Positions 1-64,000 of a stretch of 64,000 bases of DNA are shown here, piece by piece. A program made the translations under genes and the position numbers. The first letter of the stretch is position 1. Every line of letters begins with the position of its first letter. This DNA comes from Chrysomallon squamiferum (lineage: Eukaryota; Animalia; Mollusca): NCBI GenBank assembly GCA_012295275.1, contig CM022672.1, forward strand, positions 15,624,001 through 15,688,000, in the 5' to 3' direction. The notes under the pieces were generated by a model. That model searched no databases and was not told the DNA's origin. It saw only the letters and a list, made by a program, of their open reading frames with translations.

Positions 1-1550
1 CATAACAGTGCAGCTAACTGAAGTGATGAGTGGACTTTTCACAACTCTGTGGTTTATTTCAGACTACATGCAGACAGTCCACCTGCGACTTGGTTGGGAA
101 CTGCTTTCATCAAAGAAACTGCACAAAAAATTTGCTAACAAAATGTGTCATGCAAGAAGAGATCTGCGTCTTGTCATCACTTAATATCAGTGACACTTTT
201 ACAAAAATATACACTTCATATTTAGTTGTTTTATTGTCAGAATATATTACGTTTTTGTGAAAAAAAAAGGTTGAAATGAAGCAACACATCTTTTTTTTTT
301 TTTTTTTTTCTTCCTTTTTTTCAGAACATCTGCAAACAGTGTCTGTTCAAAATGGCTGGGTTCCTCTTCAAGAAAAGCAGATTAATAGAAAGTTTAACAA
401 CAAACGTACAAACTGCAAGCAAAAAATTTGGCCTAATTAATACGTAATCAACACCATAAACTGCCAAAGGTTGTCACTTCTTTGTGTCATTTTCCTTTCA
501 AAACATGTTCATAAAGAAAATGTTTAAAGATGTAATAAAATTACTGTTATATTAAAATTGTTCTTTTTGTTTCTTTTCTTTTATGTGTGCAAATGTGTGT
601 GTGTGTGTGTGTTGATGAATAGTCCATTACAATCATCATAAAATCATAATTGATACCATAATCATCAAACACAGTCTTAAGAAGTGGAAGTGTCTTCACT
701 CATATCATCATCATTACATACAAAACACATGACTGGAGTGAATATAAATAATAAAATTAAAATAGTCAGGACAGGTCCTTAATCAGAAAATGTTGACTTG
801 TTATTTTAGTAACTATTTAACATTTACAATTTAAACAAGCTCTTCAGCAGTCATCTGAATATTGTTTTATTTTAGAGCATGTATTTCTTTTGATTTTTTA
901 ATGACTGTAAATAAATGCTTTCTGGAGTTAATTGAGTTATTTTATTTGAAGTAACACACTATGTGGTTAGAAGTGACATTGGCTGAATGCTTCTGGAGAG
1001 TGGAAAAAAGAAAATACCTTCTTTTTATTTTTATTCTTTTTTAAATACTTTTTTCTATTGATTTTTTTGCAAAATTTATTACAAAATAAGATATATTAAT
1101 AACTGTATATCAATGTTATTTGTTTCTTGCTCAAAAAGAAAAATTCATTTACTTGTTTACTGAACAAGAATACTGTAGATATAGACTTAAAATAATTGTC
1201 AGCCATTTATTTATAAAACAGTGTTAAAATATTTTCAGTCTTCATCTTCTACTCATGTTAACTGTTAACCTCATGAACAGTTTTAACAACTGCAGACAAG
1301 ATCACTCAGTGTCGTGATTCTTGTCAACTCTTGAATCCATTACTTCATTATTTAAGTGGTTTATCATTTTGAACTGGTCTGTTTTGCTAATTGAGTTAAC
1401 TGTTTCTGATGGCATTTACTAAGTGACATGGTTAATGTATTTCTATAAAGGTTTCATGTGAAGTTTAACTGTAGAAAACCACAGAGTTCTTGAAAACAAC
1501 CAAAACAGGAAGAATCTGAAAAAAAACAGTTATACTACCATTTCATAAGT

Positions 1551-2450
1551 ATGTCTTCCATTCTGGCAAGTGATAGTGTCCTTTACAAATCAAACAAACG
1601 TGTGGGATTGGGTGATATTACAAACACAGTTTGTGATAAAGAAATATCCAGAAGTGACACCAAGTGTTTTTGTCAATCATCTGTTTTCCCCGAGCCTGTA
1701 AAGATCTCAATGTTGAAGAAACAATCATTGAGAAAGAAATATAGCATTTCTGTGGAAGTTACTTCAGAAGAAATGCTAGTAAACAGAGAAGATGTTGGAA
1801 TAGTAAATGTAAAAGAAAATGTTTCAGGAATGCTTGTTGTCAGTAATGCATCTCCACTTGATGTGAATGAGAAACAACTAACAAAGACAGAAAAAACAGA
1901 GATGAGTTTTCAAGCAAGTGTCATTTGGGATGGAAACAAAATGCTTGATAATATTGTCAACAACTTTGAAAAAGCAATAAAATATGATTTGTTGCAGAAT
2001 GAAGTGGATAAATTTCACATACATAGCATCAAAAAGAGAAATTTCTTGGAATCTGATAGCAAGACAAAAGATACTTTGTTGAAGACTAATGTGGAGATAT
2101 TTAATATTCCAAATAACAATCAAAGACGCTGCACGTATTTCTCTAACCATCACTCTCATCATCAGATGAACACAGGGCAGTTCCTGGAAACTGAACATGG
2201 TCATTTCACTGGAGCTGAAGAAACAAAAACCAAAGATGTATGTAGTTCTTGTGCATGTCATAAGCTAAATACATGTGAAGACGAAAACATTTCATCAAAA
2301 CTGATTCAACTTCAACACAGAAGATTACGTTTATGTCAGAAAGATGTTGATTTAAAGCAAAAGAGCATTTTGCTGAAACAGAAAGGAATTTTACTTCTGC
2401 AGAAGCAAGTCAAAGTGATGGAAAAAGCAAACCAGTTACTTAGATTGTGA
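1551..2450 (+). CDS. Hypothetical 299-aa protein with a low-complexity body and C-terminal coiled coil; probably a terminal exon
   Basis: 900-nt open frame in very AT-rich DNA; heptad-like LIQLQHRRLRLCQKDVDLKQKSILLKQKGILLLQKQVKVMEKANQLL; AATAAA at 2629. Confidence 0.55.
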   Translation: MSSILASDSVLYKSNKRVGLGDITNTVCDKEISRSDTKCFCQSSVFPEPVKISMLKKQSLRKKYSISVEVTSEEMLVNREDVGIVNVKENVSGMLVVSNASPLDVNEKQLTKTEKTEMSFQASVIWDGNKMLDNIVNNFEKAIKYDLLQNEVDKFHIHSIKKRNFLESDSKTKDTLLKTNVEIFNIPNNNQRRCTYFSNHHSHHQMNTGQFLETEHGHFTGAEETKTKDVCSSCACHKLNTCEDENISSKLIQLQHRRLRLCQKDVDLKQKSILLKQKGILLLQKQVKVMEKANQLLRL

Positions 2451-3949
2451 AGTGATGGAAATCAATCCAGATTGTAATCAAGAACATAAACATAGTCTTA
2501 ATTTTGAATTTACAAAGCAATTTTATGTTTAAAAAAAAAAAAAAAAAAAAAAAATAATATCTGTTATAACTATGTTTTCAGGAGTTTATATTATAGTGTT
2601 ATGTAGTTGAAAGTAAACCAATTCATTAAATAAATTTATTTTAAATTTATTTTTTTGTATTTTTGTTTTAAAAGACATACAGATTATAATAAGTTTGAAG
2701 GAAAAAAAAAAAAAAAAAAAAAAATGAACCAAAAAAAAAAAAAAAGAAAGAAAGAAATGGTAAAGATATCCTATATATATATATCTGTAAATTGTAATGC
2801 ACTGTCCATCTTGAATGTTCTACGCTCATTGTTTCCCATGCGCTTGCTAAGTGAGAGCATTGATGTTCCTTTCTGACTAACGAGTGTCCAACTTAATTTT
2901 GATGGGAAATTCATGATCCTTTCAGATGAGACTACTTTAGCTTTCCTGTGTTAATGGGGAAACCGCGAAATGGCAGAAACAAAACCACGTGTACGTTCCA
3001 GTGTGTAAAGGAAAGCACGCTACAATGTGAAGACCTAAATGGGTGAAATGGCACGATTCTTCAGTAAATAAAAATATCGCACACTTTCAGTGAAACAAAA
3101 GCAAGCACTGCTTTGGAAAGAGGGAATGTTTCTCTATTATTATTACAGGCACCTTTGATGAAAAAGTTTATCTGCATCGAGCTGAGGAAAGACAGCAATT
3201 TTCAGCTTTGCAGACAGTTGCCCAGTTCACCCGCCAGTGCCTCCGATTAGTTCCGATTACAGCCGAAAATAACATGGTTTTTGCAAAAACGTAATTATCA
3301 TGACGTAATCTCCATAACTACAAAATGTTTTATAATTTTTAAAGCTTGTCTAGTAAGTATAAAATTTTAATTCTAGGAAAACAATTAATTTCTAAGTGTT
3401 TTAAGTAGTTAAGGAGGTAATTGTTATCTAATTTGAGACATAAACATTGAATTTCGTTCTTGCTTAAGAATTATAAAACAAATAATTTATAAATTATTTT
3501 TGATATAAAACGTATTTATATAGGGTTTAAATAATTATTACCAATTAATTATTTAATGCTTGAAATAATAATTATAACTCTAAGAGTTTTGTATTTGATA
3601 ATTACAGGTAGTTCTGTGCTGCGCTTAATCCTCCACCCCAAGCTAAAAAAAATAAAAAAAATAATAATAATAAAAAATGGAACGAAGCACCAATTGGTCA
3701 TTGTTGGAAGACATTCTGACAGAATTTCGATCAGAAGATAAATATCTCGAAATAGCCAAGCTATTCGTAACTATCAATTTAATATTTATTTATTTGTTTA
3801 TTTATTCTTTCTTTCTTTCTTTACTTTTGCTGAGGGAATTTGTTATTAATTGAATATTTAAATTAGTTTTACTATCAGTTGACAACGATTAGAGTTCCAT
3901 TTCACAAAGACGACTCTTATAGGGTGGGGAACACATTTAATTTCAGTCA

Positions 3950-4585
3950 GAATTGCCCTGGGATAGCCGCACCTCGTTATATTTCTACAAACGGGTATCG
4001 CTAGACTCGTTGATACACTACATTTTACATTTATCTTTTAAAAAAAAGCTGAACTGAAACTTAATGCAACTATACTGCTACTACCCGCCCGAACTGACAG
4101 AGACGTCATCAGAACGTGTTTCCGCTGAACCTCGAGTTAAGTCAAGGTCATCAGAAAGCGACTGATCAAGATGCACCAAAACCTGAATTCTCTGGGACGG
4201 TTCTTTTCATTTTTTTTTTTTTTTTTTTTTTTCTCTCTGAAAAAATGACCATTCATTTCATATACAGTGGTACTTTGACTTTATATCCGTATATCCGTAG
4301 CTCGTATATCAAATCAAGTTTTCCCCAACTGAACTTAATTGAAATACTATTAATCCGTTCCAGTCCTCCAAAAAACATCCCATTTTTTTAACATTATTTT
4401 TTTGTAACGTGTTTTTAATTGTGGTGAGGTAACCACGTGAAGTAAACGAGTGAGACATGGGATTTTGGGTGGATGTTTTATTGTTTGTTGCGCCAACTAG
4501 CGGCGGCGTATCAGAACATCACTCATAACTCGGATTTTGGCACACTACTCGAGACAAAAAATTGACCGGGCGATTGCTCATAACT
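3950..4585. promoter_or_regulatory. CpG-enriched putative promoter
   Basis: Many CpGs relative to the CpG-depleted flanks; GC box CCCGCCC near 4084, CRE-like GACGTCA near 4102, E-box CACGTG near 4434. Confidence 0.4.
4263..4365 (+). mobile_element. Tc1/mariner (Tigger-like) MITE left-end fragment
   Basis: TA followed by CAGTGGTAC..GACTT, then TTTTCCCCA..GAA..AATTGAAA..ATTAATCCGTTCCAG; resembles Tigger-type MITE ends from memory; no right TIR found. Confidence 0.4.
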
Positions 4586-5956
4586 GTATATTCAACATTG
4601 TCTGACTGTACCTCCACCTTAGTTAACAGATGTCAAACTTATTTAGACACATCACCTCTTCACACTGTTCATTACAGACTGTGTGTTGGAGACCTTAATT
4701 TATTTCAGATCAGTTTCTCATTTCATGTTGTGATTGTTTATTCAGAAGTATTTAGCTTTTTAATTTATTCTTCTGCTTTGTGGCAATACAGCTGGTTCTG
4801 ATGATTGAATAAATGTGTTCAGTTAGTGTTAGTTGTGAAAAAATACACTTGGTATATTTGAAACTTGGTTCAAAACATAAATATATATATACTATATAAT
4901 TATATAGGTCACTCAGTACAAACTTCATTATTTAATCTACTCTTTGGTGGATATTTGCCTCATAAAATTGACTGCCACATTAAAACGATTTCTCATTCAA
5001 ATGTATTCAGAAACATATGTATATGCCACAGAATCTATATTCCCCCATATATAAGATGTCATGATATAAAACTGATTAAAAGTAATGATTCATACAGTGT
5101 TGATATCTGAATTTTTTACATTATAGTATTATGTAGCATTTGTTGACATTTGGCCATTTCAATAAAAAAAATTACAGTTAAAAATATATATATGTATATA
5201 GTATTGGATACAACATTTCTATAAATTTGGTGGCCCACTGATTAGAGTGGCCTAGGTTTGGCCTGCAAGTAGGTAAATCCCACCCTGATTTTTGTCCATG
5301 TGTCCTCAACATACTCTTTGAAGACTGCTCTGAGCCCCTCTCTCAGGAGGAAAAGGCACTCAACACATCATTTTTGTTTTTATACATTCTTCACTAGCAC
5401 TAAGAGATTGTGAAGAAAACTGCAATTTGTCAAAAGATAAAAGATGAACCCTCTAAAAATTAACTTTTCAGATTTTCTAATTTATCCCTTCAATGTCTTG
5501 ATCTTTTTACTCTGATTAATTTGGAATAAAAACTATATTTGTACGACAGTAGCAAAGTAACAAATTTTCTAAGATATTTTTTTTTTTTTTTTTTTTTCTA
5601 GTGCAAATGTTTGATTTTGCCAACTTTGGCTTTTTATATCAATGTAAATATACTTTGCAGAGTTGTGAAAAAAAAGTTAAACTGAATATTTGCAACACAC
5701 AATATTATGAAATAAGCTTTGTCAGAGTCAATCTCAACTTCAGAATTGATCTTTAAAAATTGAGATTTCTTCAAAATGTTAGTTGTGCACTAATGGCCCC
5801 TACACATTAAATTCATATCTTTGGAACTATTTGACTGACAGCCTTGAATATTTTTTATCACTGAAATCAGGGTAAAAAGATCTACAACTGTAATTAGAAG
5901 TCAGTCTAGTATTTCCCAAAGAGAAAAATTACTTATGTATATAATTATGTTTTCAG

Positions 5957-8750
5957 AATGAAAATTACCTGGATAGCATTGGCCTACAATCACCAAAAAT
6001 AAAAGACGAGGTAATTTAAATTACAAACTTTTATTTTACTTTGATGAAAAAAAAAAAAAATAATAAAAAATTCTCTTATTCCAAATAATATTACTGGATT
6101 CATAAAAATGAACATTTTAATTATTTATGCCTATGTTAATTATTGGATACATGATTATGTTTTCAGAACCAGAATTTCAACCCAACCATTGACCGACAGT
6201 TGCCAAAGTATCGTGAGGTAATTTAAATTTCAAACTTTTATTTTACTTTGATGAAAAAAATTAAACTCTCTTATTCCTAATTGTTACTATTTTACCTAAT
6301 TTTTTATTCATCATTGCCTCCCCCGAAATCTTCCATTTATACTAACACAAGTTGAACAAGCTTTATACTAAACTTGTCACACATTACATTGCAACTACTG
6401 TCACTATATATGTCAGAAAAGAAACATTATCAAAATCATATTTCCTAGTTGAAAAAAAAAAAAAAAAAAAAAACTGTTACAGTAAAATAAAAAATTTAAA
6501 TTAATAATATAATTAAATTCTCTTTTCAGTTGGAGAATAAAAATGATGGTAAGTGTCAGTAAAAAAACAACAAATAACCCTTGAACAAACAAAACAACAA
6601 ACAACTTAAAACTACATAATTACATATCCTGTCTGTTATATCTGGGGTTTTGATGGGTTTTTTTTAAATAGATTTTTGTTTCTTATTCATTGAGTATTGA
6701 CTAAAAAATTAACTCTTAACTGACATCTTTAGTGTATAATTTAACTTTAATGTTTTTAACTATAAGAAAAAACTGAAAAAAACAAGAACGAAACAACTGA
6801 TTTGATATTTTGTAATAGAAATGTTTGTCCATTAACTCTCATTCATTATTCACTTCTGGTTTTTTTTATTCTTTTTAAAAAGATCTTTCTCAGTTTAAGT
6901 GGATATTTGAATGCGAGGCTGATGATAAAATGTCAGAGGTAAGTGGATCAAGTATAAACAAGGTTTAATACTTGTTAATATTTGCATAGTTATTTTTTCT
7001 ATTAATAAAAACAGTCATTTTAACCTTCAACAGATCACTGCAAAGATATTTTAAAAATCTCATGAGTAGAAAAACAAGTGTTTGGATTGTATCTAATATC
7101 AGTGAGTCTTCAGAGAGTGTTCTAGATGGTCATTGGACTTCTGGCTTGAGACTTGTTACTAAAAATAAGATACTTTACGTATTCTTGCTGATGGTTATGT
7201 GTAATCATTAAATAAACAAGATCGTTATTTAAAAGGTAGAATTACATCTTCCATGAATTGCCATAGAGGTGTACTTTTTTTTAATTATTGTTATGTTTCA
7301 CAAGATATGGTTTCTAAAACCAGATAATTTGGAAGTATACAAAATGTAATGTTTCTTATATTCTCAAATTTAACATTACACAGGCACATTTTAATTAGAA
7401 AATTGTTGATTCTGCAGGTACAAACTCAAACACCCAAGTGAGTAACTTTTAATACTTAGAGTTATTAAAATATGAAAACATTACTTGGTCATTTAGAAAT
7501 CATTGTGTGACATTTTAGATTTTCCCTTAGGTTATTTTCTCATGTTGCTCTTTTAAAATCTTTCATTTAGTCAAAATACAACTATCTTTAAGAAACTGAA
7601 GTAAATTAATCAGAAATATTTTACTTGTAAAGATAATATAAAAATAAATTGATAAAATACTGTTAGAATTTGATGAAAGAAAAAACACACTTGGATAACC
7701 TGTTGTCAGAAATTCTGAAATCCAGAAACTTCAAAAATCCTCAACATTTTAATGGTAGTTAATTTGCAAACTAAAATTTTCATTAAAAAAGAAGGCAGTA
7801 ATAAATATAGATGAACAGTACTTACTTCACAACATTAGCAGAGCTAAATTCTGTTTGAGTATATTGTTATTTATTATGTAAATTTTCTTTCAAAGATCAA
7901 AGAGCAAAAAAAAGAAAATCAAAAAAGGAATTTATTGGCTGGGTCATCTCTTCATGAAAATATGCTGTAAGTTATGCATAAAGAAATGAATACTTGTAGT
8001 TACATGATGTTATTATAGCCACTGTGAAATGCAGACAGTCTAAACCAGTGATCACCACAGCGGGTGATGCTGTCCTCTTGGGGGCAATAGCCATTTTTTT
8101 GAAAGGCATTAAAGATAATTCCTTTGACATTTCTCCATTCTTTCACTCAAGAGTGCAATGTAAATAAAAATTCCTTACTCTTACTGAATGCGATACAGAA
8201 ATATAGGCATGTACATGTAATACTTCCAAAACGTCCTACTCTTTGTCAAAAATGTATTGAATGTTCCAAGTATTTTGGGTCATAAAAATGTATATCACTG
8301 TTCATTTTGACAAAATATGGTCAAAGATCTACCCTTTTATTTCATATTTCAGCTTGCTGCAAAAATTACTGTTTGTGAGCAGGTGCATGTAAAAGATCGC
8401 TGTACTTGTTAAGAGTAACTCACAGGGTTATAGCAGTTCTTTTCTCTCTTGATATAATCTTTAATAAATACAAATATCATTCTCACATCCAATAACCATT
8501 GTTACTATATCATTAAACTTAAATTTAAATCAAATCATTTCTTTCTATTTCAGAAAAGGACAAATGAAAGAAATTGTTTTTGTTTTTTTAGTTGTTTTGT
8601 TGTTGTTTATATTTATTTTTACTTACATTTTTATTATTAATAAAATCAATTATAATTAATAAATTTGTGATTTGTAGAAATTTTTAATATGATAGATAAA
8701 TAAGTTGTTGTCTTTTCAGGAATTTAAAGGAGATAGCTTATTTCTCATAA
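5957..8750 (+). other. Candidate small-exon gene, lncRNA or decaying gene
   Basis: Series of AG/GT-bounded segments: 5957-6010, 6167-6217, 6530-6548, 6883-6938, 7034-7101, 7418-7437, 8353-8382. The first four join in frame (NENYLDSIGLQSPKIKDE-NQNFNPTIDRQLPKYRE-LENKND-DLSQFKWIFECEADDKMSE), then a stop follows. Confidence 0.45.
8382..8552 (+). mobile_element. Degraded SINE fragment (Nin/Deu-domain-like)
   Basis: GGTGCATGTAAAAGATC..AAGAGTAAC..CAG..TTTTCTCTCT resembles the recalled Nin/Deu core consensus; ends in a CATTTCTTTC-like tail. Confidence 0.3.
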
Positions 8751-11700
8751 ATATATTTTGTAAGATATTTTTTAGCAAAACAACATAAATATAAAACTAA
8801 AGTAAATATTTTATATTTAATAAATGTGTTTAAAAAAGATATATATTTAAAATAAAATACCTAAATACTTAATATTTAATAATATATATATATATATATA
8901 CACACACATATATGTATTTTATTTATTTACCAAATGTGACTTTAAAAAAAATGATGTAAATAATATATAATAATAAATATAATTACGTAGTTTGTTTTTT
9001 CTGAAGATATCTACAACCAAAAACAGGTACATACTTTATTTATCTACTAAATGTGATTTAACAAAAAATTATATAGAGAGATCTAAAAAAACAAAATAAC
9101 TCGATCATTTAATAAATGTTTCTGATTTATTTACTAAATGTGATTTTAAAAATAAAAATAATATAAATTATATACATTAATGAATATAATCATCTACTTA
9201 TTTTTTTTTCTGAAAATGTACAGATAAAAAAATAAATAAATTATAAAGAAAAAAAATTTGTTTAATTTGTTTATTTGTGTATAAGTGCAAATAATAACTT
9301 TGAATTTCTAAGAGAAAAAGACAATTGTTGCTGGATTACATGACATACAGCCTGAGAAAACAAAATAGACTAAAATGATGATGGTGATTATGATACTAAT
9401 ACACATCTATGTTAAATGTCATTAAATTCTAGCAATTATACGTTCACATCTACGATAATATCCACATATCAGGACTCCAGTCATCTCTCCTTATCTACAT
9501 AACAAAAATATGTTCATTTAATTTATGCAGATAATTTATACATCTTAAAGTGATTCTCCAAATTTATATTGTTGTTTCTAAAAGTAACTTTGGAGCTGTA
9601 CTCTTTCTGTATAAAGGCTTTTCAAGTATTCAAAAAACAAACAAATGTGAAGCATTTTATTAAAAAATGTAGCAAGTTGAAAGATACAGTATAAAGCAGG
9701 AATAAAGCTGGTTGTATACTGGTCCTTCAAATATTTCCCTTTCCAACCAGTTCTCCAGTTTATCAAAGTCTGTGGCTGTGCTTTCCTGAGTATGGGTCTT
9801 GTGTTAAGGTCATGTTAGGTACTCTGCTCTCTGTGGAATAGTACAGAGAAGAGATCCTTTGGAAGAAATATTTTGAGTGCCTTGTTAAATCCTTTGCTTC
9901 CTTCTTTTTCTGACCTCCTTGCATTATATACATAACATAACATAATCTCAGCCAGATCCCTTGCTTGATATAGATGATGAACCAAGATCTCTTAAAGTTT
10001 GATGGTAGCAATAAATTTCACTTTAAATGTATTCCATGCCACTTCTACACTGATAAAACTGAATACATCAGACCAGTATACCTTACCAAGATCTAAATGG
10101 AAAAAGTCTAATACCATACAAACCATGAATGAATATTTTTCTAATACAAAAACAACACGGAAAAAACAACAACACAGGCACACAAAGTTGTAATGATAAA
10201 AAAATGACAAAATAAATATTTAGTTTTTAAATTCAATTTATTAAAATTAATTTGTTAGAGTTTTTTTTTATATATTTCTAACCTCCCTATAATACAGATA
10301 TCACAATAATTATCAAAGATAAAAGTGGTCATTTTTAAATTAAAAAAACAAAAATAAAAATAAAATAAAATAAAACAAAAATTATATTTAATAATTAAAA
10401 AAAATATATTAAAAATTAAAGTGAACCATGTATTAAATAAATAAATCCAGCTACAGTGACAAAAGATGGACACTTGATTAGACTTTTTGTTATCAAACAT
10501 TTAGAATTGTATATAATAAACATGATGATCATGATTACTATTATAATACAACAGAAAATAATAAAAATAATATATATATAATAAAAAATAAAATAAAACT
10601 GAACAATCAAATTTCTATCATGGAATGTAAATATATTCTAAAATGATAATGTTAGTGTGTTTAGAAGTGAGGATCACATACATCACAGTTAATACTTCTG
10701 AGTAATCACTAAATGTGAATCTAAGAAGGTAAGAATTTTGTCTGAATAACTTAAAAAAACAATAACAGGATTAACTACACAAGCATGAACATGTTTTAAT
10801 GTATACAATACATTATGCATTAAAACATATTCTTTAATTCTGATGTAAAGCTCAAATTATGACTTAAAATTTTCCGTTTTAAAAATAAAATTTTATAAGA
10901 ATAACAATTTATTACAGAAAGGTTGTTCAGTTTAAAAAAATTAAAATTATAAATGAATCATAAGATATAATTTTGGTAATAACATCTGATATAAAAGTTC
11001 TTTAGGCTAGCACTGGGGATGGACTTAATTAAGTATTTTTACACTGACTAACATTTTAAAAGAACTGTTTTAAAGAGTATTTTCTTTATTTTAATTTTTT
11101 ATCTTTGGCAAATAAAAATATAAATAAATCAACATCAAGTTGAAATAAATTTCAAGTATATAACATTTATTTCAGTAATTTTAATTGTATCTGAATGAAA
11201 CATAAACAAAAATAACCAAAGTGAAATAACAAACTCCATCTCCTACCCTGCCAAAAAAAATCTCTCTCCATCACAGAATGAAGAATCACTTAAAAATAAT
11301 TTGATCTTTATTTTTTTATACTTTAGAATAATAGTGGTATCCAATTTTCTGTGTACATTAATCCAGAATATAACAACCGATCTTTAATGTATCAAAAACA
11401 AATATTAACAAATAATCTTTTCAAACACTACTGTTATAATTATTTCAATATATAAAAATTCATCGGTATCATTTAAAGAACAACAAAGCTGAGATCAGGT
11501 AATAACAGCTTATTATTAAACAGCTCTCAGAGATCAACATGTACAATGATGACTATATACGTTATTAAGTACACTTGAATTGAAAATATATTCATTTCTT
11601 TGGTCAGTTCATACAATACTGTCAATAATTCACCATTATTTCTTGAGTAGCAAAAAAATAACCAAACATTCTAAATCTTTGTGCATTATATTAAGAATAT

Positions 11701-12085
11701 TATCACTGAGGTAGATAATATACTCATTTAGAAGAAAGGTAAGGACCACATTCTGTAATTCACTGGCAGAATGGTTCTCTCACATTTATTTCTGGAGTGA
11801 TTAGTGTTAAATAAATGATCTGAATCCTGTTACCAATATACGCACATGTGCACACACATACACACACACTTTTTTAATCAATTCATACGTTAATCCCAAA
11901 TCTAACAGAAATTTTCTGAAACAATTTCGTTGTAAGAACTAAGAAATGTACTTGTTTTCAATTCACTGAAATTACAATTATTTTCTTTTTTTTTGGACAA
12001 TCACTTTTAATATTTATCCAAATTCTAATAAATCTGTCTCAGATAATCAAGTTAGGTACTTCCAATAATAATTCCAACAAAAACA

Positions 12086-12255
12086 TTAAATGTTATCTTT
12101 GGTAGTGTCACTGTCTTGATCAATCTTTACTGGTTCCTGACTGGCCATGAAAATACGCAACTTCTGTATGATGTCAATTGGTGTTGATGCTGACGTCGGT
12201 GACGATGGCCCACCACTTGAGTTGCTTGAAGAAGGAAGACTATTCCACATTTGAA
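12086..12255 (-). CDS. PPIP5K: PPIP5K last coding exon ([22 protein letters not shown]...KDNI*)
   Basis: TAG acceptor at 12256-12257, phase 1, TAA at 12086. Confidence 0.85.
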
Positions 12256-12791
12256 CTAGAAAATCATAAAACATTTTTGTCATGTAAAAACAAATTCAGT
12301 TAAGAAAAAAGAAATAGCAAAATCATTTATAATACTCTCTATATATTCTGTTGCCTTTTAATAATGATACTGAATGTTTATATTCTGATAGGCTGTATTT
12401 TTGTTTTATTATTATTTAATTAGATCGTTTTTTTTTTGTTGGTTTATTTAAAAAAAAAATACAAAATAAATAATAATACTAATATAAATAATAAATATGA
12501 AAAGATAAAACAAGAAAGAAATAACAAACCTTTATCTGACTGAAACTGAAGGCCTGGAGGTGGCTGGTTTGTGTTGGATGACGATGCTGCATTGATGAGG
12601 CTGTAGTGTGGGGATGCAACGGGCGTTGCAAATTTAGTAGCTGTAGCTTGCTCAAGAAAGTAATCCATGTCCTTGAATGTGAGAGCGTTGTGCAAGGTCT
12701 CTAGAGGGTGGAGCGAGGGCACCATGTCAAACCCAGCAAATGCTGTAAGATTTCAATACAGCTCACCATAAACATGTGAAAATACATTCTA

Positions 12792-12824
<33 letters not shown>

Positions 12825-15800
12825 TAGTAAATAATAATAATAATTAATAAATAATAATAATAAAAACAGTAAAAAAAAAAAAATAATAATGATAATAAAA
12901 AAATTAACAAACTATAACACGAATAACAATAAAAATAACAATAATTTAAAAAAATATATATATATACATAATCATCATTGCTGTAATAATAACAGTAAAA
13001 GTAATTAATAGTAATGGAAAATAATTTTACTAAATAATAAATGTCACCATAATAATTATCATGACAAATTTTAAAATATTACATTATAAAGAATATGGAA
13101 AGTTTTAGAAATATGAGAATAAACAGCAACTTTCAAACTAACAAAAAACATTTTACCACATCAGATTTGACCTTAAACAAAATATAAACTTATTTATTTG
13201 AGAGATAAATCCAAATACTTGATTCAAATCTTAAGAGTCTATAAAATAATAATAATAATAATGAATTATTTTTAGATTAAATGTTAATGTTAGTAAAATA
13301 AATTAGTATATTTAAGCAGTTTTTGCTAGGATAGTACTTGTACTCTGTATGTGTGTGTGCATGTGCACACATGTGACTTATCAAGTCTAAAGCCAACATT
13401 ATCTCCAAAAGTTGAGATTTGTGCAAGGAAGTCTTAAAATAATTAACTTTGAGGTTTTCTTATTGTTTTACCATTCGTTTCTAGAGTATAATGACTTGAG
13501 ATATAAGCATAATAAGTGGTTCAAAATAAAAGAATAATGTACAAAAATTGTATACTGATTTTGAAATCCCTACTGATTCATAACAAACAAATTATATGAA
13601 CTGAGAATAATACTGACATCCTTTGCATGAAAATTAGCATTTTGTAGTTCACAAAGAAAACATTTTAGTTACTGGTTACTTTGAAAGAAAGAAATAAACA
13701 AAGTGTGCTTGTCAGTGTAAAGTAAAAATATCATGAACATGTCTGATGTTATGAATAGAACAGTAAAGAGACCTAGGTATGTCTAAATGCAATACTGATA
13801 AACACAATGGAAGTGTTAATTTTCTGTAACAACAAAAAAAAAGATGTAATGGATGTTTTTCAATTTTAAGGTTACTGAAAATAAGATGCTAAAATTTTTG
13901 AAACAATAAAATTATAATTATGTATTCCAGATAAATTTGTCTGTGTCTGGAACTAAAGGAAAAATCTAAACAAACACTATTAAGCACTGGGGTCCAGGTT
14001 ACTGTGAGTGCTGATGCTGTGTGCCTTTCAGCCAGGAGACTTGAGTGATGATAATGACAGGTTTGCTTTTGCTGATTAGTATATTTTCATTAGGTTTCAG
14101 AGCTGACATTTTGTCTGGGGAACTTCAGTGGAGGAAGAAATGATGTTATCACATCAACTCCATGGTCAGTGAGTGACAGTCACAGCACCAGCCAGCGATT
14201 CATGCTGTCAGCTGTAGTGGGAGTCTGAAATTATCCTCCACCCTGCAAACTGAAAAGATCAGTGCCACTCAGCAAGCATTTTATTACATAAGAAAAACCT
14301 GACAAAACATACTGAGATCGTTAAAAGCACATTTTTTCATGGTTTATGAATCAGATTAGTAGTATTGGATCTGACTAAAATAATAATATAGTCAACAATA
14401 ATTATACAGTTGATCAAAAAACCATCGTGGCTGATTAATGACATATGCAGATTTGGTCCAACAAATCCATTCTGAGTTTCCAGCACAGTTGTGGGCTTCA
14501 TTTTTTATCACCATTCTGCTTTCCTTTGACATTCAGACTTTGCACACTGGTGAGCTTGGTGCATGGATCTGTTTGCTGTGTTGCCATACCAGAGCTACCG
14601 TCATGTCTTCGTGCATCTTTCACCTGGTCATTCAGCATACTTTCAGCTTCCTTGGACTATCCTGCTGATATTGAATCTTCTATCATGAATATCTTGAAAC
14701 AAATACGAATGTGAACATACTTGATTCCATGCTAGATTACAGCCAAATCCAACAACATGAGCAGCTGGTGAAAAAGCACTTTCGTTGTTATCATGGGATT
14801 TCCTGTGCATATGTGAAATTCATGTGAGCATCCAGTACTGCACATCTTATGTCACACACTTGATGCAGGTAAACATCTTTGGATGAAATTCTGTATTCCT
14901 CAAGTTATGATGAGGTCACATTCTGTCTGGTGCATGAAGCCAATATGGCTGTGGAGTTCTCCTTTGTTAAATCTGCTGGGACAATTTTGCCACTGGATAA
15001 TCCAAATTACAATTCATTTGGCAGCATTGCTGGGGATATGTTATCAGATGTAATTTTTGTCAGAATTGTTTAGGTAATTTAGAAAAGATTTCTCATAAAA
15101 AGACAAAAGGTGGAAACATGATCCTATTAACTAATTTGATTCATAAACCATGAAAAAAAAATGCTTTTAAGTGATCTGAGTAATATTGTAACAGTGTATT
15201 TGTCAGGTTTCATTATGCTATAACGTGCACTGAATGTACTGATCTTTTCAAATAAAATGTGATTTCACACTGCCATTATAGCTGAGTGAACCAACCAGCG
15301 CAGCGACTCCTAGCTCAATGACTGTCGCCCAAGCAGTTAAAATAAAACTAAAACAACTAAAACAAAGTAAAATAAAATAAAAAAATAAAAATAAAATATA
15401 AAATATAAGAAATAAAACAAAATTGAAAATAATAATTAGAATATATTTTAATTATTTTTTAAAATTTTGTTTTATATTTTATTTATTTATAAATAAGTAA
15501 AATCATTTTAAACATGCAAATTAGAAAGTAAACTGTTATATGAACTTCACATAGTTACTTGAAGAACTATTATTATTTTGTATTTTTAATTTCTAAAAAG
15601 ATATTAATTATATCAGTCAGATATATTTAATATTTAAAAAATAAAAGAACATAATAATAATTATAATAATGTTAATAAAAAACAGTTGAAACGATAACAC
15701 AAGCATGTTTAAAAAAGATAATAATTTATAGTAATAATTACATCAAATATATTGTCTCATTTAGAAAGGAGAAATAAAGATTTAATGCAACAGAAAGAAT

Positions 15801-18416
15801 GAGAAAAAAGTTCAGTAACATTCTTGTGTGTCAACTTGAATCTGAATAATTAATCTACTTCCAGATAGCTCTCTAAAAACATTTTTTAACTAAATACCTC
15901 AAAAATACAAATTGATCTGAAATGTTCAATTCATTCGTGTCGATATGTAAGTATATATTTAATTTTAATCACACACACACACCCACACACATACAGACAG
16001 TTTTTAAATACCATATACAAAGTAATATATGGTGACATTCTGAATCAGTATAAAAAAGGAACTGACTATATAATTATTAAGGCAAAATCTGAAAACAAAA
16101 GTTCATTATGTTTTCCAGCTATGTTTTCTCTAATGTAATCCTGAGCAAACAGAAAAAATTAAGTTCAGAAAAGTTTGTATTTTCTCTACTGAAAACCTAA
16201 TAAAGCAGAAGCAAGTCTGTTTGGGAAATTTATTATTTTCCTCAATGTAAACTCAATCAAATGAACAAATCTAGTTTAGAAAATTTAATATTTTCTGTAA
16301 TGTAAAAAACAACAATAACATTATTTAGTATTAACATCAGTGAAATATCAAACAGTGCTGAATCACAATCAGTGAAGTATCAAACCTGTGTGTTTTGTTA
16401 CTAAAATTTGGTAACAGTTAAATTATAAACATGTATCTTAGTAAATATAAATGATAGAAGTACATTATATAAATCCAAACATAACATTGTGAAATAAAAA
16501 TAATAGTGATGATTATGACAATGATGAAAAAGATATTTTTGGCTTTAATTTAAAAAATATTTATTTTTATACACATATTTCTTTCTCTTTAATATCAGTT
16601 TAGAGAAAAAACTAAATTAATAAAGATATAATTTTTTTTTAAATTATGATGTAATTTAGTAACTGAAACTAAATTCAGCAACTTAGAATCATTCAAAATA
16701 TAATGCGGTGGGATAAAATGAATACTTCAAAACAACAACATTATTCCAGTTAACTGCAGTTATCAAGATGACTATATGGACCGTGTACAATAAAACAATG
16801 AAAACATGCAACTGTTTAATATTTAAATTAGCCATTAATAACCATCAAACATTAGTAACAAACAGAAAACAAACATCCTAAATAATCTTCACCAGTGCAA
16901 GAAACCAACAAAAAAAAAAAAAAAAAAAAAATAAAAAAAATAATAATAATAATAAAACAAATTATACTATTAAATATAAATTAATTCTGAAATTTCTTTA
17001 ATTATATAACTAATTCAAAGTGTATGAGAGCAAACTGTATTAATATGTAGATTAATTTGCTAATAATAACATGTCCAGATGTACCACACAGAGAAAGAAG
17101 ACAGCAGAGGCTGTTTGTTTGGTTTTTAGACATGGTATTTGTTAGTAGAGATGTAAAACTAGGTAAATCATGGTATCAGGTATTTTTATTATTATTTAAT
17201 TATTTACTATTGGTAACAGTTCTAAATTAGTCATAATTAATATACTTTATGGTCTCCAGTTTAAAACAAAACAGTCACTTGTAAGTATATAGAAATTATT
17301 TTGCTTATTTGTTCACCCCACTAAAAATCCATTAAACTGTCTTAATATCTTTGTAATATCCAATTTAATCGTTCTTTCTATTCAAATTATTTAATAGACA
17401 ATACTTATAGAATCATTATTATAAAATTAAATATCATTTCTAAAATTATTTTGAATGATTATTTTGTTGCAGCAGCAAATCAAACAATGAATGAGAATTA
17501 AGATTTAGGAATTTATTATATTTTAATATATATTTATTTTTAAAAATATTTTTCACATGTTGATTTCAAGACCAGGAATGATCAAAATATGCTTTAACTT
17601 TAATTTGATATAGAAATGTAAGTATTAAAATGCACACACACACATGTATATATTAAAGACGATCATTTGTAAGGCATGTTACCAGTAATGAATCTAAACT
17701 TCACTAATGACAAGACATATTTACTTACTAAAATATTCTGTACCCTGTATTTCAGTATAATTTCTTTTTTCCTACTCTGATGTTTATAATATATCAGTAT
17801 TACAAAAATAACTTTTTTGTTTTGTTTTTGTTTTTGTCTATTTGTTGTAAATAACAAGATGTTAATAAAAGGAAATATTTTACTTTTCAAAGAGAAGTAT
17901 TCCTAATCAATGTATTTTGTTTCTCTTTACCATAATTATAAACAAGTTTTCAGCAACAATAACAATTTTTATTTCAGATTCAATCTTAAAGGTTTTCCTT
18001 TCTTTATCTTTAAAAACCTCTGAACAACTGAAAGTCAAAACTTCATGAAAATATTTGAAACTTACCTGAAACTATCAATAAAAAAGTTTAAAAAAAACAA
18101 GTTTGTGTATGTATGTATGTATATAAAATAATCAGTCAGTCAATTTCAATCAATAAATCAGTCAATAAATGAATAAACTAAATGAAAAAATAATAATAAA
18201 TAAATAAATATAATACAAAACAAAAATAAATCAAAACAAAAACAAAAAACAAATAAAACTGATCACAGAGTTAACTGTTAATTATATATGAAAAATACAC
18301 AAGAAGATATATTGAGAGACACACAACACTTTAACAGTACCAACCTGATTTTTCCTTCTTCAAAGAAGCTTGAGAAAGAGTGCAAAAATAAAAAAAATAA
18401 TAATAATAACAACAAC

Positions 18417-18463
<47 letters not shown>

Positions 18464-20118
18464 TAAAAATAAAAATAAAAATAAAAATAAAATAAAATAA
18501 AATAAAATGATAATAAATGTGATATACATTTGAGGGATAAACCAGAAAAGGGAACAGAAATATGAGAAAAGTTAACACACTATGAGGATATGACTGCAAG
18601 CAGAAATAGCATCAGACCAGGAGCATTTTAAAATTACAATTTTTTTATTTATAATTAAACATAAACAATTTTTAAAAGAAACACACATTTTAATTTCTTT
18701 TTAAATAAATATTTACGTTAATTTGTCTTATTATTCAGTTATAATTTATTTTTTTGTTACTCCAAAGTTGTCTTTTTTTTTTTTTTTTTGATTGTTTTAT
18801 TTCAGTATTTAATAACAATATTTCAGTAAATTAATCTGGTCAAATGCTTGTATGAAGGCTGTTTCAGAAACATGTGTTGCAAAATGGGGCAGGAGAAAAC
18901 ACTGTAAAATAAATAAGTCGATACATAAATAATTTCTGAATCAATTTTTTTTTTCTTTTTTTTAAAGCACCATTTTAGAAACAGAAATCAACTGTTCTGC
19001 ATCACATGAATTACTTTTTTCAAATCATTATTCAGAATTATTCACATGTTAATATCACGAGTTTAAACCTCTTTTGTTTTCTTTCTTTCATTAATATTAT
19101 TATTACTGTTACTGTCACCATCATCAATATCAGTTTTTATTATAATTATTATTGTTATTGAACATTTAAGTTAAAAAAAAAAAAAAAATTTCAGTGGAAA
19201 AACAAATCTTATAGTATCAGCATCAAACAGAAAGACAAGCTCATTGTAAACCATGCATCATCCCATTTCTGAAACTGCCTTCTGAGCAATGAGAGAGTTA
19301 GCACTAGACAACCGTTACAGACAGACGGATGGCATCTGAAGACATACCAGTGTCTACAGTCTGATTGGACTGGTCAGCCAACAGGCGAGGGAGACTAGCT
19401 GACCTGCATTTGTCACTAGTGCGATACACGCCTGAAGACATGAAACGACAAAGTTATTAAAACAAAGGTAATAAATGCAAGCAAATGAAAGCTAAACAAA
19501 ATAAAAGAATAAAAGGAACATAAACATAAAAAGGTTTACTGTAAAAGATATTTTTAAAAAATAATAAAAATCAATACAATTTTTTGTTATTAGAAAAAAG
19601 TAAAAGAAAAAAGAAGAATTTGTTAAGAAATGTGAGTGCTGGTTTTTACTCATGCTACATAATGTAATGGTAGTAAATAAAAATTTAGGTGAACATGTAT
19701 ATATTCCAATTAACTGTTAAAACACACATAAAAATAATCTGGGTGAAAATAAAGATTACATACTGAAAGAGATACACCAACTGCAATTCCTTTTATTTAT
19801 ATTACAACAGGAAAAATTGTTTTACTGATGTCACCAAAACAACTGTATTAACAGTGAAGATACTTGACTTTTTCAGCATGAATTTGTATTAATAAAACTT
19901 AATAAAGTGAGAAAAAAATAAGTGAATAAATTAATTTAATTTAGCAAAAAGTCAGAGAGAAATAAAAACAATAAAAGAAGTACAAAAAAGAATTTTGTTT
20001 GAATGTTTAAATACATTTAATCTTATTTGTGTTACTTAATTTTCATTTTTTTATTTGGGTACCTCTTCATATTCATTTCAGTATCAACAAAATTTGAAAA
20101 AAAAAACCCTTATGCGTG

Positions 20119-20160
<42 letters not shown>

Positions 20161-21838
20161 TGCACACACACTAAGTAAAAAGAAAAGTAATTTTGGTTTG
20201 AATTTTATTTTGATTTAATTAATTTTATGTTACAATATCATTTAACTTATTCTGATAAACTGAATAGTTTAATTTTCTCAGATTAAAAACTGCAGAAAAC
20301 ACTGAAATATTAAAAAATAATAATAATAGAATTAATTAATTAATAAAAATGTATACAGAAAATTGTGAAAGATAATTTTTTTCTTTAAAAATTAGGTAAA
20401 TTAAAAGCTTGTAGAAATAAAAAAAAATGTGGGTGCTGTATTAATTTTTTGGGTTGTTAAAATGTTTTAAAGCTGCCTGTTGAGAATGTAGTCATTATAT
20501 TATTTATCTAACATTAAAAAAATAATAAAAACCAAAAATAATAAAGAAATATAAAGAAATAAGAAAGGAGAAGTATAAACAAACAAATAAATAAATAATG
20601 ATAAACTATTCCCAGAAAGTTGAAAATAAACAAAATAAATAAAATAAATAGAAATTGTTTGAAATAAACTTATATTCCCTAAAGAAAGAACTAAAATAAT
20701 TATTGATACTAAAATGTCCTGACTGGTGTGCAACTAATATACACTTTTATATATAAAAGATCATAAAAGATACAAAGTCTAGATTTTGAAAAAAAAAAAA
20801 ACAAAAATGATAAAAAGGTGTTTTTCTTTTTGTTTTTGTATTTTTAAAATTTCCCAAATAATAATAATAAATAAAAGTACTATAAAGAAGAAAGTTTTTT
20901 AAAATAAAATGATTTGTTCATGAGGTTTCCACTGTATCTCAAAAGCCTTTATACACTATTTAAAAATGTTGTACATATAAATGTAAATGCAGATTATAAT
21001 TACGAAGTTCTTTAATTAATTTGTTTAAAACTATGCCTATATTACACATCAAACATTTCTATATTCTATTTAAAAATACAGTACATTAAAAAGGAAATCC
21101 AGATCACGTTGATGAAGTTCTTTAATTTAACGAACTTAACTGCAACTGTTCTATAGGCAATATTATTTCTCAAATCTCTGTATAATAAAAATTTTACCTG
21201 TAAAAATAAATCTAGATATAGTTATGGATTTCTTTCACTTAATCAGTATGTCTAAATCTGTTCCTATAGGCTACACTATTTGTTAATCATCTCTGTTTTA
21301 CAGCAAGTGCAAGGAAATGGTTGTTAGGGGTTAATCCGTGTTGCTGAAGGAACATTCCTCAACTAACAAGCCAAGTTATCAACATGCAAGTACTGGAGCT
21401 GCAAAAGGTTAATGAGTTTCCTCTCACAGCTTCTGATTTACCTTCCTGCTGACAACAGCTTACTTCAGTTAGAACAAACAATTTAGTATCGACGAGATAA
21501 GCTGCACAAGAGGCAAATGTAAGTATTCATTGTAACAAAATCAACATTAAAATACAGACGTATTAATTAAGCTATGTCTTCTAAAAACAACATCATCACG
21601 TGTTACAAGCAATCTCAAATGTAAAAAGAATTTGTTTTAAGAAATGACGTGTAGTATGTAAATATTTGTAAAGAAATTTCTTCAGAAACATTATATTTAA
21701 GTAACTAATTTTATAATGGGAGAAAAATGAAAACTAAAGAAAGAAAATGTATAATGCATAAATGTTTGTAAACTGATTTCATTTCAATCTCAAAATGTAC
21801 AGGGACCCAACCCAAAAAAAAAAAACACAAAAAAAACC

Positions 21839-21876
<38 letters not shown>

Positions 21877-24800
21877 GATTCTTATCATTCTTCTTAAATG
21901 TACAATATCAAAATGAAAAATATTGCCACTATCAAAAATAAGCATCTCAATTATTTTCTCTCTCTCAACATACAAACATTTATATAAATGTTTTGTTAAT
22001 TATTTTAGAATTATTTTGTAATTATTCAAGAAAGTTAAAAAAATTAAATTAAATGTTATAGGACCAGTGTACTTAAAATAAAAAATATATATATATATTA
22101 AAAGGAGAACAAAAAAAGTTGGGTGAGAACTATAATGCATAAATGTTTGCTAGAATGATTTCATTTCGTCAACAAATAACTTTTCAATTTTGGCTCTAAT
22201 GCACAAAGGTTTGAAATGAATTTCATTATAAAGTTTTCATTTAATAAACCAAAATTCAAAATGTGTTAATTTTTTTTTTCATAAATGGAAAAAATTATTT
22301 AAAAAATCATTTTCTGAGACTATCATTTATAACTGTTTGTAAATTCAAATTCCAAAATGTAGAAGGGGGTAAAAAAATGTTGATAAAAAATCTTTCAATT
22401 TTTTTTTTTTAATATAATGTGTAGTGGTTGTATAATGTTTAATGTGGAAAGCTTACCTTTAAAAACATCTTTGTTCAAATAGAAGAGACTAGAGAATGAA
22501 TGATGCTGGACATCTGGTGCAAGAGGCAAGTGAACGGTCTTATAATGTCTTTGAACATATGCTGAAAAAATTGCAAGTTTTAAAAAATTAATAAACTGTT
22601 AAAAACCAAATAAATAAATAAATATAACCTTTCCTACAGTCTACATAAAATTAATTTTTAAAATTCTTAATAATGTCCAATCTGTTCCTAATATTAATCA
22701 TATTACAAATTTTTTATTGACAATACACAAGAATTCTTTTCAGTTTGTGTGATTTCAAATAGCATACAAATTATTTTAATTAAAAGTCATCATCTAAAAA
22801 TTTTGTATACAAATACAAGATAAACTTACATCATCATTTATCTTATTGTATAAATTAAAACAGTAACAGTAATAATAATAAAATATTGTTATAGATTACA
22901 TGCCAAACATGACCTTGTATTTTGAGAAAAGGATTACATAACAATGCCTATTTTCAAACTAACACTGAAAAACGTCATGCTGCCAACATTTAAAATTCTG
23001 AATAAATAGCTTATCAAATGACTCCAAGAGAAAAAGAAAGCATTATTATCACCAGTGCAAAAGCTTCTTATCTAAAATATTAATGTCCCTTGAAACAAAC
23101 TGTCTTTGGTAGGTATAATCCTCAAAGTGGACCAACTTGTGCCATAAGACTTAAATGGAATCCAAAAAAAACCAAGTTTAATTGAAAAACCTTTAAAAAA
23201 AAAAAAAGACTAATATTTCATTAAATGTGTTTAAGAATGGAAGAATGTCCTTTTCATGTCTTAATTTTGTTTCTTTTAAATCATAAATGAAAAAAAACAA
23301 AATAATAAGTCAATAATAATAATAATGGTAATAAGAATAAGGATAACAGTAATAATAATAACAATAAATTTTGTACTTCAAGTCTAATATTGGTCCAGTT
23401 TGTGAATACTACAAACTAACTGACACATATACTAGTATTTACCCACTATTAGCAAATGTCATTTAGCAATTTGTATCATTAATACTTTGACTGTACTTAA
23501 AACTGTATTAAAAAACGTAACAGTTAAGTGAAAAATAAAACCATGGTATTTATATTTTTGACATAAACAAACTGTTAAAAATTTATTTAAAAAACTGAAG
23601 GATGTTCAAATAAAATAAAATAAAAATCTTTAATTGTAGGAATTATTAGGATAAGAAATATGGTTTATTTTATTCAGAATGGATTTTTATTTCACTTTTC
23701 TTCAAATAGTAAAGTAACAGTCACTTCCTATCAATAGCTGTTTGTAAATAAATAATGCCTGCAAAGTAAATAATACATTTTTTTTTTTTCATAAATAGCA
23801 ACAAAGATTCTTGTGTGTGTGTATGCTTACATGGAAATAACAACATTTAAAATAAAAACAAAAATACATACAGAAAGGAATGCCATGCATGAAATATAAA
23901 ATAAACTGCCTCTCATGAAAATAACTATAACCATAAAATAATGATAGTAATAGATAAATAAATAATAAAATAATACAAATAATAATAATAATAATAATAA
24001 TAAAAGTAATAGTAACACTGTAAATTCAATAAATAAATAAATGTTAAAAAATATTTAAAAAGACATTTATATTTCTCCTGGGTACTTATATATTAACCAT
24101 AAAATTTTATTAAAGTACATGTATTTGTTAAGCAAATTTTCTTTCTTTCTTTCTTTTTCTTTTTACTCGTCATTTGATAAATAAATAAATAAATAAATAT
24201 AAAACTAAACGTATTTTGCATACAATAAAATAAAGTTAAATTGTACGTGTGTACTGATTTCAGAAAAATAAAATAGATTTAATTTACAAAATTATTAACT
24301 GTTAACTGTTTTCAGTGTTAGCCAATTTTAATAATTTACTAAACAGCAATGAAAAATTCATAATCATTCTATCATTCAGTTAAATAAATTAACAAAAACA
24401 ATTAATAATAAATTAAATTAATTTTTTTCTTTTTTTTTAATCATTTGTGCCCAACACAAATTTAAAACATAACTGAAATTTGTATGAAAAAGAAGAAAAA
24501 AAAACACAAATTAAAAATAAGGAAAATAACAGAATGTATAAGCTTATTATTTAAGAAAAGGTGCCCACACCAGTTTTTATATAAAAATATAGAATCAAGC
24601 AGAACACAGTTCACAGCAAACGAATCACACAAAAATATACCTGTAACAAAGTGCAGCAGTGTAGATAACAAAACATACATTTTAATAAATGTACTTTGTA
24701 CTAAGTAATGATTTTACATACAAATTTATTTCCTGCCGAAGAACAACAACAGTAGTAATCGGTTCATGAAACACAGAAAAATAAAAAAAAAAAAAAATAA

Positions 24801-27136
24801 AACACAAAAACTGGCTAAATTCGGAGACAGGAGGTGCATATTAATAAAACATGTAACATGATGACATTACCTGTGACATTACTGCATTCAGTTTTTTTAT
24901 CTTCCAGGCTTCGGCTCCGCTTTTTGTCTAAACATGAATTTTAACAACAGTCCTTATTTTTCAGACACAATTACTATAATATAAACTGAACAAACATACG
25001 TTTAAGAACATGTTTGTGTGTGTGTAGTTATGTGCACGCCTGTGTGTGTTATGTTTGTTAAATATACTTAAGTAAGAATATTTTAAATATTTGATTATTT
25101 CTTCTTTTTTTTTTAAAATATTATTATTATTTAACTTTGTATATTAAATGATATAATAACCAAAATAGACAGCTATTTTAAAGGAAAGTAATTTTCAACA
25201 TGATGTTTTTTATATTGTTTAAAAGGTAAATTATATAATGAATGGTTCTTATCATTCTTGTTAGATGTACAATATCAAAAAGAAAAATATTGCCACAATC
25301 AAAATTAAGCATCTCTATTATTTTCTCTCTCTCAACATATAAAACATTCATATAAATGTGTTATCAATTATTTTAGAATTGTTTTGTAATTATTCAAGAA
25401 AGTTAAACATTTTAAATTAAAACTGTACTTAAAAATGAAAATTATATAAACAAAAATATATTCAAAACAGAATTTTTATTAGAAAATTAATATATCTGGT
25501 TTTAATTTTAGCTTCAGGGCAGTTTTTAGTGGGTGTGTGGGTTGGAGGAATTCCTTTAGTTAGAAGTGTTAATAAATCATACATTAATGAAATAGTATAG
25601 GTGAATGCAAGAATTTAATGAAAGTAAACTCAGAGGAAATGATATATTAATAAGGTTTTTTCAGTCGCTGTTGATTCAGTCATGTTTAAAAACATTTATT
25701 TACCACATTTCCATTTAAGTTGTTCTGTTTTAGAACTTACAGACAAAATTTATTTTATTTTCAAAATAAACCCAAACACGAAATATTCTTAGTGTGCTTG
25801 CTGCAATACAAAGCATTTTTCACATTTTCTATTACTATTACTAAAGATCAGTCATGCAATGCATATAACAAATAAATTTAATTAAAATATACTTGTAAAT
25901 AAATAAATAAATAAATAATTATTAAAATAAATAAATAAATAAATAAGGAATAATTAAAATAAAATTATAAAAACATTAATTAAATAACAGCTGAAAGAGA
26001 CAAATAATATTATTTTAAAAATAACTTAGTCATAAGAGTGAACAAATAAAAAGTTTTATATTTTAAAAAATTAAGACAAAAAAGAAAGGAAGGAATAAAC
26101 ACTAAGTGGAATTTTTATTTCTTATACAATCTCAATTTCAACTTTCTACATGCATGATTTGTTTTCTTGAGGATTAATATAAAATGTATTATTCACTTAC
26201 TTATAATAATGCAGTTTCAAAATAGTCAACAATAATGGTTTTACTGATCTTGGGAATGTGCACTTTTTAAAGCGAGAGAGAGAGAGAGAGAGAGAGAGAG
26301 TGTGTGTATGTGTGCAAAACTGACGTAGGCATTTCCATTTACTAGAAGTATGCATGCTGTAACTGATAAGCATGAAAAAGCATTCAAGCACTATCTCTTA
26401 CATGATCACTGACTTATTAAGAAAGAAGATTAAATTATGACCTGTACACTTTACTGTTAATTTATGTATTTCCAGAACTATTGTTTCTTTTTAATGTTAG
26501 CAATATTATTACAGTTTTGTGTGTTGTTGTTATTGTTGTTGCTGTTGCTGTTTGCTTTGGAGTTTTTGTGTTCTGAACAACCAAATGTGAAAAATATCAG
26601 AAATAGTTAAAAATTAATTTAAAATGTATTATGTTTTTCAAAATGTTATTTTATGTTGTTAACTTAAATATTAGCTAAATGATGATTTTTTTTTAATTTT
26701 AATTATTTATTTAAACATTCTAAATAGAAAAAACTATATTTTTCAAAAGTGGAGTTAAAGGGATGATCTTCATCTACAATATAAGAACACAAACATCACA
26801 CTGGTAGCCAGAGATAAATATTTGAAACACATTATTTTTCATGAAAAATCCACAACAAAATCCAGGCAAAAGGCAGTTATACAGAGAAGCTCACACTAAA
26901 AAAAGAAATGTGCATTTCAAATTACCTGGGTCAGGTTCACAGTTTTTATCTTCAAGACTTCGACTGCGTTTGTCTTCAAAATGTGTACTGTTGGTAATTT
27001 CTGTAAAGATAATCACATCAGACATTTACAAGTAAAATAGTAATAATCTGGCTCATTCTGTAATTTAGAATACTGACAAAAGAGCTGTGTAAAGACACAT
27101 ATACAAACATGCATACAAGAGGACACACAAACGCAT

Positions 27137-27185
<49 letters not shown>

Positions 27186-27916
27186 CCCAGACACAGAGGC
27201 ATGCACACATACATTTCAAGGATTCATTCCAGACTTATCTACTCTTAACTTTATTAATATTTATTAACATTTCAAATATAGAACTATATATTATAAAAAA
27301 AAAAAAAATTTCTTTGAGAAAAAACAAAACCAACTAATAACTGTAACAAATTTGATTCTTTTTTTTTCTGATAAATGTATTTATCAGATAAAAGTATTTA
27401 TGTATTAGAGAAATGGTCTCTTTGACATTTTAATTACATTTTTATTTAAATGCTTCTTTGCATTGTCAGTTAATTATAGGATGGATTATGCTCATTTTAA
27501 AAACTGCAAGTACAAATGTAAAGTGGTTTATTATTACCAAACACAGGAACTGTTCCTGATGGTGAAATCTGAATTGGCATGGAAACACTTTTAGTTGACT
27601 CTGGTAATGGTACACTGGGAACCAAACTGTCTGCCTTTTGGGGGAAAAAAATTTAAAAAAAAATTATTCTGCATGTTAAATAAACATTTCTTTACTAAGA
27701 AAAAAATATCTTTATTCACTTTTTTTTTTATTTAATTTAACTATGAACTTAATATTTGTTCATTTGTTTAAAAACTGCTTTAAAACTTTTCTAATATATT
27801 TTTTCATGAAGAATGTGTTTATAGTATTTTAGTATTATTATTTTTTATGGTAGTAGTAATAACAGTATTTTGTTAGTAGTAACAGTAAAATTTAAGTAGT
27901 ACTAGTGATAATACTA

Positions 27917-27954
<38 letters not shown>

Positions 27955-30900
27955 TTTTATTATTACTATTGATATTATTGTACATAGATTTTTTAAAATT
28001 ATTATTAAATTCAGTACCTGCTTGTCATCGTCAAAATCCCACTCTGGTACTGACTCAACAGGTTTTTGAGTATGTGCCTCAGTCTGAAAAAAAACAAAAA
28101 CAGCCTATGAAGTACAAACATGAAAAATATGAAGGTAAATTTCCACATATTATATTTGTTTTAAAAAATTTATCTGTCAGTATATGTATATACAATATAC
28201 ATTTTTTTATTATTATTATTTTTATTTTTTTTATCAAATAAGTGAAAATATAAATATTGAATGTGTGCTTGGATAACTGTTTGTATATATATATATGAAA
28301 TATAATGAAAATTCATTGAAAACCAAATCCTTGCAATAATAAAAAAGAAATAGATGTTTTATTAATAATACCTTTATAAATATATCATCTTTTGAACTGC
28401 GTCGTATCTGAGTGTTATGTTCAAATATATCACTTTCACTTAGTTCTTCGGAACCTGATTCAGCAGACTGATTTAAAAATTTTGTAACTTTTTCAGACGA
28501 ATGCCAGGAGGTTGATGCACGAACTGTGACACCATCAGAATTATTTTCTTTCTGAAAAAACAACAACAGTAACTTACGTTTATTATAAATTAACAATAAT
28601 AATTCTTTAAATCTCTCATTTTAAATATGCAGGATATAATTAAAGTGTACCATTATTATTTACATTACTCCCTTTCTGAAAATAATTTTGAAAATACTCA
28701 TGTTCATTATGGTTATATTAATTTTAAAAATCAGTTACTTTCAGTTACTTAGTTAGTGGGCCTTTGATGACATAAATATATCTGAAAGACTTCCAAGTTA
28801 CTTTTTACTAAGATTCTGCTAATAATACTTTATTATTTACAAGACAATAAAAAATCTTCAAATAATTGTTTTCTTCTTCCACTTCTTTTTTCTTTTTTGC
28901 CACAAGCTGGAAAGTCAGTTTTATGCCTTAAAGTGTGATTCTATCTTACCATATCAGACTTGGGATTAGGTCGATATCCCATTCCTCGTGGAGTGTCCAG
29001 CCCAGTATCACAGCATGTATAAGCTCCAGGACTGAAATGGAGTTCCATGTGGAACCTTTCATCTGATGATGGGTCCTAAAATAATTTTAAATATGTAAAA
29101 CATTTAAGGTTTCTTACAGCAAAGTATTATAAACAAGATTATAGGTGTCTCAAATAAAACACAAAAAAAGATTAAAAAAAGAAAGGTAAAAAGGTTTTAA
29201 AAAATATATTTACATATACACACTATTAACTTCTCAGCTGTTTTATTTTTCACTTATACAACCAAAACTGAATTCGTCTTTACATGCAATAGGTAGGTAT
29301 CATTAACATTTTCTTTGTCCCCGTTTTATTAAAAATTAACAGTCACCTTGCTAGGGTCTTCGAACAACATTATGACTATTTGTGTCATGTAATTCAGCTC
29401 TGCAGTGGCACTCAGGAAATCCATAGCTCTCCTCCACTGTTCATCCTTGATTTGCTAAAAAAAAAAAAAAAAAAATCATTTACACATAAAAAAACCATAT
29501 TAACAGGTCATATAAAAAAAGAAGTAATGAGTATTATAAGATCAGAATTCAGTTATTATTCTACTAAGTAAAGATTTGTGAATACTAGAATGATAAAGTT
29601 TGAAACTAAGCAATATAAAGAAAAACTGAAGTTAAAAGAGTTGATTACTATTTTCAACTTATCACAAAAAATTAAATATGTTACAATGATAAAACATCAA
29701 GATCATGTCATTTATACAGTGGTAATCTTTGAAGTAAAAAATTGTGTCATTCTCCCACAATATATTTTAATGAAAAAGAATTATACCAATCTCAAAAATA
29801 GTCCACCACAAGAAGATTGTGGATATGTCAACTTAAGAAAGACTGACATCCTGGACTGATCCTATTAGGAATACCTTAATACTGTGTCTATTTTATTAAA
29901 TTTAAAATTTATAAATGGCTTTTAGATGTAAAATTTGATCTCTTTTCAGTATGAATGACTTAGCTTAGGCAAAATGATCTCACCTTTTAATCCGTAAAGA
30001 AAATTATGCCTGATTAAAATACAGTATTCTTTAGTGAAAAAAACAAACAAAACACCTACAACTTGGACGACTTACATCACATAGTCCCCCATATCTCAGC
30101 ATGTTGAGTAGGGAATGAATGTGACTCTCGCTGGTGAAATAAAGTCGAGTTCGTACAAAGCGCTGTGGTGATGCAACTCCTTTAGAATACCTGACAAAGG
30201 AATATTTTGTATCAACATCAGTTCAATAGATTTATTAGTCAAAAGTTTTTTTAGAGTATCTATAAACAAAAATACTTTGATTCAAACATTAGAGATTTAT
30301 TAACTGAAACGCTTTAAAAAACTGGAAATAAAAAAAGTGTTTTATCAACAACAATATCAGTGTTTCAGATTTAATAATCAGTACTACTTTATATCTGTAA
30401 TAAAAATATTCTGTATGAACAACAATATCAATTATAGATTTATTAATCAATACTCTTTTAGAAAATCACAATAAAAATATTTTCTATCAACAAGAAGATC
30501 AATTTTATATATTTACTAGTTGATACTTTCATATTGTTTTAGCACTGGGGAATTAATTTAATGCAAAAGATGCTATTATTTATTTGTTTTTATTTAAATA
30601 TAAACAGCCTGAAATTCTGATGGTTGGGAAGTTACAATTAATTTTAGTAAAGCAAATTATTATTATGTTATTAGAAACAGATTATTTTAATGTTATGAAT
30701 ATTTTAAATTGATGTATTGGCTGGTTCTTCAGTAAGCAGTAACTAACAACCAAATATATCTATTTATACTGGAAGTTATTATCTAAACAAAATTGTTGTA
30801 AGTATTTAATTAAGTATTTTATATGACTAAACATAAATAGTGTTAAACTTTTTCAAGAAAGTAATTATATCTGAGAAGGTCATAATATATTCTGTATTAA

Positions 30901-30987
30901 TAAATGTTTTCATAATTTTCATTACATTTGTCTAAACAATATGTACAACTATGACATTGTAATTATTTACTCTAAGTACATATTATG

Positions 30988-31059
<72 letters not shown>

Positions 31060-33432
31060 CACACACATTAAGTACTGTGTTGTACCTGGAATCAAGCCGT
31101 GTAGTGTCAGAGTCGTATGGCTGTTCACTGTGGTGGTTCACACACTGTAACAGGTCACTGTGGATCTTCTTCATCAGTGGAGTACAGTAACTCTGAGAGA
31201 TGTGCAGTTTCTCTTCTACTGTTATTCCATATTCCTAGTCAAAATAAACACCTATGCCCTTGTCAAAATGTTATAACTGAATTATTTTCTTTCATTTTTT
31301 TCTTCTTTTTAAATAATAAACATATCACATTTTTTTCTCTAAAAACTAAATTTCTTTTAATACTCAGATATTAGTTAAATTTTAAATTATTTCCTTATGT
31401 GTGATCCTGCATGTCAACTTAGGGATTAAGTCACATTTTAGGATTTTTTGTATAAGCAAATAATCATACTAATTCTGTCATAAGCTTAATTTTGATGTCA
31501 CTCTCATCTAAACCGCTTTTATGGTTGCCTATCTGAATAAATGTAAATTCAGTGCAAACTTGAGTAGCTTCTTGACTCTGGAGTAGGAATAGATCTTCAA
31601 AAGTATTTTGACCAAATTCATGACTTTATTTTCTGAAGTAATCATCTTTCATCAAAACATAACAAAAATTAATCATGACTTTAGAATAATTTTTTACAAT
31701 GACAGAAGTCTGAACTGCAATTTAAGCCCTAATTTAAAAATTGATGGTCACATACACAATAAGTTTTTATTTCTGTCAGTACTTTTTTAATACTTTGTCT
31801 GATTTAATGTATACAAATATAATATAAATATTTGTTTCTCAATTTTTTGTGAATGACTTTTATAATGTCATCAAAGCTATATGTTATGTATGTACCAAAT
31901 AATATCACATGAATCATTTGATTAATGTACCTGTGGAATAACAATATCAGCCAAGGCTTTTGAACACATGAATAACTCTTCTGCTCGTTCAAACTGCAGA
32001 GTCCTCTGGTTGTGCTGCAAGTCATATTTAATGCAGTCATACACATCAGGAATTTTGCTGATATCAAAACGATTGTTTTTCATTTTGAAATCTTTCTCTA
32101 ACTTCGCCCACCTTCGAATCAGCAGCTCCCAGGACTCACCATGGTACAGCTTGAGTTCTGAAAACAAAGAGTTAAACTGAGAAACAGTTATAACACACAC
32201 ACACCCCACACACACACACACACACACACTAACAGTTTCTATACAAAATGTCATCTTTTCTACTCTTAAAAGTCATGAATAATAAAAAAAATAAAAATAA
32301 GATATACATTTTTAACATTATTATTATTATTATTCACATTAACACATTGTATGGAGTATTTACTGTCAATTCATGCAGTGTATGAAATGTCAAAACTACA
32401 TGCACACTGGCTTTTATTTTTAATTTTAATTAAACTGATTATAATATTATTATAGATAAAAGAAAACATTTCTAATGACTTAGTCGTAAAAAAGAAAGTT
32501 TGAGAAGTTCTAAAATATTTGAAAACATGCTAATAATGTAGACTATTTATAATTCTGCTGTATTTTATTTTCATGTTCTGTTTACCTTTTTTTTTCAGCT
32601 CAAGCTTCAGGGCTCGAATCTTTGTGGTAATTTCACGTATCATTTCATGCACCCTCTCACACATTTTGCGAGGATTTTCAACAAACCTCATGGCATTAAC
32701 CAGAGAAATGTTATTTACTGCACCAAGCTGTAATAAAAAACCCAGTATTGTTTTTGAATGCTGGCAAGAAACAGCAATTTTTAAAAGCTAGTTTATGTCA
32801 AATTTATTTGGAGTGTCTTTTAATTGTTTAAAATTAATTTTATTTCTACTGTTATATGTGTTTATTGTACATACACATATACATTTATATATGTGTGTGT
32901 GTGTGTATGTGTATGTGACACACACATCTATCTATCTATATATATATATCAGATAGAGTTCAATTAGTTAAGCGTCGAGAGAGATACATAAGCAAACAAT
33001 AGCTCTATCCTGCATGTATTTTATGTGTTTTAACTTGAAGGCAAACATTTTACAAAACAACAACAACAAAAATAAAAATATCTGCAGTTGTAAATCGTTT
33101 TTTTAAAGCAACAAGAACAAATGGTGCTGAAGCCCACCTTTTGGTAATGATCTTCTGTGAATTCTGTGTTCTCATTTAATATGTCCTTCAGCTTTTCTTT
33201 GACACTAAAACAAAACAATAATTTATACAATATGAATAATAAGATTAGTTGTTGACAGACATTGTACAACAGTAAACATGTAAATGACAATCTACATACT
33301 ACAACTGGTATTTTGATGTCTTTCCCTCGCCATCGAGCAATCCATTGTTGTTAGCACTTTTCACCATTTGTATAAGAATTGGTGTCAACTCTCCTTCCAA
33401 AGCAAGCAGACCCTAAAACAAAAACACCTGAC

Positions 33433-33478
<46 letters not shown>

Positions 33479-33484
33479 TGATAA

Positions 33485-33523
<39 letters not shown>

Positions 33524-36500
33524 AATAAAATAAGTAAATTTAAAAATCCCATGATTTTGATGTTTGTTAAGTAACAAATAAAAGATTTTATTTGAGAAAT
33601 ATTTTTTACTTTAAAACCCTGTCATCAATCACATAAAACAATATACAAACACATAAAATTATACTAGAATAAAATGAGTTAATTTTTTATTTTCATTTAA
33701 TGCCATAGCCTTGTAATTAAGCAATCTTAAATAAAAAAAAATAATAATAAAAAATATAAAAATTTAAATTTAAAAATGTATAAAATTATACTGTAATCAA
33801 ACGAATAAAATCAAGTGCTTCTTTTCAACGTCACAGACAAGACACCAAACAATCCAAAATACAAACACATATAACTGTATTATAATCTGAAAAGAAACTG
33901 CTTCTTTTCAACTGACGTCACACCTTGGTAAATGCTGCTGCTGTCATTTGAACTCTGCCTTCATCTGAAGCATAAATTTTAAGATCATGTCGGAATGTAC
34001 TATGAAGTCGAAGGAAACCAAGACCTGGAGAATCAACAAACTGACCTGAAATCAAAGTTATAAAGTATTCAAAGTAAAACATATTATTAAAAAAAATAAA
34101 ATGCTGCAGGAGACTGAGCAGACGGCATTTTGTTAAATATACCCAAACAAAAAAAGACATTTATGTAAAAAAATAAAAGTAATAATGAATATTAAAGAAC
34201 AACAATAAAAAAAAAAAATAATAATAACCCAAAAACAACATAAACAACATCCACATCATTTGTAACATTTAATAAAATTAATGAAAATAGACTCTTTTTT
34301 TCTTTTCTTTTTTTTAGCTCGGAAAACTGCCTTTCTGATAAGATTAGTGCATTATTATTAATTATACAACAGAATTAAAACAAATTTATTTTTAACAATG
34401 TTGCTTATGGCAACCAGAAATGAAGAGTGTCATATTGTTTATAAATTCTCAGTAGCAGACATTATTTTTTTTTTTCTTTTCATGGATGATATTAAAATTG
34501 TGTCTATTGTTTTTCAGTGCTGATGCTATAATTAACAGACCATGTTATTATTATTATGTATATATAATTTATTTTTGTTTTTTTTCGATTTTTGCTTTTG
34601 GGTCATTCTGTGTCAAATCACCCAGTGGGTTAAACCCAACCATGTCAGATGAAACTTGGTATACTTATTGATTGGGATCCCATAGAACCAAATCTGAAAT
34701 TTTAGGCCAATTGGACCAGTAGTGTGGGACAAATCTCTCCCCACCAATTTTGAGTTGCTTGGCCAAAATGGGTGTGACCAACATTTGAACCCTCATCTCT
34801 CAGGAAAAGGTTTTGTGATCCCCTTAATCACCATTCTAAGAAAGCATGCACTAGATCTTTATGAATTGTTAGCATGGGCACTTACAAACATTTAGTAAAT
34901 CCTCCAAAGACACTAGTGCCAGGAGACAAGTTGGGCTGTGTCTGTCTGATTAGCTTTCAGAAATCAATGGTCCAAACCCCTGCAGAGGAAAGCTTTAGTA
35001 TGGGTGGTATCAGTATGGGAGAAGTTGATGATGACTTGCCAGACAAACCTCCAAGTTGTTGTTTCCCCAGAAAAGGACTTCGATTTGAATTCTGCCCTGT
35101 TGAGTTTAGGCAAAACTCCTGCTTTAAGTGGCCAAAATGGTCAAGGGAACACAGCAATTTCACCGGTTAGTTCCAGTGTCTAAATCAATGATGATATGAC
35201 AGAGTTACCAGATGATGCTAGAATGCAAGACTATGGGGGAAATGACTGACTGAATGATTATGTGACTGCTGAACTGGTGAGAAGGCAATGAAGGAAGTAG
35301 TTTGATACCATATGATCATACATGTAGGCCTGCAATGTCTTACTTGGAGATCAAGAGAGATGCCGATTCCTAGCATCAGGAATTGATCATTCAGGTTTTA
35401 GCTAATCAGATGTTAATGGCAGAAAAGGTGTTATTGTCATGGACATGCAATTTTTGAATGTGCATTGCTGCTAAACAAAGAATATTACACCTCTGAAACT
35501 TTTATATGTTTTAGTTAACATTTGGGACATTAAATTTCAGGAAAGGTCATCTCAAGTTATCGTTATACACAAGGTCAAAAGGTCAGACTGGCCCAGTAGT
35601 TCCTGAGGGTTCAAAGGTTGGTGGTCATGCCCATTTTGGCCAAAAATCTCAAAAATCGGGGGGTCATATCTCCCACACCACTGGTGCAACTGGCCTAAAA
35701 TTTGGTGCTGTGGGATCCCAGTCAACAAGTATACCAAGTTTCATAAAAATCTGAGATGGTCAGGTTTAAAATATATTTTTTGGGGGGGGTGATTTGACAT
35801 GGAATGACCCTTTTTATTTATTCCATAACAGTATTTGTTACCTACAAAAAAATATACAAATTTTCATATCAAAGAAATATCAACTTAAAAGCTTTGTATC
35901 ATTTGTGTAAATAGTTTAAGTGGACTGGCTTAGTCATCAATAAAGTTAGATGCATTATAAATAATGCTTAAAACTGTTTATTTTATATTAAGAGGAATAT
36001 ATATATTAGACAAAAATAATGTAAAAGGAGAGTAAAGATAAAAAACAAAATCAAAATCTTGATTATAATTAAATGTCTGTTTAGTTAATATTTAATCAAT
36101 CCTATTGCAAATTAATTTCCTTTTTTTAGTTATGCTGATGATTTGTTTAGAAGGGGCAAAATAACTTTACTTATTTGAATTAGATTTTTCAAAAATTAAA
36201 AAAAATATATATTATTTATTATCTGTTATAAAAATGAAATGGGAAACTATTAGTGAAAAACGTCATTTAACAATTAACGTTTACTTTAACCATAAAACTG
36301 GCAATGATTCGTGAGTCAGGTTTATTGTAGAAAATACTTATTAGTTAATTAGTAGCCATAAAGGTTAATTAATATGCAGTTCTATTACTAAAATGCAATT
36401 ATTTACAGAAACTTTCCAGGATATCACAAAAATACGCAGCTCAAAAAAAAAAAAATAATAATAATAATTTGAAAAAATAAATAAATAAATAATAAAAAAA

Positions 36501-39387
36501 AATTGAATATTAATGAACAAGAACAAAATAAATAAATAAATAAATAAATAGCATTATCAAATTTTAACTGCTTTGTAGAAATCTGATGTTTCCAGTTTCA
36601 ATCTACTGTTCAATGTTATTATCCATATGCCAGAAACCAAAATTAAGTGATTATACTTTAATAAAAATAAATGTTAAACTGTTTTAAATATTTATATTAG
36701 AAAAATTAGATTCCTGCATTTTTCTGCATCAAGGGCTGTATTACAAATCAAAAGTGCACAAACAAAACAGTATTCTAACTGCTGCCAGGCATATTTAAAT
36801 GTGTAAATGATAAAAATCCTGAGGATATATTTTTGTGACAATTTTATCATATCAATTATAAGGACTTTATTCACACTGTAAAATTATTGGTGTGTTTTTC
36901 TGTAAATAATGAATCATTTAAAAAAATAATAATAATAAAAATGATGATGATAATAATAATAATAATAGTAATAATAATAATAATAATAGTAATAATAATA
37001 ATAATAATAATAATATAAAATAAATTAAATAAAAGTATATGTTTGCTGTGAAAATAAACAGATTTTAAAATGAAGTTTAATCACATTTCTTAGCTTAAAT
37101 AACTATGTTATAATAAAATTATAAATTATGTACATATTGTCAGAAATGTTTAAGATACAAATATTAAATGTGTCTAATAAACAGGACTTAACAAGTTTAT
37201 ATTTTTAATTCATGCTTCATTATCAAAGAAAATATTTCTTCAGCATGCATCCATGCATAAAATACACTGAAACCATGTTTAATTAATACTGTGCAAAACT
37301 GATACTGTGAAAAAAAAGAAGAAAAAAGTTATTTTTATTATCCTTATTCAGACCTATTAAAAACAATACAAATGTGCATGTTTGTTTATTTTTTACTTAA
37401 ATTTTTATTTTAAATTGCAATTTATTTTACAAAATGATGCAAACCCTAACAGATTAATAAAGTAAATAAAAAGTTTATTCAACAAATAAAAATAAAAATT
37501 AATTATTAAGAATAAAGCATTATTTAGCATATTATAAAACGTTTATATTTACATAATTATAATTTAAATTTTTGTTTTGTTGTTGTTGTATAGGTATTTT
37601 AATGGCTTAATTTGGATAATATTATTCACTGAATAATTACAATATCTCAGCTTCTAAATATAATTAAAATAGTGCTTTTTTTTAATGTTTTTTTTTTTTT
37701 ATTGCATCTATTACTATGCAATAATAAAACACACAAGCATTAGCATATCAGTGTCCCCAAGCAAATGGCCAATGATTATTTTTTAATTTGTTATTAACAA
37801 CCAATTTAGTTAAAAATAAAGTATTAACAAACAAAAAATAACATAATAAGGCTTTGAAGATACATTAACAATATTAACAAACAAAAAATAACATAATAAG
37901 GCTTTGAAGATACATTAACAACATATTCCCTTTTATCTTTATCAACTGAAATACCAAAAACAAATTAATTTTAAAAATCCATAACAAATTGAGGACATAG
38001 CAATTTATATTACATTTCAATATATGAAACAAAATGATATGAGAAAAATATATCATCAGATTATTGTCATATTTTTCTGTCAGCAAAGATTGATTATTAA
38101 ACAAACAAAAAATTAAAATAAATAAATAAAAGAAAATTGTGGCCATTTTGCTTGTATCACCAAAGCTACACTTTAAGCTTTTCCCAGCTATAATAATGTG
38201 CATGAAGTAAAATTACAATAGAAGTGCTGAGGCTAAAACTAGTCTCTACAACTATATATAGTATCTAGTAAACTTTATATTAGCACTAACTTTAAACAAC
38301 TCTTTTTACTGCAGCCATTTTTATTTGAGCACATATTCTTTCTTTTTTTCTTTTTTTCATGCAGTTTCCATAAATTCATTAAAACTTGTTTTGGTTATTT
38401 GGTTAAAATAAATAAAATAATAACTAAAATTTTGTTTTGTTTTGGTCATTCTATAAAAATTATCAACAACTTATTCACAATAGCAAATTAACTTTCAATA
38501 AAATATTTATGAATATTTTCTCCAAGACATAAAAAAATGTAGTTAAACCATGCCTTGACTATAAGAAATACAAATAATTGTAATAATAATTAGATTTTTT
38601 TTTTTTTTTTTTTTTTATTATTACTTTAATTTGGTTTAAAAACAACAATATTCTACAAAAACATGCAGGTCAAATATATATCCAGCAAATATCATCCAAA
38701 TATATAAATATTTTTTATGCATAACTGTTTCTTATGATTTTTATTTTTATATTAATTTATTAGATAATTTGTATTATAATTATTATAATTATTATTAATT
38801 TTTATACAGCAAATATCATGCAGACTTTAATAAAGGAAACATAATTTTATGCTCTTTTGGGGTTATTCTTAATTTTAATATATATATACAAGAATATCAA
38901 TTTTAACTCATTCTACATTTTTTAGTTTTGTTATTTTAAGTCTATTATTATTAAAACTTTTTTCTTTTTTTTTTTAAAACACTGAGCAAACAACAAATTT
39001 TAAATTATTAAACCAACATTAATTATGTTGCATTTTATAAAAACAAATTTTTAATAAATATATAACTGTAAAAAAAAAAAAAAAAAAAAAAAAAAGATTT
39101 TTTTTACAGAAAATTGAGAAATCAAGGGAAATGGGAATGACCATCAGTTTTAGACAAAATCCTCATTCTGACCTGGATGGTTATCTAGGATCCAATATTT
39201 AGGGTGGTCTTGCGAGGCTGTTGACCCGGTCCATCCCCCTGGGACACGTACATGTCCTGGTATACAACAAGAGGGTTATTACAAAAATAGCTAGAACTGA
39301 AAATTAGGTTTTTATCATATACACATGGCGATTTTGTAGGGATGGCATATGGGTAGCAGTAGTTTAATACTGAATTGGTTTGTGTGG

Positions 39388-39421
<34 letters not shown>

Positions 39422-41136
39422 ATTTATATATATGTATATATGTATACTCTTTTGAAGTAATATCAAGTAATATACTTCACAAATAATAACAATAATAATA
39501 ATAATAATAGTAAAGTGAAAAGAATAAAAAATAAAGAGGTTTGTTAGGTTTCTTTTATTTTTCTGATGAAAAAGTCCTGCAAAATTGGTTATAATAATGT
39601 ATGCTTTTTACTGTTTTTACTAAAATATACATTTAAAAAAAGAAAACAAGAAAAATGAGAAATGAAAAAGAAAAGTGAATTTTAAATTAATGAATTACTG
39701 TTATTGTTTTAATTTAAAGAAAATCATAAAAATAAAGGATTATATAAAAATATAAAAATTAAAAAAAAAAAATCATTATTAAGTTTACATTTAAGGGTCT
39801 AAGTATACTTGCATTATTATAAATGATAAACTATTAAAAGATAATAAAAATCATAAAAACTGTAAATAATTAATTAAATAAATAACAGTGAAATACAAAA
39901 AACAAATTTGAACCTTGACCCATATTTTGGCCTCTGACCCAAACAATGAAAGTGGTAAGATATCTGCTTCTTAAATGATAGCCAACATCCTAAAATATTT
40001 TTTGTGATTCTCAAAAATATAAATTGTTATTTCCAAAAAACAACATTTTAAAAATACATGTATTACTGATAATTTTTCATGTATTTAATAAAAAAAAAAC
40101 GTATTGAAGTTTAGTTAATTATAAACTACTTTAATTAATTATAACAATATCTGAACTATGTATTAACAGCATCTGTAGGATAAAAAAAAATATATTAATA
40201 CACAATATATAAATAAATAATAATAATAATAAATAAAATCTTAAAAATAACAAATAGCAGTAAAGTTTTTTAAATATAATTCTAACATATGTAAGTAAAT
40301 AAATCTAAAATGATGAAATAAATATTTTTATACTTAATCAACACTAATGAAAAATTCATTGGAAGATTTCAAATTAATAAATCATTTAAACAACTACAAG
40401 CTTTTTCCCTGCAAAAATTTAATTAAGTAAATATCTGTTAACTATATAACTTATTATAAAAAAAATTGTAATAATTTGCTATAAAGTAATTTAAGATTTA
40501 TTTGGAAGTTGTCTATTCAATAAAATATTATCTTTTATAGTATAGGCAAATGGCTTAAACATGTATGTTGTACACTTTTTTAATTTGTGCTCACATCAAC
40601 CTTTTCTAATAATCAAGGCTGTGAAGATGCCTCAAGACTGATATTATTCTTTTTATCATGATGTTATTTTAATAAGCAGCATTATATCAAATATATACAT
40701 AAAGTAAGTAAATAAATAAACAGAAATTTGAATGCTTATTTAAAATTATTTATTTATTTATTTACTTTTTCCTATCTTTATTTATTTTACTTTTTTTTTT
40801 CTTTATACTTCTATTTATAAAATAACATCATGATAAAAGAATAAATTTTGCCTTGGCATGTCCAAATAAGCATTATATTTTATTGTTACTAGAAAAGGTT
40901 GCTTAGAACAAACAAATGAAACAGTAACTTTATACAAAATATGTTTATACTTTATCTGCATAATATTATATTAAAGATATAGAAAATTTTGTTTATATGG
41001 AGAAGCACTGTGGATAGATAGCTGTTAATTCATTTTTTTTAAATAAAAAAAAAATAAAAAACCTAAAAAAAGTATTAAAAAATAAAAATAAACAAAATAT
41101 AAAATAAATAAATAAATGAATGAATGAATGAATGAA

Positions 41137-41171
<35 letters not shown>

Positions 41172-44100
41172 AAAAAAAATAAATTTAAAAAAAAAAAAAA
41201 AATTTAAACAAAACAAAAAAATAATAAAACTAAGTAAATAAATAGAATAAATTTTTTTTTTTTTTTTTAAATAGTAGCATGAATAAATACTTTATTTCCT
41301 TTATACTTAAATGAGAAATACAAAAATTCAAGCATGCATTTGTGATTGAGCCTTGGTAAGAAGTTGGGTATCAAATAGAATGTAGTGCAAAGATAAAACT
41401 GAACTGAGAACAGCAGCATAATGATTCACCAGACAATAAAAGCCAATGCATAGCTTATGTAAGGTGCAGCATAATAACTAAGAAAATAGAGACCTGTTTC
41501 CAATGTCTACATGATACAGGAAAATGCAGTTTTACAATATTATTATTTAAAAAAAAAAAAAAAAAATGTTTAAAAAAAAAAAATCTATCAGAACAGCAAA
41601 AAGTATAAGAACAATAAATCAGAAGTTAGAACCATTTTAATAAATAATTTCCAACCCATCTAATTTCTACAGCAGTTATTTTAGATAAAAAGATGATAAA
41701 TTATGGAAAAAAAAAAGAAAAAAAGTAGAGCAACTTACAGTCATCTGAAATATTAAAAAAATAAATAAATAAAAGCATCAGAATAATTAAATATTATTAC
41801 TATTCTAATTTTTAAAAAAGTAACGTCATTTTTGTAAATTTTTAAAATTTGTATATACACTCATTTATTTATGTAATGGTTTAAAAAAAAAAAAAAAAAT
41901 ACAGAATAAAAGGATTACCTTTGTTGAACTGCTGCAGGATATATATTTCATAATATTTTTATTTATTTATTTACTTATTTTTAATTCTCTTACTGAAATA
42001 AAAAAAGTCCTTGTTTTATTTTATCTGTTAAATACAGGTTTTTGTATTCTTGTTTTGAAAAGTTTATGTGTAACTGCAGATAATCATGAAAGAAAATACC
42101 AATGATGTAAAGGCACAAAAAAACCTATAAGAAACAAGAATGAAACGAATTAAATGGCTAGATTCAGCACTATTGATGATTGTAACAATTATTTATTAGT
42201 TTGAAAAGTTCTGCTTTATATTTACTAACACTTATGACGAAACGGTTAGATTGTGTTTAATTGGAAACAAAACATATATGATTCAACGCTGATCCCAGTC
42301 ATAAGTGAATATTCACACCTTAATTTGTATTTTTATTTATGTGTTTATTTGTTATTTGTTTTTAGCTTTGCTTGTTAGAATTTTTTTCTCTCATATTCTA
42401 CTTTACCCAAATTGTTTAAATACACCTGGATTTATTCCATGAATTATCTTTGATTTCATGATGAGGTACACAGGTAATCTAGATTTAAAAATAATATTGT
42501 GCCCTGCCATTAGATGTTATATAATAAGACATGTTCAGTGATAAATATTTACATTTTTGAATACCAACACCAAAGTATTTTTTATCAAGAATTTTACAAA
42601 TTGAAAGACTAAACAGAAAGATTCATGCATGCTACAGTTACAAAAGTAAGCCAACAAAAAAAAAAAAAAAAAATAATAATAATAATAATAATAAAATAAA
42701 AATTTTAAAAAATATAATAAATATAATAAATAAATAAATAAATAAATAAGTAAATAAGTAAATAAAATAAATAAAAAATAAATAAATAAATAAATAAATA
42801 AATTAAATTAAATTAAATTAAATTAAATTAAATTAAATTAAATAAAGAAAACAGAGCAGCTTGAATGTGGGTTTTTTAAAATAACTAGTGTTGAGATTTT
42901 TCTTCTTCTTCTGTACATATTTTTTACTTGAATGTGACTATTTTGTACAATATATGAGTCAAGGTTCAAAGTATACAAATTTTCAAATATAAATTTTGAA
43001 AATAAATTTGAAAAAAAAAAAAAAAAAATCTTGAAGTGACTTGTACAAAAAATTACAAGACTAAACAAATACATCAAAACTCACACCAAAATTTTAATAT
43101 CATTATGTTTTAAAATAATTATTTTTCTTGAAATTTTTTTACTTAATCTTTAGAAATTTGATAAGATTACCTTAAACAAATTAAAACATTTTAAATAAAG
43201 CAATGCAATTTGTTATTTATTTACAATGTCTTTTCAATGTTTTTAAATTTATTAAAATTGAAACAACTATCAAAACGGTTTAAAGATTGGTGTGAACTGA
43301 ACTATAACAAATATTTTAAACTTATCTAAGATGCAATATCAAATAAAAAAAAATTAAAGATTACCTTGACCTCCAGGGTACAAAGTTCGAAATGCTTTTC
43401 CAAGATCTTCAGCTTGAATTTTGCCAGCTGGTGTCAATTCTCCACCCCATTTAACAATAAGAACTAGCGATGGTTCTCTGGGAACTTCATCTATAAACAA
43501 TAAATGTCAATGCTGACAATAACATTACAATCATTTATATAAATAATAAATATTACAACAATTTATACATGTAATGAACATTGTTACATCAATTTACTTA
43601 TAAATTTTAAAATATTGCAGACATAATTGTGTTCACAATTACTTTTTATACAGCTGAATGTGAATTTTCTCTGAAAACTTCATTTCTGTTCTCACTGCAT
43701 TTATTAAATATCAACTTTATTTTAAATGTTTCATGTTTTAAATATACCCATAAAAAAGAACACTTTCTTTTACCAGATTTTTTAATATTCAGTTTCAATG
43801 TAAATACAAAATAAACTTTATGGATATGATGAATTTTCACAACTAAACATAATATAATGACACATATTATTTTTGTATAAATGGCTTATGAAAACTAACA
43901 AAAAAAGGAAAAAGCAGTAATGAACTATACATACATTTACCATTCATAAAATAACTAACTTCAAAGAATAATATTATATAATATGCTGTTAATAATTTGA
44001 AAATTATAATTTTAAAAAATATAAAATATTATCATTAGTGATTGGTGCTATGAACAACATTGGCAAGTTACAAAATATCAAACACTTCTAAAAAAAACAT

Positions 44101-44715
44101 TAGTACTTTTTAAATTAGTTTTTTCTTGCACATGTTATAATAATAATAATAAATAGTAATAAAAATAGGAGTAATAAATAGTATCAATAATAATAATAAA
44201 TAATAAATGTAACAAAGACAAAAAACAATAATAAATATATGATGATGATGATGATGATGATGTTGATATATAAAATAATATAATAAGGAGAATTTTTTTT
44301 TACAATGTTAAAATGAGAATACTGATGAGCTGTATATAACTTTAAAAAATCAGTAATGCTATTGCATTAGTGTTGGATATTAGAAATTTAGTTTCCGTGC
44401 CAAACACAAATTAGAATCACAAAATGTAGTCATTTGTTACTATGCAAAATTCTGAACTAGAAAAAGCATTTTACATTTCAATCGTTGATGTTCTTACTTC
44501 ATGGTAATTTACAACATTGTAAACACAGAATGAATTAAATAATAGAGGCTTAATTTTGGATAAATGAAAAACACACACAGTGATTCAATAAGCAAGTTGA
44601 AATTATATTACAGTTACGTATCGATCTTGCAAGCATATGTGAGTGAGTGGTGACAAATGTGATATTTGTGTTTACAAAATAATTTTATTTATTTATTTAT
44701 GTATTATAATTATTA

Positions 44716-44757
<42 letters not shown>

Positions 44758-45786
44758 GCATTGTAGTTTTCTTATTTTCCATTATTATTTATTGATGTTT
44801 TTTAACTATCTCAGCAATTTTTTTCTTTCAGTATTAGGATGCTAACTAGAAATTAAATCTGCTTTTGGAGATCAATTACTGTCATTTTTGAAAATAATAT
44901 TATGTCAAGTAAGGATTAAACAAATTATTATATAAATATGAATCTTATGAAATGAAAAAATTTTTTTTTTTTTTTTAAAACAATTGTCAACATTTTATAA
45001 ATACATGAATTGTACAGTGTATTGACTTTACAATTCTTGACATAAACTGTTTTAACTTTTAAGCTTCTTAAACAAAAATAATTATTTTTACATTTAATTT
45101 CATTTCCTTTTTAACCATTGTAGAAAGGAGAGAAACAGAGACAGGAACAACAAGCCTTAATAGTATTTTTGCATAATTAACAAAATATAATGGATTAATT
45201 ATACTAGTTCAGAAAGGAAGGAGTTTGAGCAGCAGATTAATATCACTTCCAATATATAATAATAAAAAAATAATAATTCAGTGTTTATATCGCAGAAATG
45301 TAAAGAAAGATGATAGACAGAAGATTAAAACTGAAAAAAAAAAAAAAAATTATGGAGACACTCATTTCAACAAAAGATGACCAAACATTCATTCCCATCT
45401 GTCACATAAAATTCTAGAATATATTCCACAACAAACAGTTAAAGTTCTTTTTAAACCCTTTGCATGCTTTTAATATATAAAGAAAGGAATTGATTATAGT
45501 GAAAGGTAGAAGCAGTTAGTAAAAACAGCTTTGGAGAAACTCTTTTGCATGCTCTCAAAGATGTTTCTTGTAGATCAGTTTAAAATTTATATATCTAAAA
45601 ACACACTAGTAAATTAGAAACGTATTAAAGTATTAAAGACCGGCCAAAAAGTAAAAATTTTAGTCATCCATTTAGAAACTAGCTTTCCATGCCTTGACAG
45701 TAATAATTTTTTTTTATATCAGTTTAATTTTAAAATTCAAGAACAGAAAAAAAACAAAATAAATAATTGATAATAATAACAATAAC

Positions 45787-45835
<49 letters not shown>

Positions 45836-48729
45836 GTAATAATAAAGCCTCTAGAAAAAAGGATTACTTTTAACATAGGTCATTAAATGAAATTTCATAA
45901 ACACCTGTCATACATGCTAAAATACAGGTAGATAGCATTAACTTCATTTTTCATTTGTTTTCTATAGATTTAATAAAAGAAAAATAAATGAAAAAAAAAA
46001 CATTTATACCATGAACATAAATTCATAGACTTTAGCATAAGAAAGATTATAATTTTTACAAAGTACTTGAGATTTAAAAATGGTAGCATTTCTATCACAA
46101 CTGATCAACTTATAACATTTGAGGCTGCAATAACTTAGTAAAAACACGTGCAATTTTCCAACCACCATCATCAAAAAATAAAATAAATAAATTAATATGC
46201 ATTTATTTTTAAATTGAGGGCAAACACATGTTATTAAAATCAAATAAAAGGAAAAATCAAAATTTCCAGGATAAAACCCACAACAAACTTTTGACGATAT
46301 AATCTGTTAATGTTAAAATGGTGTAACTGTGAATGTCATGTCTAAGATTTCCAAGATCCCTAATTGTGACCATTCAGAGAGTACAATGGTATTTTTAAAA
46401 AGAAATGAAATATTACAAATATTTTATCACCGATATATACTGGGTGAGCATTGTAAAATTATGATTTAAACAATTTGTATTATTAAACTTAAATCAGCAG
46501 CCAAATTAAGGGTACTTTTATATCTGATTGGAAACTAATACATCCCTAACATTTATCTTACTGTTTGAATGTTCAAAAAATTAATAATTTTGTTTATTGA
46601 AATTATTACTGTAATAATAAAATGTAAGATTTTCACATAGTGTCATTTTTATTTTTTATATTCCAGGTGAAAGACTTCATCTGGAGAATCTTAATCTAAA
46701 AAGTGAAAAATAGATTGATTTATTTGTACTATTTCAAAACAAAAATATATTAGAATCACTGTACACTTTAGTTAAATACAATGATGATTATACTGCAGCA
46801 TAAACATCTTCATACTAGGTAAGAAAATAGGCTACAGACATCAATGTATGCAATTAATATGAAGACTGTCGCAAACCTTTTGGTTTTAGGGGATTTTTTT
46901 TTTGTACTAGCAAAACTACATTAATGTGATATAACTTGGTAAATGTTCTGGTTAAATAATACCTATCCTGGGTTGACAAGAGTCATCTATATTCTCATAT
47001 TGGACTGCTTGCTCACCTAAATCCAAAGAAAAAGATTAGTTTCTGTCTAAAACTCAACAAATAGTGCAATGAAATTAACTTTCTCCTTTCTTTTCTCATT
47101 TTCATTTACAATAGTTAATCATCAAATAATAATAATAAAAATATTTATGTATACATGTTTCTACCAGTAGCATCTGAAAAGAAAGATTAATGAATTAATA
47201 AAAAAGAAAAACTGAACTAAAATAGAAAGAAACTGAAAATTGAAGCAACCGTGTATTTGGGCAGTTCCAAAAACTTGTACAAGAAAAACCTGGGGAGACT
47301 TGATTTGCTGTAGTAAAAGTTAATATACCACTACCATCTTCACTGTCTGTGTCAGTGCATGGACACAAATATATGTCTTGATTAATATCAGTAACGAGAT
47401 AATTTGTACCTGAACTCTGGTCTTAGAAACTGAAACCCACAAGTTAAGACAACTCATGCCAATCTTATCCTTTTTAACTCTGAATTCTGTATTTAGTGGC
47501 TCTTGTTTTGTTTATTGGTTTATGGATTCACCGAAGTTAAATTTCCCAATTTGTTAAAATAAAAATAATTGAGATTATTCTGAGCTATGGTTAAAAAATG
47601 TCCTTCAAAGGTCTCTTTGAAATTATCTCTTTTGAGGATAATTTAATTTTTATGTGTGTGTGTGTGTGTGTCACCTTCTCAAAGATATTTTTGGAACCAC
47701 CCTTAAAGACTGTATAAATATATAAAGATTAATGAAAACAGTAACAAGAAAAAACTAGCATAACTAGAACTTAATTTAAAGAGCACCATCACAAATTAAT
47801 TGATAAATTCACAAACAGAAAGCAATGCTACCTGCTCACAACATCATTGAAAACGTTATTAATTTAAAATTTACATTTAAAAACTAATCTATGTTCTAAA
47901 AAGCAGTTTACAATTAAGAATCAGCATTAAAATATATCACTCTTCTTTTAATTCATCTTTGTATTATTAGAAACAAAATTTAAAATACAATAATAATAAT
48001 AACAATCTGAAAAATGTTTAGTTTTTTCACTCAAACTGTTGACAGCAGTCAGGCAACATATGGCTTCTTAACATTCAGGAACTAAAAAATTAGCAAAATT
48101 AATGAATTAATTAAACCAAAAAATAAATAATACGCAGACAACAGGAATATTTTTTTCAGGAACATTTTGCAGTGACAGATGTATGAATGCATTTTCACTG
48201 AAAATTTCACTCTATATTCTGCTTCTGTTTTTTTCAACCAAAAATAAAATAAAAAATAAAGTTCTAATTGAGATAAAAAATGTTCCTTTGATATGCTAAA
48301 GAAACCATAATGTATGCAATATTTAAAAAAAATAAACACCTTTCTAAGCAAAATGTTACTAAAAAGAATTTTAAAATTTAAAATTTCAAGACATGTGCCA
48401 AAGTCTTTTTGACTGAACTGTATGTTTTGTAATTTTTTTTTAAGTTTTCTTTATTTTTATATCAATAAATATTTATTTTAATCAGTTTTTGCTTTTAGAA
48501 TTTAAATAAATATAAAAAAAACCAGACAGTTGTAATGAGCACTGTAATAATAAAACAGATGTGCGTGAATGGATGAGATAAATGTGCAAAAAAACTGTGA
48601 ATTACTGATTATCAATTATGCAGTGGACTGTAATATAATTATCTTTAAATACATTTATCTTCTTTCGTGCTATGATTATATACTGTGAATCTAATGGGTT
48701 GTTTTTTTCAACCAAACAGATAATACCAA

Positions 48730-48760
<31 letters not shown>

Positions 48761-51700
48761 GCAATGTTTTCAACAGCACTACAAGTCAAGATAAAAGGGC
48801 TGTGGCACATGAGTGTGGGTAACATCTAAACGGCAGCAAGCCAAACATTACAAACCATCGCTAGAGGAGCCTCTTGGTCGGCCCCAGGGCTGATATTTAA
48901 ACTGAATCTTGCGATTGATCCCCGTGAACTCATACCTACAGACGGACGGACAGAAAAAGTGCATTCAAAATCCAAGTTTAAGAGAACAAAAATGTTGTGT
49001 TTAGTAAATGAAAGTTTTACATTTGTAGAATAATCCTCTGTATGTTTTTTTTTGTTGTTGTTTTTTTAAAAAAGAAACAATAAATATTGAATAATTTAAA
49101 ATTAGCATTAAATTACTAACCAATAATCTTTTAAATTTATAATTTTAAATTTATAATTATTTTTTTTAATATATTTCCACATCGTTATGGATCAAAGCTA
49201 ACAAATAAAATAAGAAATATGCTTGTTTTAATAGAAATCATTTCCAAAATAAATTTTTATTAAAAAAAAAAAAAAGAATTATAAAATTAATTTAGCTGTT
49301 TAACCAAAGGTTTTTTAAATGTTATTATTAGTATTTTATATTTGCTTTAATTTAGTATCTTAGTTCTCAAAAAGGTACTTTATTTTATCATAATATATCA
49401 GTTATGTATTTTTGTTTTCTTTAAAGTTGTTTCCCACAAAAATATCAAGCATTGTATAATTTTTTTTAAAACCAATGCCATTTTAATTTTTTAAATATTA
49501 TAAGCATACAGAGATGATTCTACAGAAGTTGTTAACCGTGTATACTTCTTTCAAAGAAATCCTCTGAAATCTAAGAAATAAATATTCATTAGTCAACTAA
49601 TCTAGTCCTGGCATGAGTGAGCCCTGATGCTGAAACTGTACCATTGTTTAACACAAACCCTCTGAATGTGCAAGTAATCCTGTGACTAGTGAAGAAGCTG
49701 ACTGCTAAAAGCTACTAAAACGAGTGTTTACAAAGTGCTAATACTTAAATCATAAATACCCATGCATGGACATGCAAGGCCACTATTTTTTGTCTAGGAT
49801 CTGTAACAGTATGTGCTTTTCATAAAAACCTTAGACTGTATAAATCTAAAAAAAAAATATTTTAAAAGAAAATATTTTTTTCACAAAATCATTTTATTGT
49901 CATGAAATGACAGTTCATTTCCTTATTAATTTATTTTCAAATTTTCAAATGAAGACAAATTTGACAGCTAAATTATTAGACTGTTTTTCATGATCTTTAG
50001 TGCTGTAGATTTTTGATTATTCACATTAGAATGTGTAAGAAAATAATTCAATTTCATAATCAGAAAAAAAACGTTTCTTTTTTTAGTTTTTACATTTTTA
50101 AATGTTATTATTAGTATTGTAATTAATTTTTTTTTAATTTTAATATTAAATAAAAACAGATATTTTCTTTCTGATAATTTTTAAATAAATAAATAAATAA
50201 ATAAATCACTGGTTAACAAAATACTGGAAACATCTAACATGACAGAGATATTTGTCATTTTGACTTTCTTTAGGAAAAGCAGTTTTTGCTACAGACCACA
50301 TTATGCAACAGAAATACAAGAAAAAGAGGACTGAAATATGAAGATTACACACCCTCCTCACTGGACGAGCGTTTGGGTCGACCCATAGGCTGATACTTCA
50401 ACTGCACCTTGCGATTTATTCCAGAAAAATGACCATACCTGCAAATTTAATTGGCCATTCACCTTGTAGGATGGTTGCAATACAGTGACAAAACAGTTGG
50501 GAAGAAAACATGACAGACATAAATTTTAAATCATAAACAAGTGCCTGTTTGTACATGACACAACACTGAAAAGCTAATTCTGATTATTATTTCTTATTTA
50601 GCAATGTCTGAAGATAAAACTTAAATTTTCAACTGAATAATGTTAACTGTAATTAATATTAATTATAAGATGATTTCTAACTTTTAAACATAATTTTGTG
50701 GCAAATAAATGCTACAATTATGTACAGATTTTTTATTAGAATATTTACTATTAACAAAACAATATTCAATAAACATGTGCAAAGCAGCAAAACTGTATCT
50801 AAAGGGTAATTAGCCATAAATCTACAATTATTTTGTTTTTATAAACAACAAAATAACTTTAAAGTACGAACAATCATTTAAAATTAATTTTAATGAACAC
50901 TGATTACATCATAATAATGTAATGATTTTCAGATGAAAATGTTGGTTATAGTAATCATGCAAAACACAGATTGACTAAGAGACAAAATAACCATCACACA
51001 GTCAGTGATCACACAAAGTGTCCAAAAGAAAAAAAAAAGGGTATAGGGAGATATTATTTGAAACAGATTTAACTATTAAAATAAGAAACCATTTTAAACA
51101 TTTTGCATCCTGTCATGCAAACAAACACTACAATTAAATATTTAAAACTATAAGTTACTTTTTGTATTTCAAATATCGTCAGGAAATCTTAAATGTTTAC
51201 TTTGTACTGAAACTGAGTTTTAACTGTAACAGGTAATTTAAAAAATTACAAAGTTCTAACCCTAATTACAAAAAGGAAACCAGTAAAATAAATTAGATAA
51301 TTCCATGTTGTTTAAAATTGCAGTGTTGAAGACAATTTTTTTAAATTAAAAGTACAACTCTTATAAAAATATAAAATTATTTACTCACATTTCAAGAACA
51401 AGTTTCAGTTGCTGCAACTTAGCTTTCTTTTCTTCAACCTCAGGATCAATAAATTCTTTATTCTCACTCAGTAAATATCGCACAATATCAAGCACTTCCT
51501 GCAACTGCTTCGGTTTTTTCAGTTTTAAATGTGAAGTCTTAAATCCACCATATTTTTCAAATAATTCAAAAAACCTAAAACAGACAGTTCAGGGTGTAAA
51601 AATTAAATAAAATGTGTAATCTCTTTTTTTTTTCTTGTTTGGAAGCCTACAATTTCATAATAAGCATGTTAATAATAATATAAATAAATAAATAAATAAA

Positions 51701-54700
51701 TAAAAATTAAATTAGAAACAAACTGGAATTAAACATAACTAAAATGACATTAAATATTTTTTTATTTAAGTTTTTCTCATAACAATGAATAAAATACGCA
51801 ATTTATTAGTATTGTGACTGATAAAAATCTGATACAATCTACTGAAGATTCTGTTACAACTCAAAGTATTGTGCTGCTAACCTGGTCTTTAAAGGTACAG
51901 AAGAAGACTGAAATTCTTACTTTGTATGTTTGACTTCCATCTTCATTTTCTGTTTAGGTGTCCTGTCTCCATGTCGAATAATAGCTGACACACACCTCAA
52001 CTCCATCCTGTAAAATACATTTTTTAAATTTCTTACAAATCTTTTAATAACTGATCTTTTAAATACAAAATAATTGTTAAAGTTTAAATGAATAATAGTA
52101 ATTCTGGAATATGAAAGAGTTTCTTTGCAGTTAATGTTTTGTTTCTAATAATGTGAAACTACTAATCCCTTTGTGGGAATGCTGCTATTTAACAACTGTT
52201 AAAAACTGATATGAAATTTTGGATGTAATCAGAAATAATCACTAGCTCCATTATTTTAATTAACAAGAATATATGAAATGAGTGGTTAAACACAAACACA
52301 CCTAGGCAAATCTATACATATACATACATACACATGGAGGTGAAGTATGTATGTGCATATTGATAAATAACCCCTGTAACTGGTCTCATATTAAAAATAT
52401 TCATGGTGACAGTTACTGAATTTTTAGCTCAGCACAGCAATACCAAATTCATTTATTTATGTCAACAGTCTTTTTATAACTGTCAAAAATAAAATTACTT
52501 TAAAAAACGTTATGAACACGATAATTTTTTAACTGCAAGGACTCTACTATCTTAAAGGATAAATAGTAATTACATAGGCCCCGAAGTGGTTGGAACCACA
52601 GGAATATCTTCTGGTGCAGCACCTAGAACCCAAGGTATCTCAAGCTGAAGCTGTGGGGCTAGGGCTCGAGTAATCATTGTTCTGAAAAACAAAAAAAATC
52701 ATAATAATATTTTATATTAAAGCAATTTTACAGAAACAGTCTAATTCAGCAACATGTCCAAGTACATTTATATTCTGGGATATAAACTTTCAATGGCTTA
52801 GATTTTTAATAACAGAATTTCAGTTATTTATTTTGATACTTAAATCCTGGAATAAACTTTCAAAGGTTCAAATGACTTTTAACATGCTAAGGTAGATAAA
52901 CAACACAATTTTCCATGTCACAATTAACATACATAACTTTATCATGTTTGTGCAAAGTCAAACAATGTTTTTGAAAATGTTGTAAATTAATTTCACAAAA
53001 TTCAATACTAAATAATTACCCTAGTATTTTTGCACAGTCATCGTAATACTTGCTAGATGTTTTCACAAAACTGAACCCATTAACATCACAGACATAGGAT
53101 TCTCCATTAGCTCTGAGCAAATCAAATCCACATATATTTTGCTATCAAAGAGAAAGCGTGAACTAATGTAACTAATCTTAGTGTAATGATAAAAGGAACC
53201 TAATAGTAATGCTATGTAAATATTATTTATTAACAATACTGAGAAATTGCAAGTATATTATTTAGAATAAACTTGAAAATTTAATGTGAAAACAACTCCT
53301 TATATTAATTTATAATTACATGAGTAAACAATCTGAAAACTACATGCATATGTGTGTTTGTTATGTATGTTTGTATGTGTGTGTGTGTGTATATATATAT
53401 ATACACAAACACACCTATTCACACACATATGTATATGCATATTTTGTAAAGATCAATGCTAAGAAGCAAAATTAGTATATACACTGTAGATAGCTGAATT
53501 TCTTTCTTACAGATTGATTACAAAATCACGTCACAGTTTTAATTCAATAATAAATCTGCCAGTATCAGGTAAAAACATGACAAACCTTAAATGCTTGACA
53601 CACTTTTTTTGCTATCATTTTTTCTTTTGCACTAAGGAGTACTGGATAGCGAATTTCTTTTCCATCCTGATCTCGTTCCACTTTGCCATCCAGTGCAGGA
53701 CTCTTGCGAGCTTCTGCATGAGCATAGTCTGGTCCAACAGTGTAAACCTTCCACAAATAAACATTAAATAATTACACTAATATATACAACATTATTTAGC
53801 AATAAAACAAAAATGTATTTCATAAACAGAGACATGAAAAAAAGCAGCAGTAATAGGTATAGTGGGTACTTATTAATCTGATATATGTCCACTTTGAATC
53901 ATACCAAATGTGGTTTTCTTTTTTGGAGTAAAATTGAAAATGTTTACTTTAAATACTATAAAAACAAAGTCTGAATTTGGAAACATAAAAGAATGTAAAT
54001 TGTATAACAATAATAATATTTGAATAACAGGGGTAAATACAGATTTGGTTTTAAATGCATTCAGCAGAGTTAAATCCACAACAACATATTTAATTAAAAT
54101 AAATAGTTTCCTCACCTTTACATCAGTACCATCAGTTGGCATAAACTCTTCATAAATGTAAGAACCAGATTTTCTTACTCTGCTCATTGGAGAATAAAAA
54201 CTACTACGGTCTTTGACCTGAAACAAAAGTAATTTAAAAACAATGAAATGGACTGAAAATATAAAGTTTAATGATATATTTCAGCATAAATACATTATAA
54301 CATGTAGTTATAACATCCTATCACTGTTCAGAAGAAAATCAAAGCATAGTCCAAAACAGGACAAACAAAAATGCTGTTATTTTATTCATTTTCACAACTG
54401 AATACAGACCTTTCTGAAAAGCCTTGTACTTCCACCACCAGCAGCAATTGGAAAGTATATATTGACATTATGATCTTCGGCATCAACTGGCTTTTCAACA
54501 AAAGGTTTCTGGAAGACAACACCATCAATTTCTATGGAATCTTCGGTTTCATGCACATCACCTAAAAATGACAAAATAAAAAATAGATGGTTAATACACA
54601 TATCACTTTTATTTACAGATGCTGCTAAATTTCACAGTGACCAAATCTGTAGTTTTTATGTTTCACTAATGATCACAATTACCATTCATTATATATTTAA

Positions 54701-56396
54701 TTGAAAAAAAATGTTAAGGAAAAAATGACTTTATTTGACAAAATATACAGGGTATACAACTTAAAAGATTATTAATAAGCTTTGTTTCCATGAACATTTG
54801 GTGCGCCTGTCATGTCACAATTACAGGAAATATTGTGTCAAAAAAGAAAGTAAAGTGGATTTCAGTATACTGACCGATTTATTTCAACAATAACTTACAC
54901 ATGACTTCATCACCTTCCCTATTTAACACAGCATATCTTGGATGTGGTATTTCTTCTTGCATTAGTATTGTGTACACTTTTCTCCTGAAGTAATGTGCAA
55001 AATAAAAATGAAAATGCAAGGAAATATTCTATTTGAAAATCTGAAGTACTCATTTTTTTTCAGACAGCACAGGCTTGAGTATATGTTTTCTTCCTTTAAA
55101 GTAATGAAGACTGCATAAGATAAACATTTCACTTTAAAAAAAATACATATCTTCTTTTTTCCAAATTTGAAACCATCTGTATATTAAATACTTATATAAC
55201 CTTTATATCACTTACACCAAAAAACCCTGCTTATATATTTCTTGTGTATAAATGTGTTTTTCAGATTTTAGAACAGAATATAATAAATGTATCAACTGGT
55301 ATAAATTAAAAAAGGCCAGATTATCATAGTGCCAACAACAAAAAATATCAATTTTTACTCAAGAAGGGTCAAATAAAATATTTTTACATTACCTGTCCAT
55401 TAAAATATATTGTGCTTCAAGATCATTAATAGCATAAGGCTTCCTCAAATTATAGTAGTCTATTGCCTTTACAAGTGGAAAACCAAAGGAAAAGAATGAG
55501 ATCAAAACATCAACAACAGGCCAGTCTTCAATGGGGTCATTTAAAATGACTGATTCTGGAAACACAAAAATCTCTATCCGTTCAAAATTGTTCAGTCTTT
55601 CTAGAATCTCTTTCATTGGTTTTGACACAGATTTTTTGGCCATTGCACATACTCCTACAATAATATTGCGTTCTGCTGAGCTTGGTCGCTGAAAGATCCA
55701 AAACATACAATGCAAAACTAAATTAAAGAAACTGCTTCCAAGTAAACATTTTACATAGAAAAACATGTTCTGAAGTGTGATTTTTGTTATTTGTTTTGGA
55801 TTAATTTATTAATTAGTAAGTATTCATTTTTTTCATCTTTCTTCCGGTGTTCTCTTTTTAAATTATTTATTTATTGTTATTTTCCTCCCTTACTTTTGTT
55901 AATTATTATTTTACTTCCCCCAAACATGCCCAAACATGACCAAAAACATTTATGCTGTTACTCAAGTGCAAAAATCTCCTAGTTCTTCAAAACCATGAAA
56001 GTAAGAAGATAAATTAAAACTTTTAAATTACTTTTACTGTAAGTATTTAACATATGCTGGATAAAAAAAAAAAAAAAAAAAAAAAAGTAAATTAAAAAAG
56101 AAAATATTTTTAATTGTAAATTTAATATAAAAACATGAAAATCTAACCTCGCTGTGAATGGGGCAGAGTTCATCAGATGAAGTATCACTTACAGCTGGAC
56201 CTATGGTAAATTTCACTTGCTTTTCCTTGTGATAATCAACTGGGGTACCAATTGAAGAATTTAAGATTGGTGTTGGTTTTTCATTTTTGCAGCTTGCTCC
56301 ATATTCTTTTCTTTGTTCTGCAACATTTGTTTTTTCATCTTTTGTAGAATCTGTGCCCCCGGAGTCAGAGGTTTCTGATTTTGTCTCTTCATTCAT
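12086..56396 (-). CDS. PPIP5K: Inositol hexakisphosphate and diphosphoinositol-pentakisphosphate kinase (PPIP5K/VIP1 family), multi-exon gene of about 1325 aa with 30 core coding exons plus alternative exons
   Basis: Exon translations match family motifs in order: [168 protein letters not shown]. All introns are GT-AG with matching phases. Confidence 0.97.
12530..12742 (-). CDS. PPIP5K: PPIP5K penultimate exon with the conserved [15 protein letters not shown] motif
   Basis: 213 nt, phase 1-1; motif shared with the vertebrate PPIP5K C-terminus ([15 protein letters not shown]). Confidence 0.92.
14440..15075 (-). mobile_element. Highly decayed LINE (RTE-like) remnant
   Basis: GC-richer block; minus-strand translation with stops gives [19 protein letters not shown] and LWYG..LNVKGK, reminiscent of RT QFGF and C-terminal LRWYGH..GKR motifs. 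Confidence 0.3.
18345..18368 (-). CDS. PPIP5K: PPIP5K candidate 24-nt microexon (ASLKKEKS)
   Basis: TTTTTGCACTCTTTCTCAAG|CTTCTTTGAAGAAGGAAAAATCAG|GTTGGT; purine-rich, frame-preserving. Confidence 0.4.
18396..18510. repeat. (AAT)n and (AAAAAT)n microsatellites
   Basis: Seen directly; similar (AAT)n tracts at ~33435-33480, ~36930-37015 and ~45770-45845. Confidence 0.9.
19348..19431 (-). CDS. PPIP5K: PPIP5K tail exon ([28 protein letters not shown])
   Basis: 84-nt GC-rich island, phase 1-1, G|GTATGT donor. Confidence 0.75.
21442..21501 (-). CDS. PPIP5K: PPIP5K candidate cassette exon ([20 protein letters not shown])
   Basis: TGCCTCTTGTGCAG acceptor, AAG|GTAAAT donor, 60 nt symmetric phase 1; has a competing internal GTAAGC donor. 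Confidence 0.4.
21875..22080 (+). repeat. Intronic ~200-bp direct repeat, copy 1
   Basis: Similar to 25242-25437 (TTCTTATCATTCTT..GAAAAATATTGCCAC..TTTTCTCTCTCTCAACAT..TAATTATTCAAGAAAGTTAAA). Confidence 0.85.
22457..22561 (-). CDS. PPIP5K: PPIP5K tail exon ([35 protein letters not shown])
   Basis: 105 nt, phase 1-1, AAG|GTAAGC donor. Confidence 0.75.
24871..24927 (-). CDS. PPIP5K: PPIP5K tail exon ([19 protein letters not shown])
   Basis: 57 nt, phase 1-1, CAG|GTAATG donor; repeats the motif of the previous exon. Confidence 0.75.
25242..25437 (+). repeat. Intronic ~200-bp direct repeat, copy 2
   Basis: Diverged copy of 21875-22080. Confidence 0.85.
26926..27000 (-). CDS. PPIP5K: PPIP5K tail exon ([25 protein letters not shown])
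   Basis: 75 nt, phase 1-1. Confidence 0.8.
27538..27634 (-). CDS. PPIP5K: PPIP5K tail exon ([32 protein letters not shown])
   Basis: 97 nt, phase 0 to 1; needed to reach the downstream phase-1 exons. Confidence 0.78.
28018..28083 (-). CDS. PPIP5K: PPIP5K tail exon ([22 protein letters not shown])
   Basis: 66 nt, phase 0-0. Confidence 0.78.
28372..28551 (-). CDS. PPIP5K: PPIP5K C-terminal tail exon ([13 protein letters not shown]...DDIFIK)
   Basis: 180 nt, phase 0-0, canonical splice sites, open frame. Confidence 0.8.
28950..29075 (-). CDS. PPIP5K: PPIP5K exon ([17 protein letters not shown]...[10 protein letters not shown])
   Basis: 126 nt, end of the phosphatase domain. Confidence 0.95.
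29347..29454 (-). CDS. PPIP5K: PPIP5K exon ([14 protein letters not shown]...[18 protein letters not shown])
   Basis: 108 nt, conserved. Confidence 0.96.
30076..30190 (-). CDS. PPIP5K: PPIP5K exon ([38 protein letters not shown])
   Basis: 115 nt, conserved. Confidence 0.96.
30200..30530 (+). repeat. Degenerate minisatellite (~70-bp unit)
   Basis: Recurring AATATT(T/C)T(G/C)TAT(C/G)AACAA..ATCA..ATAGATTTA units. Confidence 0.5.
30990..31067. repeat. (CA)n microsatellite
   Basis: Seen directly; similar tracts at ~20120-20157 and ~27138-27181. Confidence 0.95.
31086..31234 (-). CDS. PPIP5K: PPIP5K exon ([24 protein letters not shown]...RLDSR)
   Basis: 149 nt, phase 0 to 2. Confidence 0.94.
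31931..32157 (-). CDS. PPIP5K: PPIP5K exon ([13 protein letters not shown]...[13 protein letters not shown]...IVIPQ)
   Basis: 227 nt, conserved. Confidence 0.96.
32586..32727 (-). CDS. PPIP5K: PPIP5K exon ([23 protein letters not shown]...LELKKK)
   Basis: 142 nt, phase 0 to 1. Confidence 0.92.
33138..33204 (-). CDS. PPIP5K: PPIP5K exon ([22 protein letters not shown])
   Basis: 67 nt, phase 2 to 0. Confidence 0.92.
33300..33412 (-). CDS. PPIP5K: PPIP5K exon ([27 protein letters not shown]...)
   Basis: 113 nt, conserved. Confidence 0.95.
33924..34045 (-). CDS. PPIP5K: PPIP5K exon ([41 protein letters not shown])
   Basis: 122 nt, conserved. Confidence 0.96.
34600..35810. mobile_element. Non-autonomous DNA transposon with long terminal inverted repeats (GGG termini; Sola2-like, tentative)
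   Basis: Left GGGTCATTCTGTGTCAAATCACCC vs right GGGTGATTTGACATGGAATGACCC; inverted similarity continues for >130 bp (GAAACTTGGTATACTT...GGGATCCCA...TTTTAGGCCA); TTTT flanks on both sides. Confidence 0.85.
37822..37921 (+). repeat. Perfect 50-bp tandem duplication
   Basis: TATTAACAAACAAAAAATAACATAATAAGGCTTTGAAGATACATTAACAA x2. Confidence 0.9.
39173..39256 (-). CDS. PPIP5K: PPIP5K candidate cassette exon ([28 protein letters not shown])
   Basis: 84-nt GC-rich island in an AT-rich intron; TAAC branch point, CAG acceptor, CAG|GTCAGA donor; symmetric phase 1, open frame. Confidence 0.65.
41739..41744 (-). CDS. PPIP5K: PPIP5K candidate 6-nt microexon (ATGACT)
   Basis: Minus strand TGATGCTTTTATTTATTTATTTTTTAATATTTCAG|ATGACT|GTAAGT; frame-preserving. 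Confidence 0.4.
43365..43490 (-). CDS. PPIP5K: PPIP5K exon ([23 protein letters not shown]...YPGGQ)
   Basis: 126 nt, phase 1-1. Confidence 0.95.
46963..47016 (-). CDS. PPIP5K: PPIP5K candidate cassette exon ([18 protein letters not shown])
   Basis: 54 nt, symmetric phase 1; CTAAT branch point, pyrimidine tract and TAG acceptor; AG|GTATTA donor. Confidence 0.6.
48856..48935 (-). CDS. PPIP5K: PPIP5K mutually exclusive exon B ([26 protein letters not shown])
   Basis: 80 nt, same phases (2 to 1), TAG acceptor after a pyrimidine tract, G|GTTTGT donor, no stops, clear paralogue of exon A. Confidence 0.88.
50353..50438 (-). CDS. PPIP5K: PPIP5K mutually exclusive exon A ([28 protein letters not shown])
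   Basis: 86 nt, phase 2 to 1, canonical [12 protein letters not shown] sequence. Confidence 0.92.
51389..51574 (-). CDS. PPIP5K: PPIP5K exon ([11 protein letters not shown]...[14 protein letters not shown]...LKLVLEM)
   Basis: 186 nt, phase 2-2, GTGAGT donor. Confidence 0.95.
51921..52007 (-). CDS. PPIP5K: PPIP5K exon with the histidine-phosphatase RHGDRTP motif
   Basis: 87 nt, [28 protein letters not shown]. Confidence 0.96.
52574..52681 (-). CDS. PPIP5K: PPIP5K exon ([17 protein letters not shown]...VPTTSGP)
   Basis: 108 nt, phase 2-2. Confidence 0.93.
53020..53141 (-). CDS. PPIP5K: PPIP5K exon ([27 protein letters not shown]...KILG)
   Basis: 122 nt, contains the kinase DVNG motif. Confidence 0.95.
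53586..53747 (-). CDS. PPIP5K: PPIP5K exon ([17 protein letters not shown]...CQAFK)
   Basis: 162 nt, highly conserved. Confidence 0.95.
54116..54217 (-). CDS. PPIP5K: PPIP5K exon ([10 protein letters not shown]...[12 protein letters not shown])
   Basis: 102 nt, phase 0-0, AAG|GTGAG donor. Confidence 0.95.
54410..54561 (-). CDS. PPIP5K: PPIP5K exon (CDVHETED...[14 protein letters not shown]...RLFRK)
   Basis: 152 nt, conserved ATP-grasp motif. Confidence 0.95.
54899..54984 (-). CDS. PPIP5K: PPIP5K exon ([28 protein letters not shown])
   Basis: 86 nt, phase 2 to 1, GTAAGT donor. Confidence 0.93.
55393..55688 (-). CDS. PPIP5K: PPIP5K exon ([20 protein letters not shown]...ILMDR)
   Basis: 296 nt, CAG acceptor, AG|GTAATG donor; start of the kinase domain. 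Confidence 0.95.
56148..56396 (-). CDS. PPIP5K: PPIP5K first coding exon (MNEETKSE...CPIHSE)
   Basis: Acceptor at 56416-56417, ATG at 56396, phase-0 donor GAG|GTTAG; joins in frame to the next exon. Confidence 0.75.
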
Positions 56397-56799
56397 TTTT
56401 GTTTTCTTACAAATTCTAACAAAAATAAACAGATACAATTATTTAACCAATTAATTGAATATAAACATTCTTATTTGAATTAAATCTTATTCATAATTAG
56501 ATAATAATAATTATAATGATTATCTTAATGATTAAATCCTAAACCTAAATGTCAAAATGACACAGAAAGATATTAACTCAATAACTCATTAACTGTGTTA
56601 AAAATAAATATTTGTCAATACCACAGCTATAAATAAAATGTATTCCGTTTCAGTACAAAAATAATTAATGAATAGAGTTACGAATCAGTATGGCAGCCGC
56701 AGTTATTAAAGTCGTATGCAGAGCATACCTTACCATATTTACTAGCAGACGATGTAAACATAGTTAAATGAATTATAATATAAATTATTTCATACGTAC

Positions 56800-57010
56800 C
56801 CTGGAAATAAAATGCTGACGACGAGAATCTGTATATTTATATTACTTTTAATGCTGTATTAACAATAATTATCCTCAAGGCACATTTACAGATAAGGAAA
56901 TCATTTATCATCAGATTCCTATAAATAAATTGTCTTATTATTATGATACTCTAAGTCCTTGAGAAAGTCCTACTAATAACATGTCAGCCATTTTTATTTG
57001 TTTCTGTCTA
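56800..57010 (-). promoter_or_regulatory. Putative PPIP5K non-coding first exon / TSS region
   Basis: Donor-like CAGG|GTACGT at 56800, YY1-like AAAATGGC on the minus strand near 56990, and scattered CpGs at 56680-56825; boundaries uncertain. Confidence 0.35.
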
Positions 57011-57559
57011 AATTCCTTCAATGAACTATTTATCAATCATAGCGGGATTTAATTCTACAATGTTTAATATAATAAATGAAAAAGTATTGTCATAATGAAA
57101 AATTAGACTGTTAACAAATATATCAAAAACAGAACAACAAAAAGGAAAAAAACAACAACAACAACAAAAAAAAAACAGTAACAAACAAACAAAATACCGG
57201 TTTTCTTTTGTACGATCATTAAACACACTCTCCCTTCACAGAACTAATTTAGATTATTTAATATTTTATTAGTTTAGTTTTAATGTTTAATTAAACATAT
57301 ATCATCATTAGTTTATTATTGTTATTATTATTATTAATAATTTATTTTTTTATTATTATCATTTTTTAAATTATTATTATTATTTTTACTGTTATTTTTT
57401 TTTTTTTGTTTATTACTTTTGTTTTTCTTGTTGCTGTTGTTTTTTTTTTTCTTGTTCTTCTGATATTTCTTAATTAGAAGAATTGTGATAGGTTGATAAT
57501 ATGATCAGCAGCCAACAAAGTTTGGTATCTCTGTTTAATGTAATAACAAATAACATATA

Positions 57560-57989
57560 TGTGAGGGACTGAACTAAAAGCACAATCTAAAGATACATAA
57601 ACACCATTGACCTGTGAGGTTTATTTCTTCTTGTTTAAACGTAAAGTACTTGGGAAATTCCTCCAAAACACGTAGGACATTAAAATATGGTAAACACTGT
57701 CAATGGTACTTTCTTAAGGAACCCATGACAGTAATGGTCTGCCAGTATTGGTCAGGATGTGAAATGTTATCTGTGTGACTGTGTTGAAATACAGTTCAAG
57801 AGAAGAGGGAATATCTGGCAAGGGAGAAAGACGTTTGAGCCAATTCTCTGCATTATAATTACTATACCTTTATCAGGATATATTGTTATTGTATATCATG
57901 GTGTATAAATGGGCAGAGAAAATAAAAATGTAATCGAAATCGAACTTGTAATGTTTTTTGTGAGAGGGTGCTGTACGCACCCGGCCACA
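57560..57989 (+). repeat. 5' LTR
   Basis: TGTGAGGGACTGAAC...CACCCGGCCACA, repeated at 59820-60232. Confidence 0.92.
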
Positions 57990-57991
57990 AA

Positions 57992-58009
57992 TGGCGTCGC
58001 CGACAGGAT
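57992..58009 (+). other. Primer binding site (tRNA-Ser-like)
   Basis: Starts with TGG 2 nt after the 5' LTR; reverse complement ATCCTGTCGGCGACGCCA resembles a tRNA-Ser 3' end. Confidence 0.75.
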
Positions 58010-58303
58010 TGTGAGTTGTTTAAGTTTACAGACAATTGTCAGATTTAAAAACAGACAATTGGTAAATCTGAAATGAGAACAATCAAAACACAGTTAAAAT
58101 GTGAGGCAGCTGGATTTTTCAGTTAAAGCAGTTAAAAAGCAGGATACGTTTCAGGAATGTGCGAAATATTACAGAAGCTAATATATAACTGTTTTATTCC
58201 ATTTTGTAAATGCCTAATCCGGTCTGAAAGAATACAGAAATATAGATGACGATGAACAGAAAAGACATTACGACAGAGCAGTTAGTTCATTGAGAAGTGT
58301 GAT

Positions 58304-58306
<3 letters not shown>

Positions 58307-58374
<68 letters not shown>
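58307..58374. repeat. (GA)n microsatellite inside the LTR element
   Basis: Seen directly. Confidence 0.95.
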
Positions 58375-58376
<2 letters not shown>

Positions 58377-59135
58377 TATTATAACAAACTACGTGGTGGA
58401 TAAACATTGACATTATCAGGAAAATTAGCAAACTGATTCTATAATTGTGTTGCTATTTTGTTGTTTTGTTTCTCTTCGTGTTTAATGTAAACTGCTATTA
58501 TTGGCCACAAACAGTGAAAGGTAGGTGACTGTGAAACTGTTGAATGTGAACGAATGACAACTGAGAGTTTTATATTACTTAAAGTTTCAGTATTAATTAA
58601 CTGAACTACACTGGCTTTCCCTCAGTCAAACTGTTTTAACTTAAACTGATATGAGTAACTGGGGATTAATGGGGAAATTGTAAAAGTTATGCTCTGAGGA
58701 ATCTGCCGACAAACCATTATCGCATAAAGAGGCGTGGCCTGTAACTGTTTGGAGTCAGTAAGGTTGACTTTCACATGACCAGTTGTTTACACCAGTGGAC
58801 CCAATTATGGCCAGTGATGGTCAGTAGCCTTGGCTTAGATAACATGTGAGGTAAACAGCCCTGAGTGGCAGCAATTAAGGGCATCTGGTTAGAAAGTAAA
58901 TTTAAAATAAAGATTCTTGAAGAGATCAGTTGTAATCTGATAACAGTCAAAACTTAAAATACTGAATTAAAAGAAAGTTAGTAGAATAAACTATTTTAAT
59001 ATTTCACTGAATGTGTAACAATGAATTCACAGTAAAGTAAATTTTGTAATCAAAATAATACTAATCTGTGGAACAAAGCACTACAAATTAAATATATTGA
59101 TTTAAATAAATATTTAAGTTGACACAAAATATATT

Positions 59136-59545
59136 ACTGGCTTTTCACCATTTAATCTGATGTTTGGAAGACACACTCAACTTCCGATTGACTGTCTTCT
59201 GGGTGGAGTCAACGGTGAGAAGATGGAGAAGATACTTCCAGAATGGATACTGGAGTATCAAGAGAATCTACGTTATGCCTATGAAAAAGCAGGAGAGCAT
59301 ACCAGATTTGAGACAAGCGAGGAAGGCTCCCCGTGATGATGTGCTAAGAGATAATCAATATAAGCATTGATTCCCTTGTAAATCTCAGGAACAGAAACAT
59401 CCAGGATAAGAAAATTATTCAAGATCACTGGAAAAGTCAACTGTACAGAATCACTGAAATGCTGGATCAAGATGGAAGGTTATGCAAAGTTTGTCCTCTG
59501 GAAGATGACAAAGACAATAGGGTGGTGAACAGGTCGGAGATGAGC
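59136..59545 (+). pseudogene. Gypsy integrase C-terminal remnant
   Basis: Translates to TGFSPFNLMFGRHTQLPIDCLLGG, then after disruption LRNRNIQDKKIIQDHWKSQLYRI...RVVNRSEM. Confidence 0.85.
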
Positions 59546-59819
59546 CATGTTACATACAACCAGAAAGATGATTTGATAGAGGCTGAACATCAGTTAGACA
59601 GTGTAGAAACAACCAGTCTATTGCATTAGATATAACACAATCTAGTGAAATGTACTTCAAATATAAGTAATTTTTTAGAAGTTGGTAGATTATACTTCAT
59701 AATATAACATATGTAATTTTTAGAAATTTCTAATTTAAAATAACAATTTTATTTCTTTCCCAGAATAGTTAATCATCTTATGAATGTTTTCGAAAACGTA
59801 AATGTTAAGCAGGGGAGTT

Positions 59820-60232
59820 TTTGAGGGACTGAACTAAAAGCACAATCTAAAGATACATAAACACCATTGACCTGTGAGGTTTATTTCTCCTGGTTTAATC
59901 GTAAAGTACTTGGTAAATTCCACCAAACACTCGGGACATTAAAATATGGTAAACACTGTCATTGGGGCTTTCTTAAGGAACCCATGGTCTGCCAGTATTG
60001 GTCAGGGGTGTGAAATGTTATCTGTGTGACTGTGTTGAAATACAGTTCAAGAAAAGAGAGAATATTTGGCAAAACGTTTGAGCCAATTGTCTGCATTATA
60101 ATTATTATACTTTTATCCGGATATATTGTTATTGTGTATCATGGTGTATAAATGGGCAGAGGAAATAAAAATGTAATCGAAATCGAACTTGAGTAGTTTT
60201 TTGTGTGAGGGTGCTTTACGCACCCGGCCACA
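59820..60232 (+). repeat. 3' LTR
   Basis: Diverged copy of the 5' LTR with substitutions and two short deletions. Confidence 0.92.
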
Positions 60233-61223
60233 TATATATATTTTATTTTTTTAAATTTATTTATTTATCCTTAGTCCTAAGGTTTATTATTATTATTATT
60301 ATTATAAGCATGTTTTGATCATTACACATATTATTAACTAAGCCTGCTTTTTGTTAACATTATTTATTAAATAAAACGCAGATTCAAATACTATTTCTGG
60401 CACGAGTACCGAAGCGACAAAGACAAATTCCCGCCAAATAAAACTAAATTTAAATTTCCCTATTACTGCGGTTATGTATTAGTTTCAGGTGGTTTTTTTT
60501 CCAATATCAGATTATTTATGTTTATTCGTTCAATATTAATTTGAATGATTTTAAAGTAATCTTAAGAACTAAGAACAAAGTTTAAGCTTTCTGTTGTGTA
60601 AGGCTTATGCGGTCAATTTTCAAACGTGAAAAATGAAGCTGGGCTTATTTACGAGTATGAACATATCGCCTGTCACTTACGTAATAATTATGTTTAATGT
60701 TAAAACAGTATTTTAAAAAATTAAACCAAACACTTCTTTAATTTTTAATCATAAAATTTTATGTTCAAGTAGCAAGTCTATAAATGACATTCAGAACTTA
60801 GATTCAGTATAATTATGAGAAGTGGTAACTTGGTAAACTGTGAGTTAGTAATAGCATTGGTAGTAGCAGTAGTAGTACTATTGTAGTCGTAGTGATAATT
60901 AATTTAATTATAGTATGATCATACCGCATGAAATAATGTATAAGGCATTAACTCGAAGACAGTTTTTATTAGATTGTATTTTTATTAATAGATTGAAGGA
61001 AGAAAGGTTTTATTTAAAACATTTATTTAGTTAGTTGGAGTCATAATTATGTTTTTAAAAAACAGCTAACTTTTATAATTAATCACTTTCCCGAAGGCCT
61101 AAAAGCTGATAACTTGGTATTTGATAAATTTATTGGATTGAATTGTTTGGGAAAGGAAAATATAGCTTTATTAATAGAATGTGTTTAGTGACCAAAAAAA
61201 TCAATGTTTTACATTAGGACATA

Positions 61224-61226
<3 letters not shown>

Positions 61227-61279
<53 letters not shown>
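61227..61279. repeat. (CT)n microsatellite
   Basis: Seen directly. Confidence 0.95.
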
Positions 61280-61283
<4 letters not shown>

Positions 61284-62348
61284 TTTTTCGAATCATTATA
61301 GTGATTAGGCATAATTATAAATTATGTTTGTTGTGCTTATAATAACTTCTCAAATAATGAAATAATTTGACAGACAAATAATCGAGAATAGTGATTGTAT
61401 TTCGGGCGTTTTTGTCAATGCTGTTTGTAGCAGAAAATATATAATATCTCTTCAATCGCTTAAGTTATTAATGAAATCTACAACGTAACAAGAAATAGGG
61501 CGGATATGTGAATATGATTTAAGAAATTCTGTTTCGAAAAAATGTTTTTTAAATGTGTTATTCATCAGAAATTTAATTTTCTTAAGAGAAAAATACGTGA
61601 TTAAATTGTCCGGCAAATGCTATTTATCCATTTACCGACATATATAATGCGTGTAGGTAAGCTAGCGGATTATTTTTTTTTTTTTTTTCATTTAAGAGTA
61701 TGTTACTTACATGATCACTCATTCATTCATTCATTCATGGATTCATTCATTCATGTATTATATGTCACATCGAAATTATTAAGGGTTTTTGGTTTGATGC
61801 TTTTTTTTTTGGATGAATCAACGAAAACAAGTAATTTTAAAACAGTTTTATTGATAAGACGTTAACAAATTATAATACATATGTATATTCTTACTAGAAA
61901 ACAGAGAAAAACTGTTGTTTAATTCAAATGACCATTCAGGAAACAATTTCTTCTGAAATTAATTTGAATAGATGAACAATAAAAAAAAAAAATAATAATA
62001 ATAATAATAATAATAATAGAACATAATAACAGATAACAATAAAATACAATAAATGTTTGTTAAGCAATAAAATAAAAAAATAAAGAAATAAATAAATGTA
62101 TCAATTTTCCCTTATGGTGATAACAGAATACATTTTGTGTAATGTATTATGCAAATATTCATTCGATGACAAAGAATGTAACTGCGTCTGTTGTAACTGT
62201 AAATTACAAATTAAAATTCAGTATCAAATCTCTGCCTATATGTACATATATAATACATTATTAGTATTATTACTTGTCGTTGTTATTATTAATATTATTA
62301 TTACTACCTTCATCATAATCATCATCGTCAACACTGAACTAGTATACT

Positions 62349-63071
62349 TTAATTTGAGCTAACATTTTCTTCATTTTTACGACCTGTTTCATTTTTCTCG
62401 GAATCACTTGTTACATCCGACGCAGAAGAAGATAGGTTCGGTTCACATCCAGAATAATGTTTCTTCCAGTCAAAATGACTTTCAAATGCTTCCCCACAGT
62501 TTTCACATTTGTATGGCTTAATTTTATAATGACCATTCATGTGCTCCTGGAGATGTTCTGTTTTCCAAAATGTCTGTCCACAGTTCGGCTCCTGACATCG
62601 GTATCTTGGTAACGTCTCGTCTTCTTGGCGTCGTTTTTGTGATTCCGACTGTTCGGACTGCACTTGTTTGCCCTCTGCTGCCTTCACAGACGATTTCATC
62701 CTGTTGACCGTGTTTGGATTTACCTGTTGAGGAGGAGAAGGGGGAGAGGAAGGAGTCAGTGAACAGCTGGAATAAACATTCTGATTATTGAGAACCTGGT
62801 AGTACGGATATCCAATGTTCTGGTCATCTTTCATTTCTCCATGTTTCAGTCGCATGTGTCGAGTCAAGTTGGACTTCCACTTGCTGACGTATCCACATTT
62901 ATCACAGGAAAATGTCTGACTCAGTGGCGACAACGTCCGCATTAAGGACATAGATGGCGCTGTTTGTATTCGTATCAGATTCTCCTGCTGGGCTTTGAAC
63001 ATTCTCTGTATGCTGCTGAAAGTTTCGTTTCTGCTGTTATCTGTATTCTTATCTGTATGTCTTTCCCTTTC
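62349..63071 (-). CDS. C2H2 zinc-finger protein, terminal exon (two C2H2 fingers plus one C2HC finger)
   Basis: TTTCTCTGTAG acceptor, phase 0, open to TAA at 62349; CDKC..HMRLKH, CQEPNC..HMNGH, linker KIKPYKC, CENC..HYSGC. Confidence 0.85.
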   Translation of the reverse strand, partial: ERERHTDKNTDNSRNETFSSIQRMFKAQQENLIRIQTAPSMSLMRTLSPLSQTFSCDKCGYVSKWKSNLTRHMRLKHGEMKDDQNIGYPYYQVLNNQNVYSSCSLTPSSPPSPPQQVNPNTVNRMKSSVKAAEGKQVQSEQSESQKRRQEDETLPRYRCQEPNCGQTFWKTEHLQEHMNGHYKIKPYKCENCGEAFESHFDWKKHYSGCEPNLSSSASDVTSDSEKNETGRKNEENVSSN

Positions 63072-63736
63072 CTACAGAGAAATATATATATATATATATA
63101 CAAACAGTGTTACATATATACATACATACATATATATATATATAAAACAGGCACATATATAAAAAAAAACCATTTTATTTCAATATAAAAATTAAGATAT
63201 TACGATGATCACAAAAATATAAATTGATGAGCAAAAATTAATCATTTTTCTGAAAGAACGCACACACAGATATAAGAAATTAACCATCTAGTAATAACAA
63301 TAATAATATATATATATATATATATATATTTTAGAATTATTGTTATATCATTCGATCCAAAATTACTGTGCAAAATATAAAACTGTTTCGAAAACCACTA
63401 TTTCTGTTTATTAAAAGAAGAAATGTAATCAATTATAATGAATCTTCTAAATGTAATAACGCACATTAAAGTTACATTTTTTTATCTTTCTTTATATTAT
63501 CCATCTAATTTTTAAATTATAACTGAAAAAAAAAAATTAAGTATTACATCCTTCTCTATGCTTATGTCACCATCTGGGTAAATTACCTTTTAAGAAATAT
63601 TAAAATCCACATAATATAGTTTCAGAATGCATATTAAGGAGAACAACAACAACAACGAATTTCTTTTTAAAATCTCCACCTTTCAGCGGGCACGTGTATA
63701 ACTTTCCTCTAAACCGTGAACTAATTAATACTTTTA

Positions 63737-64000
63737 CTAGTCGATCAAGTTTTGTATCCAAAGCTGGTCTCCGCTGTCATTTTTCTGAATTGTGACATTT
63801 CCGCTAACGTTTTTGGGTGCGTTGTGAGCACACTTTTTTTTGTGCCTCTCGAGTCCAGAACGCCACGAAAATACAGCACCACACATACACCGATAAGACC
63901 TGTTTATATGCTTTGAGTTTATGTGGTCCAGTAACATGGAGTTACAAGTGTATGATTTATCACACATATCACAGGAATAATTTTTGGGCACGCGATTGGC
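63737..64000 (-). CDS. Zinc-finger coding exon, 5'-partial (C2H2 plus CxC-HC finger), ending in its own TAG
   Basis: YSCDMCDKSY..LLDHINSKH-INRSYRCMCGAVFSWRSGLERHKKKC; frame open to the window edge. Confidence 0.85.
   Translation of the reverse strand, partial: ANRVPKNYSCDMCDKSYTCNSMLLDHINSKHINRSYRCMCGAVFSWRSGLERHKKKCAHNAPKNVSGNVTIQKNDSGDQLWIQNLID

Follow-up and report, generated by a model that had tools for sequence, protein, structure and literature searches.

The window analysed here, a 64,000-nt stretch of Chrysomallon squamiferum contig CM022672.1 (assembly GCA_012295275.1, positions 15,624,001 to 15,688,000), holds on its minus strand a PPIP5K gene whose exons tile it from ~55700 to ~12100. 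PPIP5K makes and destroys the phosphate-sensing messenger InsP8. The exons of the orthologue of Gigantopelta (this name, like Haliotis, Biomphalaria, Babylonia, Pomacea, Ostrea and Lineus below, is the presumed full form of a truncated species name) tile the window at 61-100% identity. The orthologue matched PF18086 and PF00328 above cut-off, namely an ATP-grasp kinase domain and a histidine phosphatase domain, the two-domain arrangement of the PPIP5K/Vip1/Asp1 family. The RHxxR motif, the residues corresponding to K623, Q625, K627 and K644 and the hinges P553 and G646-G647 were also found (Vip1 numbering, after PMC11836120). The exons relevant to this work, with the acceptor region of one of them, are the following:

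51921..52007, minus strand: constitutive exon; encodes the catalytic RHxxR and the proline of the first GAF hinge (Vip1 R547/H548/R551/P553, K554/K556/K558).
51389..51574, minus strand: upstream constitutive exon with GAF domain helices; its donor is common to exons A and B.
50438-50353, minus strand: exon A, 86 nt, the ancestral-type copy; end of a helix, linker, K-x-Q-x-K strand and first half of a flexible serine/acidic loop with a dibasic motif.
48936..49035, minus strand: acceptor region of exon B, with a 98-nt AG-free zone and a branch-point-like ACTAA ~70 nt upstream; putative function.
48935-48856, minus strand: exon B, 80 nt, the derived copy; keeps K-x-Q-x-K, with one linker residue fewer and no dibasic motif.
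46963..47016, minus strand: optional microexon D, 54 nt, phase 1-1; adds 18 residues to the GAF hairpin loop after A or B.
43364..43490, minus strand: downstream constitutive exon; supplies the partner strand and the KWGG motif (Vip1 K644, hinge G646-G647).

The upstream exon (51389..51574) had 95% identity to protein P0001 and at most 85% to every other match, which indicates a gastropod closely related to the species of P0001. Elsewhere in the window, C2H2 zinc fingers (PF00096, E 2.7e-10) are encoded by a 240-codon open frame upstream of PPIP5K, at 63071-62349 on the minus strand. The plus strand carries a 318-codon open frame at 1494-2450 with a weak, below-cut-off Pfam match, and two short open frames at 59118-59629 with no Pfam match, which resemble decayed sequence of a retroelement integrase.

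The initial annotation had described A and B as paralogous exons, and their lengths, translations, phases and intact splice sites were all reproduced. The two are adjacent homologous exons on one strand, separated by an intron of 1417 nt. Each is bounded by an AG acceptor and a GT donor, begins in phase 2 and ends in phase 1. A message with A only or B only keeps the frame into KWGG, with or without the 54-nt microexon (47016-46963). As had also been claimed, inclusion of both or neither breaks the frame: between the flanking exons (51574-51389 and 43490-43364) a message with A and B meets a stop at codon 125 of 159, and one lacking both meets a stop at codon 62 of 104, so that double inclusion and skipping both give premature stops.

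The A and B exons are themselves the longest direct repeat in the interval 46900-51600 (65 nt, 75%), with a local alignment score of 50 against 19 and 24 for the 200-nt intron flanks; the resemblance does not extend beyond the exons. In a codon alignment in which the gap in B was set opposite a glycine of A, the 26 paired codons comprised 8 identical, 10 synonymous and 8 non-synonymous pairs, yielding NG86 estimates of dN 0.19 and dS 1.99, the latter saturated. The Gigantopelta A-form protein matched exon B of the window with an E value of 6.7e-6, and the Gigantopelta B-form protein matched it with 100% identity over 25 residues (E 4.7e-11). The low dN relative to dS, together with the retention of B in three mollusc classes, points to purifying selection on both copies. 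As judged from sequence, A and B are an old tandem duplication with both copies under such selection, as the initial annotation had proposed from their many synonymous differences.

The position of the swapped segment within the enzyme could be assigned by alignment with S. cerevisiae Vip1. According to PMC11836120, the phosphatase of PPIP5K carries a GAF domain that opens and closes over a basic channel on hinges at P553 and G646-G647. In Vip1, K623, Q625 and K627 are InsP8-binding residues needed for activity, and joint mutation of E576, K623, Q625 and K627 leaves the enzyme inactive. The Gigantopelta A form aligned to the Vip1 structures 9grn and 9grh with an E value of 1.8e-6, and a single offset (533) brought R547, P553, K554, K605, K644, G646 and G647 of Vip1 into line with their mollusc counterparts. 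In the same alignment the exon-encoded K-x-Q-x-K fell on K623/Q625/K627; both A and B keep this motif and the preceding F-x-G. The linker of A has the length found in yeast and that of B is one residue shorter. The alignment shows the swapped segment to correspond to the predicted InsP8-binding strand of the GAF domain together with the preceding linker and the following loop, and this placement of both exons is new in the present analysis. The mollusc protein thus shares with Vip1 (9grh/9grn/9gro; PMC11836120) the RHxxR motif, both GAF hinges and the three binding residues, all in register, and differs from it in a post-strand loop that is longer, rich in serine and acidic residues and alternatively spliced.

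AlphaFold models of a B-type (P0374) and an A-type (P0367) Pomacea protein both placed in this segment a helix, a linker, a strand over K-x-Q-x-K, a low-confidence loop and a partner strand from the next exon, and in the B model the linker (residues 486-488) had pLDDT below 50. Since mean pLDDT was modest (60.4 and 57.7 for the two models) and 34 of the 46 rows in the alignment behind the B model were A-type, these models show a strand compatible with both exons and not the difference between them. A Foldseek superposition of the B model on 9grh (E 3.1e-15) was too loose for residue mapping, with an rmsd of 12.7, and was discarded.

The A and B isoforms differ in about 10 residues. The shorter linker between helix and strand was found in all 10 distinct B peptides from named molluscs, and a dibasic pair directly before the serine run was present in 18 of 20 mollusc A rows and in none of the 10 B peptides. 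Such a pair before serine would make a PKA-type site. The initial annotation had listed the changes GHFS to EFT, M to W and KR to RG. Across molluscs the residue at the M-to-W position is free to vary in either copy, and M to W, together with L to F, was rejected as a functional change because it is lineage-specific. The loss of the dibasic pair is consistent in mollusc B, but RG before the serine run also occurs in the sole exon form seen in many arthropods, so that RG alone need not alter function. In cephalopods, exon A (P0344, P0079, P0061) carries an arginine in the linker, at a position occupied by histidine in nearly all the other animal proteins seen.

Among 643 proteins examined, 550 carried A, 46 carried B, 2 carried both and 45 lacked the segment; none of the 643 joined the flanking exons in the absence of either copy. 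The gene models of relatives thus carry A or B. The two proteins with both copies (P0032 and P0035) have them in the order A then B, separated by 15 and more than 100 unrelated residues, which we read as bridges introduced by gene prediction. All 37 named B-only proteins are molluscan, and the 9 further B-only proteins are unnamed fragments. The isoforms of relatives are automated gene models whose underlying read support is not visible, and at most 15 members of each cluster were listed (15 of 80 for Mytilus), so that the counts below are counts among the members listed. Both forms occurred among the members listed in 7 of the 10 mollusc clusters first checked, and B was found in the following:

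Gigantopelta: 2 B and 7 A of 9.
Haliotis: 1 B and 14 A of 15 listed.
Patella: 1 B and 13 A of 15 listed.
Magallana: 2 B and 13 A of 15 listed.
Mytilus: 2 B and 13 A of 15 listed (cluster of 80).
Babylonia: 2 B and 13 A of 15 listed.
Dreissena: 13 B and 2 A of 15 listed.
Pomacea: 5 B and 7 A of 12.
Octopus: 1 B and 1 A of 7.
Crassostrea: 2 B and 11 A of 13.
Ostrea: 4 B and 8 A of 12.

No B form was seen among the members listed for Aplysia (0/2), Biomphalaria (0/15), Littorina (0/7), Bradybaena (0/5), Ylistrum (0/2), a cuttlefish cluster (0/10) and two unionids (0/2). Outside molluscs, none appeared in the Lineus, horseshoe crab, Ixodes, stink bug and Bombyx clusters (0/15 listed in each), and B was likewise absent from 101 additional matches of a further search. 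Vertebrate proteins among the matches that hold the segment were of A type only. One unnamed fragment, P0611, has a short linker followed directly by the next strand and resembles no named relative. Because no annelid, chiton or brachiopod protein was identified among the matches, the upper limit on the age of the pair is weak. The one-residue deletion common to all B peptides argues for a single origin of B before gastropods, bivalves and cephalopods split. In a tree of the exons (28 columns), 10 of 11 B rows grouped together with one centipede row inside, and Octopus B sat on a long branch; with so few columns a single origin was neither demonstrated nor rejected (p-AU 0.383). The A/B pair probably predates the gastropod-bivalve-cephalopod split. 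The initial annotation had been prepared to abandon its proposal if B were neither joined by RNA-seq reads nor conserved in related genomes, and that refutation fails: B is conserved, and gene models of gastropods, bivalves and Octopus include it in alternative isoforms.

Other parts of the gene also vary. Microexon D had been overlooked by the initial annotation, and a similar insert of 16 residues is present in 5 of 9 Gigantopelta isoforms, all A-type. Optional inserts at the same junction occur in many mollusc clusters and in Lineus, with unrelated sequences and varying lengths, and models from Patella, Dreissena and Pomacea combine their insert with B. Extra segments between the upstream exon and A/B in P0365 and P0370 (Pomacea), P0380 (horseshoe crab) and P0047 (Ylistrum) indicate that the junction before the strand is also a variable site. 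Just after the GAF hinge, in the phosphatase core, lies an 84-nt cassette exon (39256-39173, minus strand) whose translation exactly matches an insert that 6 of 9 Gigantopelta isoforms carry and that is absent from all other proteins matching the flanking pattern; the cassette appears to be confined to one lineage, in which it is fully conserved. The C-terminal tail holds another exon duplication, with exons of 75 and 57 nt (27000-26926 and 24927-24871, minus strand), each with KRSRSLEDK; these are additive and not either-or, since 8 of 9 Gigantopelta isoforms hold both.

We next consider how the choice between A and B might be enforced. PMC7969005 lists four mechanisms of mutually exclusive splicing. 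Steric hindrance of the OGDH type requires a branch point within ~50 nt of the upstream donor, followed by an AG-free zone up to the acceptor, and was rejected for an intron of 1417 nt with a 98-nt AG-free zone. Incompatibility of U2 and U12 sites was likewise rejected, since the donors GTGAGT, GTGTGT and GTTTGT do not fit the U12 consensus. A search for RNA pairing of the docking/selector kind, confined to this one genome, returned 338 inverted pairs, of which the 25 longest were all AT-rich; no convincing docking/selector pairing was seen among the inverted pairs at A/B. Rbfox-type TGCATG motifs were not enriched, with 5 in the 4427-nt cassette region against ~3 expected (31 in 44,300 nt of the gene). 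Given the 1417-nt intron and a branch-point-like site ~70 nt from the B acceptor, frame incongruity is the only enforcement demonstrated, and messages with both exons or neither would presumably be removed by nonsense-mediated decay.

The splice sites of the two exons are unequal. The 98-nt AG-free zone before B compares with 20-44 nt at the other five acceptors checked, and B has a weak donor (GTTTGT). The acceptor of A is short and pyrimidine-poor, with the joint-lowest pyrimidine content of the six acceptors checked. A long AG-free acceptor with a weak donor (B) and a pyrimidine-poor acceptor (A) are typical of regulated exons, and the choice may be set by competition between the short acceptor of A and the weak donor and long AG-free acceptor of B. 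Four RNA runs from one study held 0.36-0.44 of the words in a mostly intronic 7.5-kb stretch and one run of unclear type held 0.76, values that are uninformative on splicing. A and B are very probably a working mutually exclusive pair, the case for use of B in this organism coming from its relatives.

Comparable pairs are known. In the tandem duplicated exon substitutions of KHK, ACOX1, PKM, PFKP and FYN (PMC9741552), as in A/B, the exons are adjacent, either-or and ancient, and ligand-binding residues are kept and their neighbours changed; in the human set, ligand-binding residues inside the duplicated exons were kept in 80.6% of cases. Unlike that set, the PPIP5K pair was seen in molluscs only. 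PPIP5K is not named in the main text or one supplement file of PMC9741552, nor in a supplement file of PMC8373072, as far as these were available; further supplements may exist. The duplicated OGDH exons 4a/4b (PMC7969005) tune the regulation of a metabolic enzyme, as A and B may do, but there exclusivity comes from branch points that sit 25-41 nt from the upstream donor, compared with an A/B intron of 1417 nt. The splicing device is ordinary, and the isoforms are already present, unremarked, in public gene models. If human R399 is the RHxxR arginine, as we assume, then R399 and R417 lie upstream of the swapped exon. These residues are cited for PtdIns(3,4,5)P3 binding in human PPIP5K1/2, and A and B fall inside the phosphatase region corresponding to the human phosphoinositide-binding domain (residues 382-917; PMC4063336). 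A 2026 review states only, in its accessible text, that human PPIP5K genes show alternative splicing (PMC13573052), and searches for splicing terms in the available text of PMC13573144 and PMC11836120 returned no mention. The initial annotation had been aware of no mutually exclusive exons at this site, and we found no description of the pair in the literature searched by gene name and mollusc exon duplication, in which subscription journals are thinly covered; the pair is apparently undescribed.

Taken together, the reading we favour with moderate confidence, from the alignments and gene models above, is that an old A/B tandem duplication is spliced either-or to give two phosphatase domains that keep the InsP8-binding residues and would differ in tuning. 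On this reading B would still act as a phosphatase, with the movement of the lid or the capture of substrate altered and a basophilic-kinase site lost; the choice between A and B may then shift the balance of kinase and phosphatase, and with it the InsP8 level, in the cells that use it. Alternatively, the pair could be real and either-or with B having little or no phosphatase activity, giving a mostly kinase-only PPIP5K and raised InsP8. The deletion directly precedes the substrate-binding strand, the linker of the B model has pLDDT below 50 at residues 486-488, and Vip1 becomes inactive when residues of the GAF domain or its movement are changed (PMC11836120). However, K-x-Q-x-K and F-x-G, which a dead domain would not need, are kept in all 10 distinct B peptides from three mollusc classes, and 13 of the 15 listed Dreissena isoforms are B-type, making an inactive B improbable. 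That exon B of this genome is an unused relic or an assembly artefact is very hard to credit: its GTTTGT donor is weak, but over 25 residues its product shows no difference from an annotated B isoform of Gigantopelta, A and B differ mainly at silent sites and their intron flanks are dissimilar.

Rather unlikely, though less so than either of these, is that the two forms are enzymatically equivalent and were kept for use in different tissues or stages, for expression level or for coupling with the neighbouring microexon. Every mapped ligand residue is unchanged, in every lineage the post-strand loop is variable in both length and sequence and accommodates optional microexons, and the single exons of arthropods resemble B in the serine-run region. 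Against this, gastropods, bivalves and Octopus all maintain the same two differences between the copies, in linker length and in the dibasic motif, suggesting that the difference itself is selected. We consider it moderately probable, on balance, that the isoforms differ in tuning as described.

How cells balance the kinase and phosphatase of PPIP5K, and hence the level of InsP8, is an open question, and the 2025 structure paper closes by noting that further regulation is still to be found (PMC11836120). A stronger version of the favoured reading, which we put forward only tentatively, is that a half-billion-year-old splice switch of molluscs rebuilds the substrate-channelling lid of the phosphatase and leaves the kinase untouched, providing tissues with two set-points for InsP8 through differences in turnover, phosphate inhibition or kinase control. 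If true, this would be the first case of a GAF lid under natural regulation and would offer a ready pair for studying the lid in an animal enzyme. An ancient exon swap on the substrate strand of that lid would be a natural experiment on InsP8 balance.
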